This document shows positions 1 to 64,000 of a stretch of DNA of 64,000 nucleotides, in pieces (the first letter of the stretch is position 1; each line of letters begins with the position of its first letter). The stretch comes from Narcine bancroftii (lineage: Eukaryota): positions 157,356,001-157,420,000 of the forward strand of contig NC_091470.1 of the NCBI RefSeq assembly GCF_036971445.1. The letters are read 5' to 3'. The position numbers and the translations under genes were made by a program. Under the pieces are notes generated by a model that had not been told where the DNA came from, did not search any database, and saw only the letters and a program-made list of their open reading frames with translations.

Positions 1-459
1 AGTCCTGAGCAGTCAAACTCCCATTGCCAATTACTCCAATATCTCTTTGTTGGACTTCCATTTCCCCTGAATAAACTGCTCCTCTGTCTAGAGATGAACT
101 CACTCTATTTGCTCTGTGACATTTAGAGAAATTGCACATGCCCCGATTTTCTTTATGGCACAAATCACAGTGGAAAATATGATCCAAATGCGGATTACAC
201 AAGATTGTAAAGATAGAATGAAATGTAAGGTAGAAGTTTGTAAATTGTTCAGAAAAAGTAGATTGGAAGTAGTTTTGAATCATTACCAATAAATTAATAA
301 ATGTAAGGTAGATAAAAGATGAGAATTAACTGGCAAGAAATATAAAAGCAGATTGCAAGCAAAGGGTAAAATAAAATGAGAGAGAAGTTGTCCTCCTGCA
401 TTCCTTTCATTTCCTGTTCTTCAATGATTATAGCTTGGGTCATTTTCCACATTAGTAGA

Positions 460-860
460 GCTGTATAAATACAATTGCTAATATAAAAAGGCCATTCAGC
501 CCTCAAGTCTGTTCCATCATTAAAAATGTTCATGCTCTTATATTCCTCCTCAGTGGCACTTGCCTTATACCTTGATTCTTTTTGTTGCCAAAAACCTACC
601 AATCTTTATAGAGACTGAGCCTTCACAGGTCTCTTAAGCAGAGATTTCAAAGATTAACTATTCTCTGGGTGAACAAATTTCTTCTCATTTCTGTCTTGGC
701 CCATCCCTCCCTCAATTTTGAGACTTTTTCTCCTGGTCTTTGACACCCCTTCTACGGGAATCACCAATTCTGTATCTACACCTTCTAGCCTCAATGGAAT
801 GATATGTTTCAAGGAGACTACCTCTCATTCTTTGACACTGCAATCTGCACCATCTCTCTT
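460..860 (-). mobile_element. Degraded CR1/L2-type LINE 3' fragment
   Basis: Resembles the better-preserved CR1-like 3' end at 25890-26358 (same motif order); no ORF. Confidence 0.5.
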
Positions 861-2159
861 AAAAATGCAATACCTCTATCCAAAGAGATAATTAGGCTCC
901 AACTGAAAGATCAGGGGTCAGTAATAGCACTGACTTTTAAAGAGCAGAATTATATGTAAGGAACAGCTAAGGTCCATGAGGGAGAAAGTAATGGAAGGAC
1001 AAACAAGCAGAGATAGAGGAAGCAGAAGGAGAAGCAGTTCAATGAAGCATAACTGTCAGTACAGATTGCAGCCTGTTCTTCGACACTATACAATTCAATG
1101 TTAGTGCCAGTGTGAATGACAAACCATAATCAGGTAGTCGTATCTGTAGTTGTTTAGCATGAAGTGAAAACAGAGTTTGCTGATCCTGGAGTTTGTTGTG
1201 ATAATTATCTAATTGTGCTACCTTGGAATAATCACTTTGGTTACAAATTATCATATAATATTGTGGAATTACAGATGGGAAATTAATGACTGTGGTCATA
1301 AAGAGCTATTTCCTGAGAGGGTACCTGTTAGTGATCAACGAGTTTTGCTAAGATTTCAAATTTTAGATTCTGCCAATATTGGAAAGATGTTCTCTCGAGT
1401 TTACCTGATGAAACCATTTCTTAATTTTAATGTTTATCAGATTCCCTCTTATGATGTTAATGAAAAAAAAACCAGCCTGTTCAATCTTATGAATAAATCA
1501 AAAGCAAAATTACATGAATTTGTTAATGGTCCCTGTATGTAACTAAACAGAACAAAGAGAGCTATTTAGGCTTTAAGTTGTGTTTATTAATCTCTTTGTT
1601 GGAAATGGGAGGATAGAAACATTGACCTTAGGGCTTTCTTCACAAGCAATGGAGGTCATTAAAAGAATGAAACACTAAGTATATCACAAGCCAGGACTAT
1701 GTATTGATTTAAGGCAGTCTTTAAGTTTCACTAACTTAGCTTCTAGTCAGCAAGAGTCAAGTGCAAACATGCAGCCGAATGTAAAATGCTGATTCATTTT
1801 TCCATCCAAAGATATAATTAATCCACCAAGAGTGCTTGTAGTTTAATTGGTGGTACCCACTGGTGCTGGCAGGAAGAAACCTTTGAGACAATAACTCATG
1901 GGTTTTGCTGATTTCATGTGTTTGTAACAGGAACACACAGGAGAGCTTCTGATGGGATCTAAATGCCAACAAGACAATTTGCGTTCAAAATGCTTATCTT
2001 TCACCTCTTTAAATATACACACAAGCAGACAGAAAGATGCAATCAAACACATTCAGAATGATGCCCCACTTATGAACACTTAGACAGGAAGATCCATCCA
2101 CAAAGCAGCATTGCAGCATTGGTGTATGTATTCTCCATCCAGCTGTTACAGAATACTTG

Positions 2160-2376
2160 TGTAGTACACGTTGAAAGAACCAAACACTTGTTGATCAAAA
2201 CCAAGGCTTTTATGAACTAAAAGACTGGAGTATATCACAAGTAGGTCGACCAGTCCAGAATGACCTGGTCTGGCTAGAAGCAATCCTTTAAGACCTGCCA
2301 GTAGGTGTGGCTACACTACACTACCATCTGTACATATGTACATTTACACATTGGTGATAGAATCTGTACTATCACA
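2160..2376 (-). mobile_element. Solo LTR (217 bp)
   Basis: TG...CA termini; 5-bp TSD ACTTG (2155-2159 / 2377-2381); homologous to 46169-46408. Confidence 0.85.
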
Positions 2377-2452
2377 ACTTGCTAAGTGAGATTAGGAGAT
2401 CTGTGATGAGGGGATTGTCCTACATGAGATACTAAGGGATATGGTCAATGGT

Positions 2453-5202
2453 AAGTAATCCTTACCATTCACAGAGCACTTATGGCATAGCGGTTACTTT
2501 TTTTTGTAATTCTTTATTTATCGCACTATGAACCATATCAGCCAATATATTTACAGATGCATCTCTTTAAATATTCACAGTGACATTTTCTCTTTATTTG
2601 CCCCATCCCTCCCTTCCCACCCCCCTCCAAAGAGTAAATATTAAACATATAAAATACAATAAAACAATATCTTTATACAAAAGGAATACAAACAAAAAAG
2701 ACGTATCATCTACTTATACACATTAAATTTGCTCGTGTTTATCTTCTTATCATTTTAGGAGGTGGTGGTCCGAGGCCTGCTCTTTCTGTTATGTTCCATA
2801 TATAGTTTCCAGGTTTTTTCAAACATTGTAACTTTGTCTTTTAAATTATATGTGATTTTTTTTTCCAATGGGATACATTTAAACTTGGTTATATATTCTA
2901 TTAATGTTTATAGTCATATAGTCCAACGTGGCCATCTTATATCTTTATTTTCACTTCTTTTCTGCCTCTTCACCCCCTTCATCCCTTTTTTCCATTACTG
3001 TTTTTTAAGTTTTCCTTTTTAATCTCAATATATGACAACGCACTTAAAGACATGAAATACCCCAACAATCCCCACAAGCAATAACCCTTTAACCCCTTGT
3101 CCCTTGATGGCAACCACAACTCCCCATTCCATTCGATTTGCGAACTTACTTGCAAGCGTCAACCGATTTCGCAGTGACCATTATTCTCCCCCCCAGCCCC
3201 CCACCAGAGAACACTATTTTGCTCTACATTAACAAAGCTCTCTCTTTTTTTTCCCCTTCTTCCCCTTCTCTTATCCATCTTCATATATACATTATCTTTA
3301 CTTTATATTTTTACATATTTTTGTATATTTTCTTGCTGGTCTTTCTTCTTGTCACTCCTCCTCCACTCTTCTCCTGTCCTGCAAAAGTTCAACAAATTCT
3401 TGGGCTTTCTTTGGGTCCAAGAACAGTCCATTCCATTCCCCAGGAATAAATACTTTGAGTACTGCTGGATATCTTAATATAAAGTTATAACCTTTCCTTC
3501 ATGAGATTGTTTTCGCCATGTTGAATTCCTTCTTCTTTAAAAGTATGAAGCTTATGTCCGGGTAAAAAAATACTTTTTGTCCCTTATATTCCAACGGCTT
3601 ATTGTCTTCTCTAACCTTTTTTCTTGCCTGCTCCAGTATGTTTTCTCTTGTCGTATATCTTAGAAATTTTACCAATATGGATCTCGATTTTTAATGTGGT
3701 GGCAGTTTTGGTACTAGCGCTCTATGTGCCCTTTCGATTTCTATTTCTTCATGTGAATCTGTCATTCCCAGCACCTTCGGGATCCATCCTTTTATAAACT
3801 CCTTCTTTGCCTTCTTTCAGGCCCACTATTTTTATGTTGTTTCGCCTACTGTAGTTTTCCAATACGTCAATTTTTTGTGACAATAAATCTTGTGTCTCTT
3901 TAATTTTTTTTATCGCCTTCTTCCACCTTCCCTCTTAAATCATTTATCTCCATTTCTACAGCAGCTTCTCATTCCTCCACATTTTCTACTCTTTTCCCTA
4001 TTTCAGTTATGACCAACTCTAAGCTTTGCATTCTGTCTTCAGCTCTTTTCATTTTTCTTTTGATTGAACTAATTTCTAATGATAGCCATTCTTTTAATGA
4101 CCTGTTCCTCAAAAAAGGCTTTATCTAAACTTCATCCTTCTATTTTACCTTCTTCTTTCCTTTGAAATTCTTGGTCTTCTTCTGTGTCTGTATCTAGGTG
4201 TGTCATCTTCTTCTCTTCTCTATATCTGTGTATCTTCATCCTTCTCTGGTGAGCTGCTTCTATATCCTTGCTGGGCCTCCAGCTGCTGTGTCTCCTGCTG
4301 CAGGTTGACCCTTGTTGAGCCTCCCGCTGAAGGTATCAACCCGCTATTGGGCCTACTGCCGCAGGTCGTCCTCCTGCCAGTCGCCCCGTTGCTGCTCATC
4401 CTCTTCCCACCCTTCAATCTCTTTCTCACCACTCTTCTTTTCTTCTTTCTTGTTTGCTTCCCCCAGCCGAACGCCCCGATACTGGGCGTCTCTCAGCTGG
4501 CCGCTCCTCAGCTAAGTCCCCCCCCCCCCGCTGGCGTTAACCTTTTCTTTTACTTGCGCACAGCACACGTGCAACTCTTCATGCATGCGCAGTTGCACAC
4601 CTCTTCTTGGCTCTTGAGAGCCAATTTTGAGGTCCACCGGTCAGGAGGACACCACTCCTCTGGGACTCACCAACTTCGGAGATCGGTTGCTCCTCTCCAC
4701 GGTGGCTCTTTGCTCCGACGTGCAGGTAAGGCCTTCTTCATTCTTCTCCAGTGATTTTCCTTCTTCCCTTTTCACTGTTATTCTTACTTTTTCTCTTTTG
4801 GGTGACATCTTCTGTCTCTTCTCTAACTTTATATTTCTCTTCCTGTATTTTATATTTATTGAGCTCTGTTTTTTCAAACCTTGTTTTTCTTTTCTCTGTA
4901 GAGGGCTGGTTCCACTCAATCAGCCACTACTCCATCATGTGACTCCTTCCAGCGTAGGGGTTACTTAAGGTAGGATGTGAGTGAAAAGAAAAAGTTTGTT
5001 TTAATCATTATGTGCACAGTTTCATAACTCCAAAGGAAATGGGCCAATGACAATTTTTCACAAGCAAAATATTTCAGTAACAATTTGGTCTAGAGCAGTG
5101 GTTCTCAACCATTTTTTCCCACCCACATACCACTTTAAGTAATCCCTTACTAATCAAAGAGCATCTATGGCATAGGGATTACTTAAAGTTTGAAAACCAC
5201 TA
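2453..5202. mobile_element. hAT-type MITE (CAGTGGTTCTCAAC family) split by an L1-like insertion
   Basis: 2453-2498 and 4951-5202 match the intact copy at 26367-26696. Confidence 0.7.
2499..4950 (-). mobile_element. L1-clade LINE with 5'UTR and degenerate ORF1; ORF2 almost entirely deleted
   Basis: Poly-T tail on + strand at ~2498; ORF2 start (MATLDYMTININ, ATG at 2935) joined at ~2880 to the C-terminal CIPLEK motif; diverged TSD gcatagcggttact (2485-2498) / gcgtaggggttact (4952-4965); homologous to 46720-49525. Confidence 0.8.
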
Positions 5203-5259
5203 GTGTAGTGTGTGATCTTCTTGAAACATAAAATATGGGGTGGACATATAGTAACATTT

Positions 5260-5800
5260 TTCTTGGATATCAGGGGTCGCCATCTTGAAATAAGGGGACA
5301 ATCACTTGGAACTGAGGTGAGAAGAAATTTCTTCAACGAGATGATAGTGAATCTTTGGCATTGTCTTTGCAGTAGGACTGCGGAGTATATTCAAAACAGA
5401 GATCAATTAATTATAGGACATTAAGAGATATGGAGAGCTGGAACTGTCCTGTTCGAAGAGATTAAGCAGACTAGGCCTTCACTCTCTAGAACCTCAAAGA
5501 GTGAAAGGTGATCACATTGAAACAAGTATCATTCCACTGGGGCTAGTCAGAAGAGATGCAGGGTTGGTAATTTCTCCTGGGGGTGGAGTGTCTGTAACCA
5601 GGAACACAGTCTCAAAATAGAGACAGGATAGTGACCTTAGAGGTCACTGAGTATATTCAAGACATTAGCTTTTTGCTTAATGGAATAAAGGAATATGGGA
5701 TTAGTTCAGGAAGTGTTGCTGAAGTTAAAGATCAGGTTAGCTGATGGGAGGTCAGGTATAGGGGCCAGGTGATCAACACCTACTTCTATCTCATATGTTC
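5260..5800 (+). mobile_element. Degraded CR1/L2-type LINE 3' fragments
   Basis: Remnant peptide EVRRNFFNEMIVNLW, typical of the CR1-like ORF2 C-terminus. Confidence 0.6.
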
Positions 5801-6300
5801 TTGTGATGAAAGAACAGATTCAAGAGCAAAAGTGAAATGTGATCATCTCTATTCCTCCCATTCCTCACTCCCCGCGCACCCAACACTCTGGTGCTTACTA
5901 GAAAAAGAGATAAGAGAAGTAGAGTGCTCACAAAGGAAAAGAGGTGGTTTAATTAAAGATCAACACTATGAAGCCATGTTACCATCTCCAAAATAGGAAC
6001 TAGTCCATCATGAGAGCCTAAAAGAAGGTGCTAAAAAGTTAACAGGAATCAGTAAAGAGTGAAATTAATATTCATTTCAACTGAAGACAAAAGAATGAAA
6101 GCAAAATGAAAATGACTGGAGAAAGAGAAACAAATGAACAATTTCAAACAATTGAACAAAAGTAATTTAGTAAAAGTAATGATTTGAGAAAATATTTCAT
6201 ATTAAGAAAAAAGATTTAGAATGATGAAATAAGTAAAGAAACCTACATTATATGATGAAGAATACAATGTTATTTTACAAATATAGCTATAGAAAAATTA

Positions 6301-7075
6301 CACTGGACAGCAAATTTTTTCAAAACGTTTGCTTCCTGAAAGAAAATTGAGGGTTATGATAGACAACATCAAGCTGAACACAAAGGTCATTTAAAATTTG
6401 CTGTATCACGTAGGAAGTTGGAGAAACATTAAATTAACTTTTATTGAATTTAGCATGTTTAATCGCATAATAAAGTCGACATATTGCTCTCAGGTTGACT
6501 GCACATGTTGCTCAACAAATATGAGGAGCACAGGGTTTGCCTTGGTCACCAATTTTACAACCGAAGTAGACCTCATAGGTTTTCTTATTAAGTGCAGTCA
6601 TATTGCATCTTTGAGCCTTAAACGTACACTCGCCACAAATGTAACAGAATAAATCGCAACTATTGTGACATTGACGAGACACTTCTGCTGTATTGAATCT
6701 TCCTGAAGACAACAAATGCTACTGTTAAGTCAACTCACAATACTATGGCCTGAAGAACATGAGCATCAACGTGCATTCAATCTGTATCAATATAATGTAT
6801 AGCATCTGTATATGTGAATATGTGAGCTGCTTCCATCTTGACTAAGCATGCCCAGGCCTAAGACAACATTTGCATAGCACCTGCAGTGAGTGCATGCCCA
6901 GGCATGCTTGGACTGACCAAAACAGTTATACTAGTGAACTTAAAATATGACCAGAAATCACAAAAATAAGTTATATCTAAAAAACAGTCAGTGTGATAGA
7001 AAGTTTTAAAGGTTATTTTTGTGATCAGAAGCCTAAAATCCATAAAATCCATCCAAAAATGTTCGGGAAGCTCTG
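6301..7075 (-). mobile_element. Non-autonomous Chapaev3 (CMC) DNA transposon derivative
   Basis: CACTGG terminus after TTA; ORF 6512-6715 encodes the Chapaev3-type N-terminal FCYICGE...YFGCKIGDQ..PCAPHIC motif; second copy at 30615-34138. Confidence 0.75.
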
Positions 7076-7768
7076 TTGTGAGGAGGCTCCTGAGTTAGTA
7101 GCAGAAATTTGCAAGGATTCTTATTCAGATCTTTATGTCCATGTTTTCAAATAGAAAAAATTAAAGAAGTGTTGAGTCATAAATTGGCTTAAAACAAAAT
7201 GTTTTTAAATGTTTTCATTATCATAAAAATACATAATTAGTGAAGGATTAAGCTAAATATGGAAAAACTTATTAGGTGACTGGTTATGTGTAAGAATCCT
7301 GTGAGAATTGAAAAAATACATGTCACACTTCAATTAAGAGGTGATGTGTGCAGGAGGACTGGAGAGGGGTCCATTTCATACTAAGTTTTGCGAAAGGTGA
7401 TTGGTTAACCTAGGCAATTGATAATTAACTCAACATTCATGTTTGGGTAAATTCTGCAGTCCTTCATTAAAGATGAAATTACTAATAGATGAAAAGAGAA
7501 TGATAAAAAGCAACTAATTTCAGAGAGAAAGATAATCCTTCACAACATGAAATTCTGTAAAGAGATGATTCTTGTGGATGGTGGAATGCTGTGGGTGTGA
7601 TTCATGCAAACTTTTGGAAAGCCTTTGCAAATGAAGCTCCACTATTTACAATAGAAGGAAAAGGGGGAAAAGGGAAATTCATATCTGTGAGCCTGACATC
7701 AGATGCAAACTAAATGCTGAGATCTGTAATGAAGGATGTGTTTATAGGATGCTTAGAAAGCCATAGAA

Positions 7769-8767
7769 CACACATGTCAAACTCTGGCCCGCGGACCAAA
7801 TTTGGCCTGCGATATAAATATATTTGGCCCGCAAGATCATTTCAAAAATGTATTAGAGGTGGCCCGCTGGCCGCCGCGCCAGTATAGCGCATGCACAGCT
7901 AATACAATAAATCACAGAATGCATTGGCGTCAGCCCGCTAATCGCCCCCACCTCCTCTGTTTACGTTGCAGGGTCTCACCGTGGACTCTGGTTTTGGGGC
8001 ATGGGGCATGGGGCATGGGGCATGGCCGGTGTCAGGTGACCTCACCAGGACCGTTGCCCACTCCCCCTCCCTGCCGCAGGCCGACCCGCAACTCACGGTG
8101 ACGGGGCCGCTGATCCGCCGAGATGCCGCCCTGCAACGAGAGCTGATGCCCCCGCACTGTCGTTGTCCAACCCGATCGCCCGCAAACCCCGCCCTCCCGC
8201 ACACAGGCCTGAGTAAGTATTATGAACTTTAATCTCAGGATAAAACGATCTTCCAATTGTTTCATGTCACAATGATAAATATATTCCTGGTTAAAAATGG
8301 TCCTGCACCTGGATACAAGCTCATTAGGCATAAAACTTGAAAAGTGTGTAAATCAAAGGATATCTGTACCAATGGAAAAAGGGCATGGCAAATAACCCTG
8401 CTAGAGTTCATGCCCACAATCAGTCACCCATTTGATTGTTTCAGGAATCATGTTATTCTCCCACATTCTCAATAGCCCTCAGATTTTACTATTCAACAGC
8501 ACACCAGCAACATTTGACAAATCCTCTATAGAGAAATATTATTTATTGAATATTTTATTTCTCATTTGTTAATGCTTCTGGAAAGAGTTTATCCAAAACT
8601 ATTATTAAACATTTATTTTAATAAGAAAAAGTTTAACATTACTTATGTTGAAAGAAGAGAAAACATGCAGATGTTGTTGAAAAATTTCAATAAATATTTA
8701 GTTCGGCCCTCGACTTAGTCCAAGTTTTTAATTTTGGCCCTCCGTGAATTTGAGTTTGACACCCCTG
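7769..8767. mobile_element. Non-autonomous hAT element
   Basis: TIR (ca....tgtcaaactc / gagtttgacacccctg); perfect 8-bp TSD CCATAGAA (7761-7768 / 8768-8775); GC-rich interior. Confidence 0.9.
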
Positions 8768-8894
8768 CCATAGAATAACTAAGCCATAGAAACAATCATT
8801 GGTTTTATGAAGGAAAATCATGGTTGGTCTTTCTATAGTTAATCTTCAGTCTGTAGCCAATGTTCTTTTTGGTCTCTCCATTCCTCCCTCTCAG

Positions 8895-9650
8895 AATTAG
8901 AACTTATTGTCATGAACATGTTTCACCAGATTCATTGTTTTGCGACAGCATTACAGACATATTGTTATGACTTACATTAAAAATAATAAATTAGTGCAAA
9001 AGAAGACAAAAATTAGGTAGCGTCTGTGGTTCATTGTTCATTCTGAAATGAATGGCAAAGGTGAAGAAGCCGTTTTTATACCATTGGGTGTTTGCCTTCA
9101 AGCTCTTGTACCTCCTTCCTGATGGTAGCAGTGAGAAGAGGGCACAGGCCTCAGTGGTGGGGATCCTTGATGATAAATACTGGTTTCTTGCGACACTGCT
9201 TCTTGTAGATGTTCTTAAGGGAATGGAGACTAATGTCCATGATGGCGCTGGCCTTGTTCATGACTCTTTGTAGCCTTTTTCTGTTCTATGGATTGGTACC
9301 TCCATAGCAAACAGTGATGCAACCAGTCAGAATACTCTCTATGGTACACCTGTAGAAATTTTAACAGTCTTAACAGGTGGCACACTTGGCTGAGCAGTTA
9401 GCTCAACACCTTTACAGTGTCAGTGATTGGGACCAGACTGGGGTTTGAATCTCGCGGTGTAAGAAGTTTGTACGTTCTCCCCGGTTTTCTCCGGGGACTC
9501 AGGTTTTCTCCCACTATTCAAAGAAAATGTACCAGTGGTACAGGTTAATGGAGTGTTACCATGCTGTACATCTAAATTAAATTTGGTGACAGACCGAATC
9601 TCCTCAAAACTCCTAACAAAGTATAGCCACTGGCAAGCCTTCTGCACTAC
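8895..9650 (-). mobile_element. Rex1/Babar-like LINE 3' fragment interrupted by a SINE
   Basis: Minus strand encodes LLPSGRRY-like C-terminal motif; similar + strand fragment at 14040-14357. Confidence 0.55.
9376..9580 (+). mobile_element. tRNA-derived SINE
   Basis: A/B-box-like head (ggctgagcagttagc...gggtttgaatc); related copies at 52896-53095 and 57180-57330. Confidence 0.6.
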
Positions 9651-11120
9651 AATTTAAAGTTTGTTCCTATGAAATACTTACTATGTTTCTTCCTCCACAG
9701 ATGCTAAGCGAGCTGTTTCCACTAATTCCTATTTTTATTTCATATGTAACAAATCTAACAGGTCTTTATTTTATGTGAATCTGCCATCAAATTCAAGATT
9801 CACATGTCTGTTTGCAGATTGTTGGATATTTTTGTCACAGAATGCAGAATCATGTAATACACTGCTAAATGCTGAATGGACTCAGGATCCTAGATTTAGC
9901 AAGGGATCCAACACATAATTCTAGATTCTTTAGCCAGGGAAGCATCTCCTTGCAGCCACCCTATCAGAATTATGTATGTTTTAATGAGATCTCCTCTTAT
10001 TCTCCCAAATTCTTGAGAATATAGGCCTAGTCTAGTCAATCTCTCCTCATGTGACAAACCCATCCTTCCCTAGAACCATATTCTCTTTATGAAGTATATC
10101 CTTTCTTTGGCAAATTTTGATAAATCTTCCTAAAGCAGAAGGTTTGGGCAATTTGTATGATCTCTAACACTACTGAAAATATGATGATCTCTTACAATGT
10201 CCATTATATTTTAGGGTAATTTTTCGAGATACAAGGGACCTAATATCATAATATTCTCGCTGAGGTCCCTATTTATAGCTGAATTACTATTACACCCCTG
10301 TGTTTCCTTTAAAGCATGTTACAGGAAACAACAAGGAATTGTGAAATTATAGGCCAGTGAGAGGTAAAAAGGAACAACTGCCAAGAAAATTATTGATATG
10401 AGGAAATTAGCAGGAAACCAATGTCAGGAGAGCATTATTGTGAATGATGGATTCTGTGCAACACCAAGTCAGAGAATAATAATCTGGAAGAATTACTGAG
10501 GCAAGTAAAGAAGGGAGAGGGAAACAAAAATATACTGCATTTTAAAATCAAATTAAGAATTAAAGACAGAACACACATCAGCAGTAAAATGGCAGTGAAT
10601 TGCTGCTGGTGTAGTCAGTGCTATATTTTGCTTCCAGTAGAGACAGGTCACAGATCACCCTAACAAGAATAACATAGAGTGTAATATTAACATATGAATT
10701 AGCAGAGGAAATGGCAATCTAAATAATTCTGAATGAATAATATGAAATGATTCCAAAATATTACTTGATGAGATAATGAAATCCATTCATTCTGATAAAT
10801 CCAGCTAGTTAATGGGCAGAAGTGAAAAAAACTTCATAAATTGTGCATTCGCTCATTAACCAATATATTTGTTGCTAGGCTCAATTATCAATTACTTGGT
10901 CATTGAGGTGAAAAGGTTTACTTGGTCAGCAAAACAACAGTTTAAAAATCAGACAGTAGATTCCAGTTAAAATAGACACAAGATGCTGAGCTTCCTCCAC
11001 TCTGACCCAACCCGGTTCCAGCCAAGGTAAGCACTACCTTTAGATAATTTATTTCTTCCTTCCTGATCCTGGACACACTTCTCCAGAATTTACTTGGATA
11101 ACAATAGAGGATTTAACATA

Positions 11121-11570
11121 TCTTTGGCTTGGCTTCGCGGACGAAGATTTATGGAGGGGGTAAAAGTCCACGTCAGCTGCAGGCTCGTTTGTGGCTGACA
11201 AGTCTGATGCGGGACAGGCAGACACGGTTGCAGCGGCTGCAGGGGAAAATTGGTTGGTTGGGGTTGGGTGTTGGGTTTTTCCTCCTTTGCCTTTTGTCAG
11301 TGAGGTGGGCTCTGCGGTCTTCTTCAAAGGAGGTTGCTGCCCGCCAAACTGTGAGGCGCCAAAATGCACAGTTTGAGGCGTTATCAGCCCACTGGCAGTG
11401 GTCAATGTGGCAGGCACCAAGAGATTTCTTTAGGCAGTCCTTGTACCTTTTCTTTGGTGCACCTCTGTCACGGTGGCCAGTGGAGAGCTCGCCATATAAC
11501 ACGATCTTGGGAAGGCGATGGTCCTCCATTCTGGAGACGTGACCCATCCAGCGCAGCTGGATCTTCAGCA
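11121..11570 (-). mobile_element. RTE-clade LINE, 5'-truncated copy 1
   Basis: Encodes [10 protein letters not shown]...[21 protein letters not shown]-terminus; near-identical to other copies; no clear TSD. Confidence 0.95.
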
Positions 11571-12829
11571 CTATTAATTATGTATTGCAATGAGGAAGAA
11601 ATACCCCAAGAATTACAGATCTTAGTAGAACTTAGTGAAGTTTTCTAAGTTTGTCTTTTCTCTGTCCTTCTCTCTCACATTCGTAATCCAAACTTTATTT
11701 CCCTTGGTTTCTGCTTTATTTTATTGTGGTGTATTCTGTCCTTTTGATTCATTTTTCTTTTTCTTTTCTCTCCTTGAATTTCATTGGTCAAGTTTGTTGA
11801 TTATTTAGGTGCCTGATATCCTACTGATCTTTCATATATTATTAAAATGTGCCTTTCCAGATATTTATGGGGGAGAAAACCGCCAGAAGGAAAATATCCC
11901 AATGGAATCTAGTTCAGTGAAGCCTCTTCTCAGACAGTCCTGAATCATAATCACTCTCCAGATTACTAGCTTGATGTTCATGTGTTCCAGAAAGTTGCAT
12001 TAAGTGACTAACAAAAGTCTCCTACATATTTTCACTTCTATTATTTTTTTAATGTAATATGGAAAAGATAATTAAAATATCCAACAAGTAGGTTGGAATT
12101 TGTTAATTTAATTTCAGTTCTTCAGTTCTATCAAAATTATGTAACAAAATCTGACTAAATCTGAATGCAAATTAGTTTCAATTAAGTTTACCAAGGTAAC
12201 AAGTTGTAAAATCTGTGATTCGCTATCTGTCTTTTTGCTGATTTGATGTGAGGCTGAAGGACGTGGTAGCAGTCAAGTTGTTGCTTCTAATCAAACTTAT
12301 ATTGAGCCAAGAATATCCTGCAGGACAATTAAACAAATAACATTTCAATGTCTGTTGGGTATAGGATATTGAAGGGTGATCTTTTGGAAGAATTTAAAAT
12401 GTTAAAAACATTGGATAGGGTAGATGAGAAGAAATTATTTTCTCCTGTGGGAGAAGCAAGAACTGGGAAACATAATATTAGAACCAACCTATTCTACAAA
12501 AACAAGTAGAAATTTGGAAAACCCTGCTCTAAAGGTTTGAGGCACTTGAAATTTTGTGCTTGAGAGATTTTTCTGAATAAGTTTATGGTTGCTATGGAGA
12601 AGGGCAATAAATGGCCAGAAATTAAGGTTTTAAATTGGAGGGAGATAGTTTTCCAATACAAGACTGAATCTGAAAGATATGGATGGGGGGAAACTACTTG
12701 CAGAACTAAGACCTAAGGGAATCATTAAAAAATTAATAATGAGAATTCAGACCCAATTTGTTCTGGTGAAAGATGTGGTCATGGCAAAGAAATTATGGCT
12801 TTGGAAGGAGCAGTTAGGCTAAGGTATAC

Positions 12830-13400
12830 ACCATGAATGGTAGGACCTCAAGAAGATGGGAGGAACAGGAACTAGTGGCATACTGAATAAGGATCCCAAA
12901 GGTAGAAGCACAGGTAGATGAGGAGTTTAAGACGCCATATAGTATACTTACATTAATTAGACAGGGCATAGAGTATAATAGCAGTAAGATACAGAATATA
13001 GAGCATTATTTGGGCCACAGCTGGAGTATGATGTGCAGTTCTGGTCGCCACTCTATGTGATTGCACAGGAGAGGGTACAAAGGAAATTCACCAAGATGTT
13101 GCCTGGGATGGAGCAATTCAGTGATAGTGACCTGGTTTCTACTCTGACCTTTGGTACTGTTTGCATGGGGTTTGTCATTGCATGCCTTTTTTTTCAGGCA
13201 CTCTTGTTTTCCTACCAGATCGCAAAAACATGCAGTTTGATGGGTTATTTGTAAATTGCCCCTAGTATTTTGGGAACGGGTAAATCTGGGGAAGTCATTG
13301 TGAAAATAGAGAAAATAAAATGTAGGCTTGATGTAAAAGGGTGTTTGATGGTTGGCAAGGATTTGGTGGGCCAAAGGGCCTTTTCCACACTCTATGATTC
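12830..13400 (+). mobile_element. CR1-like RT fragment followed by a SINE-like tail
   Basis: Remnant QFWSP...ERVQRKFTKMLPGM motif. Confidence 0.6.
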
Positions 13401-14039
13401 TTTTTATGGTGAAGTAATAAAAATGTAGACTGGGTAGATGAAATTATGTTAGAAGTATTGGAAAAGATTAATGGATAGGTTGGCCCAAATAGCCTGTTTG
13501 AATGCTGGAAACTCTGAGCTGCATGTGAAGGAGCAAGATGGACAAGATATTCAGATCTTTGTTATTCTAATATCTCCCATGAGCAAATGACCATAGATAT
13601 TCTTCACTCAATCACAGAATTTTTAAAAAATTTGTAGAAAGTAGAAATATATTTTTGCTTATATTTCTTTAACTACAATTTGTTATTTAATTGTTTAACT
13701 GTACAGATGAGAACTTCCAATATTTTTGTGCCAAGCAGAAAATAGCCAGTGTGGTTGAAAGGTTCTGTGTGTGTATGAAGATCAACACATCATTCAAGTA
13801 AGTCTGCATATGTGCTCAAGAGGGAGGGCAGAATCACAGGCCAGCTCCAAACTTTCTGTAATTCAGTGCATTGCTGAGAGCCTCATAGAAGAGCTGATGG
13901 ACCTATTGCACATATACAGTATTTTCTATTATTTTCATTTATATTAGCTGTAGTATTTCCTGGTAATCAAATGAAGGTTTATTATTCCAGTTATTTTTCC
14001 TGTAGATGTTAATGCACAAGGGTATGTCTCTGTTTTCGC

Positions 14040-14357
14040 TACTGCCATCAGGAAAGCGGTATAGATACCACAAGACTCATACCACCAGGTAAAAGAACAG
14101 CTGCTACCCTTCCATCATCAGTCTCCTCAACGACAAACTCATTCAGAGGCTCATTTAAAGACTCTTATTTGTGCATTTTATTGATTTTCTTTTTTATTAT
14201 TTTATTCCGTGTACAGTTCTCTATTTGTTTACATGTATACACTAGGTATAGTTTTTTCTGCACTACCAATTAGTCGTAATTCTGCCATGCCCACAGGAAA
14301 AAGAATCTCAGCGATGTATGTGATGCCATGTATGTACTATGACAATAAATTTGAAAT
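14040..14357 (+). mobile_element. Rex1/Babar-like LINE 3' end
   Basis: LPSGKRYRYHKTHTTR motif; ends with gacaataaa. Confidence 0.55.
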
Positions 14358-15052
14358 CTCCACAAACAATCACTACCAGCAAAAAATAAATTATTGAACA
14401 ATGAAAAACAGTCTTACTCTCATTTGGTAAGCTGGTCCTCTGTTATATATTTTTCTCCATTATGAAGCATTAACTATTACCTTAATGAGACATCCCACGA
14501 ACTTGGGAGCATTTGGTACAAATCCAGTCTGAACCTCCAAATCTGTTTGAGAATACAAATTTACATCATCAATTAAAATTATATACCTTATTGATTAAGA
14601 ACAAAGACATGCTTGATGTTATATATCCAGCAAAGACTATTATATACTTTAACCCCTTGCCATCTAAAGCCAAACGTGAATAATCTACCTTCCAATTAAG
14701 AGTTGACATTTGGCCAAGGTATCAGAGCTTTACTTGCATCCATGAAACTGTACTCAAGATCAATTTAAAGCTTCTGGCTATCCAGTTACAATGCACTCTG
14801 CTCTATACTACAATGATGGGGAGACAAGATGTGCAGTTTTACAACTGGAAATCAGACTAATATTCCTTGCCAAGAGACCTAGAAATAATATGAAAGTAGT
14901 TAAATTTGAAAACTGGCCTCAAAATGGAAATGGATGAAGAGCTGAAAGAGAAAATAAATTTCAGGGTTAAACAGAAATTGCAAGGAAGTAGAATAAATTT
15001 TGGGTGTCATAGCAATTATACTATCAGAGATGCTACCTTGCAACTCCAGTGA

Positions 15053-15218
15053 CCCTGGTTCCATGGCACTCTTTCATTCTATCTGCGATGGTTTTCCTCT
15101 GGGTTTTCTGATTTCCACCCACATCCTAAAGATAGCCCTGGTTCCATGGCACTCTTTCATTCTATCTGTGATGGTTTTCCTCTGGGTTTTCTGATTTCCA
15201 CCCACATCCTAAAGATAG
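15053..15218. repeat. 83-bp tandem duplication inside a SINE-like relic
   Basis: 15053-15135 repeated at 15136-15218 with one mismatch. Confidence 0.95.
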
Positions 15219-15580
15219 GTGGGTCGATAGGTTATTTGGCCATTCTAAATTGACCCCTTTGAGTAGGTAAGTGGTAGAATCCAAAAGGGTTGTTGGGAAT
15301 GTGATGAGAACAAAATGGGATTGTGTGATCTTGTGAGGATAAAGGGCCTCTTTATTGATGTATGAGTTTACCATTCTATGAATTGTACAAATGCCTCGAG
15401 GAGATAGTAGTGATTGACTTATTTAGGTCTAGAACTCAGATGGAGCCTCAGACATTCATTGCAGTAGAGACAAGAACATAATGAAAGGATAATAATGCTG
15501 TTTTTGAGCTTTACTAGTTATGCATTTCCAAACTGATTAATGAAGCAAACCTTGGGAAAAGCTGGTTGAATGTTCCTTAA

Positions 15581-17199
15581 CTGCCTCAGGATCTTCGTGA
15601 TGCCACCATCATCACCCTGTGCAAAAACAAAGGCGAGAAATCAGACTGCTCAAACTACAGGGGCATCACGCTGCTCTCCATTGCAGGCAAAATCTTCGCT
15701 AGGATTCTACTAAATAGAATAATACCTAGTGTCGCCGAGAATATTCTCCCAGAATCACAGTGCGGCTTTCGCGCAAACAGAGGAACTACTGACATGGTCT
15801 TTGCCCTCAGACAGCTCCAAGAAAAGTGCAGAGAACAAAACAAAGGACTCTACATCACCTTTGTTGACCTCACCAAAGCATTCGACACCGTAAGCAGGAA
15901 AGGGCTTTGGCAAATACTAGAGCGCATCGGATGTCCCCCAAAGTTCCTCAACATGATTATCCAACTGCACGAAAACCAACAAGGTCGGGTCAGATACAGC
16001 AATGAGCTCTCTGAACCCTTCTCCATTAACAATGGCGTGAAGCAAGGCTGTGTTCTCGCACCAACCCTCTTTTCAATCTTCTTCAGCATGATGCTGAACC
16101 AAGCCATGAAAGACCCCAACAATGAAGACGCTGTTTACATCCGGTACCGCACGGATGGCAGTCTCTTCAATCTGAGGCGCCTGGAAGCTCACACCAAGAC
16201 ACAAGAGAAACTTGTCCGTGAACTACTCTTTGCAGACGATGCCGCTTTAGTTGCCCATTCAGAGCCAGCTCTTCAGCGCTTGACGTCCTGCTTTGCGGAA
16301 ACTGCCAAAATGTTTGGCCTGGAAGTCAGCCTGAAGAAAACTGAGGTCCTCCATCAGCCAGCCCCCCCACATCTCCATCGGGCACACAAAACTCAAAACG
16401 GTCAACCAGTTTACCTATCTCGGCTGCACCATTTCATCAGATGCAAGGATCGACAATGAGATAGACAACAGACTCGCCAAGGCAAATAGCGCCTTTGGAA
16501 GACTACACAAAAGAGTCTGGAAAAACACCCAACTGAAAAACCTCACAAAGATAAGCATATACAGAGCCGTTGTCATACCCACACTCCTGTTCGGCTCCGA
16601 ATCATGGGTCCTCTACCGGCATCACCTACGGCTCCTAGAACGCTTCCACCAGCGTTGTCTCCGCTCCATCCTCAACATCCATTGGAGCGCTTTCATCCCT
16701 AACATCGAAGTACTCGAGATGGCAGAGGTCGACAGCATCGAGTCCACGCTGCTGAAGATCCAGCTGCGCTGGGTGGGTCACGTCTCCAGAATGGAGGACC
16801 ATCACCTTCCCAAGATCGTGTTATATGGCGAGCTCTCCACTGGCCACCGTGACAGAGGTGCACCAAAGAAAAGGTACAAGGACTGCCTAAAGAAATCTCT
16901 TGGTGCCTGCCACATTGACCACCGCCAGTGGGCTGATATCGCCTCAAACCGTACATCTTGGCGCCTCACAATTTGGCGGGCAGCAACCTCCTTTGAAGAA
17001 GACCGCAGAGCCCACCTCACTGACAAAAGGCAAAGGAGGAAAAACCCAACACCCAACCCCAACCAACCAATTTTCCCCTGCAGCCGCTGCAACCGTGTCT
17101 GCCTGTCCCGCATCGGACTGGTCAGCCACAAACGAGCCTGCAGCTGACGTGGACTTTTACCCCCTCCATAAATCTTCGTCCGCGAAGCCAAGCCAAAGA
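15581..17199 (+). mobile_element. RTE-clade LINE, 5'-truncated copy 2 (frameshifted)
   Basis: RT motifs ([20 protein letters not shown]); 20-bp deletion near 16362; perfect 42-bp TSD (15539-15580 / 17200-17241). Confidence 0.97.
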
Positions 17200-18742
17200 A
17201 ATGAAGCAAACCTTGGGAAAAGCTGGTTGAATGTTCCTTAATTTGGGGAAGGTGCATGGCACTAAAAAGGGAAATCTAATGTAATTAAAAAGATATTGCC
17301 ACAAAACATGAAAAACAATTGAGGTGAAGGGCAACTTTCTGCTAGGTCTCAGCTCTGTCAAAAGTCTAATGTTGTGTTGTTTTCTATTAGTAAATCCTAT
17401 TAAAATGGTGGGCCTGCAGGCTCAGCCACATTCATTATTCCCTAGTTATTCAAGTATGTTGATGTAGCGAATACATATACATATATGTGAATGTATTCTG
17501 TACATATACATGTACACAAGAAACACCAAATACAGTCCAAGTGTCCAGAAGCTGAGATGTACATATGGAATGCAGGGATTCAAAACCAGCTTATGAATAT
17601 ATGAGCAGGAAATTTGTACATTGGTTTAGCTACCACAGTAGAGTGTTGCCCCACTTTAAAGAATGTGAAGATCTAAGGCAAGGTACAAAAACCATTACTA
17701 GAATAGTTCCAAGCTTGAGTGATATGAATGGAGAAGCTCTTGTGGGAACAAAATAGATTGACAAGTGCTTTGATTGAGATGATGCAAGATTATGACTGGT
17801 TTATAAACTAAGGAACACAGATTTAACATTCTGGAGCAAGATACTAAAAAAGGTTGAGGGAAGGAAAAGTTTGTGCCTCACTACCCACAGAGTGGTGAAA
17901 ACAGGATTGGTGTCTTTAGACAAGAAATAGGTGGACACTGGAGAAAGCTTATACTCTGAAATAAAATTTAAGAAAAGAATTTAAAAAGATGTATCAGAAT
18001 TTGTAAAAGTTCAGGCCCCAATTATGAGAAAAGTGTGGGAAATTAGACTGATGGAAATATCCTGTAAGGAGTTGAGATACAGTAGATGGACATGTTGTGT
18101 CCTATTGGAAGAGCTGATTGAATCTCTAAAATACCAATCTAAGTAGAAGGCAGAAAACAGAAAAATGAATTTACAAACATGGTCCCAAAGGAGGGTGTCC
18201 TAATGTATTTGATAGGCATGGGAGCTGATCTGGGCTCCATTACATCTTCAAGAATGCATGGGCTGCAGTAATGTGGGGCCTAGATTACAGGTCTAAGAAC
18301 ATGAGCTTGAATCCAAATAAAATTTAGGACTTAAAAAATACCATGCAAGTTGAAGCTTCCACAGTGTCACTGCTATTCTTCCTTGCTGTATGTGTGACTC
18401 CAGGCCCCCTGCTGTGGCTAACACTTCATACCTTCTCAGTCTAAATGGAAAATAATGGATGCATAACACTTCAACAGGGAGCATAGGGCACATTTATGGG
18501 GGAATCATGGACTGAAACCATAAAATGTTTTCATGTCATCGGAAGGAGAAAAATATAGAAGAAACCAACTAAATGACACTGCTTCACAGGGAAGAAGGTT
18601 CATAAACTTTGACTAGAGTCTGAAGGAGGCTATTGCCCCCCAAAAAAGTTGAAAACCACTTCACTGGACCACAGTCCAACTTACCTTACTTAATCTATTG
18701 CAGGTGCTGATCCCAAGATTCAAGGATCCAAAGGCAAAGAGA

Positions 18743-19675
18743 ATGGAATTTCGGAGTTCAGTCCAGCTCATCATTTATGGTATTCTGGTGTTTCTGGGGA
18801 TTCTAAGCAATTTGCTGGTGTTGGTGACCATATTAGCCACAACTGTAGAACACCATGGCCTGGCACCTTTTGACATCATTCTTGCCAACTTTGCAACTGT
18901 CAACCTACTGATTTGCACATTTCGAAACATCCTATTGTTTATTTCAGAGTTGGGGGTGAAAATTTCCCTCACCCTTAACTGGTGCAGAGTGTTCATGTTC
19001 CTTTGGTTGTGGCTAAAGTGCGTTAGCGTCTGGGTCACTTTTTGTCTCAGTTGCTTCCATTTTCTGAAGATAAAACAACATTTGCATCTGAGCACAAGGA
19101 TGAAGGAGATCTTCACTGTGATTAAGCTATTATCTGCAGTATGGCTTGTTAATTTTCTGTACTCCATTCCAGCTTTTATTTACACTGAGAAGGTTAGCAT
19201 GAATCACACCAAGAAGCTCATGCTGGTCAGTACCACCGATGAATCTTTCCTAACCTGTTCCTTGAAGTTCCCCACTAGGCAAGACGGTCTCCTATTTATA
19301 GCTGTATCTCTTATCCTGCATGAATTTCTTCCCATTGTCCTAATGATTTGCACCAATGTCAGCACCGTGCATTATCTCAACCAGCACATCAGAGAGATAG
19401 CAGATGATCACCTGCACAGTGTGCAGGTCGAGCGAACAGCAGTGAAGATGATCATGGCATTGGTGTCATTGTTTGTCCTGTGTTCAGGCACACACCTATT
19501 GGCCGTGTACTACTACAATCACAATGAGGGCCCGGCCACTACCTTATTGCTAACTTTAGCTAACTACTGTGCCTCTGTTTTCATTGGTTTCAGTCCCCTG
19601 ATGCTGGCCGCTGGGCACAGTAGACTACGAAATAAAGTGTGTAACGTGTTGCATATTAACATATCAGCAGGTTAA
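18743..19675 (+). CDS. Olfactory receptor class A (ORA/V1R-like), ORA3/ORA4 clade, 310 aa, single coding exon
   Basis: Seven hydrophobic segments; ORA3/4 motifs (RNILLFISELG, WCRVFMFLWLW, HEFLPIVLM, YYNHN, FSPLMLAAGHSRLR); splice-acceptor-like site at 18703 upstream of the ATG. Confidence 0.9.
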   Translation: MEFRSSVQLIIYGILVFLGILSNLLVLVTILATTVEHHGLAPFDIILANFATVNLLICTFRNILLFISELGVKISLTLNWCRVFMFLWLWLKCVSVWVTFCLSCFHFLKIKQHLHLSTRMKEIFTVIKLLSAVWLVNFLYSIPAFIYTEKVSMNHTKKLMLVSTTDESFLTCSLKFPTRQDGLLFIAVSLILHEFLPIVLMICTNVSTVHYLNQHIREIADDHLHSVQVERTAVKMIMALVSLFVLCSGTHLLAVYYYNHNEGPATTLLLTLANYCASVFIGFSPLMLAAGHSRLRNKVCNVLHINISAG

Positions 19676-19682
19676 GCTTTTC

Positions 19683-20068
19683 TTTTTCAATATTTTTATT
19701 AACATTGAAATTTCACATCCAAAAATACAGAGTATACGAATGAATATATGTTAAAAATCAAAAAGATATATTACACTTAAATCATATAATTTCATCTAAA
19801 ATACCCCACATTTTAATCAAATAGATTATACTGTATTATAATTTTATTATAAAAATAGTCTAAACCGACTACCAAGAAAGAAGTTGGCCAAAGAAAAAAG
19901 GAAAGTAGAATTCTTATTAGTGATAAATTACCTCATCAGTCAACAGTTCTACCTTCATAACAAATCAAAGATTATGAAAGTAATTCAGAAAAGATCCCCA
20001 CAGAGTTTGAAAATTTGAATTCAAATTGGAAATTGAGCATCTAATCTTCTCTAAATTTAAACATGACA
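19683..20068 (-). mobile_element. L1-clade LINE 3' fragment directly after the ORA stop codon
   Basis: Minus strand encodes MSCLNLEKIRCS...FQTLWGSFLNYF*, an L1/Tx1 ORF2 C-terminus; T-rich tail on + strand. Confidence 0.7.
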
Positions 20069-21839
20069 TAACCTTTTCCTTTACAACTCCAGATCTTAAC
20101 AGGCAGGGCCAAGCTTTAAGTGTCCAAGTGTTGTGGTAATGAAAGCACACGGTCAGTATCCTGCCAGTCATCTTGTATTTGAGTTTGTGGGACTCTCTAA
20201 CCCATTTTCTCTTCTGTGTTATGTCCTGCTCCATCCTTATGTGGGGTCGTGAGTGAAAAATACCTTGAACCTCTTTTCTTCTCTGCCTTTCTCCCTTTAC
20301 TCTCCAATTAAAGTCTTGACTCCACTTTAAACATCTTTGTGCCATCTTAGTCAAACGAAAGCTGAGCTGAAGAAAGAAACAATCTGCTGGAAGAGTTTGA
20401 GTCAAAAGAGGCTGCAGATGCTGGTGACCAGCTGATCCTTGTTCAGACTCCCAGATCTGCCATTCTTGGGCTCCTGATGAACTTCACACCTGTAAAATTA
20501 TGTTGTCTTTGCTCTGTACTCTGTAACTTTGCACTGTGTCTTACTTTCTGTACTATGTTTTAGATTTTCAGATGAACTGCTTGCAAAATTAACCTTTTCA
20601 CTGCATCTTGGTATCTGTCTATACACTGAACTTTGTCTAGCCAAGTACCTAGAGCACTGAAGCAAAGAGTATAGGAAAAACTAAAGATAGAATTCCCCTT
20701 CAATCTTCTGTGTATGTATGTCAACTGGCCCAAGGATGTAGTGTCAAAAGGTTGTGTGTTTAACTTCATGTCAAAGATCTCAGCACATCATCCATAGTTC
20801 AAACAGTTCATGGGGGTACTGAAGGGGGAAGTGCTCTTTTTCAAGCCTGACCATGTTGAGATCCAGATGGTGGCACTATTTTTATGGAAAGTAGAGATTC
20901 CCTGGTGTCTGGATCAATGTTTATTCCTCAAAATCCATCACTAAAGCAGATTGTCTAGGATCATCTTGTTGGTGTGCAAATTTGCTGTTGGGTTGTACCT
21001 ACGAGAGGGTGCCACGGTTGGCCTCCGATGGGGAGTTCAAAAGAAGACTATGAACGTACAGATTTCTTTAAATAAATTATTTTAGCCAGAGGGTTCAGGA
21101 TTTGTGAAATTCATTTCCAGATACAGATGTGGAGGCTGGATTATGATTGACAGATATCTAATTAGTCAAAGTATCAAAGGATATGGGGAAAAGACCAGAA
21201 CTTGGAACTAGATGTGAGAACAGTTTAGCTCAGGGTGGATTTTCAGACTCAATGGGTTGAATTGGCTATTTCTGTTCCTTTATCTTGTGATCCAGTGCTC
21301 TGAATAAACCAACCTCTGACTGTGACAGATGCCAGGCAATGCTAATAGTGAATTTTACATTTCCATTTTATTACATAACAATAAATGGGATCTGATCTGG
21401 TAACTGTTTCAGCAGAGGGAAGAATGAATCAAATTTGCCAAAAAGTTAAAGCAGGAAAAGGCCATTTGGCCAATCAAATCTGTGACAGTCCAGCCAAGCA
21501 ATCCATCTTATCCCTCTCCTTCCATTGCACTGTGAATTCTTTAGATTCAAGTACTGTATTTATCTCGCTTCCTACTGAACACTACAATTGAACTTGTCTC
21601 TACACCTCGCTGTCCTTGACCCCACAATGTGCAAAACCTGCATGAAGAACAATTTCTTAAGGGATCAGTGACTTCTCCATACCTGATTCTGTACACACCT
21701 ACATAAAACATAACTTTACATTCATTCTTTCTGACCAGTGACTAGCATTGCCTCCTCTACACCCCACTTTTTAGTGGCGTGCAAGCACTTGTTTTTAACC
21801 AGGAGGCACTGCCACCTTATCAAAACATAAAAGTAACCA

Positions 21840-22260
21840 GATAACCATTTATGGAGTGGAAACAGGCCACGTTGGCCCTTCCGAGTCCGCACCGGTTCAC
21901 TCGAACAACTCCACTAGCTCAACCCTCCCGCTCTCCGTCCATAACCCTCCAACCCCCTCACCTCCAACCTTCTCTTAAATGACAGAAGGGATCCTGCTGC
22001 AACAACTTCAACATAACATCCCAGTGCCATGATTTATGAAAGTTAAGATGCCAAAAGCATGCTTTCCAACCCTGAAGAGAGAACAAGCATCTGTAATCCC
22101 AGATCTTTGCTCTTCCACAGTCATGAATGTGCATGTCCTACCTTTGTTGTCCATTCCAAAATGCAACCCCTCACATTTGTCTGCATCAAACTTCATCTGG
22201 GCATTTTTGGCCCATTCTCCCAGTTGGTCCAAATCCCTCTGGAAACTTAGAAAGCTTCCT
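21840..22260 (-). mobile_element. CR1-like LINE fragments
   Basis: Remnant DQLGEWAKNAQMKFDADKCEGLHFG peptide plus a 3' tail shared with 51266-51320. Confidence 0.65.
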
Positions 22261-23253
22261 TCTTTCTGTCCTCAGCAAATCTTTTGATCTAATTCACCAC
22301 ATTTTTGTCAATATCATTGATATGGATGACAAACCGCACATAACCACGGTTGCAACACAGATTCCCAAGGCACATGTCTCCCCATGTATCAAATAATTTT
22401 GTGTTTGTGAAATGCAAGTATATGTAAATATGTACTGATAATACATCTTTCGTGACAGGATGATGCTTCATTTTAGTGCTTTCTTAGAGAACATTCTATA
22501 ATGAGTCTATTAGCTCCATCTTGTGTTTCAATAAGGACTAGCTGCTGTTTCCCCATTATAGAAAATACATTTAAAAGGAAAAACTGAAAAAGCTTAAGTA
22601 ATAAGTCAATAAATTCAACATGGCAATTCAGTAACTTATTTGAAAATGAACACGTTAAAGCACCATGAACAAAATAAAACAGAATGGACAGAACGTTGTA
22701 TTGCATTGATGGGTCAATAGGTAGAAATCAAAACAAACTGTGGTAAAATTGTACTGCTCAGCATCGAGCATTGGGCAACGATTGGTCAAAAGGGCAGAAG
22801 TGAAACATTCAATTTCCAGAGATTTTGAAGAGAAGAACCACAAATCCTAATTATGAGAAGGTGGCTATTATTATTTTGGGGAAAGATTGGTGCTTTTAGA
22901 ATTTGTGTTTAAATGAGAAAATTTTTATATATGACATGGAAAGATGTGCACAAAACTGGAACCAGCTTGTAAAGAATACCAAGAGCTAAAAATGGGTTAA
23001 AACTAGTGAAAGAAATAGGACAAGTATCACGAAGCATTTCATCATGAAAAGAACAAGTTCAAATTTATTATCAGAGTACAAACATGACATCACATACAAT
23101 ACTGAAATTAATTTTTCCGTGGGCTCGGCAGAATTTCTACTTATCGGTAGTGCAAAAAATTTACTCCAAGAACAAAATAATTTCAGGATCTTTAAAATAA
23201 AATCAAAGAACGTAATAGGTTTGTGTGTTTTATTCTTATTTTATTCTTAGGTA

Positions 23254-23849
23254 GTTCGGCTCTGAATCTTGGGTCCTCTACTGGCATCACCTACGGCTCC
23301 TAGAACGCTTCCATCCTGTCCTCAACATTCATTGGAGTGACTTCATCACCAACATCGAAGTACTCGAACTGGCAAGAGTCCGCAAGCATCGAATCCACGC
23401 TGCTGAAGACCCAACTGCGTTGGGTGGGTCACGTCTCCAGAATGGAGGACCATCACCTTCCCAAGATCGTGTTCTATGGCGAGCTCTCCACTGGCCACCG
23501 AAACAGAGGCGCACCAAAGAAGAGGTACAAGGACTGCTTAAAGAAATCTCTTGGTGCCTGCCACAATGACCCCCGCCAGTGGGCTGATCTCGCCTCCAAC
23601 CGTGCATCTTGGCGCCTCACAGTTCGGCGGGCAGCAACCTCCTTTGAAGAAGACCACAGAGCCCACCTCACTGACAAAAGACAAAGGAGGAAAAACCCAA
23701 CACCCAACCCCAACCCACCAATTTTCCCTTGCAACCGCTGCAACCGTGCCTGCCTGTCTCGCATCGGACTTGTCAGTCACCAACGAGCCTGCAGCAGACT
23801 TGGACATACCCCTCCATAAATCTTTGTCCGCAAAGCCAAGCCAAAGAAA
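23254..23849 (+). mobile_element. RTE-clade LINE, older 5'-truncated copy 3
   Basis: Same C-terminal ORF, more diverged, with an internal deletion. Confidence 0.93.
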
Positions 23850-25513
23850 AGTCCTTCATGGTTGAATATGACTTGCTTCCACTCCACTTCTGTGGCTGAT
23901 AATCCCACTCCAAACTCTACAAACCATGCCACAGATGGGCAAATGGAACTCATCAGAGCAATTTGGGGTGTTCCATCAGAACAGCCTTAATATAGAAGCT
24001 TGAGGTGTTTCATGCCATCCTGGATGTTTCTTCTCTACTGTACAAAGTCATGGCTAGGAATTCCTGTGAGTTGGAGGTGATGGGATTTTTTTTTCAGATA
24101 ATGATATTATTTTGGATATTAAAGGAATGAAGAAGCAGTGCAGAAAAATAGTGTGGAGGTAATAGGTCAGCCATAACCACAATGAATGGCAGAAGAGGCA
24201 TGAGGGATTAAATGTTTCTAATGTACGTGTGAGAGCATTTTATCTACGGTATGTGCCTATCTCTTGCCATGCACTTAATGGGAGTATGGTATCAGGCCTG
24301 TGGCCCAGCCACCAGTGTGACCAGAGCCTCCATGTTAGGGATCTGAGTGGACCCTAATGATTGCTCAGCTACGTTGCCAACAAATTTGTGACATCCTTTG
24401 CAGCACTTCAGAGCCCTACTGAAGATTTTTCTCCAGCATTCCAGAAGATAGAGACATGCCCCAGACATGAGCTTGTCTGTTCCACGTTTTAAAAATATAT
24501 TTGTTCACAGAATTCTTCTGGATTGCCTCCTATCACAATATCTATTTTCTTACGTGGGGTCCAAAATTGTGCACAGTATTCCAGGACAGTCTCATCAACA
24601 CACTGTACAATTGTGACACTGGTTCTCTATTTTTAGGCACCAACCCTCAAGTGGGCCAATGTGCCATTTGCTTTCTATATTTTTATACACAAAAACAATA
24701 AAATCATGCGGTAACTCCATTCATTTATCTCTTTTCTGTTTAGATAACAGTTTGCCTTTTGGTTCCTCATAACAAAATGTATAACCCGTTTTCTAACATT
24801 AAACTTCATTTACTCAGCACTTGCCCATTCACTCACTATATACTGTTCCAACATGCAAATATCTTCATTGCAGCATGCCTTCCTATCTACTCTGGGGTCA
24901 TGCCTATAAATTTGACTAAGATTATCCCTCATTATTCTCATTTCCAAAAATCAACAAAATTACTATTCATTCTGTCCCTTTCTCCAAGTCATAATTATGA
25001 CTAGTAAACAGTTGTAGGGCATTCCGCTAGTCTAAACTCAGCAATCAGAAAGTGACTCATTTAATCCAAATGTTTGTCATCTATTCGATAACCAATCTTC
25101 AATCTATGTAAACACACTTACCCAATTCTATGATTTTACGTATTGCCAAAAACAATTCTGGGCTGTTCTTTGAAAAATTTGCTGATTTGAAAGGAGTTTA
25201 AATTGTCAAAGATTGAGAATTAGATAGGCAATAAAACAAGAAATTAAAATGGCAAAGTCATTAAATATGGCGAAGATTGGGAAGAGATTGTTAGGTCCCC
25301 TCCCATGTATCTCTCTTTTGCTTTCTCTCTTTCAAGATTGTAAATGAGGCAAGATTATATTAGATTGGAAAAGAGGGAACATGAATTCAGAGAGGTTGAC
25401 CCAAGATAAAATGGATTTTGGGTGAGACAAATTAAGATTGAGAGTTGTTGAGATGAGATAGAATGGATCCTTTTGGAGGCAAATTGGAATAAAACAAGTT
25501 GAGTTGGGATAGT

Positions 25514-25880
25514 GCAAAACACAAAAATGCTGGAGAAACTCAGCAGGTCACACAGTGCCATAGGAAGCAATGTTTCAGGTCTGATCCCTTTGACAGGTAT
25601 GAGAAGAAAGCAGACAGACACCTGAATAAAAATGTCAGGGAGGAGGGAAGAAGGAGCAGGGAAGGAGCATAGATAAACAGGTAAGAGGTCATAGGTGGAT
25701 ATAGGTGGGGGGGGGGGAACAGAAGAGAAAAAAAAAGCTGAGGTGATAGGTGGAGGGATAGGATTCTGAATGGAGAGGGAAAGGGTTGGGAACTGGAGGA
25801 AAGGAGAGGAGATAGGGAAAGTGAGTGAGAAAGAGAAAAAAAGGAGGGAGGGGAGGGGCCTAACAGAAACTGTACAGTTG
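25514..25880. mobile_element. Penelope-like repeat fragment with purine-rich tract
   Basis: atgctggagaaactcagcaggtc motif recurs near 28920, 29220, 35840, 43750 and 57090; the family name is inferred. Confidence 0.5.
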
Positions 25881-25889
25881 GCATGTCAT

Positions 25890-26358
25890 TAAAAAATTGG
25901 AGCAGGAGTAGGCCATCTGACCCATCAAGCCTACACTGCCATTCAGTAATGATGGACTCATCTCCCTTTACTGTACCTACCTTTTCCCCATATCCCTTAA
26001 TTACCCTATTATGTAAACATTTATCCAACTTGGACAAATATTTTACTGAGGAAACCTCCACTGCTTCAATGGGCAGCAAATTCCACAGATTCACCACCCT
26101 CTGGGAAAAGCAGTTCCTCATCTCTGTCTAAAATCTACCTCCCTGAATCTTGAGGCTATGTCCCCTAGTTCTGGCCTCCCCCACCAATGGAAACAATTTC
26201 CCTGCAGATAGTTTGTACATTCTTATCTTTCATAAGATCCCCTCTTTCTTCTAAATTCTAGTGGGCTAACCCCTTCATCCCTGGAATCAACCTGGTGAAC
26301 CTCCCCTGCAATGCTTCCAAAGCCAGCACACCCTTCCTCAAATAAGGAGACCAGAACA
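25890..26358 (-). mobile_element. CR1-like LINE 3' end
   Basis: MRNCFSQRVVNLWNLLP...LDK..KGYG peptide. Confidence 0.8.
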
Positions 26359-26366
26359 GGTTGGAG

Positions 26367-26696
26367 CAGTGGTTCTCAACTTTTTTCTTCCCACTCACAT
26401 ACCACTTTAAGTAATCCCTACGCCATCGGTGCTCTGTGATTAGAAAGGGATTGTTTTAACTGTCCCCAATTGACTCGTTAAGTGCACGGTTTCATCTCTC
26501 CAAAGGAAGTGGGCCAATGACAATTTTTCTCAAGCAAAATATTCCAGTAACAACTGGGTCTAGAGCAGTGATTCTCAACCTTCCCTTCCCACTCATATCC
26601 CACCTTAAGCAACCCTTTACTAATCACAGAGCACCGATGGCATAAGGATTACTTAAAGTGGGATGTGAGTGGAAAGAAAAAGGTTGAGAACCACTG
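26367..26696. mobile_element. Intact hAT MITE with an internal second TIR (dimer-like)
   Basis: TIR cagtggttctcaac / gttgagaaccactg; perfect 8-bp TSD GGTTGGAG (26359-26366 / 26697-26704). Confidence 0.92.
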
Positions 26697-27059
26697 GGTT
26701 GGAGAGCTGGGCTAGAATTAATTATCTGGATTCTGATTGGAACAGGTTGAAATTGGGGGTCTCTGATCCGACAGTGGGGATGATAAATGAGGGCAGATTG
26801 GAATCAGAGTAGGTTATTACTGAGAGGTAGAAATTGGATTAGGATGATCAATATTAAAGTGGAATATGATTGGAAAAGGGTGGAATTTGAGTAAACCGAG
26901 CAGAGAGAGTGAATTATGATAGGAGGAGGCTTGAATTGGAGTTGGTTGGGTCGAGGCTCATGATTGAGTGGACTATGATTGGAATAGGTTGAGATGCAAT
27001 AGGTTACGAATGGGATAGTTTAAAAGTGTGTCGATGGAGGTCAGGTTGAGGACAAGTTG

Positions 27060-27960
27060 GCACAGGAGCGCATTAAGGTGGGGAGATGAAGCCCGATGAT
27101 TTGGTGCCTACTCAGCGCTGCGGCCCGAGGGGTGGGCTCTGCTACTTCCCGGCGGCCATCCAGCAGCCTGCCGGCCTCCGACTGTCTCCGCGGGCCGGTG
27201 GCGAATCGCCTCGAGACCACCCCACCCCCCCCCCCCCCCCAACCAGCTTTCGACACCACTCGCTCCGAGAACCCCCCTCCCCCGGGACGGCGATTGGACA
27301 GGTCGAGGAGGCGGATCGGGGCCTGCGAGCGACGGAGTCCTCTGGCGGGTAACACCAGCACGCAAGCCCGGGGTTTCGAACGTGGCTTTAGGCCTCACTC
27401 GCCGCTTTGGAAAGAATAAAATTGAGCAGCCACTCTTACTGCGTCAAAAGCCTCTCACAATGGGGAGTGTGGCGCTCACGGTGTCTGCTGTATCCTGTGC
27501 AATAGTCACCCACCTGCTGAGCCAATAACTTATTTTCTTTCCCCCTCCCCCCCCCCTCTCTCCAGATCCTTTCGACGTGAGCGGAGTGCGAGCCTCGGTC
27601 AACCCCGTCTCGTCCTTTGCCCTGTGCGGCCTCCGGGTCGGGCTCTGTCCGTCACCATGGTGACGCGGCGCCCCCTGTCTCCTTGAGGCGGCCCCCTCCC
27701 GTCCCGCCCGCCGGCCCCCCGTCCCGCCCGCCTTGGTGAGCCATGTCCAGGAAGCAGGCGACCAAAGCCAGGCACAACAAGAAGCTGGAGGTGGAGCGGA
27801 AACGGGACGAGAGGGCGGCGAGACGAGCCGTGGCGAAGGAGAGGAAGAACAGGAGCCAGGGTGGTGCTGAGGATGAGGAGTTCGTCAGCTTTGCCAACCA
27901 GCTGTTAGCCATGGGGCTCCGGCTGCGGGAGGTGCCTGGTGATGGGTAAGGAAGGTGCTG
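27060..27960 (+). promoter_or_regulatory. CpG island / OTUD3 promoter and 5' region
   Basis: GC- and CpG-rich stretch in AT-rich surroundings; GC boxes, inverted CCAAT, X-box-like palindrome; overlaps the first coding exon. Confidence 0.85.
27743..27945 (+). CDS. OTUD3: OTUD3 coding exon 1
   Basis: [10 protein letters not shown]...FVSFANQL...LREVPGDG; donor GG|gtaag. Confidence 0.95.
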
Positions 27961-30900
27961 GGCAAAACTCTGGCCCACCAGAGCCAAAGCACCAATTCAT
28001 TTTGTTCTCTCTTGACCTGTACCCTGAGGCTTCTTAATGGTACTTTAATTCCTTGTTCATCCTCTTATGGAGAACTAGCAATAGCAATAGGCAGGAGGAA
28101 CATTGGTCGACCCCAGCTTGGCTTCAAGGACTTCAGCAAGTGAGACCCAAGCCATAAAAATCAACACAGAGGGCTGGGAGGGTACAGAGGATGACTGCCA
28201 CAAACGGCGAGGTATCATCAATGCCTAGAGCAGGGGTGGCCAAGCCACCGCTCGCGAGCAACATGCGGCGTTTTGACCTGTAATGCGTGGGAGGGGAGGT
28301 GTGGGGAGTTGGGTCGCCGGCTGATTGTCATCAGCCTGCCCCCGGCTAGCCGCTTTCAGGTGCCTAGGGGGAGCACTCAGAAGCAGGGAATATACCTCCC
28401 CGAGTTGGGTTGAGTAAGTACACCTCGGGGATGAGTTCTCCCCTTTCAGGTGGCCTCCCGACAGCAGCATTCGGGTATCTTAGGCGGTTTTACATTCGGG
28501 TATTATGGCCACCTGAGAGGGGCTAACGATAGTGTTAGTTGGTGTGGCTTGTGATTGCTACGGCTCTCAAACATCTGAAGTTTATGGTATGCGGCTCTTA
28601 CGTTAAGCAAGTTTGGCCACCCCTGGCCTAGAGCAAGGAGGAAGAGTGATCTTGAGTCAGTTTGAGGAGTGGAGAGCTAAGTGAAGAGCACAGGAGACAA
28701 CAATTCAACGATGCCCTATATTTGCAGCAGAGTAAATGGCAGAGCCTGCCATTCCAGGATTGGCCTCCATAGCCACAGTCGACATTGCTAAACAAACCGG
28801 AGGGACCATCCTCATGGTTGATCATAACCCACAGAGGCCAAGAAGTACACCTTGACTTCAGTCCACTTGTTAATTTTATCTCTTGACCTGCACACTGATG
28901 TTTCTTAATGGAAGCAAAACACAAAAGTCTGCAGACCCTGTGATTGAAATAAAAACCGGTTGGAGAAACTCAACTGGTGTACTTTATATAGCAAAGATAA
29001 AGATACTTAATCATTGTTTTGGACATGTCCTTCATCCAAGTACCTTAATACCTCATGAAGAGCTCAAGCCTGAAACATTGGTCATGTACACTGTTTGACC
29101 TTAATGGTAGATTGTCACTTTAATTTCTTGTAGCTTACACCTTGACTCTAGTCCAGTTGGTAATTTTAAAAAAATCTCTTGACTGGTGCTTCTTATTAGT
29201 AGTAAATAAACAAAATTGCAGGATAAACTCTGCAGATCCTGCAACGACCTTAGGTGGCAAACATTTTGGGCTCAGGCCTGAAACGTTAGTTATATAATCT
29301 TTACCTCCTATGGATGCTGCAGGACCTCCTGAGTTTTTCCAGGAATTTTTTTGTATTTTACTACAATCACGGCATCTGCAGACTTTCTTGTTTCACTGCT
29401 TCACTTTGATTCCTTGCATATAACACATGTCCATTTGTGGAAGGTCAAGATCCTAAATCCTTTACGAATACTTGGCAATTATTCAAGTGCTGAAAGAGTT
29501 AATGCTGCTTCTTCTACACGCAGTGACTGAATGAATTGTGATTTGCTAGGATTATGAAGATGGTCATTGGAAATTAGCATCTTGGGTTTAAATTTCCCAG
29601 ACCATGAGAATTTTGTCTGCCAACTGCAGATTTCTGAGAAAGCAGATTTGTGAACCCAGTTGTACAAATTGTTATTTTGAAAACTTGAAAATGGTGAGTA
29701 CTTCAAAGTATTGTGGAAACAGCTGAACAGAAGTTGAGACTGAATAGTTTCTATTTTAGATTACAATAAAATACTAAAAACAGTTTCAAAAACAAAGTCT
29801 GGTTTTTTTTTCAGAATTTTAAATTTTATTCTTGATTTCCAGATACGGCTGTATTTTTCTGTTTTATTTTCAGTAGTGGTAGAGTCTAGGACCAGTGTTC
29901 ACAGTATCAGAATAAAAGAATATCCCTTTAGAACAAAGATAAAAAGAAATGTCTTTAGGATGATTAATCTGTGGAATTGGTGGTGTCCAGGTCATTGGGT
30001 ATATTTAAAGCAGAAGTTGCTAGGTTCTTGATTAGTAAGGATTTCTTTCAAAGGTTATGGGGAAAATGCTGTGGTGAGGGAAAAATACATCTGCCATGAT
30101 TTGAATTGTGCAGCAGACTTGATTAGCAGAATGGCCTTATTCTGCTCTTGGTCTTCTACAGTGAGAGAGCTTTATGAATGCAACTTGTAGATTCTAGCTG
30201 GGTGATCATGCAGAAACATTCCTGCCTCTGAGTTCCTTGTAGGTCACTGAATTGCATTTTTGAGTATTTCTTTGAGTGCAGTACATCCTGTGGTTCATTG
30301 TGACAGTCTGGTAAAACCTGGCCAGAATTCGTGGGTGTTGTATCCTCTTGAAAAATTCTGCAATTGCTGAAATACTTCAAAATGTACCTATTAGAACTCA
30401 CTTTTTTTTTAGCAAGTCCATTCTGTTCATGTTGTTGTGCTAGTAGTAATGTGGCCAGCTACTCTTACCAATTGCTCTTTTTAATTAACTTACACTTTGT
30501 TTTAAATATCCATATTGATCAATGATAAGAAAAAATACAATAAGACAAAGGTTTTTTTGTCAATTATTTTACAAATTGGCTTGTTTGTTTTGAGGTTTTG
30601 GAAGAGACAGATTACAGTGGGCAACAATTTTTTTCAAAAGATTTTCATCCTAAAAAAAAACAAAAGAGGGTTATGATGGATATCTTCAGGATAATTTCAG
30701 ATTTGCTGTATCGCATAGGAAGTTGAAATTTTATGCAACATTTTATTGAACTTAGCATGTTTAATCGCATAATGTACCTCTGAGCCAAGCTCTCAGGTTG
30801 ACTGCATGTTTGGCTTGTCACCAATTTTGCAAACATAGAGTTCATAGGCTTTCTTAATAAGTGCAGTCATGATGTGTCTTTGAGCCTGAAGCATATATAC

Positions 30901-33900
30901 TCCCCACAAATGTAACAGAATACATAGCAGCCGTTGAGACATTTCTGAGGTATTGAATCTTCCTGAAGACAATAAATACTATTGTTAAGTCTTCTTTTTC
31001 TTTGGCTTGGCTTCGCGGACGAAGATTTATGGAGGGGGTAAAAAGTCCACGTCAGCTGCAGGCTCGTTTGTGGCTGACCAGTCCGATGCGGGACAGGCAG
31101 ACACGATTGCAGCGGTTGCAAGGGAAAATTGGTTGGTTGGGGTTGGGTGTTGGGTTTTTCCTCCTTTGCCTTTTGTCAGTGAGGTGGGCTCTGCGGTCTT
31201 CTTCAAAGGAGGCTGCTGCCCGCCAAACTGTGAGGCGCCAAGATGCACGGTTTGAGGCGTTATCAGCCCACTGGCGGTGGTCAATGTGGCAGGCACCAAG
31301 AGATTTCTTTAGGCAGTCCTTGTACCTTTTCTTTGGTGCACCTCTGTCACGGTGGCCAGTGGAGAGCTCGCCATATAATACGATCTTGGGAAGGCGATGG
31401 TCCTCCATTCTGGAGACGTGACCCATCCAGCGCAGCTGGATCTTCAGCAGCGTGGACTCGATGCTGTCGACCTCTGCCATCTCGAGTACCTCGACGTTAG
31501 GGGTGTGAGCGCTCCAATGGATGTTGAGGATGGAGCGGAGACAACGCTGGTGGAAGCGTTCTAGGAGCCGTAGGTGGTGCCGGTAGAGGACCCATGATTC
31601 GGAGCCGAACAGGAGTGTGGGTATGACAACGGCTCTGTATACGCTTATCTTTGTGAGGTTTTTCAGTTGGTTGTTTTTCCAGACTCTTTTGTGTAGTCTT
31701 CCAAAGGCGCTATTTGCCTTGGCGAGTCTGTTGTCTATCTCATTGTCGATCCTTGCATCTGATGAAATGGTGCAGCCGAGATAGGTAAACTGGTTGACCG
31801 TTTTGAGTTTTGTGTGCCCGATGGAGATGTGGGGGGGCTGGTAGTCATGGTGGGGAGCTGGCTGATGGAGGACCTCAGTTTTCTTCAGGCTGACTTCCAG
31901 GCCAAACATTTTGGCAGTTTCCGCAAAGCAGGACGTCAAGCGCTGAAGAGCTGGCTCTGAATGGGCAACTAAAGCGGCATCATCTGCAAAGAGTAGTTCA
32001 CGGACAAGTTTCTCTTGTGTCTTGGTGTGAGCTTGCAGGCGCCTCAGATTGAAGAGACTGCCATCCGTGCGGTACCGGATGTAAACAGCGTCTTCATTGT
32101 TGGGGTCTTTCATGGCTTGGTTCAGCATCATGCTGAAGAAGATTGAAAAGAGGGTTGGTGCGAGAACACAGCCTTGCTTCACGCCATTGTTAATGGAGAA
32201 GGGTTCAGAGAGCTCATTGCTGTATCTGACCCGACCTTGTTGGTTTTCGTGCAGTTGGATAATCATGTTGAGGAACTTTGGGGGACATCCGATGCGCTCT
32301 AGTATTTGCCAAAGCCCTTTCCTGCTCACGGTGTCGAAGGCTTTGGTGAGGTCAACAAAGGTGATGTAGAGTCCTTTGTTTTGTTCTCTGCACTTTTCTT
32401 GGAGCTGTCTGAGGGCAAAGACCATGTCAGTGGTTCCTCTGTTTGCGCGAAAGCCGCACTGTGATTCTGGGAGAATATTCTCGGCGACACTAGGTATTAT
32501 TCTATTTAGTAGAATCCTAGCGAAGATTTTGCCTGCAATGGAGAGCAACGTGATTCCCCTGTAGTTTGAGCAGTCTGATTTCTCGCCTTTGTTTTTGTAC
32601 AGGGTGATGATGGTGGCATCACGAAGATCCTGAGGCAGTTTACCTTGGTCCCAACAAAGCTTGAAAAACTCATGCAGTTTGGCATGCAGAGTTTTGCCGC
32701 CAGCCTTCCAGACTTCTGGGGGGATTCCATCCATACCTGCTGCTTTGCCACTTTGTCACCTTACAAAGCCGTCCTGTCCAGAGAAAAAACAAGCCTTCCG
32801 TCGCGCATGCAGCCATCTTCAGCGCAAACTCCGGGAGATCCAAAATGAGTGGTGGACTAGCCTCGCCAAACGAACACAGCTCAGCGCGGACATTGGCGAC
32901 TTCAGGGGTTTCTACGAGGCTCTAAAGGCTGTGTACGGCCCCTCACCCCAAGTCCAAAGCCCGCTGCGCAGCTCAGACGGCAAAGTCCTCCTCAGCGACA
33001 AGATCTCCATCCTCAACCGATGGTCAGAACACTTCCAATCTCTTTTCAGTACCAACCGCTCAGTCCAAGATTCCGCCCTGCTCCAGCTCCCTCAACAGCC
33101 CCTAAGGCTAGAGCTGGATGAGGTTCCCACCCTGGATGAGACATATATTGTTAAGTACAGTATTGTTAAGTACACTTTTGCCCTTCTGGGTGGAACTAGG
33201 CCAATCCCGGGGGAAAAAGTCAAGGGTAAAGAATTCCCACAGGACAAAGCTGTTCTTCTTGGGAAGTATGATGGACATGAGGCTTGAATCCAATTTGTAA
33301 TGATCGCATTGGTAGTGGCCAGGAAGTGCATACTGGTTACCTGGAAATCTGAGTCCAACTTGGGCATTGCGTGCTGGAATATGGAAATGCAAAGCTGTTT
33401 TTCCCTGGAGAAAATTACCTATAACTTGAGGAAAAATATAACATTTTTCTAAGAATTTGACAACTATATTTAAATTTCATAGGAGCATAGTTATTCTGTG
33501 GATCTCACTGCCCTCCCTTCCCCGTCTATCCTACTGGGGGAGGAGACATCTATTCCATCCCAATCAAGTAAGTCAAGAAAAATGTAACAGCTGAGGTCAG
33601 GCCCTGATGTGTTCCATACCTTTGTGGTTGTCTTCAATGTTGTGAATAATTGTGGTCTGTTGTGTGTGGGGAGGGGGGAGAAATTGCTCTGACTCAACAG
33701 TGAATTTTGTATCTAATGGCTAACTGTAATTTGTGATTACTGGAAATTGAGTTTGAAAATCTATAAGCAAAAGAAACACTATTGCCTGAAAAACGTGCAT
33801 CAACATGCATTCAATCTATGTCATTGTAATGCACAGCATCTGTAGATGTGAGCTGCTTTTATAGCCTGTCTGCATTTATCCTGACGAAGCATGCCCAGGC

Positions 33901-36900
33901 CTAAGACAACACTTGCATATCATCTACTCTGAGTGCATGTCCAGGCAAGCTTGGACTGATCAAAACTTTGTGGGCAATATACAAGTAGACTTGAAATATG
34001 GCATAAAATCTCAAAAATAGGTTATATTTTTTTAAAAAATGCATGATGGTAACATTTTAAGGTGATTTCTGTGATCAGCAGCCCAAAATTCATAAAATAA
34101 ATCCAGAAGTGTTCAGGAAGCAAAATCTTGGTCTAGTGTTTTTTTATTTTAAAGTCATCTTAATGTTCCAAGAAATCAAAGCAATTAGCATGCATAATAA
34201 GAGGCTTCATGCACAAATCAATATTATTTTTAACTGTATTTGATATTACAGTGTTCCAATAAATTCACTCAGTTTTGTGCTCTCTATTTCAAAAATGGAT
34301 GTTTAGTAAGGGCTGCAAATTAAGGTAGACTTGAAAGTTGAGGAAATAATGTATTTGCAAAAATCAACCCTCAGAAGGTCTTACCTCAGGAAGAAATAAC
34401 AATGATTTTAAATGTAGATTGAGAAACCCAACAATCTTGTTTGCTATGTACTGAATTTAAGCACTAGGTAAGTAAGGATTTTAATTTTTCAAGAGCACTT
34501 AAAAGAAAATACTGCAGATGATAGAAACCTGGATTAAGTACAGTAAATTCTGGAAATGCACAGCACTTCAAGCAGTAACTGCAGTGAGAAATGTATTTCT
34601 GGAAGAATCTTATTTAATTTGAGAAATGCAGCATGGGAACTTGGAATGGTGGCATGCATAGTCTTCAACCTCTAGCACATCTCTTTTTAATGGCTGCTTA
34701 AGCTGACAATGGAGCATACTTTATGATTGTGGACTCAAGTTGTGTTGTGTGGTGAACCACATGAGAAGAAAACTTGTTTGTAACACTATTCAAAATGATT
34801 GCATTCTTGTTAAAGCTCAGCCAGTACTTCTGCCCATGTTGCAGTTGCTCTTTGGGGAAAAATATGTTGAAATTGATTATTTTTTAAAAATTAATTTGAA
34901 GTGATTAAGAGCTTAACAAGCAAATTGTCTAATTATTTTGTTGTAAGGAATTGTTTGTTTCGTGCTCTCGGTGATCAGCTGGAAGGACATTCTCGGAACC
35001 ATCTCAAACACCGAAGACAAACTGTAGACTTCATGATAAAGCATCGTCAAGATTTTGAGCCATTTGTGGAAGATGATGTCCCTTTTGATCGATATGGTGA
35101 GCTGTGGCTATAATTTTTCTGTTTGTAATTGTGTAGAACATAAGCAAAGAATTTTTCTGTTTGTAATTGTGTAGAACATAAGCAAAGAATTTTTTTGTTT
35201 GTAATTGTGTAGAACATAAGCAAAGAATTTTTCTGTTTGTAATTGTGTAGAACATAAGCAAAGAATTTTTCTGTTTGTAACTGTGTAGAACGTAAGCAAA
35301 GAATTTTTTTAACTATGATCTGTTAATGTAAAACATGTTCAAATGAGCCATTGACATGAAAAGTAATTTTCTACAGATTCTGAGAAAGAAATACTCATTT
35401 TTAATTTTATTTCCGATTTAGGAAATCGGGAGTATTTTGCATTTCATAACCCTGAGGAGTGTTCTGTTATAGCAGTTGAAAGTGCATTTTTGATAAACAT
35501 TGTGGTTTATTTTCATGATGGTTTTCTGATATGATCCTGGTCTGCCAACAGTGAGCTAGATGATTTATAGGAAATATGAAGGGATGATTTATTGTGGTGG
35601 AAGCTGATACAATAGCATTATTTCAGAGGCATTTAGACAGGTACATGAGCCAGTGGTGATGTTGACCATGTGCAGGCAAATGGGATTAGTTTAAATTGGC
35701 AGTATGGACATTGTGGGCCAAAGGGCCTGTTTCTGTGATGTACTATTCTGTTCTGTGTACCTACTTGCCTAGATCTAGCAATGGCTGAATGGTAGTAAAA
35801 CATGAATGTCTGCAGACACCATGGCTGAAGTAAAAACAGAATGCTGGAAAAACTCAGCGGGTCAAATAGTGTACTTTTGTATCGTAAAGATACATAACCA
35901 ATGTTTTGGGCTTGAGCAAAATGACTGTAGGTACCTGAACAATGGTGGGGGGGAGGAGCACCTTCCCAAAAGCAGGAGGTAATGGGTAGATAAAGGAGAG
36001 GGAGCTCTGTGATTGGAGAGGGAAGGGCGTGGAGAGCTAGAGGAAAGAAGACAAAAGGAAAGGACAAGGAGAGAAAACAGAGTAGGTGAACAGAAATTAG
36101 AGGTCCATGTTCATGCCATTCAGTTGGAGGGTGCCCAGATGGAAAATCGAGAGTGGTTCCTCCAATTTATGGGTGGTCTTGGTGAGTATGGGAATGGGGT
36201 ACGGAATTGAAATGATTGATCACTGGGAGATCCCTGTCACTAATGCTGAAGTACTGTACAGATCTGAGGAGAACACCAGGCTAAATATGAGAGTATTATA
36301 CTGGAGCGTTATCATTGATACATTAAGCTTGGACTCTTTATTCCTTGGGTGGATACATGATCTTGTGTCACTGCACTACAAAAGTTGAACACTTCAATAT
36401 CTGTGCATTAACGCTTGTTAATAATTCTTTAAATGTCATTATTGTATGCAAATTGTGTTACAATTCCCACATTAAAATTAGAGTATACTTCAAAACTCTT
36501 TTGCCAGTTAAAGCAGTTAATAACCTCCTGAGGTTGTATGGATGCAGGCATTTAATTTGCCTTAAGTCACTGGATTCTTGCTGGCAAAAACTGGATTTAA
36601 TCTCTGATCCTGGAGGGGGAATGGGGGGGGGGGGGGGGGCGGTGCTGAAATAAAAACATCATACCTTGAGATAAAACTAATTAAAGAAATCTTTAACATT
36701 CTTAAACCCTTGTGGTAATTGTGTGCATTTATTGAGTCCCAACGTTACACTTTAACTTCTCTGGAATGCAAAAAGAATAGTTGATCAATTTTTATTTGTC
36801 TGAAGTTAATGATAGTTCAGATTTGTTGAACAAAGGAAAGGGAAGTACAGGAAATGAATGCCCCATTGTAGAGCAAACAATAAATTCTCCTAATGTGACC

Positions 36901-39900
36901 AATGCTTAGAAAATCACTTATTGTGTATTACTGTTTTGAAAATGTGGTAGATGTCTCAAATAACTGGTGGTGGTCTTGTACTGTCAGTGTTCCCATAATG
37001 GTGTTCAGGAAGGAATTCAGGATTTAAACCCGGTTATAATTAAGAGCACATTTTTCCTTGGCAAACTCTGTGCGATTAAAATGAAAACTTAATGATGATC
37101 GTATGCTTACGCTCTTGCCTAACAGTTGAGTGACTTGATCGCCTTTTTTGTGGCCATCCAAGGTCCTGCGCAATTACACAAACTTGATCAGATGTTTTTT
37201 ATATATCATGGCATCATTTCTATTGTCCAGAAGGCTATATTGCAGCATGGTTAAAAGCTAGATTATACGCCCTGGAAAGTTCACTCAATGGTGTCTCTGA
37301 TTGTGAGTCTGGTTGTCTATGGATTATAATGGGTAGAGTGGGCAGATCAGTAGGATCTAAACTCTTAACACTTCATAACCTTTTGCCTCTGCTGCATGGG
37401 CATTTGAGGTATCCTGGCCAAACAAGAAAAGTGGACGACTGATTTGAAGGAAATGCAGCAGGTCCGAATTCAAGGATTGGGAATATGAGTTGTTTAAACC
37501 TTGGGCTGAAATATAAAATTTTGTGAATGTGTAAGGTGACGTGACGGGATGATAGATGGATTCATTTCTGGCAAACTGTAAATATTGAATCCCAAGTCTC
37601 TGGTAATTTTTTTCTGTAAAATACAGAATTAATATTTGGTGTACAACATTGTTAAATCTAATTTTCAGTTGCAAACCTGGAGAAGCCTGGCACATTTGTC
37701 GGCAATGATGTGATCGTAGCTTTTGCAAGAAACAATCAAGTGAACATTGTGATCCACCAGCTTAATGCCCCACTTTGGCAGGTAAATTTAATGTGCACTG
37801 CATTATTAAGGGATTTGAAGACCATGCATAACTGGTGTGCAGAGGGTACGATATTGACAAATGTCAACACGGAGACTACAAGTCACTGGGCAGTCATTAC
37901 ACTTGTGTACATGAAGTTTCTTCTCCTTCCACTCCACTTGGGTTTTTGGGCTTGATTGTAGAACTGGTGCCCAGCAAGGGTGACCGATGGCATTGCCAAA
38001 ACTTGTTTCAAATTCTTCTCGGGTTTGGGAGAAGAGTAGCAATTGATTATTTATTTTTGTATTGTGGGGGATGTTGCATTTCTATCTGGGAAATCTAAAT
38101 GGTTATGTGGTTTTAAATTACTGACAAACCAGCAGGTGTTTCTCACCTGATCATATGGAAATTGCAATTCAAATTTGTTATCAAATCGGACCAAGAAATT
38201 AATTATCGCTAAAGACCATAGCAAGCTAACATAAAGGTGCAGAAACATGGGTTGAAATCGAGTTAGTGTAAGGCCTTCTGAGATATTGTAGGTACTGACA
38301 ATTTGATGGCGTAGGATCGTTCAACCAGGTTTGAAAAATGCCTTCTGGGGTTCCACTATCGTGACTGACAGTGATGGGACATGGGGGAGTGTGCCCCAGT
38401 GAGTCAAGGAAGAATGGGGCAAGGCTCAGTTGCCATGTCTGCCTGTTGCAGCTAAGATTCAATGTATTGTGTGATGGGATTGACTAAGATATGAAGGTCC
38501 TAATGAAAGAAATTTAATAGGAACTATTGAAGATGCAATCCGAGTGACTGCATTGTTTTTGCATGTGAATAATTTGTCTGCTTCTGTTTAATCTCTTACA
38601 AGACAACTTCCCATTCCAGGTATTCGTATCGTTAACTTTGGGCTGTTTCCAATGCAGTAACATCTTTCCCCATTAGGAGGCCATTATTGTGTACAGTATT
38701 CCAGATATGGTCTCACTTGCAGCTTCTATAACAGAAGCATAATCTTTTCATTCAATTTCTCCAGCAAGCGACCTACAGTAAAACAAGCTGAACCTTGAGG
38801 ATTAGGGATGGCTCGTTGTGTTATTCTGCTATCCTTGACTTTTTTTTAAATTTCACACTAGTGCCTTTTTAATGGATCAGAGCTGGGGGAATGAGGAATG
38901 CTGCTGAGTAATTCTTCAAATGGTGTATTTTATGGCAACATTTTATGTTAATAGTTAATGTGTTCTGCAATTCATAAACTTGAACCAAATAATTCTGGGT
39001 GCCTATAATGTAATTTGTATTGCTTTCCACCCAAGTGTTCAAAATATCTGGAATTGGAATACTGTACTCCTAAATAATGTCTATTATGCAAATGCCCAGA
39101 GTTCTCTCAATGTTTAAATCTAAATACTGTGTAGGTAAAGCCCAGTGAGGCAGTTTGTAACTCTTTCAGATGTTCAATGCAGAGAAATTTCCTCCTTGTC
39201 ATTGGAAAACAGTGTGCCAAGAATGGGCAGGTTTCCTTGTTTATTAATGCAAAGAGTGCAATAGAAATATTGCCTCTGTAAAATACATTGATCTTTGATC
39301 CTTGTGTAGATAACAAAGCAGACGGAACATAATGTACAACAGCATGTAGATTCTGTATTGTTAAACACTGCAGGTTTTTGGAACCAGAAAGAGTAATGCT
39401 GCTCAATTGCACATTGCCTACCGATATGGGGAGCACTATGACAGTGTGCGGAAGGTCAATGATAATTCAGAAACGCCTGCAAACCTAAGGACGGAGGTGA
39501 GTGAATGTATTTGAGGCCTTGGCCCTTGCCTGTGTGACAGTGCAGTGGCTTTTAGTGGTAAATGTTTCTTGTTATCGTCGAGCAGTTCAAATGCTTAGAC
39601 CCTTTAACCTGAATCCTAACTCTAGTCCAGATGATTGTTGTATATGTCAGTGTATAAGACTCCCCCAGAATTTCCACTTAAAATGTAGGTTTTGAGTTAT
39701 ATTCAGTGTATAGAACTACCCCAAGTCTGGCATTTACAGCTGAGAGCTTGCTTCTGCAATAGTCCTTTAACAACCATCCCGCTGACCAGTGGAGTGATGC
39801 TGTTAAGCACACTACTAAGCAACATTGTGGTTATTTAAAAAATTTTCCCAATTAGTTTCAAGTAATGGTAAAATACAGTCAATTACCGAACATAATATGC

Positions 39901-42900
39901 ATCAAACATTCCAAGCTGGTGTAATGTAAACACTAACGACGTCACTTGGGCATCTTAACTTTTATAGCAACAGACAGGTGTCAAGTATAATTTTAACATT
40001 TGCTTGATTCGCAATATTTGGAAATTAAATTACCCAAAGGCGACCGTTAGCTTCGTTTGCTGTGCTGTTATTTTAAGGTTTGTTAGGTTTATAATACATT
40101 TATATTGTTTTAATATAACTTTATTAATCCAGCTTCCCAAATGCAAGTTTCAGTAGAAAGATTTTGTTGGAGGACAGTAGGAGTTATGCAAGTGTTTTAT
40201 GATATTTTCCATTGCCTTGGGGGATACTCTACAGAATGTTAAGGTTCAGATTTTATACTTGGTGTATAAGGCAACCCCTGATTTTGGGGTGACATTTTTA
40301 GGGATCAAATTTTGTCTTGTACACTGACATAAGGTAGGTGGCTACACGTGAGACTGCAGATGCTGGAATTTGGAGCAGAAAACAATCTGCTGAATGAACT
40401 CAGTTGCCCAATGGGAGAAAGGATGGTCTGTTTGGGCCAGAATCCTTCAAGCCTAGGTGGATGTATTAGAGTTAGTTTGTAAATGTGATTGCAAACCCCT
40501 AGTGACATGAAAATTCTATTTCTTTCAATTCTGGCTGCTCAGGAAGTGGAATGAATTTTAAACCTATTTTTAAAAAAATTAAAGATTTGGAATGGTGGGA
40601 GTGAAACGTTTATTAGATAATAGTCACCTCGTCTTTATTTAATGTCCACTGTGTAGTACAGTTTGAATACTCCTTATCCAAAATGCCAAGGACCAAAGTG
40701 TTTTGGACTTTGGATTTTTCAGATTTTGGAGCATCATTTATATAAAAAAAAAAGAACTCATTCATTCAGACTTAAAGATACGTGCATCTACACTCCATAA
40801 TGAACTCCTTACGTCCACTACGTCCTGTTCTCCAATCGAGATTTCTGAACTCAATTACATACCTTGTGGGACCATGAATGAAAAATGTTTCTTATTTTGA
40901 GTCATTTCAGATTTCATATATTCAGATAAAGAGTCTTCAACCCGTACGTTAGATGAATGCAATACTGCAAGGCAACTTCCTTGTGCCCAAGTGTTTCTTG
41001 CATTTGCATTCAGAAGCTGCACGTTATTTTCCTGTGAGATGGTCTCCACCACATCCGATTCACAAATATTCATGTTTAACTATGTGGTTGCACAGATGCT
41101 CATTAAAGATGATTCAAAGAAGAAAGATCGTAACAAAATGTGTCATTATCAAGTGGAAGATATACAGGACTTTGAAACCAAAGCGACAGAAATAGATCTG
41201 GATGATGCAGTTCAAAAAGTGCACAACGCAACAGGGTGCATGGTGAGTAACTGGAGACCTATTAGTCAAGCTGCCTTCGATGATCATTCCAATGTCCTGA
41301 CATTATTCAATATTTTTTAAATTGATCTGATTTTGAGATCCTTGTATGATAACAGCTCGTGCTTTCTTTTTCTCGGGTGAGGTTTGTTTTGAGAATTGTA
41401 GGATTTATTAACTCATGACTAGTGCAGACCCACAGTATACAGAACCACATGATCCAGCTTGGGACTCTATCAAACTGATCTGGAGTTTGTTGGTTGTCCT
41501 CAGTTGGGATGTGGTTTGATTATGAAGTTAGCATAATGCACTTCTGGTCACTACATGCTGACCACAACAGGCATGTGTTTTCTTTATGGTTGGAATATGA
41601 GCTTCATTTCTTGTAGTGAAAGAACTGAGTCGTTCTATGATTCTGATCCAGCAATTTTGCATTTCCAAGTTGGAGTTGTGTGTAGTTTGGGAAGGAATTA
41701 CCAGTACCATCTGTGTGCTGATTTCCTTTGTCTTCTTAGATTTGGGAGGTGCTACCAAGAAGCCTTGGTGTCTTGTTTTCCATAGTGGTTAGTCCGATGC
41801 TGTTACAGTGACAGCATCCGGGATTTGAATCTGGACACTGTGTAGGAGTTTGTACATTCTCTGTGTTTCTTCAGACTTGCTTTTGTGTTGGGTGCAGTTA
41901 CTTTGGGAGGATAGGGAATTTTTCTCTGAGAATACTGTTGAATAGATGGAGGTGACTAGATTTGCTGGAAATGGTCACATCCAGCAATTGTTTAGCACTA
42001 AATATTATTTTCTAGTTTTCACCCTGGACCTGAATGTTCAATAGATGCTGAATATGAGCAAAATTTCTCATTGGATGAGGTGAAATGGTGTAATTACCAA
42101 ATATCCTGACTTCTAATTATTGAGCCAGCAGATGATTGAGTTTAGGACCTTGAGGCTTGAGATGTTTGACTTCCAACAACAACTGCCTTCTTTTGTGGAC
42201 TTCTCTCCAATAAGATTATCTTATATTTTCATTGACTTCCCCCAAGAGTTCCCAAATGCATATTCATCAAATACTGCTTTGATGTTAGAGGCAGTAATTG
42301 TGCAGAAAGCAAGCTCTTTGCATTGCAGCCCCAGTCCAAACATGGACGATGTGAAGCCAGATAGTCTTACCATCTTTTGAAATAGTTCCTGTTGAAGCAT
42401 TGTTTGCTAGCTGTGTGAATGATGCATTCCTTCACTTGGCCAAGGTCATGTTTATATTTAAAAAAAATTAAAAATAAAAAAAAATCCTAGTTTCTGTGAT
42501 TGTTCCAGACATATTTTGAAGGCTGTGTTTAGTTCTTGGTCATCATTGGTGCTGCCATTTGGCAACTCTTGAAATTCCCCCAGACTCAGCACTTGCTATA
42601 TGATATTTTTTATTGATTTCCAAAATTGGAAGAAAGCTGTTTCACAATCCAACGAAAAGCAGTAGAACATTAAATTTCCTTTTGGCTTGACATGTTTGGT
42701 GTTACAGATCCTTTGCTTGTTCTGCAGTTGTTTGAAAAGTGTGATCGATTATTACCATGTGGGACAAGACTCAGATTTATGAAGAGGATACACCAAGCTG
42801 TGCATTTTTTTGTTGTTGAAATATGGTGTCTTTGTTGTGATTTGAACATCTGTCTCACCTAATGCATTGCCCTTAGATTGATATCTTGTACAAAGTCTGA

Positions 42901-45343
42901 ATAAAGGTTGGCAAATTTTCATGTCTCTGTTCCTTTCTAATAACATTACCAATATTGACACTGGCTTTATTGAATTTCAATTCCCCGCCCCGGCTGCCAT
43001 GATGGTTTTGATGTGTGTCTCTGGATGACTGGTCCAGTAACATAATATGGATGTGGCTATTGTAACCACTGGAGTCAAGGATTCCAAACTGTATTCAGAG
43101 CACAAATTAAGAATTAGCATTTATTGGATGTATGGAAAAACCTGGTGGATTTATTTTTTGGGATAATTGATGTTCTTTCAGGAAACGGATGTTATTGTTC
43201 AGAATCTGGAGCTTGAAAACTACAACATTGAATCTGCAATAGTTGCCATCTTGCAGATGGATGAATTGAAGAATAGTGAGTTCCATTTGCATTTAATATA
43301 CAAGTTGTAAATTTATTTCCATTTTAACTTGTGTTAACTAAAAAAAAACTCATTTTTCTGACTAACTTTGTTTTCATTGGTTTTCAATGTGAGATTTAGT
43401 GCTCAAATTTCAATTTGGGTTGTGTTGCTCAGCCTCGCCTTAACTTTCAGAGGATCACTGAGACTATCTTTCAATTGAATTATTTAGAAGCCTCTCTGGA
43501 TGGCTTTAAAACACATCTTTCTAAAAATGGATAAATGTTTAAGTTCATAACTTGACATATCAATATTGTCTCATTGGTTGTCAAAGATCAGCTTAACTCG
43601 AATACAGTATTGCTACAAAAGGCTTTAAGAGTCTGGAAGGGTAACCTACCTTTTGAAAGTCTTGTGAATAAATACGTTGTCTAGTGAAGGAAGCTAAGGC
43701 TTGGTTGAAAACACTGAAGAAGTCGTGTAAAATTTAGAGCAACACACAAGTTCTGGAGAAACTCAGCAGGTCACACATCAACCTAGGAAGCAAAAGAGTA
43801 ACCAACATTCCAGGCCTGAGCCCTTCGTCAAGGTATAATCAGCTCTTGCTTCCTATACTGCTCTGTGAACTGCTAAGTTTTTCTTGCACTTTTCTGTGTT
43901 GCACTACATTCAGTCTCATTTGCATCTTTTCTGTTTAACTTCAAATGTATATTTAGGATGTCTTGTCGTGTCTCTTTCCGCAAAGTACCATTAAGTTCAA
44001 TCATGTTTTTTCTGCTGCCAAACCACTCTTGCAGTTTGAGTTTAATTTAGTTATCCTTTTGGATTAGAAAGGATTGAAGAGTACAACAAAAACCGCCCTG
44101 ATGGTGGTCCTCCGCATACATCTTCTCTATGGATGGAGAATGGAACTGCTGCCAGGATTTTTGGAAATCAAGTTGTAAATCCTAAAGAAATTGAAAATAA
44201 TAGGACACTAAACAAAAAGGAAGAAAATAAGAGGACCAAAAACAAGGTGTGTTAATATCTTCTGCACAGCAATGACAGGGGACTGGGATGGTTGGTACAG
44301 AATGTGATGTGCAAATTTTATTCAAAAATATAATGCTATGTGTTTATGCCCAAATATGATGATGAAGAGTGGATTCCCCTCTGCAAGTAGCATCATGTAG
44401 ATAATTTTGGCCAGCTCAGTCTTTTAAAATGTTATTTTTAGCTATCTCGTAAGCATGGATTTTGAAGGTTCAATGTTGAGACTATCACTATGGAAGGCAG
44501 TCTGCCAATCTCTACAATGCCTTTAAAATTGAGTTTGCCTTCAGCAAACATACAACTGGTTTGTCACATTGTACTTGGTGTATTGAGTAGTCTCACAGTT
44601 TCTCTCTAATATTCATACAGGCATGTAGAGAGCACCATTTACAGAGAATTAATCTGTCCTAAGCAAGGATAACATAACAACACTGGGTTCATTCAAGAGC
44701 CTGATGGCTGTAGGGAAGACTCTGTTTAAGCCCTGTTGGAGTGAAAATAGCATGACTTTGAGAGAATACTGATGAAAGAAGACATTACCAATTGTGTCAT
44801 TTTGAAGTGCTGAGGAGTTACTCTGTCATTGCTAATATTCATCCTCAATCAATGTTTAAACATTGTGGTCTTTATCATATTGCTGCTTGTGGAATTTTTA
44901 GTGTCCAAATTGGGCACAATGAATTTCTCAAAGTATTGACAGAAGTAATTTGAGGTGCCCTAATGCACTTCATGAATGCAAGCCAAAAGCAGTTCATCTT
45001 GGGTAATGCCTTGGTTTCATCTCACTGGATTACCTTCAAGCTGTCAAAACTGCTTGGACCTTTGTTGCAGAAAGCAGAGTGAAATACATCCTAGCTATTC
45101 AAATTTGGTGTTTATCAAAGTTTTTTTTCCTATTCTCATTCTCCATTTGAATTTTTTAAACTGCAGCTTACAGGTAGGGAACGGAAGGAACAATTAAGGA
45201 TAGAAAAGAAGAAACGCCAGGAAGAGAGGCATCGACAAAAGGTTCTAGACAACAGGAGCAATAATTTGGAAGAGCTCACAACTGATGGGAACTTGCAACC
45301 ACCAGTTACGTTAGTCAAAACATTTGCTACTTTAAACATCTGA
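27743..45343 (+). CDS. OTUD3: OTU domain-containing protein 3 (deubiquitinase), 8 coding exons, 394 aa
   Basis: Exons of 203+149+113+123+147+94+179+177 = 1185 nt splice in frame at GT-AG sites; MSRKQA start, PGDGNCLFRAL Cys loop, GEHYDSVR His loop, [10 protein letters not shown] end. Confidence 0.96.
28231..28625. mobile_element. hAT MITE in OTUD3 intron 1
   Basis: TIR caggggtggccaa / ttggccacccctg; 8-bp TSD GCCTAGAG (28223-28230 / 28626-28633). Confidence 0.92.
30991..33145 (-). mobile_element. RTE-clade LINE copy 4 with 5' inversion
   Basis: Uninterrupted 560-aa RT ORF (31052-32734, -); the upstream part of the ORF is inverted at ~32755-33145 (+); 11-bp TSD TATTGTTAAGT (30980-30990 / 33146-33156). 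Confidence 0.95.
33177..33775 (+). mobile_element. L1/Tx1-clade 3' fragment
   Basis: [12 protein letters not shown]...[17 protein letters not shown] remnant; similar to 62680-62990 (-); possible TSD ACACT. Confidence 0.75.
34948..35096 (+). CDS. OTUD3: OTUD3 coding exon 2 (catalytic Cys)
   Basis: ag|[19 protein letters not shown]...[15 protein letters not shown]|gtgag. Confidence 0.96.
35112..35309. repeat. Minisatellite, 38-bp unit, about 5.2 copies
   Basis: aatttttctgtttgtaattgtgtagaacataagcaaag starting at 35112, 35150, 35188, 35226, 35264 and partially at 35302. Confidence 0.97.
37669..37781 (+). CDS. OTUD3: OTUD3 coding exon 3
   Basis: [37 protein letters not shown]; ttttcag| and |gtaaat. 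Confidence 0.95.
39374..39496 (+). CDS. OTUD3: OTUD3 coding exon 4 (His loop)
   Basis: [41 protein letters not shown]; cag| and |gtgag. Confidence 0.95.
39645..40325. mobile_element. Degraded Tc1/pogo-like MITE
   Basis: Repeated gtgtataag(ac)...cccc subterminal motifs at both ends. Confidence 0.4.
40659..40944. mobile_element. Tigger/pogo-like MITE
   Basis: TA-flanked imperfect TIR cagtttgaatactccttatcc / gataaagagtcttcaacccg. Confidence 0.65.
41096..41242 (+). CDS. OTUD3: OTUD3 coding exon 5
   Basis: MLIKDD...[16 protein letters not shown]; cacag| and |gtgag. Confidence 0.92.
43182..43275 (+). CDS. OTUD3: OTUD3 coding exon 6 (UBA-like region)
   Basis: [31 protein letters not shown]; tttcag| and |gtgagt. 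Confidence 0.93.
44068..44246 (+). CDS. OTUD3: OTUD3 coding exon 7
   Basis: ...[15 protein letters not shown]...[10 protein letters not shown]; phase-compatible ttag| and |gtgtg. Confidence 0.88.
45167..45343 (+). CDS. OTUD3: OTUD3 coding exon 8 (terminal)
   Basis: [25 protein letters not shown]...[12 protein letters not shown]. Confidence 0.94.
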   Translation, partial: LTGRERKEQLRIEKKKRQEERHRQKVLDNRSNNLEELTTDGNLQPPVTLVKTFATLNI

Positions 45344-46168
45344 CTTGAGGTCCATCTACAATTAGAGATTTCCTAGCCTTGTATGAGTTTGAAGTCTCAA
45401 AACCGGAGATGATCTTGTAGGAGGGGATTTTGGACTTGTTTTTTTTCCCTCATGCTGATTTACATTAACAATGACTTCACACCTATTTTTGAAGAACTTT
45501 GCTTTTGTGTAAGATGGAAGAACAACTATCGAAGTGAATTTACACTTTATAAATGCAATAGACATAATGGTAATAGGTGAGAAAATAGACAATTTGAAAT
45601 GATTAGATGAATTTTAACAGTAAATGGCTTTAAAAGTGAGTATGCTCTTGAATTATAAATGTGTGGTTTAGAGAGTTGACCCATCTTCAGTAAAGTAGTC
45701 ATCACATTAATGCTCAGTAATTGAGATGAAATTCCAGACCTATTTACAGCAGGTGCAGATCTCCCAAAAGGCCATTGTAGAGCGAGTTTGCACAGGAGCA
45801 CTTCTGAATGACTTGTTAGTGTAGCATTTGCCTGCTGACATTGATTAGCGTCACAAGCTGAGAGGCAAAGTTGACTTCAACTGCAGAGTTGACTTGATCC
45901 CTTTTCAGACAGTAATATTTTTAGTTCAAGGTTTTTTAAAAAAGAATGCTGCTAATCATGAAATACAAAGGTGGTTTTCCCCACAGATTATTTCAAGAGC
46001 ATGCTGTTTAAACTATGGAAGAACTGCTGCTTTGCCATTGTGGAATGGGTCGCACCAGAGATTTCTGTAACTTGTTTATCAAAGCCATTTGTTTGAACAC
46101 TCCTGGAGGTAACTGAATGAAAAATAAACTTGTTGAATTTCTACCTCCTGTTTTTTTTAATATGTATG

Positions 46169-46408
46169 TGTAGAGCTCGTCGAAAGAACCAAAGACTTGT
46201 TGATCCAAACCAAGGCTTTTATTAGCAAAAGACAGGAGCTCGTCACAGGTGGCCGACCAGTCCGGAATGATCCGACCTGGCTAGGGACACAACCCTTTAA
46301 GGCCCAGACAGTAGGCGTGGCTAAGCTCTCAGCCAATCACTGTAAGCACAGTCATTACACTCTAGATACTGTAACTATATACATTGGTGATAGGTCTGTA
46401 CTATCACA
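46169..46408 (-). mobile_element. Solo LTR (240 bp)
   Basis: TG...CA termini; 5-bp TSD GTATG (46164-46168 / 46409-46413); AATAAA on minus strand; homologous to 2160-2376. Confidence 0.88.
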
Positions 46409-46719
46409 GTATGGCAATAAAGAATAGTCTGATTTGGAAAAATCATTAGGAATAGCCAAGTGTTTGAAACTAACTCCTGGAGATCTGTTTAAACATATGA
46501 CTATTGGGTGATTGTTTTTGCTCTATTTCTGTTTCTCTATAAAAGGGAATAAATCAACTCGTTGATGTGCTAAATTTTGTATAAATAAATATTTAAAAAT
46601 TGGACTTTGTATTGATTTGCAACCGGGTAAGATCTAAAGTTGAGCTGTTAGTGATGTACATTAGTATCTAAAGGAAATAGTTGAGAATAGAATCCCAGAA
46701 CCAGGCAGTTCTGCATTAC

Positions 46720-49525
46720 CTTTTTATTGTAATGTTTTATTTTTCACTCTATGAAGCATATCAACCAAAATATGTACAAATGTTTCTCATTAAATTTATA
46801 CAGTGGTCTTTTCTTCCCTTTTTTCCCCCTTTCCCTCCCTCCCCTCTAACCACCCCCCTCCAAAACCCATAAATATTCAGCATATACAATAAAACCATAA
46901 AACAATATTTTCACACACAGGAAAATGAACAAGAAAAATGTGTCATCCATTTATTACACACTGAATCTATTCATTTTGTCTTATCATTTTCATTGTCATT
47001 TTAGGGGATGGAGGTCGTAGGCAAGCTCTCTGTTATGTTCCATGTATGGTTCCCAAATTTGTTCAAACATTGTGACTTTATTTTTTAAATTATACTTTTT
47101 TTTTCCAATGTAATGTATTTATTCATTTTCATTTCCTGCATTGATTTAACCATAAGTTTGGCTACTTTATTCTTTCTACTTGTCTTTTGTCCAGTTTTAT
47201 CCAACATTGGGTCCAAATTAAGGTTAAAATCCCCTCCTATCAATATATTTCCTTGTGTGTCTGCAATCTTCAAAAAAAATATCCTGCATAAACTTTTGAT
47301 CCTCCTCGTTGGGTGCATGTATATTGAGCAAATTCCAAAATTCTGAGTATATCTGACACTTTATCATTACATACCTCCCTGCTGGATCTATTATTTCCTC
47401 CTCTATTTTGATTGGTACTAGTTAACTAGTATGTCTATATGTCTAGCTTTTGAATTATAAGATGCTATCATTACGTGTCCTACCCAGTCTGTCTTTAGTT
47501 TATGTTCTGCTTCAGTTAAATGAGTTTCCTGCACAAATGCTATAATCTATTTTTCCCTTCAATAAATTTAGTAGCCTCTTCCTTTTAATTTGGTTATGTA
47601 TTCCATTAATGTTTATAGTCATATAGTTCAACATGGCCATCTTGTGTCTTGCTTGTATTTCTTTTCCACCTCTTCACCACCTCCATCCCCCTTTTCCCCA
47701 TTTTCATCTTAGTTTTCTCTTATTACATTTAAGACAAAGTACCCCCGCAGTTCCCACATCCACTAATACCTTAACCCCAAAAGATCCCCCCCTCTCTGAG
47801 TTGCCCCATATCCCTTGCCGGGCAACCACAATCCCCTTTTCATTTGGATTGTGATCTTTTTTGCATCATCAACTGATTTTGCAGTGATGATTATTCCCTC
47901 TCTACCCAGCCCTCTCCAGAAAACAATTTTTAACACACTTCCTTCCTTCCTTCCCTTCTCTTTCCCTCTTTAGTCCTTTACATATACATTGTTTTTACAT
48001 CTTTATATGTACTTTATTGCCGTTCTTCATTCTTGTTACATTTCTTCATCTCTTCTGTCCTGCAAATGTTCTGCAAATTCTTGCACTTTCTGGATCCGAG
48101 AACAGTCTGTTGTGCTCCCTGGGTATAAATATTTTAAGCATGGCTGGATGTCTTCAATATGAATTTGTAACCTTTTTTCCATAAAGTCAATTTTGCTGTA
48201 TTAAACTCCTTCCACTTCTTTAAGAGTTCAAAACTTGTGTCTGGGTAAAAAAATATTTTTTGACCCTTGATTTCCAATGGTTTGTTATCTTCTCTAATTT
48301 TATTCTTTGCTCATTCCAGTATATTTTCTGTTGTCGTGTATCTCAAAAGTTTTACTAAGATGGATCTTGGTTTTTGATGTGTCTGTGGTTTCGGAGCTGA
48401 TGCTCTGTGCCCTTTCTATTTCCATTTCTTCCTGCATTTCTGTCATTCCCAGAACCTTCAGGATCCATCCTTTTATAAATTCCTTCATGTCTCTGCCTTC
48501 TTCACCCGCCTTCAGGCCCACTATTTATTTTGTTTTGCCTGCTATAATTTTCCAACATATCAATTTTCTGAGATAACAACTCTTGTCTCTCTTTAATTTT
48601 TTTGTCACTATCTTCCAATTTTTCTCGTCATTTACTTCCATTTCTACAGCCGTTTCCTGCTCTTCCACATTCTCTACTCTTTTCCCTATTTCTGTCATTA
48701 CCAGCTCTAACCTTTGCATTTTATCTTCTGTTCTTTTCATTTTCCTTTTAATTGCATTAAATTCTAATGTTAACCATTCTTTTAGTGATCTCATTTGTTC
48801 TTCAAAAAATACTTTATCTACATTCTGTTCATCAGTTTTACCTTTTATTTCTCTTTGTCCATCAGTTTTACCTTCTATTTCTCTGAAGATCTTGGTCTTC
48901 TTCCTCTGTCTGTATCTGTGTTTGTCTTCTTTGTATCTGTGTCTCTTCTGTTTTTCCTGATGAGCTCCTTTTATCTCTTTGTCAGGCCTCTTCTTGCTGG
49001 GCCTCTTGTTGCTGGTCCTCCCCTCCTGGGCTACTTGTCTGTTGTGCTTCCTGACATTGGTCTTCTTGTCTGTCTTCCCTCTGTCTATCTTCCACGTCTG
49101 TTTCATCACTTCCTCTTCTGCTGTCTTCCTTGTCCTCCAGCTGAGAGCCCTAGTGTCGGGTGTCCCTCAGCTGCTCGGTCTGTGGCAGCCTGCTCCTCTG
49201 CAGAGACCCCTCCTGCCAGTGTCCTCTTTCTCCTTTGATTGCGCTCTTTTGTTTGGCTCAGAGAGCCATTTTTGTAGTGCACCAGCTGGTGCGTCCTGTT
49301 CCTTCGTGCAGGCAAGGCCGCCTTTGTTCTCTGGTGATTTTTTTCCTTCCAGTTGTTCTTACTTTCTCCTTCTTGGAAGCCATCTTCTTTCTCTTCTCTG
49401 TATCTTTATCTTCTATTTCTTCTATTTGATTTTTGTTATGCTTTGCTTTTTCCTAACTTTTTTCCTATTTTCCTGGAGAGGGCTGATTTTCCCGACTGGC
49501 CACTTCTCCATCACATGACTCCTCC
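46720..49525 (-). mobile_element. L1-clade LINE with 5'UTR, degenerate ORF1 and partial endonuclease; rest of ORF2 deleted
   Basis: 12-bp TSD GTTCTGCATTAC (46708-46719 / 49526-49537); coiled-coil ORF1 remnants (MEIERA); ILIGGDFN endonuclease motif joined at ~47130 to the ORF2 C-terminus. Confidence 0.88.
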
Positions 49526-51489
49526 GTTCTGCATTACTTGAGGGGGTTTTTGTTTTAATCCATTAAACTGTCTGCAATGGTTCTATTGGTGGGGACTGCA
49601 GGCTAAAATCCTAATGAGTAGCTGGAAAAGCATGACTAATGTTTCTTATGATGACTTTAATTGGCCAGACCTTTGTTTGCATTTGCTGTGCCCCAATTTT
49701 CTAAATTTAAGGAACATTCTCAATCTTCCACAGATCAGGCAGCATCCGAGAAACTAGGTTAATATTTCTGGTCTGGGATCCTGGTCAGAACAGCCTTGGA
49801 TCTGAAACAATGGATGTAACTTTTCAGGTTTGAGATGGATCTGACAAAGGATCTTGGACCTGAACTGTTAACACTTTTTAAATTTTTCAACAGATTCTGC
49901 CTATTCTGTTTGAGTGTTACAAGCATTTTTCAGATTTCCAGCTGCTGGAGTTTTGCTTTGATTTTTTTTTTTTTTGGAACAAAAGTACCCACTAGTTTCT
50001 TGCAATTTAGAGAATTAATACACAGAAATGGGATACAGCTATTCCTGGACATGCTTCTGGGTTCCATTCTGACTGACTACTCTTATCTCTAAATGGACGC
50101 AGGTCAGAAGTGTGTTAGCATGGAACGTAAAAGTCATAAATCAGACATTTAATTAAATTTTTCTTCATCTGAACTCGATCCCTTAGGTGTACTTGAACTT
50201 GGCTGTGGGTTGTCACAATTTTCATCTGTGGGGGGTGGAGTCACAATTTGAAGAACCTGCTTAAATTTGTTTGGATTGTTACCATTGTCATTACTATCAT
50301 AGACTTCATACTTGCCGAACCCTTCTTATTTTTCCTGTGTCTTTTAAAATTGTGCCCACCATCAAATAGACCTCGTGCAATAACATTAACTTTTTTCTTC
50401 CTTCATATTAGTTGATTACCTTCATTTTCAAATCCAAATATAGCATCTTCCCTGGCTGCTTGCCAGATCCATCAGCAGGGGATGGGTTTTTCCTCTTGCT
50501 TGCCGGGTTCTTTGGGGAACTTACTGAATGGTAAGTGGAAGACTGTCACTCTCGTATGCACACAGCTGTATTTTTTTGTTTGTATGTATGGATGGTCCTA
50601 AGTCGGGGGTGAGGGGGAGGCTGTATTAAATTTTTTTTTAGAAAAAATATTTATCCTTTTACTCAGTTGTGCTCTTCTTGGTTTTTGTTGTCTGATCTGA
50701 AAAAAATTATCAGATATTTTCTTCAATGCTACTTGAAAACTGACCAGTGCTGTACTTCAGAGTAACCTAAGACCTTAAACTTTTTAAAAATAAATAAGCT
50801 TACCATTTTGCTTCTGTATAATGATGGTGGAAAGTTCTAAACATGGATAGCTCTGAGAATTAAATTTTTTAAATCTTTCATAACAAAGAAATGTGGTTTT
50901 CAAAATGTTTGCGCTGTGATTCTGCCACAAAATGAATTTCGTGGCACGTTCAGGACAAATTCTGATTCTTCAAGCAGAGGGAGGATGGGTTGGATTTTTG
51001 AGGGGAATTTGTAATGTGATCAGTAATGAGGAGATGTTATTCAAGATTTCACAAGTCTCCTTAAATATTCAACTTTTAAAGAGGCAGAACTATCTGAATG
51101 AAACTACAGTTATTGGCAGGAGACCATTGGGTGACCATTACTCTGTCTGAATGATTAGACCTAGCTACTTTCTCAGTTAAACCTAATCCACATGAAATGT
51201 GCCTGTGTACAAATGTATCTAACTATAGGATTCATCATTGTATAATCAGGAGGCAGAAGACTGCCATATAACCATTTACGGAGCGGAAACAGGCCATGTT
51301 GGCCTTTCGAGTCTGCACCAGTTTACTGATTTTGTGTGCCCTCTTCAGGCATTGGTCCCGGTAGATCTTCATTCAATAACGATGGGCGAATTCAATGCAG
51401 GTGGAATCAGTCGTAGAAATCTTTGTGAAATGTGCAGTTCAATACTTCTGGGCACATTCAATAAAAAGAGACGCAACATTATTGATTGC

Positions 51490-51689
51490 GTTGGGATAGA
51501 ACTCAGCCGGCCCGCTCAAGCCACACCCCAGTGGTGATGCAGCTGAGCTGACTATAAAAGGAAGAGCTGCCACTGAATAAACTCAATGTCGGTGTGTATG
51601 TGTGTCTTTCTTCTCCTGCGGATTCAAGCTACGGCCTTAGGGCAATAACCTTGCTGTAGCTGTAACGAGCTCGCTACAGTGGTGACCCC
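51490..51689 (+). mobile_element. LTR remnant followed by a partial tRNA-Trp primer-binding site
   Basis: TATAAAA, AATAAA, ...gctaCA end at 51678, then TGGTGACCCC (51680-51689). Confidence 0.6.
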
Positions 51690-52582
51690 AACTAGTGGAT
51701 GCATTTTTAAAAAGAAAAAAAAATATTTTAATTGGACATCAGATGTCAAATATCATTTGAAGGTTATTGCCCTAAGGCTGAAAAATGCAAGATAAATTAG
51801 TAGTCCTTGAAGCAAATACAGATGGCTGGGTTAAAACAATCTAGTCAACCAGTTTTCTTCAACTCCTTGATTATGACTTGCCTGGAAGCAACCAGAAGAT
51901 GGAATTTCACATTTTACATTATTAATGGAAGTGGGATCACATTTGAATTATAAATATAGTACAGGGTGTACTGTTTTTTTTCTGGATCAGTGTTTTTTTT
52001 TAATTATTATGTATAGCCTGAATGAATAAAAGTGATGTTCAAAGAGACTGGACCAGACTTGATTGGCAACCCAACAAGAACAATCTGCATCAGGTTAATG
52101 GCTTTTATCCTCTAGAGTGAGATCATTGGTATTATCAGGTTTAGAATGATATTTGAGCTGCTCTCACAAAGGTCAATTTTGTGTTTGGATTCAAACTATT
52201 TGGAGAAGATTTGGGAATGAAGCTTTGGATTTGTACAGCAGAAATGAAGTCTGCTACATGGTGGACGGAAGGAATGAGATTAGAAGAGGAGAAATTGGAA
52301 CAATGCAGAATTCTTGTGGTTGTGTCATGAAAGTCCAGGTTGGGAGGGGGTAGCAATGGTTGAAGAGGCTAAGGAAGTTTAGACACTTGGTTGAGAAATT
52401 ATTTAAAATTTAGTTGGCCTGGAATTTTTTCTAGATCAGTGAGTGCATTCAGAATGGTTGAAAGAGGCAGAGTTTGGATGTCCACGGCAAAGGGTTCAAA
52501 TTCGGGTTAGCGGAGCCAAGGACCATAGCTGTTGGGAAGCACAAGAGGCTGCGGTTATTCTTTATGAAATGATAAACAACTA

Positions 52583-52847
52583 CAGGTACACGATCCTTTA
52601 TCCGGACATCTAAAATCCAGAAAGCTCCAAAATCCGGCAAATGGGGATCAGCAGTTGGGGGGAAGGGGGAGACAGCCTGGCGGCCAAGGGACCATGGTTG
52701 GGGGAGACTGCCGGGGAACCGGGTGACTGGAAGGGGGTGGGGGTGGATACTGCAGCACAATTCGGTTGGGCTTTCCGAAATCTGGAAAAATCTGAAATTC
52801 TGAACACACTGTCCCCCAAGGGTTCCAGATAAAGGATCTTGTACCTG
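52583..52847. mobile_element. Tigger/pogo-like MITE
   Basis: TIR caggtacacgatcctttatc / gataaaggatcttgtacctg; TA on the left flank. Confidence 0.8.
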
Positions 52848-53889
52848 ATATAAGAGGACAAATTTCAATCTAGCATTCACCAACAAGCAGCACAATGGCA
52901 TAGCAGTTAGCACAATGCCTTGACAGCGCTAGCGATCAGAACCGGGGTTCAAATCCCATGCTGACTGTAAGGGGACTCCAGTTTACTCCCACTTTTCAAA
53001 ACTAATTGCGGGTGTAGGTTAATGGGGTGTAAATTGAGTGGCAAGGACTCGTGGGCTGAAATGGCCTGTTAGTATGCTGGATGTCTAAATTTTTTTTAAT
53101 CATGTGAAGGGCTCTCTGCATTTGTGTAGGAGTTACAACCATGGTGTGACTGCCATTTGTGCTTGAATTAAGCCATTCTGGGATTTTTTTTGGCATAGTT
53201 TTATTTGGTTTATAAAGCCAGAAGAGAGGCAAATTCTCTGAAGAGAAGGCTTTTGCAGGGAGTCTGTGTCAGCCTCAAAGACTCTGCAATTATGACAAGA
53301 TATGAAATAGATAGTTGCAGAACTGTTCTGGCTCCTGACAAGGTACTTTCTCTTTTTTTTTGGGGGAGGGGGGCTGTTCCTAGCAAGGGAGAATGCACAG
53401 CTTCAAAGAACTAGAAGATTGTTCACTCTCAGCAAGTCCTGGAACTATTTATTCAACACTACCTTTTGAAGTGGAGCAAAGTAGAAAAAGCAGCAGCTGT
53501 GCAGTATCTGCACAACAAGGCCTAACACACATGTTAAGCAACAATTTAGGATTGAAAAATTGAGTTAAAATGAGCTCTTATCAGACCTTTACCATTAACA
53601 GGTAAAGAAAATAACCTCCAGTCCTAAAGTAAATAGCCAGGTTTTCTACTGGTGAGATGGTAGACAGTGCTACTCATCAAAATATTTAAAATTCCTTTGT
53701 CATGTCATGATCATGTAATATTACACAAAATTACCTTCTGCTTGATGTAAGGCAAAAAGTCGCCATTACTGTTGTCACAGTGTGGGATTCTCATTTAGTT
53801 GCTAAGTTAGTGTTCCAGTCTCTGGAGCGAAATGTAAACCCACGATCTTCAAACTGGAGCTGAGCAACCTAAGGGTACAGGTATACAAC

Positions 53890-54500
53890 TATAGTTATAA
53901 AGGTGGACAGAGTGGTGAAGAGGGTATTTGGGGAAATTGGCTGTCATTTAATATGTGGATTGGGAAATGTTGAACTTGTACAAACTGTAGGTGAGGTCAT
54001 ACTTGGAATATTGTGTGCAGTTTGGGTTGCTCAGTTATAGGTGGGATATTATAAAGTTGGAAAGGGTACAGATGTTTACAAAGTTGTTGCCTGAATTAGG
54101 AAAGTTCGCCTTATTGCGTATCAGGAAAAAATAGGCCTGTTTTCCTTCGAGCATAGGAGGTTGAGAGAGGATCTTGATGAGCGCTCTAAAATGAGGGGGT
54201 AAAAGTACATTCTGTCTCCTAGAATAGGAGAATCTAAGATGAGATGGCATAACTATGATGAGGGGATGGGGTTTAGAAGGGATGTGAGGAGACAGTTTTT
54301 CACGCTGAGGGTGGTGGGCATATGGAACAGATGATGGAAACAATGGTGGAGATGGCTATGCAAGCTTTCTTTAAATACTTGGATAATTATATGGATTGGT
54401 GGGGTAACAGTGTAATGCCAGCATGTGGGATTAAAGCAGGAGGGTATGTTGTTTGGCATGGACAAGCTGGGCCCGTGGGCTTGTTTCTATACTGCATCCC
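53890..54500 (+). mobile_element. Degraded CR1-like LINE 3' fragment
   Basis: LEYCVQF and LERVQ..FTK remnants plus a CR1-type 3' end. Confidence 0.65.
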
Positions 54501-56109
54501 TCTAATCGGGAGGGAAACTCGTACCATTGTGTTGGGGTGCAGTACAGCCACTGTTTTCAACTCTGCACACAACATTGTGGGATAATTTCACCAAATGTAC
54601 TGCAACAGTTCAAGATGGCTTCAATCACCTGAAAGATAAATGTTCACTTTATAGTGCTGCCTGCAACACTACCCCTCCCAAACAAAAGCACAAATTTTGT
54701 ATTGTGAATTTAATAGTTTCTGGATTTTTCACTATATTGATGATCTTGGTCCTCCTTGGAGAAGTAAAGGGCTAAGGATAACATGTGGAAACTGGACTTG
54801 GAGAGTTAAATTACAGAAACTGGGAATTAGAGGGTTTTGAAGGTAAATAGTTGAAAGAAAATCCTTTGGCCTCTTAAGGGCAGCTAAAACAGGAGCCTTA
54901 ACCTATGGACTACAGCTAGGCATTTACAAAGTGAAGTTGTAAAACAGTTCCACAGTTTGGAACATCTATCTGCAATAACTTAAATCTATGATTTGTATGA
55001 TCTAAAGATGTGAGGAAATGAAATTGTGTAGAAATGTCAATGGGAATGACAGAATGGGAGAGACTGGATATCGCTCCTGTTGATGTACTAGATCCCCATA
55101 TTACAGCAACACTCTTTTGTGCCTGTCACTCTATTGGCTCTCAAGGAAACACGACCAATGCAAGAACAAACTTTCTATCATGACTTTTATGTCAGTGCTC
55201 GGCAAAAAGTGTAAGACATTCCTTCTGATAGCCTACAGGTCACCATACCCTTGGGCAAGATTAGCCTCCCAATAAGGGTCACATGAAACCATGGTGGATG
55301 TTTTTTTTTAACAAGCAGATTCTACAAATTGGAATTTATGGTTGTAAAACTAAAAATGCTGGGCAGATAATCTGCTGATCAATGGCTAGTGTTACCAGTC
55401 CAGTATGGACACTGCAACTGAAGAAGGCAATGGGGAAACAACTTATGTATTTTCTCCTCTCTCCCCCCCCCCCCCCCCTTTAATCATGAACTCAATATTG
55501 ACTACAGTCTCAGCTCAAAGGTGGAGTCTACTCCAAAGAAGCAACAACTACAATTTGGAGGGCCAGACATTGTGACGATGGAGAGACATTCGCCCAAGCC
55601 AAATGGCGAGGCACCTGAATGATGATGGTTGTCACTTTGGCAGGTAACTCAACGTAAATGCAACACATTCCTGCATCATAAAGCATTAGTATAGACGAGC
55701 AGTAAAGAGGTGGGAATGTCAAGGTAGAGCAATGTCAGAGAACTGAGCACCAGTGAATAAATAAAATTGCAGGTGTGCACAAGTCTAAAATTAGAAGCTT
55801 GAGATCTGAAGATATGAATGCACTTCTCTTAGTTCCAGAGAAAATGTGTCAAATTCAGTTTCCTGAATGTTTCACCTCAGGAAAACCATAGAAGAAATTT
55901 AGTGCAGTTTGTCTTTTGAACCCCTCCCAGCTCGGTCAGATTTCTGGCCGAGTCCGTCACGCTATCAGGCAGCAAGGCCAGATCCTAACTGGATGAAAAC
56001 TGGTATTGCCTCCTTTCCAGAGAAGTCTCAACCTTTCATCAAATCCGTGTGCCATTGACACAACTGTCAATAACTCCGGAGTGCAATCTGCAGCACCATA
56101 GCTAACCCT

Positions 56110-56225
56110 AGTCGATTGGATCTTATCAGGTCGAACTTTTAGCCTATTATACAAGTTACACATTAATGCAATGCAATAAAACTTTTGATCAGGAACAACC
56201 TACCCCAAAGATTTATAAATAGCGA
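56110..56225 (+). promoter_or_regulatory. Putative RNF186 proximal promoter
   Basis: GATA CTTATCA (56122-56128), HNF1-like GTTACACATTAAT (56155-56167), CDX-like GCAATAAAA (56173-56181), TATAAATA (56214-56221). Confidence 0.6.
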
Positions 56226-56289
56226 TGGGCTGCAGACGGGATCAGTCCCGAACAAGCTAGTCTTCAGGGTGTTTCTCCATCGTCCCAGC

Positions 56290-56928
56290 ATGGAGAAAAA
56301 AGATGGTGTAAGTACCTCGGGGTCCGAGCTTGACTGCCCGATTTGCTTTAACAAGTATGAACTTTTCATCCGAAAGCCCAAACTCCTGAGCTGCCAGCAT
56401 TGCTTCTGCGCGATCTGCCTGAAGATCATGGTGTCTCAGCAGGACGGCTCTTGGGGGGTGGTCTGCCCGCTGTGCCGGCGCAACACGGTGGTGATAGACG
56501 CGCTGATCAGCAACCTGCCGGACCACCCGAGCCTGATGGAAGTCCTGCCCAGGAGGATGTCGACCTTCCCCGATTCCGTGCCGGAGATTGTGCTGTCGCC
56601 GGACTTGCTGGTGCAGACCCAACCCAGTACCCTCACCCTGTTCACGCATGTTAATGAAACCAACCGCTCGGCGGATGATGAGGGTGGACCTTTCAGGAAT
56701 CGGGTCACTGTGTCAGCCATCCGCCGCTTTCTGATGACCATGATCTTTTTCCTGGTCCTCTTGTATGGACTTCAGTATTTCTTCAATAACCCAACTCTGA
56801 TCTGGATCCTCGTTATACTGACTGTTCTGTGTTCATTGACGGGACTGGTTCTTCTGTACTTCACCTGCCAGGAGTCCAGGACCGGCGGCGAGACAAGGAG
56901 ATGCTGGAACCCCCTTTCTTTATTCTAA
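56290..56928 (+). CDS. RNF186: RING-HC E3 ubiquitin ligase with two C-terminal TM helices, RNF186-like, 212 aa, intronless
   Basis: CPIC...PKLLSCQHCFCAICLK...WGVVCPLCR matches the RNF186 pattern; good Kozak AGCATGG; OTUD3 is its neighbour, as in human. Confidence 0.85.
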   Translation: MEKKDGVSTSGSELDCPICFNKYELFIRKPKLLSCQHCFCAICLKIMVSQQDGSWGVVCPLCRRNTVVIDALISNLPDHPSLMEVLPRRMSTFPDSVPEIVLSPDLLVQTQPSTLTLFTHVNETNRSADDEGGPFRNRVTVSAIRRFLMTMIFFLVLLYGLQYFFNNPTLIWILVILTVLCSLTGLVLLYFTCQESRTGGETRRCWNPLSLF

Positions 56929-58529
56929 TGTCGCTGATCAAATGTGGCCACTTCTTGTCCCCACTGGAACCAAAAGCAGGTTCTGCATTTTTATTGTAAC
57001 AGTAATGAAATTTTAGGTGCTATTTTTACCCGATGAAGGGCTCATTATGTATCTTTATTTTTTGCCATTAAAGGACACTTTTTGACCGGCTGAGTTTCTC
57101 CAGCTTTGTGTTTTTTTTTATTTCAACCACGGCGTCTGCAGACTTTCCTGTTTTACTTTTGTAACCTTTTTAAATTTAACTTTATAAAAAATTTAGACAC
57201 ACAGCACGGTAACAGGCCATCTGCCCCCCCACCCCGTACATTTTGAACGATGGGAAGAAACCGGAGCCCCACGGGGAGAATGTACATACTCCTTACAGAC
57301 AGCGCAAGATTAGAACCCAGGTCCCCGATGGGACCATGGATTCAAATGACAGTAGGGGGTCAGAGGACAACCCTTCTGCCCGTGGGCGTGGGCCAACCTT
57401 CGAAGCTGTATGTGTCCCCCCCTCCACTCCCCCCCCCTCTTCTCACAATCCTGCATTTGTTTCTCCTTCAAGGAACTGTCCATATTTCAGTGAGGTAAAG
57501 GTGAAACTGATATTTGAACCGCAAGTTATTAGTTTGGTCAGATTATTAATTTTGATAATGAACCGCCCATTGTGGTTGAGAAGAAGCCTATCAATTGCCT
57601 GATGGAGAAAGAGTCCGAAGTGAAATGCAAATCAGTCGCCGCACCCATTTTCCTTTATCAGATGAACTTTGTTCAAGGCCTTTTAAATGACGAATATTGT
57701 GTTGGGATATCAGAGAATGAGGTCAGCAACTGTTACTTTAATTCTCATTTCCAAGTCAAGTTTATTGTCATCTGATGACACAGGTCCAACCCGACGAAAC
57801 ATGCAGGCCCACATACAGACCAACAACACATACACGGGACAAGTATTCATGTATACAAATAAATACATACATATTGTTTTGGGAAATAGGAAAACCTCAG
57901 ATGGTTATTGTAAGCAGTTTTTTTGGGCATTGAGCATTATCTTTAGAAATGATCCAACAATCTGGCATACTGTGCTGGGAGACCCTAGGGCTCCACAGTG
58001 AAATGTTGCCTGTCCAAGTAAGGCAGTCCATGTAGCCGGCAGTACTGTTGCACAAAACCCTCCTCCCAGCCTTCATTGACTCCTATCAACGAACTCTTTG
58101 TTTCCTTTCCAAATGGTCTGTTTCTCTAGATTTTCCCTCTCAATCTTGTATGATATTTTTGCTGCTGTGAACTCCTTTCCCTGTTTCTCTTCTTCCTGCC
58201 ATTCTGTAACCTCTTGCTTCCCCAAAGATCTTTTCCTGCTGGTTCTCACTTGATGCGATTCCCTCACCAACGTCATCCAGAAACATTACCTGGGTGCTGA
58301 GGGCAAGAAGGTCTCCCGAAGGAACTCGGGGACTGAAGGCTTCCTGATCGTTTCGGAGGTTTACGTCTGGAGTTTGGGGATGCTGAAGGCTTGAACTGGA
58401 GTCTGCATGGCTCCGGAGGTTGCGTGGCCCAAGTGGCTGTGAAAGTGTTGGAGGTGAATCTTTCTCCTATTGTTAGGATAGCTGGGCGATGTTATGGTGA
58501 CTCTTTGTTTGCCTTATAGCAGACAAAAA

Positions 58530-59420
58530 TTATGTTAATGATTTGGATTGCAGAATAAATGGTTTTGTGGCACAGTTTGCAGATGTGGAGAGGCAAGTAG
58601 TTAGGAGGAAATGGAGAGGCTGCAGAGAGATAGATGGATGAAGAGAATGGGCAAATAAGTGCCAAATAGAATACAATGTTAGAAAGTGTACAGACATTGC
58701 ACTTTGGTAGAAGGAATAAAAGGGCAAAGTATTATTTGGATGGGGAGAAAATTCAGAATTCGAGGTGCAAATGGATTTGGGAGACCTCGGGCAGAATACT
58801 GTGAAGTCAACCTCCAGGTTGAGTAAGTGGCGAATAAAGCAAATGCAATGTTGGCATTTGATATGATATTGACTGGTGAGACCTCATGGAGTACAGGATA
58901 CAGTTTTGGCTCCTTATTTATGAAATGATGTGCTAACATTGGAGAGGGTTCATAGAAGATCCACAAGAATGATTCCAAGAATGAAAGAATTAGCATATGA
59001 AGAATGTTTGACAGCTCTTGGACAGCACTCCTTTGAGTTCAGAAGAATGTGGTGGGAACTCATGGAAGCATTTTGAATGTTTAAAGGCCTGGATGGAGTA
59101 GCACATGTGGCATTGTTTCCCATGGTAGGGGAATCTAGGACAAGAGGGTGCAACTTCAGAATTGAAGGGCAACCATTTAAAACATGCAGAGGAATTCCTT
59201 TAGCTAGGGAGTGGCGAATCTCTGAATTTGGCAACACAGGAGGATGTGGAGGTCAGGTTGTTGGGTGTATTTAAGGCAGAGATTGATAGATAACTGAATA
59301 GTCAGGGTATCAAGCGCTATGGACAGAAGGTAGGGGAGTGGAGCTGAGTGGGAGAATGGAATGGCTGAATGAACTTGATGGACCGAATGCCCCACTTCTT
59401 CTCGATCGTATAGTCTTATA
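58530..59420 (+). mobile_element. CR1-like LINE 3' fragment
   Basis: Degenerate RT and C-terminal motifs; similar to 25890-26358. Confidence 0.75.
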
Positions 59421-60082
59421 AAAGGAACCTTCAGTTTTCATGCAATTCTGCCACATCACTTCTCTCAACCTATTTAATTGTCTGGCAGCTTGACCAACAC
59501 CCAGTGTTGGATGACCAGACTATCCTCAGTAAACAGTGTAAAGGCCAGTTTTTTATTTCCTTACCACACTGTTCCCTCACCTCTTACACCATCTTTTTCC
59601 ATGGAAATAATCTATAATTTACCCAGCTTACAATATGTTTCTATTTTAGGGTGAGTTGGCCTTGCTGAAAGATGACTTGGTGACTCTTGGTTTGCTTTTA
59701 CGTCAGGCAAAGGTTCAAGTATATCATGTATATTACATTTTTTGTATGATTACATGACAATAAAAGGAACCTTTGAAACTTTAAGTGGTAACTCTGTTTC
59801 CTGCTCCGTAAGATGCATCCTCTCCTGCTGAGTATTTCCAGCAATGTTCTGTTGTTATGTAATTTTTGTTAATGTCACACAAAGTTTTGAAAGCTTATTA
59901 AGAGTTTACAATATGTTCCAGAATACTTCAGAATCTGGAGGCAGAAAACTCCTTGAGCACATAGTCATTTTGAAATGTAAAGTCTTTCCAATAGAGCTGA
60001 GGGGTAGAGACATGGAGAGATACAGCAGAGGCAGACCCTTCAGCCACTGAATCTGTGCTTACCACCAACCATCCATTTAGAT

Positions 60083-61160
60083 CAGTGGTTTTCAAACTTT
60101 TTCTTTGCATTCACATCTTTGGCTTGGCTTCGCGGACGAAGATTTATGGAGGGGGTAAAAAGTCCACGTCAGCTGCAGGCTCGTTTGTGGCTGACCAGTC
60201 CGATGCGGGACAGGCAGACACGATTGCAGCGGTTGCAAGGGAAAATTGGTTGGTTGGGGTTGGGTGTTGGGTTTTTCCTCCTTTGCCTTTTGTCAGTGAG
60301 GTGGGCTCTGCGGTCTTCTTCAAAGGAGGCTGCTGCCTGCCAAACTGTGAGGCGCCAAGATGCACGGTTTGAGGCGTTATCAGCCCACTGGCGGTGGTCA
60401 ATGTGGCAGGCACCAAGAGATTTCTTTAGGCAGTCCTTGTACCTTTTCTTTGGTGCACCTCTGTCACGGTGGCCAGTGGAGAGCTCGCCATATAATACGA
60501 TCTTGGGAAGGCGATGGTCCTCCATTCTGGAGACGTGACCCATCCAGCGCAGCTGGATCTTCAGCAGCGTGGACTCGATGCTGTCGACCTCTGCCATCTC
60601 GAGTACCTCGACGTTAGGGGTGTGAGCGCTCCAATGGATGTTGAGGATGGAGCGGAGACAACGCTGGTGGAAGCGTTCTAGGAGCCGTAGGTGGTGCCGG
60701 TAGAGGACCCATGATTCGGAGCCGAACAGGAGTGTGGGTATGACAACGGCTCTGTATACGCTTATCTTTGTGAGGTTTTTCAGTTGGTTGTTTTTCCAGA
60801 CTCTTTTGTGTAGTCTTCCAAAGGCGCTATTTGCCTTGGCGAGTCTGTTGTCTATCTCATTGTCGATCCTTGCATCTGATGAAATGGTGCAGCCGAGATA
60901 GGTAAACTGGTTGACCGTTTTGAGTTTTGTGTGCCCGATGGAGATGTGGGGGGGCTGGTAGTCATGGTGGGGAGCTGGCTGATGGAGGACCTCAGTTTTC
61001 TTCAGGCTGACTTCCAGGCCAAACATTTTGGCAGTTTCCGCAAAGCAGGACGTCAAGCGCTGAAGAGCTGGCTCTGAATGGGCAACTAAAGCGGCATCAC
61101 ATACCACCTTAAGTAATCCCTTACTATCATAGAGTGGAAAGAAAAGTTTGGAAACTACTG
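60083..61160. mobile_element. Short hAT MITE (CAGTGGTT family) split by RTE copy 5
   Basis: cagtggttttcaaac ... gtttggaaactactg; halves match 26367-26696. Confidence 0.75.
60117..61096 (-). mobile_element. RTE-clade LINE, 5'-truncated copy 5
   Basis: Open ORF 60169-61096; almost identical to copy 4; 6-bp TSD TCACAT (60111-60116 / 61097-61102). Confidence 0.96.
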
Positions 61161-62439
61161 ATTCACACCAATCCCACTTCTCATTCTCACCGTTTTCTCA
61201 TTAATGCCACCCCCAGGTTGAGACCAATTAATCTCCCAAACTACATGGCTTTGGGATGTGGAAGGAAGCCGGAGTACCATAGTCACAGGGGGAATGTGCA
61301 AACTCCATGTAGACAGCATTCAAGGTCAGTATTGAACCTCAATCTCTGAACCCATGAGGGAGCAGTTCCACTTGCTTCCCCACGTGAGTCAGTGATGAAA
61401 GGATCAGGAAACAACATGAAGGTGAACAGAATAGTTCTAAACATAAGCACTACAAGTTGCATAAGCATTTAATGTCCAATTTTAGGAACTGGATTCCAGG
61501 TCAGCTTGAGAAACTTGGAGACTGAAAATAATTAATGATGACATGAAGATTGGATTTTTAAATGCCTGTCAATAATGGGAGGAATGGAGGCCTCACCATG
61601 AGGAAGGAGATCCAAGAAGTCCGATTTCAAGTTCTGAGTGTTCTAATACAGGGCATTGTGATAGTGAGCTAGCTCTGGAACAATATAGTCAGCACATTGA
61701 TTAATGAGTTACTGTGCTGAATGAATGGTTCCATTCACCCATAAATTCTTGGAGGTGACATCAGTGGCATGTGGTCTACACCCTCGTGCCTGTAGCTTTT
61801 CTCTTTCCCCATTTGCTTCAAAAGTCTGAGGATGTTAACTGTGTTTACAGTAATGAGCACATGAAAGATGAATTGTTTGCACCACAGTAAAGATCTCAGA
61901 CTACACATCCTCACAAAGCAGAAAAGTGTTTCTATATTTATTATCAGTTTTAGATTCGTGGCAATAAAAACACTTTACAAAAATGTAGAATCACACTCAA
62001 AGATCATTTCAATATTTTGCCAAATTTCCTTTGCCTGGCTCAGCTCATCACTCCTTCATTTTTTAACCCTGGAGTTAATTATCTCAAGCTCATCGATCCA
62101 GCTTTCCAACATCCAAAATTCTGCTTTTCACGTCACAACTTCCACCAGTGCCTCTGCGCTCACAGAAATACATTGGCTCCTGTTTCAGCAACTCTCCTGG
62201 TTTCAGTTTCTCATAATTTCCTTCAGATATGTCATAACCCCCAGTTTCCCATATAATCTCCAGCTCTTCCAATTCTCACCTCTGATTTTACACACTCAAA
62301 CATTTGTGCCTTGAGTTGCCTTTATAGTAAGCTCTGGATTTCCTTTTCTAACCTTCTTTATGTCTATCTCCTCCTTTAAGGCACCAATGAAATCACCTCT
62401 GTGGCTGAGCTTTTGCTCACTTGTTCCTGTATCCATTTT

Positions 62440-63110
62440 ATACAGATACAAAAAACCCAAATACCAGTGAGGTCAATGAGCCCCACAGAAACCTAGGGAA
62501 AAGCCTAGGAGAGAGAAAAAAAATATATCCAAGGTAACCGAATAACTAAAGGTAAGGAATTAAAAATTTAAAAAATGACTGACCGAGCATGTCACTCACA
62601 CAATGTCATATATCATTGATCCTAATCGTTTCCTTGCTGGGAAAGATTGTTTCAGTACCCTTGTTCCAAAAGCGAATAGTCATATCTGCAAACTAATATG
62701 CTTCAGATAAGGATGCCACACTCTAACAAATGTGTCATATTTCCTCCTTAAATCATACGTCATTTTCTCCAGGGGAATGGAACTCTGCATTTCCATATCC
62801 CGTCGTGTAATATTTAGTTGGGAGTCGGACTTCCATGCTATACATTTCCTGGCTACTGACAAGGTGACTTACACAAACTGGATGTGGTACATGGACAGTT
62901 TAAAATGCATGTCCATAATGTCCCCCAAAAGGTACAATTCCAGATCTTATGGAAAATTCACCTTTGTAATTTTTTTTTCAGAATGTCCGCCAGGTCCTCC
63001 AAGAAGGATCTCATCTCATCTTTGTACACAGCCAGGTTGAATGCATTAAGTTTCCAATCTCCACACCTAAAAAAACATTTCTGAGATTTCTGGTTTAGGT
63101 TTATGTAATT
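62440..63110 (-). mobile_element. L1/Tx1-clade 3' fragment
   Basis: VARKCIAWKS...MEMQSSIPLEKMTYDLR...VWHPYL remnant. Confidence 0.75.
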
Positions 63111-64000
63111 TTTGTGGGATGAGGTATAGTTGATGCAGGAAATTGTGTTGTACAAACCTGTACTTGGCATTAATAACAGATAACATGCTGTCCAGATACA
63201 GGTCTGACCAGCACCAAGTCCAACTCTCACCTTCCCCTTGACCTGTGTAAGCCTGGCTTTGGGCTCTTACTTTGGAATATGAAATGCAACATCGAAAGAA
63301 AATTATGCATACAGAGTGAGTGGGAAGTGGAGTTCTTGCAACTCACACAGTGTGACTTAACTTATTTCTCCTTCAAATTAGAATCTCCATGTCACTACAC
63401 GTGAGCAGGGTCATAGATGGTCCCAATTTGTCCCTCAAAAACGATAGAAGAACATTCTATTAAACAAATATTTATTCCTCAATTGCTTGAATGACATGAG
63501 CTGCCCTCACTTGTAACATTCCTCGATACACCTGATCCCTTTCCGGCACCAGGTGTCCAGGATCTTATTGTTCAGAGTCATGGGTATTAAGTTCTTGTGG
63601 ATCATGGGCATTTTGGGAGATATCCCCACCTTCAATCGAATACATTGATTTATTCTATGCCATATTTCTGTGTCTGAATTGTCTTTGAGATTAATTTAGT
63701 CTCCCATTTATATATGAACTCTCCTGCTATCTTTCCACCTTCTGCATGTAGTCCAATTTGTGCCCAGGAGGGGCGGTCCCCTTTCTCAAAAAGTGAGGCG
63801 ATAAACCTCGTCTGGGACACCCAGTAATATTTTTTTAAAATCTGGCAATTTTAAAACCCCCATTTTGGCCTGATTGAAAGTCATTTGTAAGATTTGGGAA
63901 AAATTACTCAATTACTGTTCTATGAGTGGATTGGAGTTTGAGAACACAAGGACTTTATTACCAAAAGGAATAATAACATAATTGTTATAACAATTACAGC

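What the first reader, a model, noticed from the sequence alone, without database searches (positions are those of the whole stretch)
30980..33156. Twin-priming-type 5' inversion in an RTE (non-L1) retrotransposon
Seen: the 3' part runs on the minus strand from [14 protein letters not shown] to the tail (32754 to 30991). The segment that should precede it (HLTKPS...[11 protein letters not shown]) is inverted on the plus strand (~32755-33145), with its sense 3' end against the TSD. One 11-bp TSD encloses both parts, and both are open reading frames. Only a few codons seem to be missing at the breakpoint (inferred from typical RTE sequence). Known: this geometry defines twin priming, which is characteristic of mammalian L1 and considered rare in other LINE clades. 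Inference: this RTE can twin-prime.
Basis: partly seen in the sequence, partly recalled or inferred. Interest (0 to 1): 0.7.

Follow-up and report, generated by a model that had tools for sequence, protein, structure and literature searches.

The report
RTE retrotransposon family that routinely twin-primes
This dead copy of a very young, very abundant jumping gene has its front 390 bases flipped between matching target repeats, as do about one in seven sampled copies of its family, likely because both cut DNA ends start copying the same RNA, a habit documented mainly for mammalian LINE-1.

Summary
Against intact genomic copies, 32756-33145 is the upstream segment inverted, 18-20 nt are lost, one extra base sits at the inner joint, and 2 nt of microhomology join the flipped piece to the 11-bp TSD.

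The inversion is not a one-off. Of 166 copies sampled by their 3' end on one chromosome, 23 (14%, CI 9-20%) are 5'-inverted. All 23 have an 8-14 bp TSD, both joints show excess microhomology, and the cut-site signature is the family's own.

No inversion occurs with a forward part under about 620 nt (0 of 78 versus 23 of 88, p=1e-7). The genome's fish-type L1 also inverts (4 of 70), three times closer to its 3' end than that.

Twin priming by the element's own protein is inferred (about 0.85). Read support for the joints was inconclusive, and RTE membership rests on architecture, not a tree.

The scan had already noted RTE 5' inversions in this and other genomes. The rate, the 3' exclusion zone and the L1 control are not in the notes I saw.

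The parts
30980..30990 (+). Target-site duplication, copy at the element's 3' end (TATTGTTAAGT; ACTTAACAATA in element sense)
30991..31003 (-). GAA-rich microsatellite-like tail, no poly(A)
   Evidence: same tail type in other copies
31004..31054 (-). Stop codon (31054-31052) and short 3' UTR; a 30-mer from here has 57,082 exact matches in the genome
31055..32754 (-). Forward (first-primed) part: 3' half of the single ORF with the reverse transcriptase domain; identical to copy L064 over 1755 nt
32755..32755 (.). Inner inversion joint: one extra base that matches neither part; 18-20 nt of the element are missing between the two parts
32756..33145 (+). Inverted (second-primed) part, 390 nt, from the linker between endonuclease and RT; 100% identical to 39 other places
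33146..33147 (+). 2-nt microhomology (TA) shared by the element RNA and the end of the target DNA
33146..33175 (+). Two tandem 15-nt copies of the target end, each with the 11-bp TSD (33146-33156, 33161-33171); one is probably extra sequence made during insertion (inferred)
33181..33597 (+). Old multicopy repeat fragment in the flank (73-82% identical to other copies), L1-like by my reading of its translation; not part of the insertion

Best explanation
This is a 5'-truncated, 5'-inverted insertion of a young single-ORF RTE-type retrotransposon, likely made by twin priming with the element's own endonuclease and reverse transcriptase. Shown: the structure, TSD, subfamily identity, joints, and that 23 of 166 sampled copies share it. 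Inferred steps: (1) The endonuclease nicks the first strand at a T|A step downstream of a T-rich stretch, and the freed end primes cDNA on the GAA tail. (2) A second nick 11 bp away frees a 3' overhang. Here the overhang was probably extended by a 15-nt copy of its own end, then paired with the RNA through TA about 1.78 kb from the 3' end and primed a second cDNA of 390 nt. (3) The first cDNA stopped 18-20 nt short of that site. (4) The two cDNA ends were joined by host end-joining with one extra base, and second strands were filled in. Second priming appears unable to occur in the last ~600 nt of the RNA, most likely because the second nick or the release of its overhang comes only after several hundred bases have been copied, or because that RNA stretch is protein-bound (inferred, untested). 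The copy lacks the endonuclease and is dead.
For: Window copy. Family: 12 of 100 copies in sample 1 and 11 of 66 in sample 2 are inverted. A TSD of 8-14 bp encloses both parts in 23 of 23 inverted copies, against 56 of 138 simply truncated copies (p=1e-8; 13 of 13 versus 19 of 41 among young copies) and 23 of 600 shuffled pairs. This fits a need for an intact overhang, as reported for L1 (PMC4245944, sections 12 and 16). Microhomology of 2 nt or more is found at 12 of 17 outer joints and 11 of 15 inner joints that have no extra bases (p<=3e-5 against a two-sided chance model). The two parts meet within 20 nt in 11 of 23 copies; 16 have a gap and 7 an overlap, as for L1 (PMC12016303 section 8). 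The cut site is T|A in 19 of 22 inverted and 31 of 40 truncated copies with TSD of 9-16 nt, none starts with AAAA, and median TSDs are 12 and 11. Among 29 long copies, 9 (on contigs C5, C8 and C9) also carry an opposite-strand piece.
Against: No biochemical or cell evidence. No long reads; short-read contigs of the likely source sample gave no listed piece bridging the joints, and none at 33166-33300 at 100% identity, so the read test is inconclusive. 6 of 23 outer and 8 of 23 inner joints carry extra bases and were left out of the microhomology tests. 3 of 23 inverted copies have gaps of 466-1309 nt, which also fit template-jumping variants. Both 3'-end samples come from the first 31 Mb of one chromosome, and sample 2 was selected for a longer GAA tail. 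RTE-clade membership was not tested by a tree with named references.
Confidence: 0.86

Rival explanations
1. One long cDNA was made from a single primer, broke or was cut during integration, and its 5' piece was re-ligated upside down by microhomology-mediated end joining.
For: Frequent extra bases and flank-derived duplications at the joints show heavy host repair. Microhomology is also an end-joining signature (established knowledge).
Against: 7 of 23 inverted copies repeat 6-131 nt of the element in both parts, which needs two copying events. All 23 keep a full TSD, as expected if the unresected overhang was used as a primer.
Confidence: 0.07
2. The RTE RNA was inserted in trans by the L1 machinery of the same genome, so the twin priming is L1's.
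For: A fish-type L1 is present (894 exact matches of a 3' 42-mer) and itself inverts in 4 of 70 copies.
Against: Inverted RTE copies have the same T|A cut site, T-rich upstream stretch, 11-12 bp TSD and GAA tail as truncated RTE copies, with no poly(A) and no AAAA-starting TSD. The L1 inserts sit at A-run sites with A tails. The L1 copies are older (about 89-97% to a reference copy) than this insertion (100%).
Confidence: 0.03
3. Two independent insertions head to head, or a later inversion inside an existing copy.
For: The family is very dense (57,082 matches) and adjacent copies occur (for example L201 and L224).
Against: One TSD encloses both parts. The parts are nearly contiguous in the element, and the inverted part has no tail. 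The outer break lies at or within a few bases of the TSD in every inverted copy.
Confidence: 0.02
4. Assembly artefact inside a high-copy repeat.
For: The joints were not seen bridged in the listed short-read contigs.
Against: A misjoin would not give matched TSDs, non-random microhomology, a sharp length threshold and a distinct breakpoint in each of 23 copies. Both flanks match contigs of the run without differences. One 151-nt contig of depth 2 from another organism's run matches 33140-33290 exactly (possibly carry-over, weak).
Confidence: 0.02

Closest known systems
5'-inverted (twin-primed) human and chimpanzee L1 insertions (model of Ostertag and Kazazian 2001, not held; seen as described in passages of PMC2912911, PMC12016303, PMC5668948 and bioRxiv 2024.08.27.596794)
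   Same: Inverted upstream segment plus forward 3' segment inside one TSD, microhomology at both joints, a small gap or overlap at the inner joint, full-length TSDs, and a similar frequency: 14% here (26% of copies with a forward part of 600 nt or more) against 18.2% (PMC5668948), 18.4-21.9% (PMC12016303) and 30.9% (PMC2912911).
   Different: Single ORF without a separate ORF1, GAA tail instead of poly(A), T|A target with 11-12 bp TSD, non-mammalian host. No forward part is shorter than 623 nt, whereas the median forward part in human L1 is 253 bp somatic and 571 bp germline (PMC12016303). The 590-bp depleted zone reported for human L1 lies at the 5' end (PMC5668948), not the 3' end.
RTE-clade LINEs (BovB, AviRTE and aquatic relatives)
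   Same: One ORF of about 3.4 kb with AP endonuclease and RT, very short 3' UTR (AviRTE: ORF about 3.2 kb, 3' UTR about 40 bp, PMC4844689 passage), microsatellite-like tail, TSD of 10-12 bp starting with A, T excess about 10-14 nt upstream (PMC6007223 passages).
   Different: I found no report of frequent 5' inversion for this clade in ten full-text searches. The key survey (Ichiyanagi and Okada 2008) and Kojima and Okada 2009 were not held.
Single 5'-inverted insert of zebrafish Nimb-2_DR in chicken DT40 cells (PMC4245944, section 12)
   Same: A non-L1 LINE producing a 5' inversion.
   Different: One event in a heterologous assay; here it is a standing 14% of sampled natural copies.

Membership tests
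Twin-primed (5'-inverted) LINE insertion | Inverted segment comes from the RNA upstream of the forward segment and abuts it | tested here: met
   Reference copy positions 2402-2793 inverted, body from 2812
Twin-primed (5'-inverted) LINE insertion | One TSD encloses both segments | tested here: met
   11 bp; 23 of 23 inverted relatives
Twin-primed (5'-inverted) LINE insertion | Microhomology between target end and RNA at the outer joint | tested here: met
   2 nt here; 2 nt or more in 12 of 17 relatives without extra bases, p<=2e-5
Twin-primed (5'-inverted) LINE insertion | Microhomology at the inner joint | tested here: inconclusive
   This copy has one extra base and no exact overlap; family-wide 11 of 15 have 2 nt or more
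Twin-primed (5'-inverted) LINE insertion | Second cDNA primed by the element's RT at the second nick | not testable with these tools
   Needs a retrotransposition or in-vitro TPRT assay
RTE clade | Single ORF with AP endonuclease and RT, no separate ORF1, no RNase H | tested here: met
   Intact copy L061: one 1150-codon open frame, PF03372/PF14529 plus PF00078 only, tandem-repeat 5' region with no other ORF over 150 aa upstream
RTE clade | Short 3' UTR ending in a microsatellite-like tail; TSD of 10-12 bp starting with A | tested here: met
   criteria from passages of PMC6007223
RTE clade | RT phylogeny groups with named RTE elements | not tested
   No RTE-labelled reference sequence was returned by the tools; the 120 listed homologues are unnamed or hypothetical proteins, best 78% identity
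L1 clade | Two ORFs, poly(A) tail, close similarity to L1 ORF2p | tested here: not met
   29% identity over 204 aa to this genome's L1 ORF2; human ORF2p scores no better than R2 proteins (E about 1e-18); single ORF, GAA tail

The most novel reading that the evidence does not exclude
Twin priming is a routine property of an ORF1-less, non-poly(A) RTE retrotransposon. It accounts for roughly 8,000 inverted copies in this one genome (14% of 57,082, extrapolated from one chromosome end) and obeys a rule unlike human L1: the second primer never lands within the last ~600 nt of the RNA. [quoted passage not shown]
Probability: 0.6. Interest if true: 0.68.

Novelty: new variant of a known kind. Interest (0 to 1): 0.55.

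Why it matters
5' inversion has been treated as depending on features of L1 and of human cells (PMC4245944). A single-ORF LINE that does it at near-L1 frequency in a non-mammalian vertebrate indicates that neither a separate ORF1 protein nor a poly(A) tail nor a mammalian host is needed. It favours overhang length (11-12 nt is enough) as the limiting factor. With tens of thousands of near-identical copies, this genome is a large natural dataset for the timing of second-strand nicking, and the 600-nt exclusion zone makes that timing testable. In practice, repeat annotation will split such copies in two and overcount insertions.

Tried and rejected
Read support: short-read contigs of four runs at 95% and two at 100% listed no piece bridging the inner or outer joint, and none covered 33166-33300 at 100%. 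The tool warns that holes prove nothing, so this is inconclusive. No long-read run was offered.

Empty-site test for the 15-nt tandem repeat: homologues of the flanking old repeat start only at about 33181 and do not cover the target site. Whether the repeat pre-existed is unresolved. Similar flank duplications at the 5' joints of truncated copies (L085, L140) favour creation during insertion.

Missed micro-inversions as the cause of the 600-nt zone: scanning 136 truncated copies for short antisense matches at the joint found one 16-mer (L139, forward part 998 nt, not counted among the 23). The rest matched the control.

RNA structure as the cause: the last 620 nt fold no better than shuffles (z=-1.17).

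Correlation of forward and inverted lengths: none (rho 0.19, p=0.39, n=23).

My recalled '590-nt rule at the L1 3' end' was wrong; the paper places it at the 5' end.

RTE versus L1 inversion rate in this genome: 23 of 166 versus 4 of 70, p=0.08, not significant.

One row of the cut-site table (L176) picked a tail repeat instead of its TSD and was left in the count.

Atlas and PDB searches gave no clade label. A sequence look-up in earlier findings returned nothing. No young CR1 or L2 family was sampled as a short-TSD control.

Full report
Observation. The stretch 30980-33175 holds, on the minus strand, 1.76 kb of a non-LTR retrotransposon from 32754 to a GAA-rich tail at 30991. It is open in one frame and has an RT domain. 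On the plus strand, 32756-33145 is a second open piece. A search of the own genome found this piece 100% identical at the 39 other places among 40 candidates scored, and in these it lies directly upstream of the body on the same strand. The piece is therefore inverted here. Twenty bases lie between the two parts in intact copies; two of them (TA) coincide with the start of the TSD, so 18-20 nt are lost. One extra base sits at 32755. The body is identical to copy L064 over 1755 nt, so both parts come from the same youngest subfamily.

The element. An intact copy (L061) has one open frame of 1150 codons with AP-endonuclease and RT domains, a tandem-repeat 5' region and a 3' UTR of about 50 nt. 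It is 29% identical over 204 aa to this genome's L1 ORF2 and no closer to human ORF2p than to R2 proteins. Its nearest homologues are unnamed single-ORF proteins of about 1050-1100 aa, up to 78% identical, some from amphioxus. Tail, TSD length and target signature match published RTE traits (PMC6007223, passages; PMC4844689, passages). A tree with named RTE references was not possible, so 'RTE' rests on architecture. A 30-mer of the 3' UTR has 57,082 exact matches in the 3.3-Gb genome. Earlier notes of the scan call the host a ray; I did not test this.

How common is the inversion? Sample 1 was the first 100 listed matches of that 30-mer (contig C1, 1.8-6.2 Mb): 12 of 100 are inverted. Sample 2 was the first 72 of 7,080 matches of a pattern with a longer GAA tail, minus 6 already in sample 1 (C1, 2-31 Mb): 11 of 66 are inverted. 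Pooled, 23 of 166 are inverted (14%, 95% CI 9-20%). One further copy has a 16-nt antisense stub and was not counted. Among the 29 long copies fetched, 9 have an adjacent opposite-strand piece, on contigs C5, C8 and C9. TSDs of 11-16 bp were seen in the 8 of these 9 that my script could orient. The other four RTE copies in the window show single forward matches. For human L1 the published rates are 18.2% (PMC5668948, passages), 18.4% germline and 21.9% somatic (PMC12016303, passages and section 8) and 30.9% (PMC2912911, passages).

Footprints of mechanism. All 23 inverted copies have one TSD of 8-14 bp around both parts. Only 56 of 138 truncated copies (5 near-full-length ones left out) have a TSD of 8 bp or more, and only 23 of 600 shuffled flank pairs reach 8; the contrast holds among young copies (13 of 13 versus 19 of 41). 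Among joints without extra bases, microhomology of 2 nt or more is found at 12 of 17 outer and 11 of 15 inner joints, against 16-22% expected (p<=3e-5). Six outer and eight inner joints have extra bases, some copied from nearby sequence. Sixteen copies have a gap and seven an overlap at the inner joint; overlaps need two copying events. Inverted and truncated copies share a T|A cut (19 of 22; 31 of 40), a T-rich stretch 12-14 nt upstream and median TSDs of 12 and 11, and none starts with AAAA. This points to the element's own endonuclease rather than L1 acting in trans.

An exclusion zone. No inverted copy has a forward part under 623 nt: 0 of 78 copies below 600 nt against 23 of 88 above (Fisher p=1e-7; p=4e-4 in each sample alone). 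The nearest second-priming site is 581 nt from the 3' end. Missed micro-inversions and RNA folding do not explain it. Human L1 does not show this in the data I read: the median forward part is 253 bp somatic and 571 bp germline (PMC12016303), and the 590-bp depleted zone is at the 5' end (PMC5668948).

Control. Of the first 70 of 894 copies of the genome's fish-type L1, 4 are inverted with TSD-like repeats of 8-17 nt, and three have forward parts of 301-480 nt. Inversion in this host is thus not confined to RTE (rates 14% versus 6%, p=0.08), but the 3' exclusion appears to be. These L1 copies are older and the sample is small.

Mechanism. Shown: structure, frequency, TSD retention, microhomology, cut site. 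Inferred, by the L1 model as described in PMC2912911 and bioRxiv 2024.08.27.596794 (passages): first nick and priming on the tail; second nick 11 bp away; the 3' overhang pairs with the RNA through TA and primes a second, opposite cDNA; the two cDNAs are joined by host repair. The 15-nt duplicate is more likely an insertion-time extension than a pre-existing repeat, but homologous repeats do not cover the site. I favour a delay of the second nick or of overhang release as the cause of the exclusion zone; this is untested. Rivals (broken and flipped cDNA, L1 in trans, two insertions, misassembly) each fail on at least one footprint. Read support was inconclusive.

Literature and novelty. PMC4245944 (abstract and sections 3, 12, 16 read) found 5' inversions only with human L1 in human cells, apart from one Nimb-2 insert, and argued that short overhangs cannot prime. 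Ten full-text searches listed no paper that reports 5'-inverted RTE copies. Term look-ups showed only reference-list mentions or none in PMC6007223, PMC5389967, PMC2718515, PMC3747384, PMC13295347, PMC4844689 and PMC13367326. PMC4476161 (passages) describes twin-primed chimeras for L1 only. bioRxiv 2024.12.14.628481 (passages) calls second-strand nicking poorly characterised. No supplements were read. Ostertag and Kazazian 2001, Ichiyanagi and Okada 2008 and Kojima and Okada 2009 were not held and could contain earlier counts. The scan has noted RTE 5' inversions before (12 findings in at least 6 genomes, several in this one); these are unchecked notes and not support, and the lines shown gave no sampled rate.

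Verdict. A real twin-priming-type insertion, an ordinary member of a family in which such inversions are common. A new variant of a known mechanism; interest 0.55.

Noticed in passing
window 18653-19672 (+): Intronless 340-codon GPCR frame matching 7tm_1 (2e-15) and TAS2R (1.6e-13) in Pfam; possibly a bitter-taste or orphan receptor gene.
   Followed up: partly
window 56167-56925 (+): Intronless-looking RING-finger (C3HC4) frame, probably an E3 ligase exon.
   Followed up: partly
window 27001-28500: GC-rich island (63% GC), probably a promoter about 3 kb from the insertion.
   Followed up: no
window 11121-11570, 15579-17200, 23254-23848, 60116-61099: Four more 5'-truncated copies of the same RTE family (87-99.6% to the reference copy), none with an inverted piece.
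   Followed up: partly
L233, L239, L255, L292: 5'-inverted copies of a fish-type L1 in a non-mammalian genome, with TSD-like repeats.
   Followed up: partly
L061:1212-1700, L063:718-1700: The RTE 5' region is a variable stack of GC-rich tandem monomers of about 169 nt, followed by a 15-nt minisatellite in the start of the ORF.
   Followed up: no
L106, L155, L073: Short RTE copies joined to a piece of their own 5' region, skipping 1-3 kb, which suggests template jumping along the RNA.
   Followed up: no
L085, L140, L134 5' joints: Truncated copies carry short duplications of flank sequence as extra bases at the 5' joint, and about half of young truncated copies lack a TSD of 8 bp or more.
   Followed up: partly
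window 33140-33290: A 151-nt, depth-2 contig from a run of another organism (X5) matches this stretch exactly; likely carry-over between libraries.
   Followed up: no
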